Shown here one piece after another: positions 1-40,972 of a stretch of DNA of 40,972 bases. Under the pieces are notes generated by a model. It did no database searches. It saw nothing but the letters and a program-made list of their open reading frames with translations, and was not told the DNA's origin. This DNA is from Eubacteriales bacterium (GTDB lineage Bacteria > Bacillota > Clostridia > Oscillospirales > CAG-272). The stretch is taken from contig JBJDZN010000082.1 in assembly GCA_051868045.1 (NCBI GenBank), forward strand, positions 1 through 40,972, given 5' to 3'. Numbering within the stretch: position 1 is the stretch's first letter; each line of letters opens with the position of its first letter. The translations under genes and the position numbers were made by a program.

Positions 1-12
1 GAGGATAAAGAA

Positions 13-990
13 ATGTTTACCAAGAGTTTATTCAAGATGGGACTGGTGAGGAAGACGGCGGCGGCACTGCTGGCATTGACCTGCTGTGTGGGATGTCTTG
101 TGGGCTGTGACAACGGCAAGACACCGGACAAGGGCGAAGACAGCAATCAGACCACGACGCAGCAGGAGGGAACAGGCGATCCGAACGGTGGGACAGAGAA
201 TCCGAACGGTGGGACAGAGAATCCGGACGGCGGGACAGAGGAAAAGTATTATGTTCCGTCTGTTCTATCAGTGACAGCCGGCGGCGAAACACAAGCATTC
301 GAAGTCAAATGGAAAGACAACAGCATGGAGTTTTGTTTCGAAGATAAAGTGGGTGTTTCTGTTGCATTTGACGGCAATGGAAATCAGACTGAACAAATCT
401 TTTATAATGAGGACGGCAGTGTTTACTCACGAAAAGAATTCAAATATGATGATAACGGAAATCAGACGGAAGAGATTGATTATAACTCGGAAGGCAGTGT
501 TTCCCGGCGTTATGAATACAAGTATGACCAAAGCGGCAATCTGACGGAAGAGATTTACTATGATGCGGACGGCAGTATTTCTTACCGTTTGGAATGCAAG
601 TACGACGACAGCGGAAATCTGACGGAAGAGACATGTTATACTTCAAGCGGCAACGTTGCTTACTATTATCGTTACGAGTACGACAGTAACGGTAACCGGA
701 TGCGTGCGGTGCATGACTTCTACTTATATGAAGGTGATTCCACCAAATACTATGAGTACAAGTATGATGATAATGGCAATCTGACGGAAGAGATTGAATA
801 CAACTCGGACGGCAGTGTTTTTTACCGTTATGAATACAAGTATGACCAAAACGGTAACCGGATGGGTACGATCTGGTATGGAGAAGACGGAAGTGTTGTT
901 ATGGAATACATGTACAGTCAATACATCGAAGGAACAAAGGCGCAGCAACAATTTTTCAAGGATTTTGATTTTTTGAAACTTGACGCATAA
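13..990 (+). CDS. Lipoprotein with about 7 YD/RHS-like 26-aa repeats (paralog 1)
   Basis: GAGGA upstream of ATG, signal peptide ending in LVGC lipobox, acidic linker, repeats of EYKYDxxGNxTEExxYxxDGSV. Confidence 0.85.
   Translation: MFTKSLFKMGLVRKTAAALLALTCCVGCLVGCDNGKTPDKGEDSNQTTTQQEGTGDPNGGTENPNGGTENPDGGTEEKYYVPSVLSVTAGGETQAFEVKWKDNSMEFCFEDKVGVSVAFDGNGNQTEQIFYNEDGSVYSRKEFKYDDNGNQTEEIDYNSEGSVSRRYEYKYDQSGNLTEEIYYDADGSISYRLECKYDDSGNLTEETCYTSSGNVAYYYRYEYDSNGNRMRAVHDFYLYEGDSTKYYEYKYDDNGNLTEEIEYNSDGSVFYRYEYKYDQNGNRMGTIWYGEDGSVVMEYMYSQYIEGTKAQQQFFKDFDFLKLDA
178..240 (+). repeat. 3 x 21-bp tandem repeat encoding (D/N)P(N/D)GGTE linker
   Basis: gatccgaacggtgggacagag / aatccgaacggtgggacagag / aatccggacggcgggacagag; paralogs 2 and 3 have one copy. 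Confidence 0.95.
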
Positions 991-1105
991 TCATCATATA
1001 ACCGAATAATCAAGCCCCCTAACCAAAAGCAAAACTTCTTGCTTATGGTTGGGGGTATGTGTTCTTTGATCGGAAAGTTTTGAAAAGTTTTCAGATAAAT
1101 CCGAT

Positions 1106-1138
1106 ACTGCCGCAAATGCAATCAGCGTTTGCGGCAGT
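1106..1138. repeat. 14-bp stem hairpin, copy 1 of cassette boundary element
   Basis: actgccgcaaatgc-aatca-gcgtttgcggcagt; near-identical copies at 2150-2182 and 3273-3305. Confidence 0.9.
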
Positions 1139-1179
1139 TGGCTTATTGCAAAAAAATATGTATTGTTTCGTTTTTTCTC

Positions 1180-1208
1180 TTGACAATCCGAAATAATTCG
1201 TGTATAAT
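1180..1208 (+). promoter_or_regulatory. sigmaA promoter of lipoprotein 2
   Basis: TTGACA-17bp-TATAAT. Confidence 0.85.
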
Positions 1209-1246
1209 ATAACAACACTATTTTATGACGAAAGAAGGACAGAACG

Positions 1247-2134
1247 ATGAAAAAATGCGGCAAACTTTTCACACTTTTGCTGGCGGGGTGTGTTCTTTTC
1301 GGTTCGCTGATTGCTTGCGGCGGATCGGATTCACCCTCCGATGAAGACAGCGGCAGCAAAAAGACCACGACCCGGCAGGAGGGAACAGGCGATCCGAACG
1401 GTGGGACGGAGAAAAAGTATTATGTTCCGGCTAAGCTATCAATGACATCCGACGGTGAAACATTAACAGCCGAGCTCAAATGGCAGGAAAACAGTGTGGA
1501 CGGCTATGAGGATGGTGTATTGTCTTATCACACGGAATTTGATAACAACGGTAATCCGACGGAAGAGATTTACTATGACTCGGACGGAAGTGTTTACATG
1601 CGTTATGAATACAAGTACGACCAAAGCGGCAATATGACGGAAATGGCTCGATATGCCTCGGATGGAAGTGTTTCCTCGCGTTTGGAATATAAGTATGACC
1701 AAAGCGGCAATATGACGGAAATGATTTCCTATGACGCGGACGGAAGTGTTTCCTGGCGTTATGAATACAAGTACGATCAAAACGGCAAGCAAACGGAAGA
1801 GATTGAATATGATTCGGACGGAAGTGTTTTCTGGCGTACTGAATACAAGTATGACCAAAACGGCAATCAGACGGAAGAGATTGAATATGACTCGGACGGA
1901 AGTGTGTCCGGCCGTACTGAATACAAATATGACCAAAACGGCAATCAAACGGAAGAGATTTACTATGACTCGGACGGAAGTGTGTCCGACCGTATGGAAT
2001 ACAAATATGACGACAACGGTAATATGATTGAACAAGCATATTACGATTCAGACGGCGAAATCATGGGAAAATATACGATCGATCAATGGATCGAGGCAAC
2101 AGAGGCACAGTATAAATCCTACTTAAGACAGTGA
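1247..2134 (+). CDS. Lipoprotein with about 7 YD/RHS-like 26-aa repeats (paralog 2)
   Basis: RBS GAAAGAAGGA, lipobox LIAC, 78-bp tandem repeats. Confidence 0.9.
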   Translation: MKKCGKLFTLLLAGCVLFGSLIACGGSDSPSDEDSGSKKTTTRQEGTGDPNGGTEKKYYVPAKLSMTSDGETLTAELKWQENSVDGYEDGVLSYHTEFDNNGNPTEEIYYDSDGSVYMRYEYKYDQSGNMTEMARYASDGSVSSRLEYKYDQSGNMTEMISYDADGSVSWRYEYKYDQNGKQTEEIEYDSDGSVFWRTEYKYDQNGNQTEEIEYDSDGSVSGRTEYKYDQNGNQTEEIYYDSDGSVSDRMEYKYDDNGNMIEQAYYDSDGEIMGKYTIDQWIEATEAQYKSYLRQ

Positions 2135-2149
2135 ATGAAATACCCCGAT

Positions 2150-2182
2150 ACTGCCGCAAACGCAAACAGCGTTTGCGGCAGT
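2150..2182. repeat. 14-bp stem hairpin, copy 2
   Basis: actgccgcaaacgc-aaaca-gcgtttgcggcagt, perfect stem. Confidence 0.9.
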
Positions 2183-2225
2183 TGACTTTTTGTAAAAAAA
2201 CACGGCGATATTCCGTTTTTTTTCC

Positions 2226-2254
2226 TTGACAATCCGTAAAAATTCGTGTATAAT
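2226..2254 (+). promoter_or_regulatory. sigmaA promoter of lipoprotein 3
   Basis: TTGACA-17bp-TATAAT. Confidence 0.85.
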
Positions 2255-2293
2255 TAAAAAAACACTATTTCATGACGAAAGAAGGACAGAACG

Positions 2294-3253
2294 ATGAAAA
2301 AATGCGGCAAATTTTTCACACTTCTGCTGGCGGGGTGTGTTCTTTTCGGTGCGCTGACCGCTTGCGGCGGATCGGATTCACCCTCCGATGAAGACAGCGG
2401 CAACAAAAAGACCACGACCCGGCAGGAGGGAACAGGCGATCCGAACGGTGGGACGGAGAAAAAGTATTATGTTCCGTCTATGACATCAAATACATTCGAC
2501 GGCGAAACAGTAACATGCGAGCGCAAATGGCAGGAAAACAGTGTGGACGGCTATGAGGATGGTGTACTGTCTTTTCACAAGGAATTTGATAACAACGGCA
2601 ATCGGACGGAAGAGATTTACTATGATTCGGACGGAAGTGTTTCCTCTCGTACCGAATACAAGTATGACCAAAGCGGCAATCTGACGGAAGAGATTCGATA
2701 TTATTACGGAAGTGTTTACTGGCATTGTGAATACAAGTACGACCAAAACGGCAATCGGACGGAACAGATTGAATATGACTTTGACGGAAGTGTTTCCACC
2801 CGTACCGAATACAAGTATGACCAAAGCGGCAATCTGACGGAAGAAATTGCCTATGACTCGGACGGAAGTGTTTACAGTCGTTATGAATACAAATATGACC
2901 AAAGCGGCAATCTGACGGAAGAGATTGACTATGATTCGGACGGCAGTGTTTACAGTCGTTATGAATACAAGTATGACCAAAGCGGCAATCTGACGGAAAT
3001 GATTTCCTATGACGCAGACGGAAGTGTTTCATGGCGTTTGGAATACAATTATGACCAAAACGGCAATCGGACGGAACAGATTGAATATGATTCGGGCGGA
3101 AGTGTTCTCGTGCGTATGGAATATAAGTATGACGACAATGGCAATATGACGGAATATACATATTATGCTTCAGATGGCGAAATATTGGCAAAATATGCGA
3201 CCGATCAATGGGTCGAGGCAACAGAGGCACAGTATAAATTCTACTTTGAGTGA
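2294..3253 (+). CDS. Lipoprotein with about 8 YD/RHS-like 26-aa repeats (paralog 3)
   Basis: N-terminus nearly identical to paralog 2, lipobox LTAC, 78-bp repeats. Confidence 0.9.
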   Translation: MKKCGKFFTLLLAGCVLFGALTACGGSDSPSDEDSGNKKTTTRQEGTGDPNGGTEKKYYVPSMTSNTFDGETVTCERKWQENSVDGYEDGVLSFHKEFDNNGNRTEEIYYDSDGSVSSRTEYKYDQSGNLTEEIRYYYGSVYWHCEYKYDQNGNRTEQIEYDFDGSVSTRTEYKYDQSGNLTEEIAYDSDGSVYSRYEYKYDQSGNLTEEIDYDSDGSVYSRYEYKYDQSGNLTEMISYDADGSVSWRLEYNYDQNGNRTEQIEYDSGGSVLVRMEYKYDDNGNMTEYTYYASDGEILAKYATDQWVEATEAQYKFYFE

Positions 3254-3272
3254 ATGAATTAAATACACCAAT

Positions 3273-3305
3273 ACTGCCGCAAATGCAATCAGCGTTTGCG
3301 GCAGT
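3273..3305. repeat. 14-bp stem hairpin, copy 3
   Basis: Identical to copy 1. Confidence 0.9.
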
Positions 3306-3351
3306 TGGCTTATTGTTTCATAAAAAACACGGCGATATTCCATTTTCCCTC

Positions 3352-3380
3352 TTGACAATCCGTAAAAAATCGTGTATAAA
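3352..3380 (+). promoter_or_regulatory. sigmaA promoter of lipoprotein 4
   Basis: TTGACA-17bp-TATAAA. Confidence 0.75.
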
Positions 3381-3419
3381 TAAAATGACACGATTTCATG
3401 ACGAAAGAAGGACAGAACG

Positions 3420-5006
3420 ATGAAAAAATGCGGCAAACTTTTCACACTTTTGCTGGCGGGATGTGTTCTTTTCGGTGCGCTGACCGCTTGCGGCGGATCG
3501 GATGATGTACCCTCCGATGAAGACAGCGGCAGCACAAAGACAAGCAAAACCACGGTCAGCGAAAGCAATCCCGAGTCCGATCCCGATCCCGACCATACTC
3601 ACCTCTGGAGCGAGTGGGAGGTGACAAAGGAAGCCACCTGCGCCGAAGAGGGCATCTTATCCCGCAGTTGTGAATGCGGCGAAACCGAGACACAGCCCAT
3701 TGCAAAGCTTGAGCATACTGCGGGGGATTGGCAGACCGTAACTCCCGCAACCCCGGAGGCTCCCGGAAAAGAAGTTCTGCTTTGTTCGGTCTGCGGCGCC
3801 GAAATGGATTCACGGGAGATCCTCATGGATCTGGAAGGGTTCTATCATGCCGATTCTGCCGGCTATTACCGGGGGTTTGTATCTATCGGAATGAAGACCG
3901 ACTATGTGATTTTCAACACCAACAAAGAGGTTGTCTACACCTTTGCCACTGATGAGAATCCCGAGGTCTACGGCGGCGGCTACTTCCTTTCGAAGCAGGG
4001 CGACACAGAATATCTGAAGAAGGCAGACGGCACTGTGATCTGCTCCACCGAATCGCTGGGAATTTCGGGATTCGGTCTGAACGGAAACTATACCGCCAAT
4101 GTCTCCTTCCTGACCGACGGCTATGTCCTTGCCTATAAAGTCAACGAGACCTATGCAGGCGTGACCTATGAGATCGGTATTCTGGGTGTGGACGGCAAAT
4201 GGATCGTTCCGCTGTCCGCCGATCATCCCATCCTTTCCTCCGGTATGAATTGCTCCGCATCCGCCTTTCAGGAGAAACTGCGGTATATGGGAGAAGGCAT
4301 CCTGCTGGTTCCCGTTCAGATAAACGGGTACTCCTATGATTATGTGCTTTACAGCATCGGGGACAATGAGGTCTGTCGGTTTACCGTCGACAGCTATGCT
4401 CGCAATCTGGACTATATCATGACGGTCACAACGTTTGAGGACGGAGTCATCTACCGCACCTACGGCAGCACAATGTACGAGATTCACAAGGACGGAAAGG
4501 TGAAGCTCACCGATCTATTCCCGGACGGCACCTATAATTTCGGCATCTTCGGCTACCATGTGGATAAGGACGGCAGCTATATTGTCCTCAGCGGCAACGG
4601 CTGGAATATGGAGCTGCGCCGAAACGGTACTCTGATCAAGTCCTTTGAGGATGTGAACATCACCAACGCCGTCTATGTGGGCGATGTCTGGCTGATCTAT
4701 ATCGTGAATTCCGAAGGCACCCGCTATTACACCTATTTGAAGCCCGACGGCGAATTCCTCTTTGAACCCATCAAGACAGAAGCCTCCTACATCTGCACAG
4801 AGGAGGGCATCGGCATTTCCTATGATGACGATAAAGTCGGACAGGCGGACGGAATGAAGATCGTGATCGACAGGGAGGGCAAGGTTCTGTACCAAAGCGA
4901 ACAATTGACCACCGATCTCTCCATCAAAAACGGCATCATCTGTGAGACGGATGAGTCCGCTTTCGGTTCGGCTTCGTTTGAAAAATATACCCTTTTGACT
5001 CAATAA
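3420..5006 (+). CDS. Lipoprotein with the paralog 2/3 leader, two Cys/His repeats and a beta-rich (possibly WG-repeat-like) C-terminal region
   Basis: MKKCGKLFTLLLAGCVLFGALTACGGSD leader; HTHLWSEW..ATC..G..C.CG repeats; no YD repeats. Confidence 0.8.
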   Translation: MKKCGKLFTLLLAGCVLFGALTACGGSDDVPSDEDSGSTKTSKTTVSESNPESDPDPDHTHLWSEWEVTKEATCAEEGILSRSCECGETETQPIAKLEHTAGDWQTVTPATPEAPGKEVLLCSVCGAEMDSREILMDLEGFYHADSAGYYRGFVSIGMKTDYVIFNTNKEVVYTFATDENPEVYGGGYFLSKQGDTEYLKKADGTVICSTESLGISGFGLNGNYTANVSFLTDGYVLAYKVNETYAGVTYEIGILGVDGKWIVPLSADHPILSSGMNCSASAFQEKLRYMGEGILLVPVQINGYSYDYVLYSIGDNEVCRFTVDSYARNLDYIMTVTTFEDGVIYRTYGSTMYEIHKDGKVKLTDLFPDGTYNFGIFGYHVDKDGSYIVLSGNGWNMELRRNGTLIKSFEDVNITNAVYVGDVWLIYIVNSEGTRYYTYLKPDGEFLFEPIKTEASYICTEEGIGISYDDDKVGQADGMKIVIDREGKVLYQSEQLTTDLSIKNGIICETDESAFGSASFEKYTLLTQ

Positions 5007-5019
5007 GATAAAAAAACAG

Positions 5020-5074
5020 CGCATGGAGCGGTCTCAGATACAGATACCTGTCTGTATCGGGACCGCTCCATGCG
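5020..5074. terminator. Long hairpin between convergent genes
   Basis: cgcatggagcggtc...gaccgctccatgcg with inner gatacaga pairing; A-run on left. Confidence 0.7.
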
Positions 5075-5095
5075 GTTTCTGACATCGTTTGAAGT

Positions 5096-6859
5096 TTATA
5101 CAGCAAACTGGCTGTTCCAGAGGTTGGCATAGAAGCCGCCCTTTTCCAGCAGGGTCTTGTGATCGCCCTGCTCGATGATGTTTCCGTCCTTCATGACCAG
5201 AATGATGTCCGCTTCACGGATGGTGGACAGACGGTGAGCGACGATAAAGGAGGTGCGCCCCTTCATCAGTTCGGCGAAGGCATCCTGAATTTTCAGTTCG
5301 GTTCGGGTATCAATGGAGGAGGTGGCTTCATCCAGAATCAACATGGGCGGCAGGCAGAGCATGATTCGGGTGATGCAGAGCAGCTGTTTCTGCCCTTGAG
5401 ACAGGGAGCCGCCGTCCTCTCCGATCTGAGTCTGATAGCCCTTGGGAAGCCGCATGATAAAACTGTGGGAATGGGCTGCCTTGGCGGCGGCGATGACCTC
5501 TTCATCGGTGGCATCCGGTCTGCCCATGACAATGTTGTCCCGGATGGTGCCCGATTTCAGCCAGGTTTCCTGTAAAACCATGCCGTATCCCCGCCTCAGG
5601 CTGTTGCGGGTGCAGTTGCGGATGTCCACGCCGTCCACCGAGACAGAACCGGAATTCACATCGTAAAAACGCATGAGCAGATTGATCAAAGTGGTTTTGC
5701 CGCATCCGGTGGGACCGACGATTGCCACACGCTGACCGGGTTTAACCTGCAGATTGAAATCCTGTATCAGCTTTTTCTCGGGAACATAGGAGAAAGAAAC
5801 ATTATCCAGTTTCACAGCCCCCTTGGCATGAGTGAGGACAACGGCATCCTCTCCGTCGGGAACCTGGGAGGTCTCGTCAATCAGGTCAAAGAGTCGGGAT
5901 GCGCAGGCAAGGGCGTTCTGAAGTTCGGTAACCACGCCGGTGATCTCATTGAAGGGTTTCGTGTACTGGTTGGCATAGGCAAGCAGGGTTGACAGGGCAC
6001 CGACGGTGAACAGATCGGGATTCCCGGATTTTGCGGTGAAAACCACGGTCAGTGCGCCGACAAACGCCACTGCCGCATAGACTACGTTGTTTACGAATCG
6101 GGTGCAGGGATTGGTCAGGGAAGAAAAAAAGGTGGCACGCAGGGAATATTTTCCCAGCCGTTCGTTGATTTCGTCGAAGGTTTTCAGATTTTCGTTTTCG
6201 TGGGAGTATGCCTTGACCACCTTCAGACCGTTCATCATTTCTTCAATGAAGGCAGTCTGCTCCCCTCGGGTTTCGGACTGCTTTAAAAACATGGAATGGG
6301 TATGTTCGGCGATAAATTTCGCAACAAACAGGGAAAGCGGGGTCAGAATGACCACAATCAGGGCAATTTTCCAGTTCAGTGCCAGCATAAATCCCAGTGT
6401 TCCGAGGATGGTGACGATGCCGGTGAAAAATTGGGTAAAGCCCATGAGCAGACCGTCGGCAAACTGATCGGCATCGGCAATGACTCTGCTGACAATGTCA
6501 CCGGTGGAATGGCTGTCCAGATAGGACAGAGGCAGAGTCTGAATCTTGTAGAATGCCTGTTTGCGAATGTCACGGACCACGTTGTAGGTGATCTTGTTGT
6601 TGCAGACCGACATAATCCACTGGGAGAGGGCAGTCAGTCCTACGGTTATCGCCGCATGAACCAGAATGACCTTGATGGTATCAAAATCGACGGCATCCTT
6701 GCCTATGATGCAGTCGATGGCACGTCCGATCAGAATAGGGAAGTACAGGGTCAGTGCTACGGTGACAGCGGCGAGGAGAATGGAGATCAGCAGATAAATC
6801 CGATAGCTTTTCAGAGACTTCAGAACCTGCCGGATGACGGAGGGTTTGGTTTTAGCCAT
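5096..6859 (-). CDS. ABC exporter ATP-binding/permease subunit B
   Basis: TM domain, Walker A GPTGCGKT, signature LSQGQ, LDEATS; start moved to ATG 6859 after GAAAGGA. Confidence 0.93.
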   Translation of the reverse strand: MAKTKPSVIRQVLKSLKSYRIYLLISILLAAVTVALTLYFPILIGRAIDCIIGKDAVDFDTIKVILVHAAITVGLTALSQWIMSVCNNKITYNVVRDIRKQAFYKIQTLPLSYLDSHSTGDIVSRVIADADQFADGLLMGFTQFFTGIVTILGTLGFMLALNWKIALIVVILTPLSLFVAKFIAEHTHSMFLKQSETRGEQTAFIEEMMNGLKVVKAYSHENENLKTFDEINERLGKYSLRATFFSSLTNPCTRFVNNVVYAAVAFVGALTVVFTAKSGNPDLFTVGALSTLLAYANQYTKPFNEITGVVTELQNALACASRLFDLIDETSQVPDGEDAVVLTHAKGAVKLDNVSFSYVPEKKLIQDFNLQVKPGQRVAIVGPTGCGKTTLINLLMRFYDVNSGSVSVDGVDIRNCTRNSLRRGYGMVLQETWLKSGTIRDNIVMGRPDATDEEVIAAAKAAHSHSFIMRLPKGYQTQIGEDGGSLSQGQKQLLCITRIMLCLPPMLILDEATSSIDTRTELKIQDAFAELMKGRTSFIVAHRLSTIREADIILVMKDGNIIEQGDHKTLLEKGGFYANLWNSQFAV

Positions 6860-6889
6860 AATAGACAATCCTTTCTTGAGTCCCGGGAC

Positions 6890-8626
6890 TCAGCCTATGT
6901 CGGAATGGGTTTTCTGCTTCTCATCGGGATACTGAGAGTAGTAAATCTCCTGATAGACAGGGCAGGATTCCAGCAGTTGAGAATGGGTTCCGATTCCGAC
7001 GGTCTTTCCGTCATCCAAAACGATGATCCGGTCGGCGTGCATCAGGGTTGAGGTGCGCTGAGAAACCAGGAAAACGGTGGGTTTTTCGGGAATCGTGCGG
7101 ATTGCTTTGCGCAGTGCCGCATCGGTGGCATAGTCCAGGGCAGAGGCACTGTCGTCCAGTATCAGGATCTCGGGATGCCTGACCAGCGCACGGGCGATGG
7201 TCAGACGCTGTTTCTGACCGCCGGAGAAGTTCCGCCCCGCTTGGGCAACCTCTGCGTCCAGCCCTCCTTTGGCGAGGGCAACCTCTTTTGCCTGAGCCAA
7301 CTCCAGTGCCTGCCACATTTCGTCGTCAGTGGCATTCGGATTGCCCCATTCCAGATTGGAACGGATGGTCCCCTTGAACAGGGTCGCCTTCTGCATGACA
7401 ATGCCGACTTTTTGACGGAGGACTTCGGGATCGTACGCTTTGACATCCAGTCCGTCTATGATGACCTCGCCTTCGGTGGCATCATAGAAGTGGGAAAGCA
7501 GATGCACCAACGAGGACTTGCCCGATCCGGTGCCTCCGATGATTCCCACGGTTTCTCCCCGGTTTGCAGTGAAGGAGATTCCTTCCAATGCTTTTCCGCC
7601 GGCACCCCGGTAGGTCAGCCCCACATTCCGGAAGGTAATGAAGGGATCATCGGGATGTTCAACCGGTTCCAGCTTGTCGTCCTGCTCGTCGGTTTTCAGC
7701 ACATCCGCCACACGGTTTGCACAGGCAAGTGCCTTTGTGATGGTGATAATCAAATTGGCGAGCTTGATCAGTTCAACCAGAATCTGAGAAAGGTAGTTGT
7801 AGAGGGCAATGACGTCGCCCTGTTCCAGATCGCCGCTTTGCACCCGGGCACCGCCCACCTGAATCAGCCAGATGATGGCAAGATTGATCAGCACATAGGT
7901 CAAGGGGTTCATCAGTCCCGAAATCCAGCCGACCCGCCTCTGGGCACGGTTCAATTCGCCGTTTGCTTGGTCGAAACGCTTCTTTTCACTGTCCTCCTTG
8001 CAGAAAGCACGAAGGACACGGACACCGGTGAGATTCTCACGGGTTGTGGACAGGACTGTGTCCAGCCGATTCTGGGTCTTTTTGTAGAGGGGAATGGTGA
8101 TCAGAAGAATGCCGAAAACGACCACCGACAGGGCGGGAATGGTGACGGCAAAGATCAGTGCAGACCTTACATCAATGGTAAATGCCATGATCATGGCACC
8201 GAATACGATAAAGGGGGAGCGCAGAAACAGTCGCAGGGTCATATTCACTCCGGACTGCACCTGATTGACGTCGCTGGTCATACGGGTGATCAAGGTGGAG
8301 GAGCCTATTCGGTCCATAGCGGAGAAGGTAAAGGATTGAATCTTGTCAAACAGGGCATGACGAACCTTTGTACCGAATCCGATGGCAGCCTTGGCAGAAA
8401 AATACTGGGCAGTTACCGAAAAACCGAGTCCGATCAGCCCCAGAGCCAGCAGAATCAGGCAACGGGTGACGATGAAGCCGGTGTCCTGATTTTTGATGCC
8501 CACGTTGACGATGGCGGCAACGACAAGAGGCACGAACAGTTCAAAGGTCGCTTCCAGCAGCTTGAACAGCGGTCCCAAAACCGTTTCTTTTTTGTAATCC
8601 TTCAGATATTTCAGGAGATCTTTCAT
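6890..8626 (-). CDS. ABC exporter ATP-binding/permease subunit A (degenerate site)
   Basis: GGTGSGKS, FSGGQ, LDDSAS (D for catalytic E), Q in H-switch; typical heterodimeric exporter. Confidence 0.93.
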   Translation of the reverse strand: MKDLLKYLKDYKKETVLGPLFKLLEATFELFVPLVVAAIVNVGIKNQDTGFIVTRCLILLALGLIGLGFSVTAQYFSAKAAIGFGTKVRHALFDKIQSFTFSAMDRIGSSTLITRMTSDVNQVQSGVNMTLRLFLRSPFIVFGAMIMAFTIDVRSALIFAVTIPALSVVVFGILLITIPLYKKTQNRLDTVLSTTRENLTGVRVLRAFCKEDSEKKRFDQANGELNRAQRRVGWISGLMNPLTYVLINLAIIWLIQVGGARVQSGDLEQGDVIALYNYLSQILVELIKLANLIITITKALACANRVADVLKTDEQDDKLEPVEHPDDPFITFRNVGLTYRGAGGKALEGISFTANRGETVGIIGGTGSGKSSLVHLLSHFYDATEGEVIIDGLDVKAYDPEVLRQKVGIVMQKATLFKGTIRSNLEWGNPNATDDEMWQALELAQAKEVALAKGGLDAEVAQAGRNFSGGQKQRLTIARALVRHPEILILDDSASALDYATDAALRKAIRTIPEKPTVFLVSQRTSTLMHADRIIVLDDGKTVGIGTHSQLLESCPVYQEIYYSQYPDEKQKTHSDIG

Positions 8627-8691
8627 GGAAAAGCGGATTCCTTTCTCATTTTATCTTGGTTCGGAAAATTCAGGAAGAGGGAAGAACCGAC

Positions 8692-8743
8692 AAAAAACGG
8701 GGCTTGCGCAGTATCTGCGTGCGCAGTATCTGCGAAAGCCCCG
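8692..8743 (-). terminator. Intrinsic terminator of the ispH-rpsA operon
   Basis: cggggctt...aagccccg followed by T6 on the minus strand. Confidence 0.75.
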
Positions 8744-8761
8744 CTTTCAGTAACCATTAGA

Positions 8762-10732
8762 TTATTCAGCGTCCTCAGCTTCGCCTTCAGCATCCTCATC
8801 CTCAAGGAGAGCACGCATGGAAAGGGAAACTTTCTTCTTCTCGGTGTCAATACCGAGAATCTTAACCTGAACAACGTCATCCAGATGGAGAACCTCGGCA
8901 GGAGTTGCGATCTTGCGATCGGCGATCTGAGAAATGTGAATCAGACCGTCAACCTCGGGAACGATCTCGGCAAAGGCTCCGAAGGGAGTCAGTCCGACGA
9001 TCTTGACCGTAGCAACGTCGCCTTCCTTGTAGGTGCTGGTGAAGATGTTCCAGGGATTGGTCTCCTCGGTCTTGCAGCCCAGGGAGATTCTCTTCTTCTC
9101 TGCGTCGAAGGACTTGACATATACCTCGATCTGATCGCCGACAGAAACAACCTCAGCAGGATTCTTGATTCTGGACCAGGACAGCTCGGTAATATGTACC
9201 ATACCGTCAACGCCGCCCAGATCAACGAAAGCACCGTAGGAGGTCAGAGATTTGACGGTACCGACATACTTCTTGCCAACCTCAAGCTCAGCCCAGATCT
9301 TGGCAGCCGCTTCCTTGCGCTCTGCTCTCTGAACAGCCTTGATGGAAGCCGTTGCACGGTTTCTGCCTTCCTCAATCTCAATGATGATGACCTTCTGAGT
9401 CGTTCCCTTGAGAGGAGTCAGCTCCTCGCCCTTGGGAATACCGGTCTGGGATGCGGGAATGAATGCCTCGATCGCACCCAGAGCGATCATGCAGCCGCCC
9501 TTGTTGATCTTGGTGATCTTGCCCTCGAGAACGGTACCGTTCTCCTTAGCGGCAACGATCTTCTTCCAATCGTCGATTCTCTCGATGCGCTTTCTGGAAA
9601 GACCCGCAACACCCTCGATGTCGCTTACCCGAACGACATACGCCTCGATGGAATCTCCAACCTTGTATGCAGGATCAGCGTTAGCAATCTCGTTGTAATC
9701 GAGAATGCCCGTAACATTGGCAGACAGATCGACGTGAACTTCTGTGGCAGAGATCGATGTAATCGTTCCGTTAACAATATCCCCTGTATTTAAAGTTTTG
9801 AGAGAGTCCTCGAGCAGTGCTTCAAAATTTTCGTTTTCAATGATTTCGCTCATTATGGTTTTTACCTCCTGTATTATATCGCCTGGTGTGGATGCACCGG
9901 CGGTAATGCCGATTTTTTCGGCTTTTGCGGCAAGCCGAAGAGCTTCCTCCGGAATATCGGAACCGTCCTCAATGAGAAAGGTCTGTTCCAGATTCCGCTT
10001 TGAGACAGAATACAGCTTGGCAGTGTTGGAAGACTCCCTGCCGCCGATAACGAACATCAGATCCACCTTTTTTGAGAGTTGTTCGGTTTCGGACTGTCTA
10101 TTTTGAGTAGCTCTGCAAATTGTATCATATATTTGAAGATTTGTCAAGTGGTTTTGTGCAATTTCTTGAGCTTTTTTCCACTCTGACAATTTCTGGGTGG
10201 TTTGGGCGACCATGACAACCGATTTTTTGTCCAAATTGTTCAAATCCAGCTGGTCGGCACTGCCGGTAACCCTTACCTCTCCCTTCGCATAGGAGACGAT
10301 TCCCCTGACTTCAGGGTGGCTCTGATCGCCCAATACCAGCAGAGCAGAACCGTCTGCGGTCTGCCTCTCCACAATGCTGTGGATTTTCTTCACATACGGG
10401 CAGGTGCAGTCTACCACCCGAAAATAGGGGTTTTCTGCGGCATATCCGGCGAGTTTTTTGCTGATTGAAGCAGTGGAGCCGTGGGCGCGGATAACGATAA
10501 CCGATGGATTTCCGACATGGCTTTCTTCAAAGATCCGATCAATGTCGTCCTCTTCGATGACCCGAACTCCCTGCTCTTCAAACTGTCGGATAACCCGGGG
10601 ATTGTGGATCAGTCTGCCCAGCGTGTAGATATGCTCGTCGGGCTTTTTCTCTGCCGAAAGGGAATTCACCGTATCGACTGCCCGTTTGACGCCAAAGCAG
10701 AAGCCGGCATTTTTGCCGATCACAATCTCCAT
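8762..10732 (-). CDS. ispH-rpsA: Bifunctional IspH (LytB) / 30S ribosomal protein S1
   Basis: GFCFGV, DCTCPYV, TICRAT, SSNT, GITAGASTP motifs then four S1 domains; start ATG 10732 after AGGAG. Confidence 0.95.
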   Translation of the reverse strand: MEIVIGKNAGFCFGVKRAVDTVNSLSAEKKPDEHIYTLGRLIHNPRVIRQFEEQGVRVIEEDDIDRIFEESHVGNPSVIVIRAHGSTASISKKLAGYAAENPYFRVVDCTCPYVKKIHSIVERQTADGSALLVLGDQSHPEVRGIVSYAKGEVRVTGSADQLDLNNLDKKSVVMVAQTTQKLSEWKKAQEIAQNHLTNLQIYDTICRATQNRQSETEQLSKKVDLMFVIGGRESSNTAKLYSVSKRNLEQTFLIEDGSDIPEEALRLAAKAEKIGITAGASTPGDIIQEVKTIMSEIIENENFEALLEDSLKTLNTGDIVNGTITSISATEVHVDLSANVTGILDYNEIANADPAYKVGDSIEAYVVRVSDIEGVAGLSRKRIERIDDWKKIVAAKENGTVLEGKITKINKGGCMIALGAIEAFIPASQTGIPKGEELTPLKGTTQKVIIIEIEEGRNRATASIKAVQRAERKEAAAKIWAELEVGKKYVGTVKSLTSYGAFVDLGGVDGMVHITELSWSRIKNPAEVVSVGDQIEVYVKSFDAEKKRISLGCKTEETNPWNIFTSTYKEGDVATVKIVGLTPFGAFAEIVPEVDGLIHISQIADRKIATPAEVLHLDDVVQVKILGIDTEKKKVSLSMRALLEDEDAEGEAEDAE

Positions 10733-10819
10733 TTGCTTTCCTCCTAAATACAGACGGACGATGTCTTCCGTCTGTGACAAGTTTTTTGAACTTTTTTGAA
10801 AAAATTTCAAAAAAGTTCG

Positions 10820-11449
10820 TTACCGATTTGCGTTTGCGGTCTGACCGGCATCTGCCATTTCGAGAATTCTCGAGAAGATCAGTTCGGATGCCTCGGCGAA
10901 CTCCCGACCCTTTCCGTCCGAGTAAGTAAACTCATCGTACTCAATGGGCTTGCCAATGTGAACGATGGTTTTCCGGAAGGGACAAATCTTCCATTTTTTG
11001 TTCTGAAGCAGAACGGGGATGACCTTGACCTTGGCGTGGTATTCAATCATACCGACGCCGTTCTTGGGTTTTGTGGTGTTGGGATTCTTGCCGGGAAATC
11101 GCTTACCCTGCGGGAAAATCCCCACAACCTCCCCCTTTTCAAGGAGGGAGATGGTGTTTTTGATGGAGGATACACTTGCCGACGCATCCGATCGGTCAAC
11201 CGGGAAGGCTCCCAGAAGGGTGATCAGCTGCTTCAGTCCGGGAATCTTAAACAGTTCCTTCTTGGCAAAATAGCGGACCTGTGGCTTGAAACATGCAGCG
11301 ATAACCACCACATCGCTGTTGGACAGGTGGTTGGAGCAGATCAGAAAGGGACCGCTTTCCGGGCGGTTTTCTGCTCCTATGATTTTGACACGGTACAGCC
11401 TGCGGAAGAAACCGCCGAGGCAGGCTCTGGCTACCTTATAAAAGCTCAT
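10820..11449 (-). CDS. plsC: 1-acyl-sn-glycerol-3-phosphate acyltransferase
   Basis: NHLSNSD (NHx4D) and IFPQG motifs; conserved cmk-plsC-ispH context. Confidence 0.9.
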   Translation of the reverse strand: MSFYKVARACLGGFFRRLYRVKIIGAENRPESGPFLICSNHLSNSDVVVIAACFKPQVRYFAKKELFKIPGLKQLITLLGAFPVDRSDASASVSSIKNTISLLEKGEVVGIFPQGKRFPGKNPNTTKPKNGVGMIEYHAKVKVIPVLLQNKKWKICPFRKTIVHIGKPIEYDEFTYSDGKGREFAEASELIFSRILEMADAGQTANANR

Positions 11450-11482
11450 AATCCATATCTCCTTAGCACTCAGATTCCCGCA

Positions 11483-12148
11483 TCAGCCGATTTTATCCCG
11501 AATAATCCGAAGAGCGGCTTCGTAGCTTTCCTTCAGATTCAGGTCGGAGTTGTCCAGAAGAACGGCATCCTCTGCCTTTTTCAGAGGTGCAGTGGCGCGG
11601 TTTCGGTCGTTTTCATCCCTTCGGATCATGTCGGCAAGCACCTCGTCGTAGGAGGTTTCGATCCCCTTCTCGCAAAGTTCCCGATACCGCCGCTTGGCTC
11701 TCGCTTCACTGGACGAATCCAGGAAAATTTTCACCGTGGCATGGGGAAGAATCACCGTACCAATGTCCCGTCCGTCCATGATGACATTGTTTTTCTCGGC
11801 AATGTCCTTCTGTAGGTCCAGAAGGAAGGCACGGACCTCGGGAATTGCCGATACGGTGGATGCCCACATGGAGATTTCGGGCAGACGGATGTCCTCACTC
11901 ACATCCCGATCCCCAAGGAAAACCCGCTGACTGCCGTCTACATAGCGAAGGGTCAGCTGAATCTCGGGAAGGCAGGCGATAATCCCTGCGGTGTCCGATT
12001 TTTCCAATCCCTTTTCAGAGGCATATAAGCCTACGGCACGGTAAAGTGCGCCTGTGTCCACATAAACAAAGGATAATTCAGCCGCAAGCATTTTGGCAAG
12101 GGTGCTTTTTCCCGCACCTGAGGGACCGTCCAAAGCGATCTGTATCAT
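11483..12148 (-). CDS. cmk: Cytidylate kinase
   Basis: IALDGPSGAGKST, DTGALYR, MDGRDIGT; start at MIQIALDG. Confidence 0.95.
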   Translation of the reverse strand: MIQIALDGPSGAGKSTLAKMLAAELSFVYVDTGALYRAVGLYASEKGLEKSDTAGIIACLPEIQLTLRYVDGSQRVFLGDRDVSEDIRLPEISMWASTVSAIPEVRAFLLDLQKDIAEKNNVIMDGRDIGTVILPHATVKIFLDSSSEARAKRRYRELCEKGIETSYDEVLADMIRRDENDRNRATAPLKKAEDAVLLDNSDLNLKESYEAALRIIRDKIG

Positions 12149-12277
12149 AATTTTCTCTTTCCTTTCATCTTTTCCCATATTGCGAAGACTCATATCCGTG
12201 GGTCCATAAAGAATTTCCATCGGACAGAATCTGCTCAAATAAGGGGCTGTCCTGAGTTTTTCCGAAAATCCGTCAGA

Positions 12278-13495
12278 TTATGTGACTGCCGCCCGTGCCG
12301 CACAGACGGCAGTGGAAAAGGCAATCTGCAGATTGAATCCGCCGGTGTAGGCGTCGGCATCCAGAATCTCTCCTGCAAAATACAGTCCGGAGACCTTCTT
12401 GGCTTCCATGGTTTTAGGGGAAACCGCACTGATGTCGATTCCGCCGGAGGTGATAATCGCCTCGGCAATCGGACGGGGACGCTTCAGCTTCAGGGTCAGG
12501 TTTTTCAGCAGGTGGACGATGATTGACCGCTCTTCCTTGGTGATGGTGTGAACCTTTCGCTCAGGGGAAATGCCGCTGAGCGAAACAAAGACCGAAATCA
12601 ACTTGGAAGGGAGCAGGTCGGAGAGGGCATTGGAGTAATTTTTGTTGGAATATTTGGTAAAATCCGAGAGAATACGTCGATCCAGCGTCTGGGCATCCAG
12701 GGCAGGCTTCAAATCCAATACCACCCGGATCTGCCCGGGAGCAAAGGTTCCCAGATGAGCGGACAGAGAGAGAACCATGGGTCCGGTGATGCCGAAATGA
12801 GTAAACATCATTTCTCCGAAATCTTCGTAGATCAGCCGCTCACCGTCGTATGCACGGAGAGCCGCATTTTTCAGGGACAGTCCCTGGAGGGCAGGGCACC
12901 AGCGTTCGCAGACCTCAAGGGGAACAAGGGAAGGGCGAAGCGGAGTGTAAGGGATTCCCAAATCCTTCGCAAAGCGATATCCGTCCCCATCCGAACCGGT
13001 CTGGGGATAGGACAGCCCGCCGGTTGCCACGATGACACGGTCAAAGGGGTAGAAAACCGTGGTTTTCAGACCGGTAACTGCGCCGTTTTCGGCTGTAATC
13101 TCGCTGACTTTCTCGTTGATCACCCGAACGCCCTGCTGAAGCATTCCCCGACGAAGGGCATCCACAATGTCGGATGCCTTGTCCGAAACCGGGAAGACCC
13201 GATTTCCCCGTTCGACCTTCAAAGGAACGCCCAGCGATTCGAAAAATTCCATGGTATCGCGGGGACCGAAACGGCTCGCCGCACCGTAGAGAAAGCGACC
13301 GTTTCGGGGAATATTTGAAATGAACTCGCTTATCTCGCACCGGTTGGTTACATTGCAGCGACCCTTGCCGGTGATTCTCAGCTTTCTGCCGAGAGCCGTA
13401 TTTTTTTCAAACAGGGTGACATCTGCCCCCAAAGCGGCGGCATGATAGGCCGCCATCATACCTGCGGCACCGCCGCCAACAATCCCGATTTTCAT
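12278..13495 (-). CDS. HI0933/YhiN-family flavoprotein
   Basis: GGGAAG, ITGKGRCNVTN, ATGGLSYP, GGFNLQIAF. Confidence 0.93.
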   Translation of the reverse strand: MKIGIVGGGAAGMMAAYHAAALGADVTLFEKNTALGRKLRITGKGRCNVTNRCEISEFISNIPRNGRFLYGAASRFGPRDTMEFFESLGVPLKVERGNRVFPVSDKASDIVDALRRGMLQQGVRVINEKVSEITAENGAVTGLKTTVFYPFDRVIVATGGLSYPQTGSDGDGYRFAKDLGIPYTPLRPSLVPLEVCERWCPALQGLSLKNAALRAYDGERLIYEDFGEMMFTHFGITGPMVLSLSAHLGTFAPGQIRVVLDLKPALDAQTLDRRILSDFTKYSNKNYSNALSDLLPSKLISVFVSLSGISPERKVHTITKEERSIIVHLLKNLTLKLKRPRPIAEAIITSGGIDISAVSPKTMEAKKVSGLYFAGEILDADAYTGGFNLQIAFSTAVCAARAAVT

Positions 13496-13532
13496 AGGTT
13501 ACCTGCTACTTTATCATTGACACAATAAAATT

Positions 13533-13561
13533 ATTATATCCTTATTTTCAAATAAAGTCAA
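13533..13561 (-). promoter_or_regulatory. sigmaA promoter for HI0933-cmk operon
   Basis: TTGACT-17bp-TATAAT on minus strand. Confidence 0.7.
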
Positions 13562-13590
13562 GAGTTTTCGGTTATGTTTCGAAAATTTTA

Positions 13591-13618
13591 CATATTTTCG
13601 ACGGCATTGACATACACT
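13591..13618 (+). promoter_or_regulatory. sigmaE-type sporulation promoter of ytvI
   Basis: CATATT-14bp-CATACACT fits the sigmaE consensus; ytvI is a known sigmaE-regulon gene in Bacillus. Confidence 0.65.
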
Positions 13619-13650
13619 TCTTGAGAAAAATACAGATGGAGGCGTAAACA

Positions 13651-14727
13651 TTGGATCAGGAAAGCTATGAACGGCATAAACGGGTTGTATTCTATGGAGC
13701 AATTGCGCTGATACTGACCGTTTTCTTTTACTATCTTTTTTTTCGGCTCCTTCTTCCCGGATTTGCCGCATGGCTGGTGGCTTTGCTGCTTCAGCCCATG
13801 ATCGGCAGCCTGTCCCGTTGGACGGGACTCGGCAGAAAACCGGTTGCCGTCATTCTCTATCTGCTGATTCTGGGACTGATTGCCGTTCTGCTTGTCATAC
13901 TGTGCAATCGGCTGTATCGGGAGGTACGGGAACTCCTGTCCTACCTTTCGGGAAACGGAGACAGTCTGACTTTCCGTGTTCGGGAGATGGTGGACAGTCT
14001 GCTGAAACGCTTCAATTTCATTGAGAATGCCGATGAAATCGGCACGGTGATCACCGATCTCATGTCAACCGCCGTCAGCAGTCTGTCGGCAAAACTGACC
14101 GCATTTCTGGGAGGATTCGTATCCAAACTTCCGGGAACCCTGTTTTCCACCCTGATTTTCCTGATGGCGGCATTCTACCTGACCGTGGATTTTGAGGGCT
14201 TTGAACGCAAAATCAACGGACTGATTCCAAAGAAAGCGGCACGGATCGTCGGCAACCTTCGGGGTAAGCTGTCCAAGACCGTTGTGGGGTATATCCGAGC
14301 CTATCTGATTATCCTGTCTATTACTTTTGTGGAACTGCTGATTTCCTTTTCCATTCTGAAGATACGCTATACGCTGTTGCTGTCTGCCCTGATTTCTCTG
14401 CTGGACATTCTTCCGGCGATCGGAGTGGGAACGGTGCTGGTTCCCTGGGCGGGAATCTGTTTTCTTTCGGGAAATCCCGGCAGAGGCATCGGTCTGCTGA
14501 TCGTCTTCGGCATTGTGGCAGTCCTGCGGCAGATCATGGAACCCCATATCGTCGGCTCCCAGCTCGGGCTCTCGCCACTGCTCAGTCTTCTATCGGTCTA
14601 TGCCGGCTATCGGCTTGCCGGAGTGGTCGGCATCCTTCTGGCACCCATCGGAGCCATTCTGATCCGTGAGATTTATCTGCTCTACGGCAAGGGAAATTCT
14701 GAGCGACCGGCGGCAACAGGAAGATAG
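13651..14727 (+). CDS. ytvI: Sporulation integral membrane protein YtvI (AI-2E family)
   Basis: Multi-TM, DILPAIGVGTVLVPW and RQIMEPHIVG motifs; TTG start after GGAGG. Confidence 0.88.
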   Translation: MDQESYERHKRVVFYGAIALILTVFFYYLFFRLLLPGFAAWLVALLLQPMIGSLSRWTGLGRKPVAVILYLLILGLIAVLLVILCNRLYREVRELLSYLSGNGDSLTFRVREMVDSLLKRFNFIENADEIGTVITDLMSTAVSSLSAKLTAFLGGFVSKLPGTLFSTLIFLMAAFYLTVDFEGFERKINGLIPKKAARIVGNLRGKLSKTVVGYIRAYLIILSITFVELLISFSILKIRYTLLLSALISLLDILPAIGVGTVLVPWAGICFLSGNPGRGIGLLIVFGIVAVLRQIMEPHIVGSQLGLSPLLSLLSVYAGYRLAGVVGILLAPIGAILIREIYLLYGKGNSERPAATGR

Positions 14728-14761
14728 TTTAGAATAAGTCATGTGTAAACTCAAAATTCAT

Positions 14762-14812
14762 AAAAGAACAGAGACGAAAACACGGTTCGGCGTGCAATCG
14801 TCTCTGCTTTTT
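14762..14812. terminator. Hairpin terminator after ytvI
   Basis: cagagacga...tcgtctctg followed by T-run. Confidence 0.6.
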
Positions 14813-14838
14813 CGATGACGATGAAATGTAAGCTGAGA

Positions 14839-15156
14839 TTATTTGATCCACTTGGCAATAGCAATTAAATGCTCCAGCTGTTCGTTGTTCATTCCTTTTG
14901 CGGCAGAGAGGAGGTCATTGAGCTTTGTAGGATTGCACTCCTCGGTATCAAAGAATTCTTTGGGTGTGATGTCCAGGTATTCGCAGATGTAAAAGAATAC
15001 CGTCATAGACGGCAAATTGACGCCGTTTTCGATGTTGTTGATATATCCTGCGCTTTGCCCGATGGACAAGCTCATATCACGTGCCGATACACCTTTGTTC
15101 ATTCGCAGTTCAACCAGCCGTCGAATGAAGTCTTCTTTTTCCATGTAGTTCACCAC
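14839..15156 (-). CDS. Xre/Cro-family HTH transcriptional regulator
   Basis: SARDMSLSIGQSAGYINNIENG..LPS HTH_3 pattern; true start may be ATG 15144 after GAGGTG. Confidence 0.88.
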   Translation of the reverse strand: MVNYMEKEDFIRRLVELRMNKGVSARDMSLSIGQSAGYINNIENGVNLPSMTVFFYICEYLDITPKEFFDTEECNPTKLNDLLSAAKGMNNEQLEHLIAIAKWIK

Positions 15157-15221
15157 CTCTGCTTATCCTATATCATACCCTATATCTCTCAAAAAATATC
15201 TAATCAATTCATCAATTTCTA

Positions 15222-15250
15222 TTGACAAAACCAAACTAATTAGATATAAT
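15222..15250 (+). promoter_or_regulatory. Consensus sigmaA promoter of the islet operon
   Basis: TTGACA-17bp-TATAAT, overlapped and flanked by ATTAGATAT motifs. Confidence 0.85.
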
Positions 15251-15290
15251 AAAGAAAAATGAATGTTTTGATTAGATATCAAGCGAGAAA

Positions 15291-15370
15291 AGAGAACAAT
15301 TCGGCACGACAGCGCCGTTTTGGAATAAATGAATTGTGCCGACGGGAAAACGGCACAGAAGGAGGAGTTT
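15291..15370 (+). repeat. 80-bp structured leader, copy 1
   Basis: 73/80 identical, ungapped, to 16317-16396; ends at RBS and ATG. Confidence 0.95.
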
Positions 15371-16288
15371 ATGAGAAAACCGATTCAATTTTTGACAGTG
15401 TTGCGGGCAAGCATTCTGCTGGCGGCAACCCTGATTTCCTGCTCGGGAGAGACGACGGACAATCTGTCCGATAAGGACAAAACGGAGAAAAAGACGACCT
15501 CTTCCGCAGAGGAGGTTGTGACGACTTCTTCCGCAGAGGAGGTTGTAAAAACACCGATTGAAGACTTTGAATGGGAGATGACCGACGAAGGTATAACCAT
15601 TACTGTATACAAGGGCAATGCGAAGGAAGTCGTTGTCCCGTCCATTATTGAAAACAAGATGGTGACTAAAGTTGCAGATTCGGCATTTTCGGGAAGTCCG
15701 ACTGTTGAATCAATTGTTATGTCAGAATATCTTACTGACTGCAAAATCACATTCAAGAATTGTCCGTCTCTGACCTACTTGGAATATCCCGGTATTGAAG
15801 AAGCCAATTTGAATTATATCTATTGTGATACGGTTCAAACCATAGTTCTTCCTGATGCAGTTTCAATCACAATGAACAATAAATCCCTGTCTGCGAATTG
15901 CCCCAATCTTACAAAGTTGAATATGCCTTCTTGTGAATATCTTTCAGTAACAACAAATCCTGATTTTGTTAATTACGACGGATATGATAGTACAGCCGCC
16001 ACTTCAAAATTGACAGAAGTAGTTGTTTCTGAGAGATTATTGACTGAAGCATACATAGGTTATAGAATAATTAATGGTGGGCTTCGTACCCTGCTTTTTA
16101 TTGATCCGAAGTATTCGGATCAATGTGATTCGGTTCCGGTTCCTATTTCAGAGTATACCTTTTACCTTCACGATATAGATAGAAGTTATAGCCATTTATA
16201 TTGTATTGAGTTATTTGGTCAAATAACAATCACTGTAAACGGAAAACTTTATTCTTATGAACCATATTTGCAAAATATGGAAGGATGA
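15371..16288 (+). CDS. Lipoprotein with BspA-like leucine-rich-repeat region
   Basis: AGGAGG RBS, lipobox LISC, DFEW..ITITVYKG..EVVVPS..VTKVADSAF LRR_5 cap; 27-bp duplication at 15494-15547 (TTSSAEEVV x2). Confidence 0.75.
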   Translation: MRKPIQFLTVLRASILLAATLISCSGETTDNLSDKDKTEKKTTSSAEEVVTTSSAEEVVKTPIEDFEWEMTDEGITITVYKGNAKEVVVPSIIENKMVTKVADSAFSGSPTVESIVMSEYLTDCKITFKNCPSLTYLEYPGIEEANLNYIYCDTVQTIVLPDAVSITMNNKSLSANCPNLTKLNMPSCEYLSVTTNPDFVNYDGYDSTAATSKLTEVVVSERLLTEAYIGYRIINGGLRTLLFIDPKYSDQCDSVPVPISEYTFYLHDIDRSYSHLYCIELFGQITITVNGKLYSYEPYLQNMEG

Positions 16289-16316
16289 TTCATTCGATAG
16301 GTTATTCAACGAGGCG

Positions 16317-16396
16317 AGAGAACAATTCGGTACATCTGTGCCGTTTTGGAATAAATGAATTGTGCCGACGGGAAAACGGCACAGAAGGAGGACATT
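16317..16396 (+). repeat. 80-bp structured leader, copy 2
   Basis: 13-bp perfect inverted repeat tctgtgccgtttt/aaaacggcacaga abutting AGGAGG. Confidence 0.95.
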
Positions 16397-18502
16397 ATGA
16401 AAAGAATCAAACTCAAACACAGGCTCATGGCAATTCTCATGACAGCAATGCTTGTCTTCATGGGAATACCGCTTACGGGATTGACGGCGAATGCTACTAC
16501 TCGGACGGCAGATGAAGCAATAAGCTGGTGCGATTCCTTAGTCGGTCAAGCATTGGACTATGATGGTGCATATGGTGCACAGTGCGTAGACCTGATACTG
16601 GCTTATTACAATTATCTTGGTGTAAGTACAGTATCCGGAAATGCTATTGACTATACATGGAATTCTTTGCCGTCCGGATGGACCCGTATTCAAGGTGCAC
16701 AGCCTCAGAAGGGTGATATTTTGGTGTATACCAACGATACCTATGGTCATGTTGGTATTTATGCCTCTGAAACACTTATGTATCATCAAGCTCCCAGCTT
16801 GGGCGGGTATGTTATGCGTGATGCACACAACTACAATTACTATCCTTCCTATTGGGGTGTAATCAGACCTAATTTTGCCGCAGCTCCGGAAGAAGTAAGC
16901 GTTCTCACCCTATCCGGTGTGAACTATCCTACTTACAAAAAGACCGGAGAACCGTTTCAGGTTTTTGGAACTGTTTCCTCTCCTTACTGTCTTCTGTTTG
17001 TAGAAGCTTTTGTTCGCAACAGTTCGGGAACGGTAATGTTCTGGAGCGGACTTTGGAATATTGACGATAACGATGTCATTATCGACAGTTCAAAAAAATA
17101 CTACAATATCAATTCGCAGGATGCCAAGATGACTTTTTCGTCACTTGCCGCCGGAAATTATGAATATGTAATTGATGCTCGGGATGAGAGAGGATATGCG
17201 TTTAACGTCGTTTTTCCTTTTACAGTAGGAAGTTCGACAACTACCTCAAAAACTGGTTATTCTTTGGTGGGCAAACACTATTGTGATAGTATGGCTGGAA
17301 CTCCTTACACATGGGACAGCGGAACGGTAACAAAAGCCGCAACTTGTGTGGACACTGGTATCAAAACATATGTGTGCCGGGAGTGCGGTGCTACTAAGAC
17401 CGAGACCATCGCCGCTACCGGTGTTCACACACCCGGCGAATGGACGACAACGGTCGCCGCAACCTGTACAACCGCAGGCACGAAAGTTCAGAAATGCACG
17501 GTCTGCGGGGCTACCGTCAATACCGCTACTATCGCCGCAACAGGGCATTCCTGGAATGCAGGAGTGGTTACAAAAGCAGCTACTTGCACTCAAAGTGGAG
17601 TAATGACTTATACTTGTACTACCTGTGGTGCCACTAAGACCGAGACCATTGCCGCTACCGGTGTTCACACACCCGGCGAATGGACGACAACGGTTGCCGC
17701 AACCTGTACAACCGCAGGCACGAAAGTTCAGAAATGCACGGTCTGTGGAACGGTTGTCAATACCGAAACCATCCCCGCTTTGGGACACAGTTATGTGGAT
17801 ACTGTGACGCCGCCCACCACAACCTCTGACGGGTTTACCACTCATGTATGCAGTCGCTGCGGGGACAGCTACATCGACAATATTGTGGAGAAACTCACCG
17901 ATCCCAACGGTCCCAAAATCGTGATTGACAATGTTTCCGGCAGAGCGGGCGAAGAGATTACCGTCGAGGTATCACTGGAGAATAATCCCGGCATCATCAA
18001 TATGCAGTTGCTTATCTCCTATGATGCCAATATATTGGAACTTGTCAGCGCAGCCGAAGGAGATTTTGCCGGATTGGCCTACGGTCAGTCGGTTACCCAG
18101 AATCCTTATGCCATTTCATGGTCAGACGCCATTCACCCCAATAATACCACAGACGGAGTTTTCACCGTTCTGACATTTCGCATTAAGGAAGACGCAGCAG
18201 TGGGAGAGTCGGCGATTACGGTAACCTACATAGATGATAACATCTTCGACCAGGATTTTGAGAATGTGACCTTTGCTACGGTTGGCGGTTCGGTTAGCGT
18301 GGTACGGTATATTCCGGGCGATGTTAACGGAGACGGCAGTGTCAACTTCAAGGATTTGGGCATTCTTCAGCAATACCTGAACCTGTGGAGCGTTACCGTT
18401 GATATGGACGCCGCTGATGTTAACAAGGACGGCAGTGTGAATTTTAAGGACTTGGGTATTCTTCAGCAATATCTGAACAACTGGGACATCACCTTGAAAT
18501 AA
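16397..18502 (+). CDS. Secreted modular protein: CHAP domain, Cys/His repeat stalk, cohesin, dockerin
   Basis: Signal peptide; YGAQCVDL..GHVGI CHAP dyad; ATC..G..CxxCG repeats; cohesin ENNPGI..YD..LEL..LTF; dockerin GDVNGDG..KDL / ADVNKDG..KDL. Confidence 0.85.
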   Translation: MKRIKLKHRLMAILMTAMLVFMGIPLTGLTANATTRTADEAISWCDSLVGQALDYDGAYGAQCVDLILAYYNYLGVSTVSGNAIDYTWNSLPSGWTRIQGAQPQKGDILVYTNDTYGHVGIYASETLMYHQAPSLGGYVMRDAHNYNYYPSYWGVIRPNFAAAPEEVSVLTLSGVNYPTYKKTGEPFQVFGTVSSPYCLLFVEAFVRNSSGTVMFWSGLWNIDDNDVIIDSSKKYYNINSQDAKMTFSSLAAGNYEYVIDARDERGYAFNVVFPFTVGSSTTTSKTGYSLVGKHYCDSMAGTPYTWDSGTVTKAATCVDTGIKTYVCRECGATKTETIAATGVHTPGEWTTTVAATCTTAGTKVQKCTVCGATVNTATIAATGHSWNAGVVTKAATCTQSGVMTYTCTTCGATKTETIAATGVHTPGEWTTTVAATCTTAGTKVQKCTVCGTVVNTETIPALGHSYVDTVTPPTTTSDGFTTHVCSRCGDSYIDNIVEKLTDPNGPKIVIDNVSGRAGEEITVEVSLENNPGIINMQLLISYDANILELVSAAEGDFAGLAYGQSVTQNPYAISWSDAIHPNNTTDGVFTVLTFRIKEDAAVGESAITVTYIDDNIFDQDFENVTFATVGGSVSVVRYIPGDVNGDGSVNFKDLGILQQYLNLWSVTVDMDAADVNKDGSVNFKDLGILQQYLNNWDITLK
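17393..17748 (+). repeat. Intragenic direct repeat, period 240 bp
   Basis: About 116-bp blocks at 17393 and 17633 differ only at three synonymous sites. Confidence 0.9.
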
Positions 18503-18519
18503 GAAAGAAGGATTATATC

Positions 18520-19434
18520 ATGAAAAGAATCTTCATACTTCTTTTAACTTGTTTTCTTGTATTTGCATTTATTCCGGTAAACGTTATTTCTGCCGCTGAT
18601 ACGCCCACCTTTGAGGTAGAACAAACATCTGCAAAACCGGGCGAAACGGTACAGTTGACCGTTTCGGTTGAAAACAACCCCGGAATTATCAACTTTCAGC
18701 TTCTTGTCTCCTATGATTCCGACGCGCTGGAATTGGTAAGAGCATCCGAAGGGGATTTCGCCGGACTTGCCTATGGTCAATCGGTAAGTCAGAATCCCTA
18801 TGCGATTTCATGGTCTGATGCAATACATCCCGATAATACCACTAACGGTGTGGCGGTCGTACTGACCTTCTTAGTGAAGGAAGATGCGCCCGCCGGATTG
18901 GCGGTAGTCACAGTGGGGTATAAAGATGACAACGTTTTTAATTCTTCCTGGGACAATGTGGCTTTTGATGTAATTCCAGGCGGAATTACGGTTGGATCTT
19001 CCGTCCCTTCTTTCTCGTTAGGCAGTACAGACGGAAACTCCCTGTCTACTGAAGATAATTCCGCTTTCCTGTCCAATCGCTATACCGAGGGTGCGGATAC
19101 CTTTGACCTGCGCCTTGTTCTGGTATCCGAAGAAAGTTATATCGCTTATGGAGATGTGGTAGAAATAACCTTTGTAAAAGACGGAACGGCGCCCTATATT
19201 ATCACCCGTACCATTGCAGAGGAATATGTTCAGGGCGAAACCATGAAGCTGTATGACAGTGTTATTGCCGCCGGTGAGACCTATACGGCGGCAGAGGGAT
19301 GTGTTTTGTACGGAGCAGTGATTATCGGGATTCCTTTGGAAGGGTTTGACAGTGTCACCGTTACGGTCTGCCGAGACAGTGACGTCATTGTTACCGGAAC
19401 ACTGAGTTATGAAGCCATAAAGCCCGCAGAATAA
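18520..19434 (+). CDS. Secreted cohesin-domain protein with unknown C-terminal domain
   Basis: Signal peptide; cohesin closely similar to the upstream one (EGDFAGLAYGQSV.QNPYAISWSDAIHP). Confidence 0.8.
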   Translation: MKRIFILLLTCFLVFAFIPVNVISAADTPTFEVEQTSAKPGETVQLTVSVENNPGIINFQLLVSYDSDALELVRASEGDFAGLAYGQSVSQNPYAISWSDAIHPDNTTNGVAVVLTFLVKEDAPAGLAVVTVGYKDDNVFNSSWDNVAFDVIPGGITVGSSVPSFSLGSTDGNSLSTEDNSAFLSNRYTEGADTFDLRLVLVSEESYIAYGDVVEITFVKDGTAPYIITRTIAEEYVQGETMKLYDSVIAAGETYTAAEGCVLYGAVIIGIPLEGFDSVTVTVCRDSDVIVTGTLSYEAIKPAE

Positions 19435-19447
19435 GGAGGACACAACC

Positions 19448-19576
19448 ATGGAAAATAATGAAATCAAAAATATATATGAATCCCCTGAGCTGACGGTTCT
19501 CCTGACGGACGATTCCGACATCGTTCTTGCATCCTCAGGCAATTTGGAGGAAATTCCTTTCGATCCGAAGTGGTAA
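19448..19576 (+). CDS. 42-aa peptide MENNEIKNIYESPELTVLLTDDSDIVLASSGNLEEIPFDPKW (not in ORF track)
   Basis: AAGGAGGA RBS 7 nt upstream, overlapping previous stop; followed by hairpin; YxxPxL motif. Confidence 0.8.
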   Translation: MENNEIKNIYESPELTVLLTDDSDIVLASSGNLEEIPFDPKW

Positions 19577-19616
19577 GCAGCTCTGGTTACCGATCGTCCG
19601 TATGATACGCAATACT

Positions 19617-19652
19617 TATTCCCCCCATTCCGTTTCCGGAAAGGGGGGAATA
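19617..19652. terminator. Hairpin ending the islet operon
   Basis: tattcccccc-a-ttccg-tttc-cggaa-a-ggggggaata. Confidence 0.7.
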
Positions 19653-19679
19653 TCGGTTCTTTATCCATTGGTATACCGG

Positions 19680-19952
19680 TCAGACATGGTCAGATACGAC
19701 CGAATAGCGAAAGAGTTCATCTTTGTGGGACCACTGTTTGATGCCGCAGAGCCGCAGATTGGAAACGGTCAGTCCGGTTTCTTAGTACACTTCACGGATC
19801 ACCGATTTCACGAAGGATTCCCCCGGTTCCACATGACCGCCCGGAAAGGTGATCCCCGGCCAACCGGGATCCACCCGATCCTGCACCAGTATCCGATCCC
19901 CGTCGCAGACCATGCACATATTGGTCAGGATGGTTTGTTCGCCCATTTTCAT
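19680..19952 (-). pseudogene. Nudix hydrolase (MutX/MutT-like) pseudogene
   Basis: AAGGAGA RBS; FPGGHVEPGESFVKSVIREVY*ETGL with TAA at 19782-19784 inside the Nudix box; frame ends at codon 91. Confidence 0.85.
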
Positions 19953-19967
19953 GTTGCTCTTCTCCTT

Positions 19968-20324
19968 CTATCTGCGAACAAAGGATAAATATCTCGTTCC
20001 CTGAAAGGAGAGCGTACCGACATCACCCTCTGCCAGCATACCGAATTCGTCTGACGGAATACACAACTCCATCCGATCCCCGCTTTCCACCTGAAAGGTG
20101 GCATAATAGGTGGTATGGGCGGTTGTGTGCATCATTTCACCGGTGTGATGATGGGAATGGGAGACCGATGTCCGTTTTGCAACAACGGTAGCAGTGACGC
20201 TCAGCCTTGGAGAATGGTTGTTTTGGTTCCACTGGGTAATGCCCTTGATAAGCGTAAACAGAATGATTCCGACAACAAGGATGAATATCATGAAAAACAT
20301 GATAAAAAAGAAAACTTCAAACAT
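19968..20324 (-). CDS. DUF2500-family membrane protein
   Basis: N-terminal TM, QWNQNNHSP..ATVVAKR, YYATFQVESGDRMEL, LSFQGTRY. Confidence 0.8.
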   Translation of the reverse strand: MFEVFFFIMFFMIFILVVGIILFTLIKGITQWNQNNHSPRLSVTATVVAKRTSVSHSHHHTGEMMHTTAHTTYYATFQVESGDRMELCIPSDEFGMLAEGDVGTLSFQGTRYLSFVRR

Positions 20325-20344
20325 TTCCGTTTGCTCCTGTTATC

Positions 20345-21565
20345 TCATTCCCCGAGGCAGTTGACAACCAGTATGTCCTTGTACAGGGCTTCATTATCGT
20401 CTCCAACTGTGATCTTGGCAAAATCCTCCGAGGTGCCGGCAAAATTGATCGCCGAAAGGAGGTCGCATCCCGTCAAGGCACTCCGGCGAATCTCAGTCAG
20501 CGTTGCGGGAAGATTGAGGGTCTCGAGAGCAAAGCAATCCGAGAAGAGAAACTGATCCAGATAGGTGACGCCGATGCCGACGGTGACTTCGGTAAGGGAG
20601 GTGCATTCCTCAAAGCAGTGGGTCGACAGGGTTGTCACCGAATCGGGAATGACGAGAGAGGTAAGGGAGGAACATTTGTAGAATGCAGAACTGCGCAGAT
20701 TCTCCAGACTGTCGGGAAGGGTAATATCCTTGAGGGCACGGCAGGATTCAAAGGCACTGGTCTCGATGGATCTCGTATTCGGAGAAAGAGTGATTGATTC
20801 CAGAGAAGAGCAGAGATAGAAGGTTTTTGCCTGAATGACGGTGACTTTTTCGGGAATCACGATTTCTTTGAGGGAACTGCATCCGTAGAATGCAGAGGTT
20901 CCGATCGTTGTGAGCTTGGAGGGCAGTTCGATGGTTTCAAGGGCGGTACAACCCTCGAAGACAGACTCTCCCAGCGTGCGGACGTTGGGTCCGAAATGAA
21001 CGGTTTTCAGGGCGGTACAGTTTTTGAATGCCGTCTCGCCGATGGTCTGGACGCTGTCGGGCAGCGTGATTTCCGTCAGCCAACTGTTGCCGGCAAAAGA
21101 ACTGGTTCCGATGGCAGTGATCAGTGTGTCATCCACCACATCGGGGATGGTCAGCTTGCCGGATCCGCTCTGATAGTTGGCATCATAAACCAGCGCACCG
21201 CTGTCATCAAAGGAGTAGTAAGGTGCATTTTCAGTGGAAACGAAGATGGCATCGGTTCTGCCGGTGAACTGTATGGAAATGCTGTCCGCTTGCTCTGCAC
21301 TGTCCTTGTAGTCTCCCAGACTGCGGAAGGCATTGTAGGCAACGGTGTACTTGCCGTCTTCCAGTGCCTCGCACGCCTGAGCATAGGCAGATGCGTTGTC
21401 GGGAAGGAAATAGAGAACAATAGCGGCGATCAGACCGCCGACAAACAGACAGCCGATCAGACAGAAGATGACGGTCAGCAACCGCTTCTGCAATGCTTCT
21501 CTTTTTGCTGCTTTGATCTCATCCCGACTCAGCGAGCTGCTTTTCTTTGTGTTGGAACTTTTCAT
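20345..21565 (-). CDS. Membrane-anchored BspA-like LRR protein
   Basis: TM helix, short TPR-like LGDYKDS motif, about 10 LxxIxxP..IG..AF..C repeats; start set at MKSSN after GGGGGA. Confidence 0.85.
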   Translation of the reverse strand: MKSSNTKKSSSLSRDEIKAAKREALQKRLLTVIFCLIGCLFVGGLIAAIVLYFLPDNASAYAQACEALEDGKYTVAYNAFRSLGDYKDSAEQADSISIQFTGRTDAIFVSTENAPYYSFDDSGALVYDANYQSGSGKLTIPDVVDDTLITAIGTSSFAGNSWLTEITLPDSVQTIGETAFKNCTALKTVHFGPNVRTLGESVFEGCTALETIELPSKLTTIGTSAFYGCSSLKEIVIPEKVTVIQAKTFYLCSSLESITLSPNTRSIETSAFESCRALKDITLPDSLENLRSSAFYKCSSLTSLVIPDSVTTLSTHCFEECTSLTEVTVGIGVTYLDQFLFSDCFALETLNLPATLTEIRRSALTGCDLLSAINFAGTSEDFAKITVGDDNEALYKDILVVNCLGE

Positions 21566-21732
21566 GCCAATCCCCCGAACCTTGAAACTGTTGTGATTCG
21601 ACATCGACTGCGGTGTCCGAATCCGATACCGACGGCAAATCCTCTGAAAATCGTTACAGATTTATGAATTCATGAATGTTTGGATGCCGTTTTTGAAAAA
21701 CGACTGCCGCAGGATCTGCGACAGTCTGTTCT

Positions 21733-21809
21733 TGGCGTTCCCGAGGTGACTTGAACACCCGACCTACCGCTTAGGAGGCGGTCGCTCTATCCAACTGAGC
21801 TACGGAAAC
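21733..21809 (-). tRNA. tRNA-Arg(CCT)
   Basis: GTTTCCG..CGGGAAC-G-CCA acceptor, TAGCTCAGTTGGATAGAGC D-arm, ACCGC-CTCCTAA-GCGGT anticodon arm, TTCAAGT T-loop. Confidence 0.96.
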
Positions 21810-21872
21810 ATCTTCTTCGCAAATTTTCGTGCACTCACCTTTCTGCAGGGACCCATTGAACGCAGCCGACCT

Positions 21873-21948
21873 ATTATAACACATTCTTTCCTGAATTTCA
21901 AGTATTTTTTAAAAATCTCTTGAAAATTTCACAATTATGTACTATAAT
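21873..21948. promoter_or_regulatory. Divergent sigmaA promoters (tRNA and LCP-glyQS)
   Basis: Minus strand TTGAAA-17-TATAAT at 21873-21901; plus strand TTGAAA-17-TATAAT at 21920-21948. Confidence 0.7.
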
Positions 21949-22057
21949 AGGAGAGCAGCGTGAGAACACGGAAATGGGAACCTGCGCTGCGGCATATCAG
22001 AAGATGTTTACCTAGCTGTTATTTCGGAGAAGGAACGGTCATTAAGGGGGATTTTAC

Positions 22058-22981
22058 TTGACATTTGTACGGAATTTTCTGATTGCATTTGCCATTGCAT
22101 TTGCACTCTTTCTTCCCATTGCCTATTTTACGGTGAATTATGTGGTGGATGAAATTGAAAAGGGTACCAACCATTCGACGGAAGAGTTGTCCGATTCCTC
22201 CGACGGGCAGGATGGGGACGATGGTCCCATGCCGGATGCCGTCGGAAAGCTGTCCCTGCTCCAGATCGTAACCTCGGCGGGGGATCCCACTCAGATTGAG
22301 TTTATGACACTGGTTCACTTCAATCTGGACAGCCGGCAGGTGGTGATTACCGTCCTTCCGGGTGATATGAAGGTGCAGGTCAAGGGCGTGGATATGAGTC
22401 TGTCTGAGGGATATGGCTTTCAACTGTCCGGCGAATACGACCTTCCCGATGATTACATAGCCGAGGTAGTCACCGCCTGTACGGGCGTGTCCATTGATTG
22501 CTACTGCGTGGTGGATCTGAACACCTTTGCCGGCGTTGCCGACAATCTGGGCGGCATCCGGGTGGAATTTGCTGAGGCATTCACCATCTATGACGGCGGT
22601 ACCCGCTTTTTCCCCAAGGGAGCCAATACGCTGACCACCGCCGATCTGCTTTCCCTGCTGAACTATCAGGGCTATACCTCGCCAAGTACCCGCCTTCAGA
22701 TGATCTCTGCGGTATGCAAGTCGATCCTGGATGCCAGATGCACCACCGAGGGCTATCTTGAGTTGGATGAAACATGGGCAAAAATCTCTCGGAATATGTT
22801 GTCCTATGATCTGGGGTCTTACGATTCCCCACGGGACTTTGCTCATCGCTTCTACAGCTATCGTTTCTGCACCGTTACCCAGCTTGGTGTGCAGGGAAGC
22901 TATGTGGATGTAAACGGCGAGCGGCTGTTTTCGGTGGATTATACCAATATGATCGCTCAGATGCGTCAGTACAGTAAATGA
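22058..22981 (+). CDS. LytR-CpsA-Psr (LCP) family protein, divergent
   Basis: N-terminal TM, ITVLPGDMKV, GVSIDCYCVVD..F..VADNLGGI. Confidence 0.7.
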   Translation: MTFVRNFLIAFAIAFALFLPIAYFTVNYVVDEIEKGTNHSTEELSDSSDGQDGDDGPMPDAVGKLSLLQIVTSAGDPTQIEFMTLVHFNLDSRQVVITVLPGDMKVQVKGVDMSLSEGYGFQLSGEYDLPDDYIAEVVTACTGVSIDCYCVVDLNTFAGVADNLGGIRVEFAEAFTIYDGGTRFFPKGANTLTTADLLSLLNYQGYTSPSTRLQMISAVCKSILDARCTTEGYLELDETWAKISRNMLSYDLGSYDSPRDFAHRFYSYRFCTVTQLGVQGSYVDVNGERLFSVDYTNMIAQMRQYSK

Positions 22982-23019
22982 ATTTGAATATATGCACAAA
23001 ATGAAAGGAAAAAATAAAA

Positions 23020-24417
23020 ATGAACAACAGCGAAAAGACAATGGACAAAATTGTCGCATTATGCAAGAACAGAGGCATTATTTATGCGGGAAGTGAGATC
23101 TACGGCGGTCTCTCCAACTCCTGGGACTACGGACCTCTCGGCGTCGAATTCAAAAACAATGTCAAGAAGGCATGGTGGAAGAAATTCGTGCAGGAATCTC
23201 CCTATAACGTAGGTCTGGACAGTGCCATCATCATGAACCCCCAGACATGGGTGGCATCGGGACATCTGGGCGGATTTTCCGACCCCTTGATGGACTGTAA
23301 GGTCTGCCGTTCCCGTCACCGTGCCGATAAACTGATCGAGGACTACGCCTTCCAGAACGGGCTTGATGACAATCCCGCCGGCTGGACCGACGAGCAGATG
23401 ATGAACTACATCAAGGAAAAACACATCACCTGCCCCTCCTGCGGCAGTTCCGATTTTACCTCCATCCGGAAATTCAACCTGATGTTCAAAACCTTCATCG
23501 GTGTCACAGAGGATTCCGCCAATACCGTTTATCTGCGTCCCGAGACGGCACAGGGCATCTTTGTCAACTTCAACAATGTGGCAAGAACCACCCGTAAAAA
23601 GCTGCCCTTCGGTGTAGGACAGATCGGAAAATCCTTCCGAAACGAAATTACACCCGGCAACTTCGTTTTCCGTACCCGTGAGTTTGAGCAGATGGAGCTG
23701 GAGTTCTTCTGCAAGCCGGGAACCGACCTTGAATGGTTCCGCTACTGGAGAGGCTTCGCCGAGAACTTCCTGCTGTCCCTTGGCATGAAGAAGGAGAATA
23801 TGCGTCTTCGTGATCATTCTCCCGAGGAACTTTGCTTCTACTCCAAGGCAACCACCGATATTGAGTTCCTGTTCCCCTTCGGATGGGGCGAGCTGTGGGG
23901 CATTGCCGACCGTACCGACTACGACCTGACTCAGCATCAGAACACCTCCGGACAGTCTTTGGAGTATTTTGATCCCGAAACCAACACCAAGTATATTCCC
24001 TATGTCATCGAACCCTCTTTGGGTGCCGACCGTGTGGCACTGGCATTCCTGTGCGATGCCTATGATGAGGAGGTTGTGGATCCCGAGAAGAACGACGTTC
24101 GTGTGGTTCTCCACCTCCATCCTGCCCTTGCTCCCGTCAAGGCAGCGGTTCTCCCGCTGTCCAAGAAACTCTCCGATAAGGCTATGGAGGTTTACAACTC
24201 CCTTGCCAAGTATTTTAACGTGGATTTCGACGAGGCAGGTTCCATCGGTAAGCGTTACCGCCGTCAGGACGAAATCGGAACGCCCTACTGCATCACCTAC
24301 GACTTTGATTCGGAGAACGACGGCTGCGTCACCGTCCGTGACCGTGACTCCATGGAGCAGATTCGCCTTCCCATTGCCGATCTGAAGAGCTATCTGGAAG
24401 AGAAGATCGCATTCTGA
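23020..24417 (+). CDS. glyQS: Glycine--tRNA ligase (alpha2 type)
   Basis: [48 protein letters not shown]. Confidence 0.97.
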
Positions 24418-24456
24418 GTCCCAATCGTATCGGTCAGCTCCCGCTTGACTGTTATC

Positions 24457-24494
24457 AAAAATCGCAAACGGATTTTTCCGTTTGCGATTTTTTT
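24457..24494 (+). terminator. Intrinsic terminator of glyQS
   Basis: aaaaatcgcaaacgga-tttt-tccgtttgcgatttttt. Confidence 0.85.
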
Positions 24495-24577
24495 GGTGAA
24501 ATTATCCAAAATTTTGATAGCTTTACTGTGCATTTGTACAAAATCATGCGATTGCATAAAAAAATGTTGAAAAGCCA

Positions 24578-24606
24578 TTGACAAAATGATAACAATCTGA
24601 TATAAT
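24578..24606 (+). promoter_or_regulatory. sigmaA promoter
   Basis: TTGACA-17bp-TATAAT. Confidence 0.75.
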
Positions 24607-24709
24607 GCAATCAGCAGATTACGAAAGAGTAGAAAATGATTTCAAATAGTGAGAGGAGGGTTGGAATCTGAGTCTTTCGTATGCAATCATAAAACGAAAG
24701 GTGGATCTT

Positions 24710-25186
24710 ATGTTCAAACAATATCCCAAAAAGCTCCTGAAAGCCCTTTTATACCTTCTTTTCTCCGATGCCCTGTCACTGCCGTTTTTCATGATACTGA
24801 AAACGGCGCTGGGGGCTATAACGCAGAATCAGACGATTCAATCGGTCTTCTGTCTGATCGTTCCCGCCGTAATCCTGGCGTTTTTTACCTACAAGCGCAG
24901 ACTCAACTTCCAGGATATGAGACGTGAATATGTGAAGATGTTGGAAAATCGGAGTCCGAGTGCCAAAGAGAGAGTGGTCTATATCTTGAAAAGTTCCGAT
25001 TTTATCTGTGAACTTTTCGCCTTTCTGACCATTCTGCTGCCGCTTATCATTATATATATGATTGTCTCTATCTGGAATGTGATTCTCGTTATCCCGGCAG
25101 TCCTGCTGTTTGTGCTGTGTGATCTGCTTGCCTGGTACTTTGTCTACCGGAATTGGGAATCCGAGCGCATACGCAAATATGATTGA
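24710..25186 (+). CDS. Hypothetical 4-TM membrane protein
   Basis: Hydrophobic segments, AAAGGTGG RBS, own promoter, hairpin after stop. Confidence 0.7.
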   Translation: MFKQYPKKLLKALLYLLFSDALSLPFFMILKTALGAITQNQTIQSVFCLIVPAVILAFFTYKRRLNFQDMRREYVKMLENRSPSAKERVVYILKSSDFICELFAFLTILLPLIIIYMIVSIWNVILVIPAVLLFVLCDLLAWYFVYRNWESERIRKYD

Positions 25187-25331
25187 GAAAATAGGTTCCG
25201 TTTCCTTTTTGTGGGAAAACGGAACCCATTTTTTGCAGATTTCATCTGAAAAATTTACACCTTACCTTGACAAAGCAGGGATAATGTGGTAAAATAATGT
25301 CGGAATTTGTTACATGAAGGAGGTTTTTTCT

Positions 25332-25895
25332 ATGGGCAAACGGATGATAGGCTTGGGTCTTATTCTGTTGATGCTGATTTCCTGCCAAAGCCGCTCTTAT
25401 TTTCAGGTCGGCGGCAATGAGGGCGGTGAGGACAGTGTAAATTCCACTGTTCAGTCTGAAGTCCTTTCGGACACAGTTCAATCACAGATGTCAAGCTCGG
25501 TCCGGCTGACTCCGGTAGAAAAACAGACAACCCCGTTGATAACCACGGAAACCTTGCCGCCAGTGACCGAATGGCTTCCGCAAACGACGGCGGAAGCTGA
25601 TATAACGCAAGAGCCGACTCCGATCGGAATCCTTCTTCTGGAGTTCACCGATTCGGTTACGAAGGGAAGTAATGCCACCGTAACCATCAAAGGAAAGCCT
25701 GATACCGTCTATTCCATCAAGGTCAGGTACTCCTCCGGGTACAGCACGGCAAAGGGTCTGGAGGACCAAACCTCCGACAGTGACGGCATTTGCAGTTGGA
25801 CTTGGCGGGTAGGTGCTTCCACCAAGTCGGGAAGCTATCCTGTCACCATTTCCGATGGTACCGATACCTATGAACTGACCCTTACCGTCGAATGA
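25332..25895 (+). CDS. Lipoprotein with S/T-rich linker and small beta-sandwich domain
   Basis: AAGGAGG RBS, lipobox LISC, C-terminal SWTWRVG domain. Confidence 0.75.
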   Translation: MGKRMIGLGLILLMLISCQSRSYFQVGGNEGGEDSVNSTVQSEVLSDTVQSQMSSSVRLTPVEKQTTPLITTETLPPVTEWLPQTTAEADITQEPTPIGILLLEFTDSVTKGSNATVTIKGKPDTVYSIKVRYSSGYSTAKGLEDQTSDSDGICSWTWRVGASTKSGSYPVTISDGTDTYELTLTVE

Positions 25896-25968
25896 ATGGA
25901 TTCACCATAATAAAATTATTCCCCTCGGTCCGTTGAGACCGGGGGGAATGATACTATTTGATGCAGGT

Positions 25969-27204
25969 TTAATCCTCGTCGTCGTACTGACTGCGCTTTT
26001 TCTTGCGAATCGAGAAGAAGATAATAAGTCCTGCGGCAACGACAACGACGGCAATCACAATGATGTACACGGTGAAGCTTGTGTCGGTGCTTTCAATCTT
26101 CATCTCTTCCCACAGATCGTTGATGTATTGCAGCGTATCATTGTCCAGATTCCGATAGCCGTACCGGTTGAGTTGGGACTGGAAGTCGAAGTCTTCCTTG
26201 TAGAGGGTAGCTATTGCCTCCTCACCCATTTCCTCAATGTATCCGGCATCCTCGCTGACCAGTGAGTTGGGCGATGCGTAGTAGATATATTCTGCATTGG
26301 CAATTGCCGCATCCTTGGAGAGCATGAAATTGATGAAGATTTCTGCAAGCTCCCGGTTGGTGCTGGAGGCGGGGATACACATGCTGTCCACGAAGACGTT
26401 GGTTACGTCGGGCTGATAGAAACGCAGATCCACGTTCTCGCTCTGGGCATCGACCATGGTGAAATAGTCACCGGCATAGTATGCGCAGATTGCCGCCTCG
26501 CCGGATTGCATCTTGTTGAAGACCTCGTCCATAACGAACGCCTGAACGTTGGATTTGCCTTCCATCAGGTGGCTCAGTGCTCTGTCCCACTCTGCCTTAT
26601 CGGTGGTGTTGACGTCAATACCCTGATCGTACATGGAGATACCGAAGGCATCACGGGAGTTGTTGATCATCAGAATTTTGCCGGCATAGTCCTCGTCCCA
26701 GAAGATGGACCAGCCCTTTTCCTCAACAACGGCAGGATCAACCACATTGGCATTGTAGATGATACCCAGAACACCGTAGGTATAGGGAACAGAGTACTCG
26801 TTGTTCTCGTCAAAGTAAAGATTCTTGTACGGGTCGCCGATGTACTGATAGTTGGGAATATTGTCGAAATTCAGCTTTGCAAGAAGGTTTTCATCCTTCA
26901 TACGCTGAATCATATAATCGGAGGGGATAATCACATCATAATCGGTAGCACCGCTCTTGATCTTGGCAAGCATATCCTCGTTGCTGTCGTAGGTGGTATA
27001 GTTCACCTTGACTTTCTCGCCGTAGGTTTCTTCATACCATTTTTCGAATTCGGAAACGGTGTCGTAGGTTCCGTCCTTGCCATCGGAAATATACATACCC
27101 CAGTTGTAAACATTTAAGGTCTTGGTGTCGCCGCAGCTGCTGAGAGCAAAGCAAATTGCTACCAGAGAAAGCAGCAGGGCGGAAAAAACAATCATCTTTT
27201 TCAT
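25969..27204 (-). CDS. potD: Spermidine/putrescine-binding lipoprotein
   Basis: LNVYNWGMYI, YDSNE, IIPSDYMI, YYAGD; operon context. Confidence 0.92.
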   Translation of the reverse strand: MKKMIVFSALLLSLVAICFALSSCGDTKTLNVYNWGMYISDGKDGTYDTVSEFEKWYEETYGEKVKVNYTTYDSNEDMLAKIKSGATDYDVIIPSDYMIQRMKDENLLAKLNFDNIPNYQYIGDPYKNLYFDENNEYSVPYTYGVLGIIYNANVVDPAVVEEKGWSIFWDEDYAGKILMINNSRDAFGISMYDQGIDVNTTDKAEWDRALSHLMEGKSNVQAFVMDEVFNKMQSGEAAICAYYAGDYFTMVDAQSENVDLRFYQPDVTNVFVDSMCIPASSTNRELAEIFINFMLSKDAAIANAEYIYYASPNSLVSEDAGYIEEMGEEAIATLYKEDFDFQSQLNRYGYRNLDNDTLQYINDLWEEMKIESTDTSFTVYIIVIAVVVVAAGLIIFFSIRKKKRSQYDDED

Positions 27205-27263
27205 GAGATCAGTCCTTTCAAATCGGTTATCGGTCCATTATCGCAATCGCATGATGCGTAATA

Positions 27264-28130
27264 TCAGTCAGGTAGTTGCTTTTGCTGCTTTTTGGCGGCA
27301 CGGAGAGCTTTCCGTTGTTGCTTGCGTTTGGCACGCTGAATCTTTTCATCCTCGTCCCGATTGACCATGTTGGAAAGCAGGAGCAGAACAAAGACCACGA
27401 CAAAGATCAAAGTGGACAGGGCGTACATATCGGGACGCACGCTCTTCTTGGTCATGGTGTAAATGCGGATAGGCAGGGTCTCGAAACCCGAGCCGATGGT
27501 GAAATAGCTGATGACGAAATCGTCCAGCGACAGGGTGAATGCTGTGATCAGTCCGGACAGAATGCCGGGCATAATGGCGGGAATCTCGACCTTCAGAAAG
27601 GTCTGAAGGGGCGTACATCCCAGATCCATCGCTGCCTCTGACAGATGCTTGTCCATCTGTCTTACCTTGGGCTGAACCGACAGAAAGACGTAGGGAATAC
27701 AGAAGGTGATGTGAGCGATCAGCAGGGTAAAGAAGTTCAGCGAGCTTTTGGCTCCGGTCAGACCGCCGACAAAGGCAAACATCAGCATCATGGAGACACC
27801 CGTTACGATGTCGGGGTTCATCATGGGCAGATTGGTTACCATCATAACACCCGACTGGAAGTATTTGTTGCGGTATGCCCGCATTCCGACTGCGGCAAGG
27901 GTGCCGATGACGGTGGAAATCACAGAAGACAGTACTGCAAGGATAAGGGTGTTCCGCAGTGCCATAATGGATGCCTTGTCGTTGAGCAGACTCCGATACC
28001 ATTGAAGAGAAAAGCCCGTAAAGACATAGGTGCTGGTGGAATCGTTGAAGGAGATCATCATCATGACGGCAATGGGAGCATACAGAAAGATGAAAACCAA
28101 CACCACATAGATTTTGGACAGGGTTTTCAT
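27264..28130 (-). CDS. potC: Polyamine ABC permease
   Basis: FLYAPI, EAAMDLGC, FTLSLDDF. Confidence 0.92.
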   Translation of the reverse strand: MKTLSKIYVVLVFIFLYAPIAVMMMISFNDSTSTYVFTGFSLQWYRSLLNDKASIMALRNTLILAVLSSVISTVIGTLAAVGMRAYRNKYFQSGVMMVTNLPMMNPDIVTGVSMMLMFAFVGGLTGAKSSLNFFTLLIAHITFCIPYVFLSVQPKVRQMDKHLSEAAMDLGCTPLQTFLKVEIPAIMPGILSGLITAFTLSLDDFVISYFTIGSGFETLPIRIYTMTKKSVRPDMYALSTLIFVVVFVLLLLSNMVNRDEDEKIQRAKRKQQRKALRAAKKQQKQLPD

Positions 28131-28963
28131 ACGATCATCCCTCCCGACTCATTACCGTCTGTGAAACGGTTCATCAGCGTCATGCAGATGACGATCAGGA
28201 TCATCAGTTCAATGGAGATCGCAGCCCCCAACGGGTAATTGTTGGCAGAGACGAACTGCCGCTCGATGGTGTCGCCGATCAGATCAAAGGTACCGCCGCC
28301 CAGCTTCTGGGAAATATAGAAGGTGGAGATGGAGGGGACGAAGACCATGGTGATGCCGGAGACAATTCCCGATACCGACAGGGGCAGGATGACCTTGCCA
28401 AGAACCTGCAAACGGTTGCAGCCGAGATCGGTTGCCGCCTCGATAAGACGGCTGTCCATTTTGGTCATGACCGTGTAGATGGGCAGGATCATATAGGGCA
28501 GGTAACTGTATACCATACCGAAGATGACCGCACCTGAGGTGTTAATCATGGAAAGGGGGGCAAATCCCAGCTTTTGCAGGAAGTTGTTGATCAGTCCCAC
28601 GTTGCCGATGATGGACATCAGCGAGTAGACGCGGATCAGAAAGTTCATCCACATGGGGAGCATGACCAGCATGATCAGCGTTTTCTGGGTTTTGGGCTTT
28701 ACCGAAGAGATATAGTAGGCAATGGGGTAGGCGATCACCAGGCAGATCAGGGTTGCAAGAAGGGAAAAGCCTACCGAACGAAGGAAAATACCCAGATATT
28801 TCGGGGTAAAGGCATCGGCAAAATTCCGGAGAGTGAAGCCACCGTTCCGATCGCTGAAGGCATAAATAAAGACGAAAATCAGCGGAGCCAGAATGAAGAG
28901 GACCGCCCACAGAATATGGGGTGCGACGGCGATTTTCTCAAAGAGATTTTTCTTCTTATTCAT
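28127..28963 (-). CDS. potB: Polyamine ABC permease
   Basis: [28 protein letters not shown]; start at MNKKK overlapping potA end. Confidence 0.92.
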
Positions 28964-30113
28964 CCTCTTCGACTGCCTCCTTTGCAATGGGAGCGTCCGG
29001 AGAGGAAAGCGTATCCATTTCATCGCTGAAGGTGGAGTAGTCACCGAACAGGTCGGAGAACTCGGACTTCTTCATGACATGGATCAGGTCCGGGTCAATG
29101 GACAGACCGATCTGTTGACCGACATCCGCCTGATGGGTGGATTCGATCATCCACTTGAAGTGATCGACGTCGGCGATGATCTCGTAGTAGTCGCCCTTGA
29201 AGGTGGTCTGGGTTACGGTGCCGGTCAGCATTCCCTCCCCGGCAGGCAGGATGTCCACGTCCTCCGGACGGATGACAACATCCACAGGCTCATTTGGCGC
29301 AAAGCCTTTGTCGGTGCAACGGAAGGTGTGGTCGGCGAAGGTGACGAGAAAATCCTCGTTCATGATGCCGTCCAGAATGTTGGATTCACCGATAAAATCG
29401 GCAACAAAGGCATTGATCGGTTCATTGTATATCTCAACAGGGGTTCCGATCTGCTGGATTCTGCCGTTTGCCATGACGACAACCTTGTCCGACATGGAAA
29501 GGGCCTCCTCCTGATCGTGGGTAACATAGATGAATGTGATGCCGGTTATTCGCTGCATGTTCTTCAGTTCACGCTGCATATCCTTCCGGAGCTTTAAATC
29601 AAGGGCTCCAAGCGGCTCGTCCAACAGGAGAACCTTTGGCTTGTTGATCAAAGCTCTTGCAATTGCAACCCGCTGCTGCTGTCCGCCGGAGAGAGTGGAA
29701 ATAGATCGTTTTTCGAATCCCACAAGGTTTACCATTCGAAGCATTTCCTTGACCGATTTTCGGATCTCTTTTTCGGGCAGCTTTTTCAGCCTAAGTCCGA
29801 AGGCAATGTTCTCAAAAACGTTCAGATGGGGGAAAAGGGCATATCGCTGGAAAACCGTGTTGATGTTTCGCTTGTAAGGGGGAATATCGGCGATATTTTT
29901 CCCGTCAAACAGGACGGTTCCCTCATCGGGATATTCGAATCCTCCGATAATTCGCAGGGTCGTCGTTTTGCCGCAGCCCGAGGGACCCAGGATCGTGACA
30001 AACTCGTTGCCCCGAATATCCAGATCAATCCCATCCAGCACGGTTTCACCGTCGAAAGATTTGCGGATGCCCCGCAAACTGATGACCACATCCTCTAGTA
30101 CCTGATCATACAT
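28956..30113 (-). CDS. potA: Polyamine ABC ATPase
   Basis: [31 protein letters not shown]; start at MYDQ after AGAGGT. Confidence 0.95.
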
Positions 30114-30221
30114 TTCTTTACCTCTTCTACAGGAAATTTTGCACCTAATTATATCAGATTCTGTCGTAAATTGCAATAGTTTTTGAAAGATTCTTTCGAT
30201 TTTTTTCTGTTAAATTCAGGT

Positions 30222-30818
30222 TCAGATTTCCGGGGCAAAACGGTCGCCTTTCAGGAAGACCGAAGCAAACAGCCAGATACAGAAAATCAGCAGGGAAGTC
30301 CCGCCATAGCCGAACAGGACGAAGTAGATTGCCGTCAGCCAGAGCAGAATCAGAACTCCGAAGGACAGGAACTTACGGATTCTGACTGCTGTCCGATCGG
30401 AAAGAAACAGCGAAAGCAGAACCGCCAGTGCCTGACCGCCGTCCAACGAGGAGACAGGAAGCAGATTGAGCAGTCCGAAAAAAAGATTTGTTTCTGCAAA
30501 ACCGGTGAAAAAGGGATTCGGAATGGGATAAAGAAGCAGAAACAGGATCAGATTGGCGGCGGGACCTGCCAGATGAACCCACAGATCGGTGGTCGGCGGG
30601 CAGATCCGAACCCTTCTGTGAATGATCAGCCCGAAGGGGGTGATCGTCATGCCGTCCACCCGTTCTCCAAGGGCAAGAAGCAGGATCAGATGCCCGATTT
30701 CGTGCAAAGCGACGGCAAGAATCACCGACAGGGTTGATGCTGTGGGGTAAAGCAGAATGAAGGCGGAAATGATCAGTGCCGCCGGAAGGGAAATGTGAAT
30801 GAAAAACAATGCCATCAT
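30222..30818 (-). CDS. M50 intramembrane metalloprotease, SpoIVFB-like
   Basis: HEIGH, AGPAAN, NLLPVSSLDGG. Confidence 0.8.
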   Translation of the reverse strand: MMALFFIHISLPAALIISAFILLYPTASTLSVILAVALHEIGHLILLLALGERVDGMTITPFGLIIHRRVRICPPTTDLWVHLAGPAANLILFLLLYPIPNPFFTGFAETNLFFGLLNLLPVSSLDGGQALAVLLSLFLSDRTAVRIRKFLSFGVLILLWLTAIYFVLFGYGGTSLLIFCIWLFASVFLKGDRFAPEI

Positions 30819-30925
30819 CTCCGATGAAAGGATTGATTCATCTATACGAATCTTACCGGGTTTTCATGCCGAACCGTCGGTACGGATGATATACCTGTAA
30901 TACCGGGCGTTTTGAAATAATCCTA

Positions 30926-31039
30926 TTGACATTTATGAAAAATTCAGGTAAAATGAGGAGACATGAAACTCAAATCATCGTTTTTTTGTGGAAATTCCGC
31001 TTTTTCTCCCTTGACATAAACAGAACGTTTTTTTATAAT
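30926..31039 (+). promoter_or_regulatory. Tandem sigmaA promoters for the GH172 gene
   Basis: TTGACA-17-TAAAAT (30926-30954) and TTGACA-17-TATAAT (31011-31039). Confidence 0.7.
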
Positions 31040-31088
31040 GGTGAAAAGATGTCCGAAAAAATCCGTTGTTGGGATGGGAGGATGAATC

Positions 31089-34000
31089 ATGAAAAAAATA
31101 TTGTCGGTTTTTCTGGCGGCAACCATGATAGGCGCAGCCTTTTCGGGAGTCGCTGCAACTTCGTCCGAGGGCTTTTGCACCAATTTGTCGAATATCCGCA
31201 TCATAAACGGTCGATGGCAGGAAGAAAGCGGCGGTCTCCATGCGGTCGGCGACGGGGACTGCTTTGCCATTTCGGATACGGAAGCATCCGACTTTGTCTA
31301 TGAAGCAAAGACGAAAATCAACGGAAACGGCGCAGTCTCCCTGGTTTTCCGATCCAATGACGATGGATCCCAAGCCTATGTCGCCAATGTGGATCTCAAC
31401 CGTGGCGACGCAAGACTGTTCAAATTTCCTGCCGTGGGCACCTTTGAGTTCGGATCCTACGAAGTCGATCGCTCGGTGAAAGAATACACCCTGCGGGTGG
31501 AGGCGGTTCAGAACAGCATCCGCTTCTATGTCAACGGCAATCTCGCCGTAAGTGCCACAGACGAAAGCTACCGGACGGGAAAACTGGGACTTCTGATCTG
31601 GAGCAACGATGCCGTTTTTCAGGATGTGTACTATCAGACCGTCAGCGAAAACGACCGCCCACATTTGACGGCACTTTCGATTCAGGATCGTCCCGATGCC
31701 CTATGGTTTGATGCCTCTCTTCTCGCCTTTCACGGCAGACTGCCCAATTCTGCCGATCGGGTGGAACTGGTCGTCGGAGCTGAAAATGCGGCGTCTGTCA
31801 GCGTATGTGCTGAATACGAAGGTGAAACGGTGGTTCCCGAGACCTCTATCGTAAGCGGCGAGCCGGTTCCGATTCCGCTTGGCGTAGGCGTTACCACCGT
31901 AACCTTCCAATTGACAGGAACCTACACGATAAATTATACCGTCTCCCTTCGTCGGTGTGAGCCGATCAGCGGCGATCTGAATGACGACGGGATCGTTGAC
32001 GAGTCTGATCTTGCAGTTCTGGATGATCTGCTCTCCGGAAGTATTTCCGAAGAAGCCAAACGGCGTGCGGCGGATTTGAACGGAGACGGAAAGATTGATA
32101 CGGAGGATCGAAAGATGTTGGATGAAAAGATCAAAGAAAATTCCGATGCAGCCTATCTGAGCTACACCGATGTGGTTCAAATGATGACCGATCTGCGGGG
32201 ACTTGCTGATCCCGTACTTGAGGGTGAGAACGCCGCAGAAAGCACCTCCTACGATCGCCGCTCCTGCTATGACGAGGCGACGGATAAATACATCCAATGG
32301 GATGCCAACGACGATTGGGGGACGAGCTTTGAGAGAACCGAAGACGGCGGCGTCATCCTTGCCGATCTTGAAGGACCCGGTGCCATTGTCCGTCTGTGGT
32401 CGGCGGAACCCAAAAGCGGTCATGTCAAGATTTACATTGACGGCAGTGCGGTACCTGCAATTGATATGCCCTTTTCCGATTATTTCGGAAGCGCATTCCC
32501 CTTCTGCCTGTCCGAAATCTGCTATGACGCATCCGGCGGAAAGGATTGCTATCTTCCCATAACCTACAATCAGTCCTGCAAGGTTGTCGCCTATGGTGAT
32601 TGGGGACGTTATTTCCATGTGGGCTATCGGACCTTCCCCGACGGTACAACGGTGGAATCCTTCTCGCTCCCTCTCTCGGCAGAGGCGCAGAAGGCACTGG
32701 TTGGAACCGATCGGCTGTTTGCCGGAACATACGATCCCACAGGCAGAGACGACAGCGTTTCGACGGTGAGCCGGGAGGTTACGGTTCCCGCACACGGATC
32801 AGCCGTGTTGTTTGAGACATCGGATTCGGGTGCCATCGTCAGAATTACCGTAAAATGCGAGGATCTTCAGGGAATCGGCGACGATTGGAAGGCACTTTCG
32901 GAGCTGGCGATTTCAGCCTGCTGGGACGGAGAGGAGACTCCATCTGTCTGGACCACGCTCGGAGGCTTTTTCGGCAGTATCTGCGGACTCAATGAGTATT
33001 CCTCTCTGCCCATGGGCGTTACCGGAGACGGAACGCTGTACTGCAACTGGTTTATGCCTTACAGCGACGGCGCAAAGTGGGTTCTGCAAAATGATTCCGA
33101 CCGTGACCGTAAGATCAGCTACAGCATTTCGACGCAGCATCTGACCAAAACCGAAGCGGACGGTCTGCTTCGGTTCCATGCCAAATGGTATCGGCTTGCG
33201 GATCCGGATAAGACAAGCGACCGCTGGCCGGACGCCGAATTTCTCGGCGTACAGGGAAGCGGACGGTTTGTGGGAACCTCTCTTCATGTGTATAAAGCCA
33301 TCGGAACCGGTGACCCTGCCTATAACGCCGATTGGTGGTGGGGAGAAGGCGATGAGAAGTTTTTCGTGGATCACGAAAAATTCCCATCCTGGTTCGGTAC
33401 CGGCAGTGAGGATTATTTCGGATATGCGTGGGGATGCTGGAAAACCTTTGATTACGCCTACCATGCCCAGCCCTTTACCAACGGCGGTATGTTCGGAATC
33501 GGAAACCGTCTGAACAATCGGTTCCACATTATGGACAGCGTTCCGTTTACACAGTCCTTTTCTGCCTGTCTGGAAAAGTATCATCGGGACGGATATGCCT
33601 ATATGGTCGTTACCGATTTCTGGTATATGGAAAAGGGAAGGGCGGACGGCTATGATCCGGTAACTCTTGAGGAGCGTACAGAGTACTATCAGCTGCCTTA
33701 TCCCGAATCGGCAGTCTTCTATGAAGGAGAGGAACTGAAGATACTTGACGCCACCGGTATGCAGAAGGCGGAAACGCAGGAAATGTCGGTCTTCGGAAGG
33801 AATTGGTCCGGCGGCAGTCAGCTGATTTTCAAAGCGTCCCAATACGCATCTGTTCGGTTTTACATCAATGTGCCGAAAACTTCCAAATACCGGATTTCCG
33901 CCAATTTTACCAAGGCAGGCGACTTCGGTGTCGCAGAGCACTTTATCGACGGCAGTCCGTTGGGCGATCCGATTGATCTGTACAATAACGGAGTGATTCG

Positions 34001-34385
34001 TTCGGATTTGATGACCATCGCCGACGAAATCGAGCTTACGGCAGGTCTTCATATTATTGAGGTGCGGATGAATGACAAGAATCCGGCGTCCTCCGGCTAT
34101 TTCTACGGGCTGGACTGTCTGGAACTTACCGATGTGGGTGTAAGCGGCTCCGATGCGGACGGCGACGACGGAACTCCCGACGCCGCAGTCACCGACGCAG
34201 AAACTTCCGGTCATCCGGATCCGGTTGATCCCGATTTGATCGGTGAATCGGACGACGGCATCCCTCAAGATAACGATGACAGGTCTGTGAATTCGAGCCT
34301 TTCTTTGGCGATTGCGCTTGCTTGTGCTGCCGTTCTCGGTATCGGTGTCGGAATCGCATTTTTGGTGAAGAAGCGCAAAAAGTAA
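31089..34385 (+). CDS. Surface-anchored CBM66 / beta-sandwich / dockerin / GH172 (DUF2961) / CBM-like enzyme
   Basis: Signal peptide; SDFVYE..SLVFRS..YVANVD resembles the SacC CBM66; GDLNDDG/ADLNGDG dockerin; WWGEGDE and GTGSEDYFG GH172 motifs; C-terminal TM + KKRKK. Confidence 0.82.
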   Translation: MKKILSVFLAATMIGAAFSGVAATSSEGFCTNLSNIRIINGRWQEESGGLHAVGDGDCFAISDTEASDFVYEAKTKINGNGAVSLVFRSNDDGSQAYVANVDLNRGDARLFKFPAVGTFEFGSYEVDRSVKEYTLRVEAVQNSIRFYVNGNLAVSATDESYRTGKLGLLIWSNDAVFQDVYYQTVSENDRPHLTALSIQDRPDALWFDASLLAFHGRLPNSADRVELVVGAENAASVSVCAEYEGETVVPETSIVSGEPVPIPLGVGVTTVTFQLTGTYTINYTVSLRRCEPISGDLNDDGIVDESDLAVLDDLLSGSISEEAKRRAADLNGDGKIDTEDRKMLDEKIKENSDAAYLSYTDVVQMMTDLRGLADPVLEGENAAESTSYDRRSCYDEATDKYIQWDANDDWGTSFERTEDGGVILADLEGPGAIVRLWSAEPKSGHVKIYIDGSAVPAIDMPFSDYFGSAFPFCLSEICYDASGGKDCYLPITYNQSCKVVAYGDWGRYFHVGYRTFPDGTTVESFSLPLSAEAQKALVGTDRLFAGTYDPTGRDDSVSTVSREVTVPAHGSAVLFETSDSGAIVRITVKCEDLQGIGDDWKALSELAISACWDGEETPSVWTTLGGFFGSICGLNEYSSLPMGVTGDGTLYCNWFMPYSDGAKWVLQNDSDRDRKISYSISTQHLTKTEADGLLRFHAKWYRLADPDKTSDRWPDAEFLGVQGSGRFVGTSLHVYKAIGTGDPAYNADWWWGEGDEKFFVDHEKFPSWFGTGSEDYFGYAWGCWKTFDYAYHAQPFTNGGMFGIGNRLNNRFHIMDSVPFTQSFSACLEKYHRDGYAYMVVTDFWYMEKGRADGYDPVTLEERTEYYQLPYPESAVFYEGEELKILDATGMQKAETQEMSVFGRNWSGGSQLIFKASQYASVRFYINVPKTSKYRISANFTKAGDFGVAEHFIDGSPLGDPIDLYNNGVIRSDLMTIADEIELTAGLHIIEVRMNDKNPASSGYFYGLDCLELTDVGVSGSDADGDDGTPDAAVTDAETSGHPDPVDPDLIGESDDGIPQDNDDRSVNSSLSLAIALACAAVLGIGVGIAFLVKKRKK

Positions 34386-34399
34386 ACTTGCTCATATGC

Positions 34400-34445
34400 A
34401 AAAAAGCAGAGACTTCGATCGGTTGATCGTTGTCTCTGCTTTTGG
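34400..34445. terminator. Bidirectional terminator
   Basis: aaaagcagagac...gtctctgctttt between convergent genes. Confidence 0.75.
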
Positions 34446-34463
34446 TTTGGACCCTTTTTACAC

Positions 34464-35261
34464 TCAAAGATATAGGCTTTTATATTTTCTGGGCGTCAGT
34501 TTGACATGATATTTGAAGAACTTTTCAAATAGGGACACATCGCTGAAGCCGACCGCCTGTCCTACAAGGCTGATGGGAATGTCTGAGGTTGTCAGCAATC
34601 TTTGGGCGACCGACAGTTTTTTCTGGATGATGTACTGCTTGATGGTTACCCCATGCTGCTCTTTGAAAATTTTGGCAATGTAATCCTTGCTGTAGTGAAA
34701 ATGATCACTGATTTCTTCAATGCTCAATGGAGAGGAAATATGATTGTTGATGTATTGGATGATCCCCTCCATTTGAATCCTGTCGGACTCGTTCTTTCTT
34801 GATTCGTACAGAATTTCAAGCAGCAGAAGAAACGAAGCATCCTGCAAAAAACAGTCGGTGTTCTCCCGTGTACTGTACAGACTCAGATTGTTGAACAAAG
34901 TTTGCGCATAGGCGGAATGGGTGGAAATGTGGATGACTTTCGTGTACAGATCATTGTATTTTTCAAGGGTTGAAACGAAGGAAACCGTATAGAAGCTGCA
35001 TGCCCCCTCGGAGGCACGGCTGCCCGAAAGAAGCGTGTACCTTCTGATCAGGTAGGCGTCTCCTGCCGATAGTTCAACATTTTCACCGTTTACCGTCAGA
35101 TATAGCTTGCCCTTGGTCACGAAAATCAGCTCAGAAAGATCCAGAAACCGCTCCTTGTGAATCCAGCCGTCCCGTACGCTGATAAAGTAGGTGCTGGTAA
35201 CGTCAAGTTCTGCCTGCCTGTCGATCTTGTCATAGCTGACACCGGAGGATATATGTATCAT
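34464..35261 (-). CDS. AraC-family transcriptional regulator
   Basis: Cupin N-terminus, double HTH ..VGFSD..F.K.FK...TP..YK. Confidence 0.92.
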   Translation of the reverse strand: MIHISSGVSYDKIDRQAELDVTSTYFISVRDGWIHKERFLDLSELIFVTKGKLYLTVNGENVELSAGDAYLIRRYTLLSGSRASEGACSFYTVSFVSTLEKYNDLYTKVIHISTHSAYAQTLFNNLSLYSTRENTDCFLQDASFLLLLEILYESRKNESDRIQMEGIIQYINNHISSPLSIEEISDHFHYSKDYIAKIFKEQHGVTIKQYIIQKKLSVAQRLLTTSDIPISLVGQAVGFSDVSLFEKFFKYHVKLTPRKYKSLYL

Positions 35262-35262
35262 A

Positions 35263-36843
35263 TCACCAGATTCCTTTCAGTGTGTGGACGGTGATTTCGG
35301 CATTCGGAGTGCCTGCTCTTCCCGTCAGGGTTAAATATCGGATGCCGTAATCGGCAAGGGATGCCGCAACCGAGTAGATCAGTCCGTCGTCAATAAAAAT
35401 CTCGCAGCCCAGTACATCGGAGATGAGCCTGATTTTAATGTCGCCTCCGGTATAGGACAGGGGCATCACGACGTCATCATATGAGAAGGAATTTTCCGAC
35501 ACCTTTACCTGAAATTCATATCCGAAAAAGTTGATTTCGAAATCGGGTGAATTCTTCGGTGCGGTAATTTCGATGTCATAAGCCTTTCGGTGAAGCGGTC
35601 TGTTGAAGCCCTCCGGATTTTGGGTCCTGTAGGTTTCGGTGTTGATGCGCAGGGACTCAAATTCCCGCACGGGCAGAGTCCTGAGACGGTATTCATTTCG
35701 GATTTTGGTCAGGGAGACTTCACAGGGAATGCCCATCTGATTCTCGAATACCGATTCGGGGGCATGGAGGACATCCCAAGCCATCCTGATTCGCCGGTTT
35801 CCGGTGCCGGAAAAGGTCTGACAGGCGTAGCTGGTCCGCTTTCCGTAAAAATAGGGCTTGACTCCCTGTGAGGGGATAAATCCGGCATTTTTTCCACTTC
35901 CGAATTCACCGACCAGATATTTGTCGGAGGCACCGCTGAATATCCATTTGCGGACCCATTTTTCGTTTTCAACCTCAAGCGGATAGATGTCCGGACATTC
36001 TGCATCGCCCGGAAGGACGATCTTCTGCTGAGTCTTCCAGTCAAGCAGATCATCGGAGCGAAGCAGGGCATACTCGTTACCGTCAAGATAGAGCGCAAGC
36101 AGATAGCACTTCTGCTCCTCGCACCAGATCACCTTGGGATCCCGATTGTCTCCGATGATATGTGAGATGACGGGATTGTTTTTGTATTTCCGGAAGGTTG
36201 TGCCCGAATCGGTTGAATATGCCAGACATTGTGTGCTTTTTTTGCCCTGAGAAAGATCAGAGGTGTTTCCGGCAGCCGTGTAGTAGAGAAGAATAACGTT
36301 ATTATCTCCCTCGCGAAGACCGGTGACATTTTTACGGTCTTCGATAGCACTTCCTGAAAACATGGTTCCCATTTCGTCCGGATAAAGGGCATCTTCCAAC
36401 TCGTGCCAGTGGATCAGATCGTCGGAAATGGCGTGTCCCCAGGACATATTTCCCCAGGAGCTGCCCGCCGGGTTGTGCTGATAGAACATATGGTATTTTC
36501 CTTGATAGCAGATCAGCCCGTTCGGGTCGTTGATCCAGCCGATTCTGGACGTAAAGTGTACCATCGGACGCAGCTCTTCTTTGTAAATGCCGGCTGTGGG
36601 AATGGTATCGACAAGGGTGAAGTGTATGTCCGTTCTCGGGTCTGAAGTCAGGGTCAGCGTCAGTCCTTTGAAGCGTTCTACATTGAGATATGTATAGAAT
36701 CTGGGCGTGTTGAAATCAATATGGGCATCAAAATCAAAAACCAAATGACCGTCCTTGAAAAATCTGATTTTTTTCCTTTTTGCATTCATGTTGACGGGGA
36801 TGACCATGTACTTGTTTTTTACGGTAATCTGAACATCTGCCAT
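35263..36843 (-). CDS. Cytoplasmic GH32 beta-fructosidase/levanase
   Basis: WINDPNG, WGHA, FSGS, RDP, ECP; no signal peptide. Confidence 0.92.
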   Translation of the reverse strand: MADVQITVKNKYMVIPVNMNAKRKKIRFFKDGHLVFDFDAHIDFNTPRFYTYLNVERFKGLTLTLTSDPRTDIHFTLVDTIPTAGIYKEELRPMVHFTSRIGWINDPNGLICYQGKYHMFYQHNPAGSSWGNMSWGHAISDDLIHWHELEDALYPDEMGTMFSGSAIEDRKNVTGLREGDNNVILLYYTAAGNTSDLSQGKKSTQCLAYSTDSGTTFRKYKNNPVISHIIGDNRDPKVIWCEEQKCYLLALYLDGNEYALLRSDDLLDWKTQQKIVLPGDAECPDIYPLEVENEKWVRKWIFSGASDKYLVGEFGSGKNAGFIPSQGVKPYFYGKRTSYACQTFSGTGNRRIRMAWDVLHAPESVFENQMGIPCEVSLTKIRNEYRLRTLPVREFESLRINTETYRTQNPEGFNRPLHRKAYDIEITAPKNSPDFEINFFGYEFQVKVSENSFSYDDVVMPLSYTGGDIKIRLISDVLGCEIFIDDGLIYSVAASLADYGIRYLTLTGRAGTPNAEITVHTLKGIW

Positions 36844-36883
36844 AATTTAACCTGCCTTGCCCTTTGCTTTTTTGTATGATTTT

Positions 36884-37010
36884 ATTATAAACGAGAGGAT
36901 GCGGATTGTCAAGATCGAAAAAGAAAAAGTCCGAAAAAAAGAATCATATCGTTTTTTCTCCTTTTTTGCGATTTTTCTCTATTGAAAAACAGACGGCAGC
37001 GTATTATAAT
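36884..37010. promoter_or_regulatory. Divergent sigmaA promoters of the two GH32 genes
   Basis: Minus TTGACA-17-TATAAT (36884-36912); plus TTGAAA-17-TATAAT (36982-37010). Confidence 0.75.
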
Positions 37011-37214
37011 GAAAATACGGGTACGGTCGGCAAAAAACATTTTTCAGACCGAAGAAAAACTATACCGTACATTCTGCCACCGGAGACGCAACGCCTGTGA
37101 TCCTTCTTTTTCTTGGACCCGGCATTTGCGTTGCTGTGATTTGTCTGAAGAAGAGAAGACTTAGCTGAGCCCGGATCAAAAGATTCAAAGTGCAAATTTC
37201 TGAAGGGATTGACT

Positions 37215-40200
37215 ATGAATAATTTTATGAAAATCTTGACCTCTGCGCTTCTTTGCTGTGCAATGCTCTCCCCGTCCGTGACTGCGTTTGCGGCGGAGGG
37301 CGGCGGTACAATGGAAGAGCTTTCCAACCTTACCGGTCTCAACGGAAGCTGGACGATGGACAGCGTGATCCGGTCACAGGGATCGGGCGACCTGTTCGCC
37401 CTGTCCCAAACGGAGGTTTCGGACTTTGTATTCGAAGCGGACGTTGAGTTCACCTCCCACAGTGGAGCGGCATCCCTTGTATTTTTCTCGGGAGATAATC
37501 CGTCAAAGGGGTCCTATGTTGCCAATATTGATCTTTCGGCAGGAAATGCTCGTATTTTCCGCTTTGAAAGCACGGGAAATGCAACCACAAAGGGAGAGTA
37601 CATTCTGAGCAGTAGCCAAAAGACAAAGAATCGGTTCAATCTGCGGGTGGAGGCGCAAAACGGCAAGCTTCTGTATCTTATCGACGGTACGCCGGTGATC
37701 AGTGTCAGTGATTCGTCGGCAAAACCCGGAAGCAAGCTGGGACTTCTGACCTATAATACCGGAATCAACTATTCCAATGTGCGGTATGCTTCACTGGATG
37801 AATCGGATGAAAATGTCCCCCGCCTTTCTAGCTTGACGGGTAATGGGATTTCCTTTGACGGCAGTAACTGTCTCAAGCAAACCGTTCCCTACGGAACCGC
37901 TTCGCTTCGGTATCAGGTGACGGCATTCGGAAGCGTTTCGGCAGGTATTGCCGGGGATACGGGTGAGACGGTGTCCGTTTCGGGAAATACGGTGACGGTA
38001 GGTCAGATTTCGGGCAGTTTTGATCTGCTTCTGGCGGTCACCAAGGGTGAGGTGGTCCGTCACTACTGGATCAAGGTAACGGTTGAAGCCGATCCCGACA
38101 CCATCTACAATGAGCAGTGGCGTCCCCAGCTTCACTTTTCGCCTCTGGTCAACTGGATGAACGACCCAAACGGTCTGGTTTATGATCCCACAACAGAGAC
38201 ATACCATCTGTTTTTTCAGTACAATCCCTACGGATTGACTATTGCCAATCAGGTGTGGGGACACGCCGTCAGCACCGATCTGGTTCACTGGAAGGAGCTT
38301 GGGGTTGCCATCGAACAGGACTCCCTCGGAGCCGTCTTTTCAGGAAGTGCGGTGGTGGATGAGGACAATACCACCGGCTTCTTCACCGACAATAAACCCG
38401 GAGAAACCAAGCTTGTCGCCATTTACACCTCCGACGGCGGGGATACTACCCACGGCGTGGAAAAACAGTGTATTGCTTATTCCAAGGATAACGGGGTCAC
38501 ATGGATCAAACCCACCCTTGAGGAAAACGGCTTTGAAAATCCCATTATCGCCAACGATAACAATGTTTACGGACGGGATTTCAGAGACCCGAAAATCTTC
38601 CGTTATGACGGCAAATGGTTCATGGTCGTAGCAGGAGGAAGGGCAAGACTCTTCATCTCAGACAATCTCATCGACTGGACCATGGTCTGCGACATGGGCT
38701 TCGACTCAGAATGTCCTGATTTCTATCCTCTGGCTGTGGACGGAGACGAAAACAACATCAAATGGGTTTATACGGCATCCGGAAAATGGTACGTGATCGG
38801 TCGGCTTGAAAAGGTCAGCGAAACCGAGTATAAATTCGTTGCTGAAGGGGATCGGATCCCCTATAACGGCGGCAGTGAGGTGTATGCAACCCAATCCTAT
38901 TACAATGACGGATCGGGCAATAACCGCCGTATTGCCATCAGTTGGATTCAGGATTCCTCGGCGTCCGGTCTGTCCGGTAAGGGCTGGAACGGTGCCATGA
39001 CACTGCCCTATGAGCAGACCCTGAGAACGGTGAACGGCAGAATCATTCTCACTTCGTATCCCGTAGCGGAGGTTGATGCCCAGCGCAGTGAAAAGGTCAT
39101 TGATCTGGAAAACGTGTCAATCGACGAGGCGGGTAAGGCTTTGTCCGGCAATCCCGGGATCGCCTATGACACCGTGATCACCTTCACACCGGGTGACGGT
39201 TCGGTTCTTCAGCTGGATCTGCGCTCCGACGGTCAGTATGCCACCTCACTGGTTTATGACAGTACTGCCCATACACTGCGTGTGGTTCGAGGACGCTCGG
39301 GAAGTGCCTCCGGCGTACCCGCCGGCACCATGGAAATGCCGCTCTATCCGGATGAAGACGGTAAGGTGACGATCCGCATTCTCATGGATACGACCGTTCT
39401 TGAAGTGTTCGGCAATGAGGGCGAAGCCGCTCTTTGCGGTATGATTTTCCCAGAGGCGGGTGCCATCAATACCATTCTTTCCGTAAGCGGCGATCTTGCA
39501 ATTGATTCCCTTGAAATGTGGCGAATGGAATCCATCTGGCACAGTGACGCTGAGATTCTGCCCGAGCCGGGAGTCTATTTTGAGGTGTCTTCTTCTGCAA
39601 TTGCCTTTGAGGAAGCCACTACCGTCACGGCTTATGTGATGGATCAGAACGGCAATCGCACCGATAAAGCCGTCAGTTGGAGCGGCGCAGAGGATTCCCT
39701 TGTGAAAACGGTCAGTCAAAAGGACGGAACGATCGTGCTTCAGGGCATCCAAGAGGGAAGTGTCACGCTTCGGGCAACGGTTGACGGTATGACGGCGAGC
39801 ATCACCCTACCGGTTGCCGATATCAGCTTCCATACCAATCTGGAGGGATGGAGCAGTAATGGCGACTGGTATGTAACAACGGGCGGATACGGAATTTCCG
39901 GCAGTAACGGAGACAGCTTTGCTTTCTCAAGCGGTAAGAACAGCGGTACCTTTGTGTACAGCGGCGATGCCGATTTCGGTGGACAGGGCGGATGTCTCGG
40001 ACTGGTGTTCGCCGTTACGAATCCTGAAAATCCCTCTTCCGGAACCTGGTACGGTGCCAATATTGATACTCATTCTGCACAGCCTGTTATGAAGCTGTTC
40101 TGCAATACCAACGGACAGGAGGTCTGGGCAAAGACCTATACCTTCACCAAGACTGCCGATAGCTGGAATCTGACAGTGGAATATACCGAAGACGGAACGC

Positions 40201-40577
40201 TGATCTATACGGTAAACGGACAGTCGGTCAGCCGCAAGGTGGCGAATCTTGGATCGGGGGCATTGGGTCTGGTTTCCTGGAACGGCGGCGGATGCTTTGA
40301 CAATGTGAACTATCAGGCAGTCGATGTCGGCGGCGAAACGCCCGATGATGATCTCGGGGAAACGACTTCCGTCACTGAACCGGTGACCACACCGGTAATC
40401 GGTTCTCAAAGCGATCCTTCTACCGAGGATCCTATTACAACAGACACGGATAAACCGGGGGATGAGACCCCTTCAACGGGCGTCAAATGGATTTTGCCCA
40501 CCGTTCTTTCTGCCGTTTCCGTAGTGGCAGTGGCTGCCGTCGTTACGGTTCTGATTGTCCGAAAGAAGAAAAAGTAA
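37215..40577 (+). CDS. Secreted, cell-anchored GH32 levanase/fructanase with two CBM66-like domains
   Basis: Signal peptide; WMNDPNG, FSGS, RDP, ECP; CBM66-like domains at both ends; TPSTG + TM + RKKKK tail; ATG 37215 after GAAGGGA. Confidence 0.9.
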   Translation: MNNFMKILTSALLCCAMLSPSVTAFAAEGGGTMEELSNLTGLNGSWTMDSVIRSQGSGDLFALSQTEVSDFVFEADVEFTSHSGAASLVFFSGDNPSKGSYVANIDLSAGNARIFRFESTGNATTKGEYILSSSQKTKNRFNLRVEAQNGKLLYLIDGTPVISVSDSSAKPGSKLGLLTYNTGINYSNVRYASLDESDENVPRLSSLTGNGISFDGSNCLKQTVPYGTASLRYQVTAFGSVSAGIAGDTGETVSVSGNTVTVGQISGSFDLLLAVTKGEVVRHYWIKVTVEADPDTIYNEQWRPQLHFSPLVNWMNDPNGLVYDPTTETYHLFFQYNPYGLTIANQVWGHAVSTDLVHWKELGVAIEQDSLGAVFSGSAVVDEDNTTGFFTDNKPGETKLVAIYTSDGGDTTHGVEKQCIAYSKDNGVTWIKPTLEENGFENPIIANDNNVYGRDFRDPKIFRYDGKWFMVVAGGRARLFISDNLIDWTMVCDMGFDSECPDFYPLAVDGDENNIKWVYTASGKWYVIGRLEKVSETEYKFVAEGDRIPYNGGSEVYATQSYYNDGSGNNRRIAISWIQDSSASGLSGKGWNGAMTLPYEQTLRTVNGRIILTSYPVAEVDAQRSEKVIDLENVSIDEAGKALSGNPGIAYDTVITFTPGDGSVLQLDLRSDGQYATSLVYDSTAHTLRVVRGRSGSASGVPAGTMEMPLYPDEDGKVTIRILMDTTVLEVFGNEGEAALCGMIFPEAGAINTILSVSGDLAIDSLEMWRMESIWHSDAEILPEPGVYFEVSSSAIAFEEATTVTAYVMDQNGNRTDKAVSWSGAEDSLVKTVSQKDGTIVLQGIQEGSVTLRATVDGMTASITLPVADISFHTNLEGWSSNGDWYVTTGGYGISGSNGDSFAFSSGKNSGTFVYSGDADFGGQGGCLGLVFAVTNPENPSSGTWYGANIDTHSAQPVMKLFCNTNGQEVWAKTYTFTKTADSWNLTVEYTEDGTLIYTVNGQSVSRKVANLGSGALGLVSWNGGGCFDNVNYQAVDVGGETPDDDLGETTSVTEPVTTPVIGSQSDPSTEDPITTDTDKPGDETPSTGVKWILPTVLSAVSVVAVAAVVTVLIVRKKKK

Positions 40578-40617
40578 GTCATGAGCCCGGAAATGCTGTT
40601 GCGATAATGGTATAAAA

Positions 40618-40657
40618 ATCGACCGTTCCATCCCCTTTTTGGGGGTGGAACGGTCAA
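40618..40657. terminator. Hairpin between convergent genes
   Basis: gaccgttccatcccc..gggggtggaacggtc. Confidence 0.7.
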
Positions 40658-40719
40658 TTGATTTTAGCTCTTTGTTATTATTTGCGGCTTTCTTGCTGCG
40701 ATTTTCATTCACAGATACT

Positions 40720-40971
40720 TCAATACAACCCGTCAAACAACGCATGAATAGCGGCATGATCTACTCCATACTTCATTGTCCAGCGATTTACCGGATAAGC
40801 ACTGTAGGTCTTCATGCTCAAGGGAGGCAGCATATCATGTATACAGGTATGACCTACCGTGACTCCGAAGGAATCCGGGGAGTGCAGGATATTCAGAAAT
40901 CCCAGCATATCAATAAAGGCATCCAACTGATCCAAAGTCATCTTCAACAGTCCCGATTTTTTGAGCAGAGA
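40720..40971 (-). CDS. 3' end of an unidentified gene cut by the window edge
   Basis: Frame stays open from the window end to the stop at 40720. Confidence 0.5.
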   Translation of the reverse strand, partial: SLLKKSGLLKMTLDQLDAFIDMLGFLNILHSPDSFGVTVGHTCIHDMLPPLSMKTYSAYPVNRWTMKYGVDHAAIHALFDGLY

Positions 40972-40972
40972 C

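Follow-up and report, generated by a model that had tools for sequence, protein, structure and literature searches.

The shells of Rhs, TcB-TcC and teneurin proteins (PF05593, TIGR01643) are built from what is, by profile, the same hairpin repeat as that of the proteins described here. The teneurin shell is reported to have 78 strands (PMC5851990), and a description of Rhs cores places their YD motif at the strand-to-turn transition (bioRxiv 10.1101/2024.02.26.582050), as is also the case at our locus. Beta-hairpin repeats of approximately 26 residues, with 1-24 copies per protein that vary in number and sequence, define DUF2963, and the same hairpin has been named the 'Scorpion' motif in effectors of phytoplasmas (PMC12633904). 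As described there, Scorpion proteins are effectors that wall-less Mollicutes secrete; many have a helical tail at the N terminus and are plasmid-linked, and their repeats differ in number and sequence between paralogs, as they do here (PMC12633904). Solved structures of DUF3836 proteins of Bacteroidales (4r8o, BVU_1206; 4r03, BDI_3222; 3msw, BF3112) have the same local hairpin-sheet geometry in smaller molecules (100-260 residues, 3-4 hairpins), and the 'porin-like' 4ghb (BACUNI_01323) carries a similar short hairpin-repeat sheet. OspA of Borrelia, which is also lipid-anchored and exposes a long antiparallel single-layer beta-sheet, offers an analogy only, because it has neither the YD repeat nor a sequence relation to our proteins.

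We identified three lipoprotein genes in tandem (A, B and C), each carrying 26-residue beta-hairpin repeats, in a window of 40,972 nt from a Eubacteriales bacterium (GTDB CAG-272). The window is the whole stretch of DNA analysed (GCA_051868045.1, contig JBJDZN010000082.1, positions 1 to 40,972, forward strand). The features of the three genes, and of the gene D that follows them, are:

13..990, + strand: gene A, 325 aa, with lipobox LVGC (Cys32) and 7 YD-type units (ORF call, profiles and unit scan)
179..240, + strand: 21-bp repeat in three copies (PNGGTEN) in the linker of A (TRF)
358..909, + strand: repeat array of A, with units starting at 358, 436, 514, 592, 670 (irregular, 28 aa), 754 and 832
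1106..1138, + strand: terminator-like hairpin 3' of A (ACTGCCGCAAA...TTTGCGGCAGT), which opens a conserved intergenic cassette (read from the sequence and aligned with the two other copies)
1180..1208, + strand: consensus sigma-70-type promoter of B (TTGACA-17-TATAAT; 12/12 consensus bases)
1247..2134, + strand: gene B, predicted lipoprotein of 295 aa, with 7 units at 1529-2074 and the C-terminal helix motif WIEATEAQYK
2150..2182, + strand: terminator-like hairpin 3' of B (14 pairs, 9 of them G-C)
2226..2254, + strand: consensus promoter of C (TTGACA-17-TATAAT; 12/12 consensus bases)
2294..3253, + strand: gene C, predicted lipoprotein of 319 aa, with 8 units at 2576-3196 (unit 2 one codon short) and a C-terminal helix
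3273..3305, + strand: terminator-like hairpin 3' of C, the third copy (read from the sequence; alignment of copies)
3352..3380, + strand: promoter-like site of D (TTGACA-17-TATAAA; read from the sequence and aligned with the promoters of B and C)
3420..5006, + strand: gene D, predicted lipoprotein of 528 aa, with a Cys-rich body unrelated to the repeats of A, B and C

Gene A runs from the lipobox through an acidic, Thr-rich linker and a beta cap to the repeat array and a short C-terminal tail, and all three proteins end 18-26 residues beyond their last unit. A motif search with the lipobox pattern [LVI][ASTVI][GAS]C matched residues 29-32 of A (LVGC) and residues 12-15 (LAGC) and 21-24 (L[IT]AC) of B and C. 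By this bacterial-lipoprotein motif, A, B and C are predicted to be exported and lipid-anchored. The AlphaFold model of C begins with a helix at residues 5-21 followed by a disordered linker (pLDDT <50). Predicted lipoprotein export distinguishes the three proteins from Rhs and Tc proteins, which rely on T6SS or Tc delivery; the beta cap and C-terminal helix, in lipoproteins of a Clostridia-type genome, also set them apart from Scorpion proteins. For comparison we used L030, a syntenic relative carrying the ortholog set, and L031, a further relative with an ortholog of A and a B/C-type gene (X3). Relative to A, the ortholog alignments show one PNGGTEN copy fewer in L030 and two fewer in L031 (gaps of 7 aa and 14 aa). 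Gene D shares its upstream cassette and signal peptide with B and C, including lipobox matches at 12-15 and 21-24, and adjoins C in L030 as well (494/528 aa identical). Its promoter-like site is absent from the output of our promoter scan because the scan required T as the last base. Profile searches matched no Pfam family in D; this gene is part of the locus but lies outside the repeat family.

The repeat itself is of an already known and very common 26-residue hairpin type. Matches above cut-off were obtained in A, B and C with Pfam RHS_repeat (PF05593; 51.9, 51.3 and 53.8 bits, cut-off 22), NCBIfam YD_repeat_2x (TIGR01643; 32.2, 38.6 and 64.5 bits, cut-off 15.8) and Pfam DUF2963 (PF11178; 32.9, 47.6 and 50.8 bits, cut-off 22.6), with E-values for A of 8.8e-14, 1e-7 and 4.1e-8, respectively. 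The 78-bp period and the single hairpin per unit in the structural models agree with the DUF2963/Scorpion assignment, and the YD shells of teneurin-3 were matched in sequence at 1e-6. DUF3836 (PF12930) stayed below its cut-off of 25 bits (B 23.0, C 17.3, A no match). Structurally, 4r8o (Z 9.6, rmsd 2.0 over 83 residues), 3msw (Z 9.5-10.4) and 4r03 (Z 9.2) were all matched, as was 4ghb (Z 8.5); DUF3836 is therefore a distant structural relative rather than a family to which these sequences belong. Protein C matched 20,641 cluster representatives at E<=1e-3, 6,881 at <=1e-10 and 304 at <=1e-30. Among the 120 homologs listed, 26 residues was the commonest spacing of the [YFW]DxxG motif, and 60 of them yielded 104 units (101 used; those of P0002 and P0102 were excluded).

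The original observation of about 22 units of 78 bp in three paralogs was borne out. TRF found period-78 arrays at 436-663, 1547-2024 (6.1 copies, 82% matches) and 2596-3154 (7.2 copies, 80%), and scanning the translations of A, B and C for the motif gave 23 matches, 22 of them in-register units (7 in A, 7 in B and 8 in C, the first starting at 358 and the last ending at 3196) and one spurious. We aligned 21 of the 22 units, excluding the irregular one at 670-753. Conserved across these 21 are E1 (18), Y2 (16), K3 (17), Y4 (18), D5 (21), G8 (21), N9 (20), T11 (19), E12 (20), Y16 (21), D19 (17), G20 (21), S21 (18), V22 (18) and R25 (16). Entropy peaks at position 24 (3.04 bits, 10 residue types), followed by 15 (2.82, 9 types), 23 (2.29), 10 (2.14), 26 (2.11), 17 (1.78) and 13 (1.74), in agreement with the concentration of variation first noted at positions 10, 13, 15, 23, 24 and 26. 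Conservation down to the codon held in part: E12 (GAA 20/20), S21 (AGT 18/18), T11 (ACG 18/19), N9 (AAT 19/20) and R25 (CGT 15/16) are fixed or nearly so, whereas G20 (GGA 13, GGC 8) and D5 (GAC 16, GAT 5) are mixed; at position 13, GAG accounts for 11/12 of the E13 codons. In 11 other ORFs of the window GAA and GAG stand at 51:49, and only 11% of Ser codons are AGT and 18% of Thr codons ACG, so that the uniformity of the scaffold codons reflects shared descent and not codon bias. In the 101 family units the most variable positions were 23, 15, 24 and 26 (Spearman 0.81 against the window). The recurrence of the same variable positions in unrelated family members makes them a generic property of the hairpin and not one specific to this locus.

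We examined the predicted fold in AlphaFold models of C (mean pLDDT 89.1, pTM 0.76, 20 strands) and of B2, the 9-unit ortholog of B in L030 (pLDDT 84.8, 22 strands). In both, strands span unit positions 10-16 and 22 to 4 of the next unit, joined by turns of 5 residues. For the B2 model the best structural match was 8qjb_A, the C-terminal part of an Rhs core from Salmonella bongori (Z 14.7, rmsd 3.2 over 233 residues). The C model matched Rhs/Tc shells (Z 10.6-11.3) and 19-strand barrels (Z 11.6-11.9), with rmsd 4.0-4.3 over 225-234 residues, which indicates a ring-like curl; the models trace about a single turn of an Rhs-type shell. Foldseek returned RhsA, Tse15, VgrG-linked Rhs, TcdB2-TccC3 and teneurins (E 1e-12 to 1e-8), as well as engineered OspA chains (E 6.5e-8 to 1.6e-7) with low TM scores (0.16-0.18). 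Compared with the teneurin shell, A, B and C have just 7-8 units (about 20 strands), and an array of at most one turn cannot enclose cargo. The absence of an Rhs core and toxin tail, as first noted, was confirmed: Pfam and NCBIfam profiles detected no Rhs-associated core or toxin domain in A, B or C, and a motif search of these proteins and their orthologs found neither of the autoproteolysis motifs PVxxxxGE and DPxG[LWF] given for Rhs cores (bioRxiv 10.1101/2024.02.26.582050). We thus rejected a role as Rhs toxin container, for which core, cleavage motif and toxin are all missing and the 20-22 modelled strands are far from the 78 of teneurin. By strand parity in the DSSP strings, and not by coordinates, the face carrying Y2, Y4, E12, I14, Y16 and V22 holds positions 10, 24 and 26 in these models, and the opposite face, with E1, K3, T11 and R25, holds 13, 15 and 23. 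The pairs 13/15 and 24/26 had been expected to share one face; the parity of both models assigns them to opposite ones. The six variable positions would therefore divide 3:3, leaving no single diversified face.

Related genomes also differ in their repeat arrays, which have gained or lost units and undergone conversion. The 7 units of B correspond to 9 in B2, through an in-register indel of 52 aa (two units), the centre of A has been replaced and point changes are numerous in C. Of the 21 window units, 14 have their positional ortholog as nearest unit and the other 7 a non-orthologous one. Among nearest neighbours in the same genome are C_u4/C_u5 (0.94), C_u6/B_u3 (0.92), A_u3 to C_u6 and B_u6 to B_u5, while A_u2 and C_u2 are nearest to a unit of X3 in L031.

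Substitution rates gave different answers among paralogous units and between orthologs. For all 210 pairs of the 21 units, a maximum likelihood (ML) codon model estimated omega at 3.2 for the six changeable positions (bootstrap over columns 1.6-10; 0/200 resamples at or below 1); taken singly, position 26 had a value of 8 and positions 15 and 24 values of at least 10. Such an estimate argues for positive selection over drift, provided that synonymous change in the scaffold is a fair neutral clock. The Nei-Gojobori value for the variable sites of the same units was 1.17 (0.65-1.99). Estimates by the two methods can disagree threefold for codon sets rich in two-fold sites. Against L030, Nei-Gojobori omega at variable sites was 1.50 for all units (bootstrap 0.96-2.34), 1.01 (0.59-1.67) without A units 2-4, 1.32 (0.72-2.51) for C alone and 0.26 for B alone, with scaffold values of 0.33-0.44; ML put omega at 1.37 when A units 2-4 were left out (p=0.16), at 1.82 in C (p=0.07) and at 0.57 in B. 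The ML value of 6.8 for A units 2-4 is attributed, from nearest-neighbour identities only, to their probable replacement by conversion. At positions 15, 24 and 26, omega between orthologs was 1.0-1.6, no different from 1 (p 0.12-1.0), and a value of 8 was rejected (p 1.4e-7 to 0.004). At the variable positions the paralog ML estimate lies clearly above 1; the Nei-Gojobori value and the ortholog pairs do not significantly exceed 1.

A first possible explanation is that diversifying selection keeps a variable binding or antigenic surface, the 22 units of the three paralogs forming a small binder repertoire. The paralog ML estimate supports it, as do the same lean in C and the unlike arrays of related genomes. 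The closest unit pairs differ almost solely at variable codons (in B5/B6, 1/60 scaffold bases and 3/6 variable codons, the latter by 5 bases), though these pairs were chosen by scaffold likeness and the contrast is biased accordingly. Binding surfaces are often rich in Tyr, Trp and Ser, residues that are common at positions 15, 24 and 26. We nonetheless consider diversifying selection unlikely, if worth keeping in view, since the ortholog rates do not significantly exceed 1 and B largely retains its variable residues (an estimated 3.0 non-synonymous differences from L030 over 42 variable codons). Between L030 and L031, A has a variable-site dN of 0.124 for a gene-wide dS of 0.227. The variable positions lie on two faces in the models and the same positions vary family-wide. 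Moreover, synonymous divergence at the locus (0.07-0.23) is below that of the flanking ABC exporter genes (0.48 and 0.63), unlike at an arms-race locus. With split faces, generic variability, ortholog omega near 1 and the Nei-Gojobori value of 1.17, the natural binder library originally proposed is a candidate reading with partial support; its site-concentrated variation, elevated paralog ML omega and array differences stand. Concerted evolution has better prospects, although we would still wager against it as the explanation. Short conversion or duplication events would re-homogenise the scaffold and halt, or fail to fix, at mismatched variable codons, so that synonymous divergence would understate the age of the units and inflate omega at the variable sites. 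The 7 units nearest to non-orthologous ones (A_u2 and A_u3 to B/C-type units among them), the in-register indel between B and B2, the position-specific codon choice that genome codon usage does not explain and the loss of the high paralog omega in ortholog pairs are all consistent with it. Against this, the process is deduced from unit identities and not from mapped conversion tracts, conversion should copy the variable codons within a tract as well, and two thirds of the units (14/21) still match their positional ortholog.

The pattern by itself, single codons that vary while the frame stays constant, could also suggest programmed diversification by a diversity-generating retroelement or cassette switching, but this is hardly credible. 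The organism's own genome (93% complete) contains no match to the reverse transcriptase profile PF00078, which did match control genomes, and changes in the variable codons affect each of the three bases and involve all base types, a pattern that is not adenine-templated and does not mark them as a retroelement target. Nor did the intergenic alignment contain invertible or silent-cassette structure, and the variable residues of B are largely unchanged in its ortholog. An immunity-type role, in which a YwqK/MORN-like repeat protein neutralises a polymorphic toxin, is brought to mind by the automatic naming of the homolog P0012 as 'antitoxin component YwqK' and by weak MORN_2 and Imm51 matches. 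These matches fall well short of their cut-offs (MORN_2, PF07661, 10.8-14.5 bits against 29.6; Imm51, 10.7 against 29.8), no toxin gene adjoins the array in the window, L030 or L031, and A, B and C are predicted to be exported; we regard the role as very improbable. A rather doubtful reading, though well ahead of the last two, is that the proteins are one-turn, open Rhs-shell rings serving as lipid-tethered receptors, in which positions 15, 24 and 26 would have passed through a burst of positive selection after each unit duplication. Their neighbours near the DSDGS rim would have shared in it, and each hairpin would have gained its own contact residues, kept from then on, with specificity residues half in a Tyr/Glu-rich lumen and half on the outer wall. 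Three paralogs, with unit gains, losses and swaps between species, would then amount to a small repertoire of surface binders that keeps evolving.

The reading we favor, with a probability of roughly 0.6, is that A, B and C are toxin-less surface hairpin arrays whose variable codons reflect structural freedom, duplication and ordinary repeat evolution. Their mature parts would be short arrays of RHS/YD-type beta-hairpins built on the DUF2963 unit. Each unit would fold as a single hairpin that has two turns of the YDxxG type (Y4-D5-x-x-G8-N9 and Y16-D17-x-D19-G20), and the conserved residues would form these turns and set the alternation along the strands. Stacked units would form a single continuous antiparallel sheet, curled by about one turn of the Rhs-type shell and tied to the membrane by an acidic, disordered linker of approximately 30-60 residues. 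The six changeable positions, three per face, would be strand sites dispensable for the fold. Units would be born by tandem duplication, and the scaffold would be kept by purifying selection (omega approximately 0.2-0.5), with occasional re-homogenisation, through duplication or gene conversion, among units and paralogs; this ordinary repeat evolution would account for the contrast between scaffold and variable codons. The free positions would have drifted to near-saturation and today would change at an approximately neutral rate between species, while being mostly kept in B. We infer that the sheet is a putative binding or structural module of the cell surface, expressed from its own strong promoter and acting on some partner.

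Short toxin-less hairpin proteins of the YD/DUF2963 type are extremely common, as the approximately 20,600 cluster representatives matching protein C indicate, and the accounts of phytoplasma DUF2963 members and of the solved DUF3836 structures that we drew on report no target or function for them. The locus provides a natural experiment in this class: it combines three paralogs, served by separate consensus promoters, with an ortholog set in a syntenic relative and visible gain and loss of units, and rates at the paralog and ortholog levels can be measured and contrasted. If the open-ring receptor reading were true, toxin-less YD-hairpin proteins, a very large class, would gain a first function. 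If the variable positions set binding specificity, gut-type Clostridia would carry in this fold a natural repeat-binder scaffold at their surface. Otherwise, the locus serves as a warning that structural constraint and concerted evolution may together produce hypervariable codons in a conserved frame, whatever the tandem repeat.

The repeat pattern described in the original prediction, about 22 units at 360-3200 in three paralogs, is confirmed. The units lie in three neighbouring lipoprotein genes (A, B and C), which are followed by a further lipoprotein gene, D:

13-990, plus strand, gene A, ORF of 325 aa
1247-2134, plus strand, gene B, ORF of 295 aa
2294-3253, plus strand, gene C, ORF of 319 aa
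3420-5006, plus strand, gene D, ORF of 528 aa
1098-1330, 2142-2377 and 3268-3503, copies of a shared cassette before B, C and D, respectively

Tandem Repeats Finder identified arrays with a period of 78 in genes A, B and C, and a motif scan resolved 22 in-register units (7 in A, 7 in B and 8 in C; one further match was spurious), the first starting at 358 and the last ending at 3196. We aligned 21 of them, omitting an irregular 28-aa unit (670-753), and obtained the scaffold E-Y-K-Y-D-x-x-G-N-x-T-E-x-I-x-Y-D-S-D-G-S-V-x-x-R-x, with D5, G8, Y16 and G20 invariant in all 21 units. Conservation extended nearly to a single codon at E12 (GAA, 20/20), E13 (GAG, 11/12), S21 (AGT, 18/18) and T11 (ACG, 18/19). 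As eleven further ORFs in the window use them evenly or sparingly (GAA 51%, GAG 49%, AGT 11%, ACG 18%), codon identity among the units reflects shared descent or conversion rather than codon bias. Entropy peaked at positions 24, 15, 23, 10, 26, 17 and 13, a set that includes all six positions predicted to vary (10, 13, 15, 23, 24 and 26) and position 17 as well.

The A, B and C proteins each exceed the curated cut-offs for Pfam RHS_repeat and DUF2963 and for NCBIfam YD_repeat_2x, and each carries a lipobox motif; DUF3836 and MORN_2 scored below their cut-offs in the same profile search. The predicted absence of an Rhs core or toxin tail held: profile searches detected neither an Rhs-associated core nor a toxin domain in A, B or C, their sequences lack Rhs cleavage motifs, and their C-termini extend only 18-26 residues beyond the last unit. 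An exhaustive profile-free search matched 20,641 cluster representatives at E<=1e-3 (6,881 at <=1e-10 and 304 at <=1e-30), proteins of 242 to 5,104 residues, which makes this a very large repeat class. The top identity in a word-indexed search was 38-44%. Matches to A at E<=1e-10 occurred in 16 of 200 other genomes of the same taxonomic family and in neither of two genomes of the same genus, A, B and C are the only copies in their own genome, and a metagenome-contig search with A returned two loci, both at 28% identity. A literature search of a limited collection returned no publication describing short YD-repeat lipoproteins from Clostridia. A, B and C are newly seen members of a known, very large repeat class.

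The original prediction had read the variable positions as a diversified binding or antigenic surface, like a natural repeat-protein binder library, and had proposed dN/dS as a check. Across all 21 units, the Nei-Gojobori method gave a dN of 0.957 at the six positions against a scaffold dS of 0.817, a ratio of 1.17 (column bootstrap 0.65-1.99). Ratios from "canonical" unit subsets (2.1 and 3.4) were discarded in favor of the all-unit value, because the subsets had been picked for scaffold likeness and are biased. As Nei-Gojobori over-counts synonymous change for two-fold-rich codon sets (single-codon pS exceeded 1), we additionally fitted a codon model of the GY94 type, in which the synonymous rate is shared, to all 210 unit pairs as one composite. 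In this composite, whose unit pairs are non-independent, whose six columns were selected as variable (though an independent family ranking gives four of them) and whose neutral yardstick would be lowered by scaffold homogenisation through conversion, omega was 0.23 for the scaffold and reached 3.2 at the six positions (1.6-10 by bootstrap, with none of 200 resamples <=1). Per-site omega was at least 10 at positions 15 and 24, 8 at 26, 2.0 at 23, 1.6 at 10, 1.25 at 13 and 18, and at most 1.0 at all other positions.

Similar variability was found across the repeat family. The commonest [YFW]DxxG motif spacing in 120 listed homologs was 26, and extraction by motif spacing recovered 104 units from 60 of them (101 after the P0002 and P0102 units were dropped); it was used in place of an earlier hmmsearch extraction that yielded 25 near-full units only. 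The four most variable positions of the 101 family units were 23, 15, 24 and 26, and per-position entropy correlated between family and window (Spearman 0.81). Judging from these alignments, variability at these positions is not special to this locus.

A scan of species-representative genomes identified two related loci. One (L030) is syntenic: orthologs of the four lipoprotein genes (A2, B2, C2 and D2) precede the same pair of ABC exporter genes. The other (L031) carries an A ortholog (A3) and X3, a gene in which a signal and linker of A type are joined to a body of B/C type. Identities to L030 were 265/318 aa for A, 277/295 for B (plus a 52-residue, two-unit indel), 246/317 for C, 494/528 for D and 543/587 for the ABC exporter at 5096-6868. 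By Nei-Gojobori, omega at the variable positions against L030 was 1.50 (0.96-2.34) for all units, 1.01 (0.59-1.67) without A units 2-4, 1.32 (0.72-2.51) for C alone and 0.26 for B alone, with scaffold values of 0.33-0.44. The ML estimate for all units (2.54, p about 1e-4) was driven by A, whose scaffold omega is itself 1.0; it was 1.37 (p=0.16) without A units 2-4, 1.82 (p=0.07) for C and 0.57 for B. At positions 15, 24 and 26 only, ortholog omega was 1.0-1.6, in no case distinguishable from 1, and a value of 8 was rejected in four of four data sets (p 1.4e-7 to 0.004). Thus, at the level of these codon comparisons, the very high paralog-level ratio is not today's substitution regime. Between the A orthologs of L030 and L031, dN at variable sites was 0.124 against a gene-wide dS of 0.227.

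Synonymous divergence from L030 was much lower in the four lipoprotein genes (13-5006; dS 0.13, 0.07, 0.23 and 0.16) than in the adjacent ABC exporter genes (5096-8626; dS 0.48 and 0.63), the L030 counterparts being 1672-6795 and 6868-10240, respectively. Together with 89-92% identity in the intergenic spacers, this suggests that the two lineages exchanged the lipoprotein block more recently, or that it is under unusual constraint.

The arrays also differed between related genomes, as expected under the original prediction. B has 7 units and its L030 ortholog 9, and a comparison of 62 units from three genomes placed the nearest unit at the positional ortholog for 14 of 21 window units and at a non-orthologous unit for the other 7. 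C units 4 and 5 are each other's nearest (0.94), C unit 6 is nearest B unit 3 (0.92), A unit 3 and B unit 6 are nearest C unit 6 and B unit 5 of their own genome, and A unit 2 and C unit 2 have their nearest units in X3. Such non-orthologous neighbors and the two-unit indel in B show unequal exchange and, probably, gene conversion among units and paralogs, by which the scaffold could be homogenised neutrally. A units 2-4 (436-670) differ strongly from A2 and A3, scaffold included (ML scaffold omega 1.0); units 2 and 3 have their nearest relatives among B/C-type units, as conversion from a paralog would produce. Only two public sequencing runs contained 12-15% of the words sampled from window 1-3420, and their contigs were short and fragmentary, short-read assemblies being interrupted within the arrays; no RNA run was among the listed public runs matching this stretch. 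Pieces from one run were near-identical (4 differences in 430 bases of B and 1 in 205 of C), and the other run held a relative at about 93%, in which an A-type contig jumps at 501 to a B-like unit.

We modeled C with AlphaFold2 from a 62-row alignment and obtained a confident structure (pLDDT 89.1, pTM 0.76) comprising a signal helix and disordered linker, 20 strands and a C-terminal helix. The model of the nine-unit B2 (pLDDT 84.8) has a weak stretch (blocks 141-170, mean pLDDT 56-67; 141-145 below 50). Each unit in both models forms two strands, of 7 residues (10-16) and 9 residues (22 to 4 of the following unit), each leading into a 5-residue turn (17-21 and 5-9, respectively). This layout agrees with the strand-to-sharp-turn transition that the YD motif marks in a study of Rhs cores (bioRxiv 10.1101/2024.02.26.582050). 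Rhs, Tc and teneurin shells took the top Foldseek ranks (E 1e-12 to 1e-8), with engineered OspA next. A Foldseek-independent search matched the C model to 19-strand barrels (Z 11.6-11.9, rmsd 4.0-4.3 over 225-234 residues), Rhs/Tc shells (Z 10.6-11.3) and DUF3836 crystal structures (Z 9.2-9.6), and the B2 model aligned with the C-terminal part of the Salmonella bongori Rhs core (Z 14.7, rmsd 3.2 over 233 residues). Our reading of the models is that the sheet would curl through roughly one turn of a spiral of the Rhs type; we infer that an open spiral fits better than a closed barrel, since unit number differs between orthologs (7 vs 9).

Faces were assigned by strand parity from the model strands and not by coordinates. 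In every unit of both models, the outermost bridges pair residue 16 with 22 and residue 4 with 10, so residues of the same parity lie on a common face. One face would carry Y2, Y4, E12, I14, Y16 and V22 with variable positions 10, 24 and 26, and the other E1, K3, T11 and R25 with variable positions 13, 15 and 23; positions 15, 23 and 24 cluster with the moderately variable 17 and 18 toward the DSDGS rim. The pairs 13/15 and 24/26 had been predicted to point to one face. Each pair does so in the models, as any i, i+2 pair would, but the two pairs are on opposite faces.

Each gene has its own promoter and 3' hairpin, with 12/12 consensus matches for the B and C promoters, which would suggest high expression, and TTGACA-17-TATAAA for D. 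The shared cassette of about 150 bases (terminator-like hairpin, TTGACA-17-TATAAT/TATAAA promoter and 5' leader) and the first ~28 codons (signal peptide MKKCGK..LTACGGSD) are nearly identical before B, C and the unrelated D. In contrast, the B/C-type body of X3 sits behind a signal and linker of A type; mature bodies and export heads seem to have been shuffled. A 21-bp x3 repeat in the linker of A (179-240) encodes PNGGTEN, and the linker is 7 residues shorter in the L030 ortholog and 14 shorter in that of L031, so the A tether varies in length by repeat copy number. The D protein, 94% identical in L030, has 10 Cys after residue 45 and a CxC...CxxC-like stretch near residues 75-125; it matched no Pfam family, and its Atlas hits, with scores of 0.79-0.83, were only weak leads (WG-repeat and lipoprotein clusters at 0.80-0.83). 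Antisense ORFs of 187-250 aa run through the B and C arrays (minus strand, 1463-2039 and 2478-3230), with similar ones in L030. Being repetitive themselves, they are most simply explained as by-products of a repeat frame that lacks stops, rather than as genes. ABC exporters flank the locus in the window and in L030, the L031 flanks carry unrelated genes, and the neighbourhood gives no functional clue for A, B and C.

Ordinary evolution of a structural repeat is the simplest account that fits all results. Purifying selection would act on turn-forming and alternating strand residues, free strand positions would be saturated between old units, units would be sporadically duplicated or converted, and change at free positions between species would be near-neutral. 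The main rival is that newly duplicated units once went through a burst of positive selection and were conserved afterwards. Programmed mutagenesis of the variable codons is very unlikely, because no reverse transcriptase was detected in the genome (assembly of 1.86 Mb, 93% complete), codon changes are not adenine-specific, and the variable residues of B are stable against its ortholog. The binder-library interpretation is partly supported: the elevated paralog ML omega at the six positions favors it, but the Nei-Gojobori ratio and the ortholog omega at positions 15, 24 and 26 do not bear out the dN/dS signal, the variable positions are split over both faces, and the variability is family-wide. 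The products of A, B and C would probably be lipidated at the lipobox Cys and held off the membrane by an acidic Gly/Pro/Thr linker of ~30-60 residues, and the curled YD sheet would be displayed in the wall zone.
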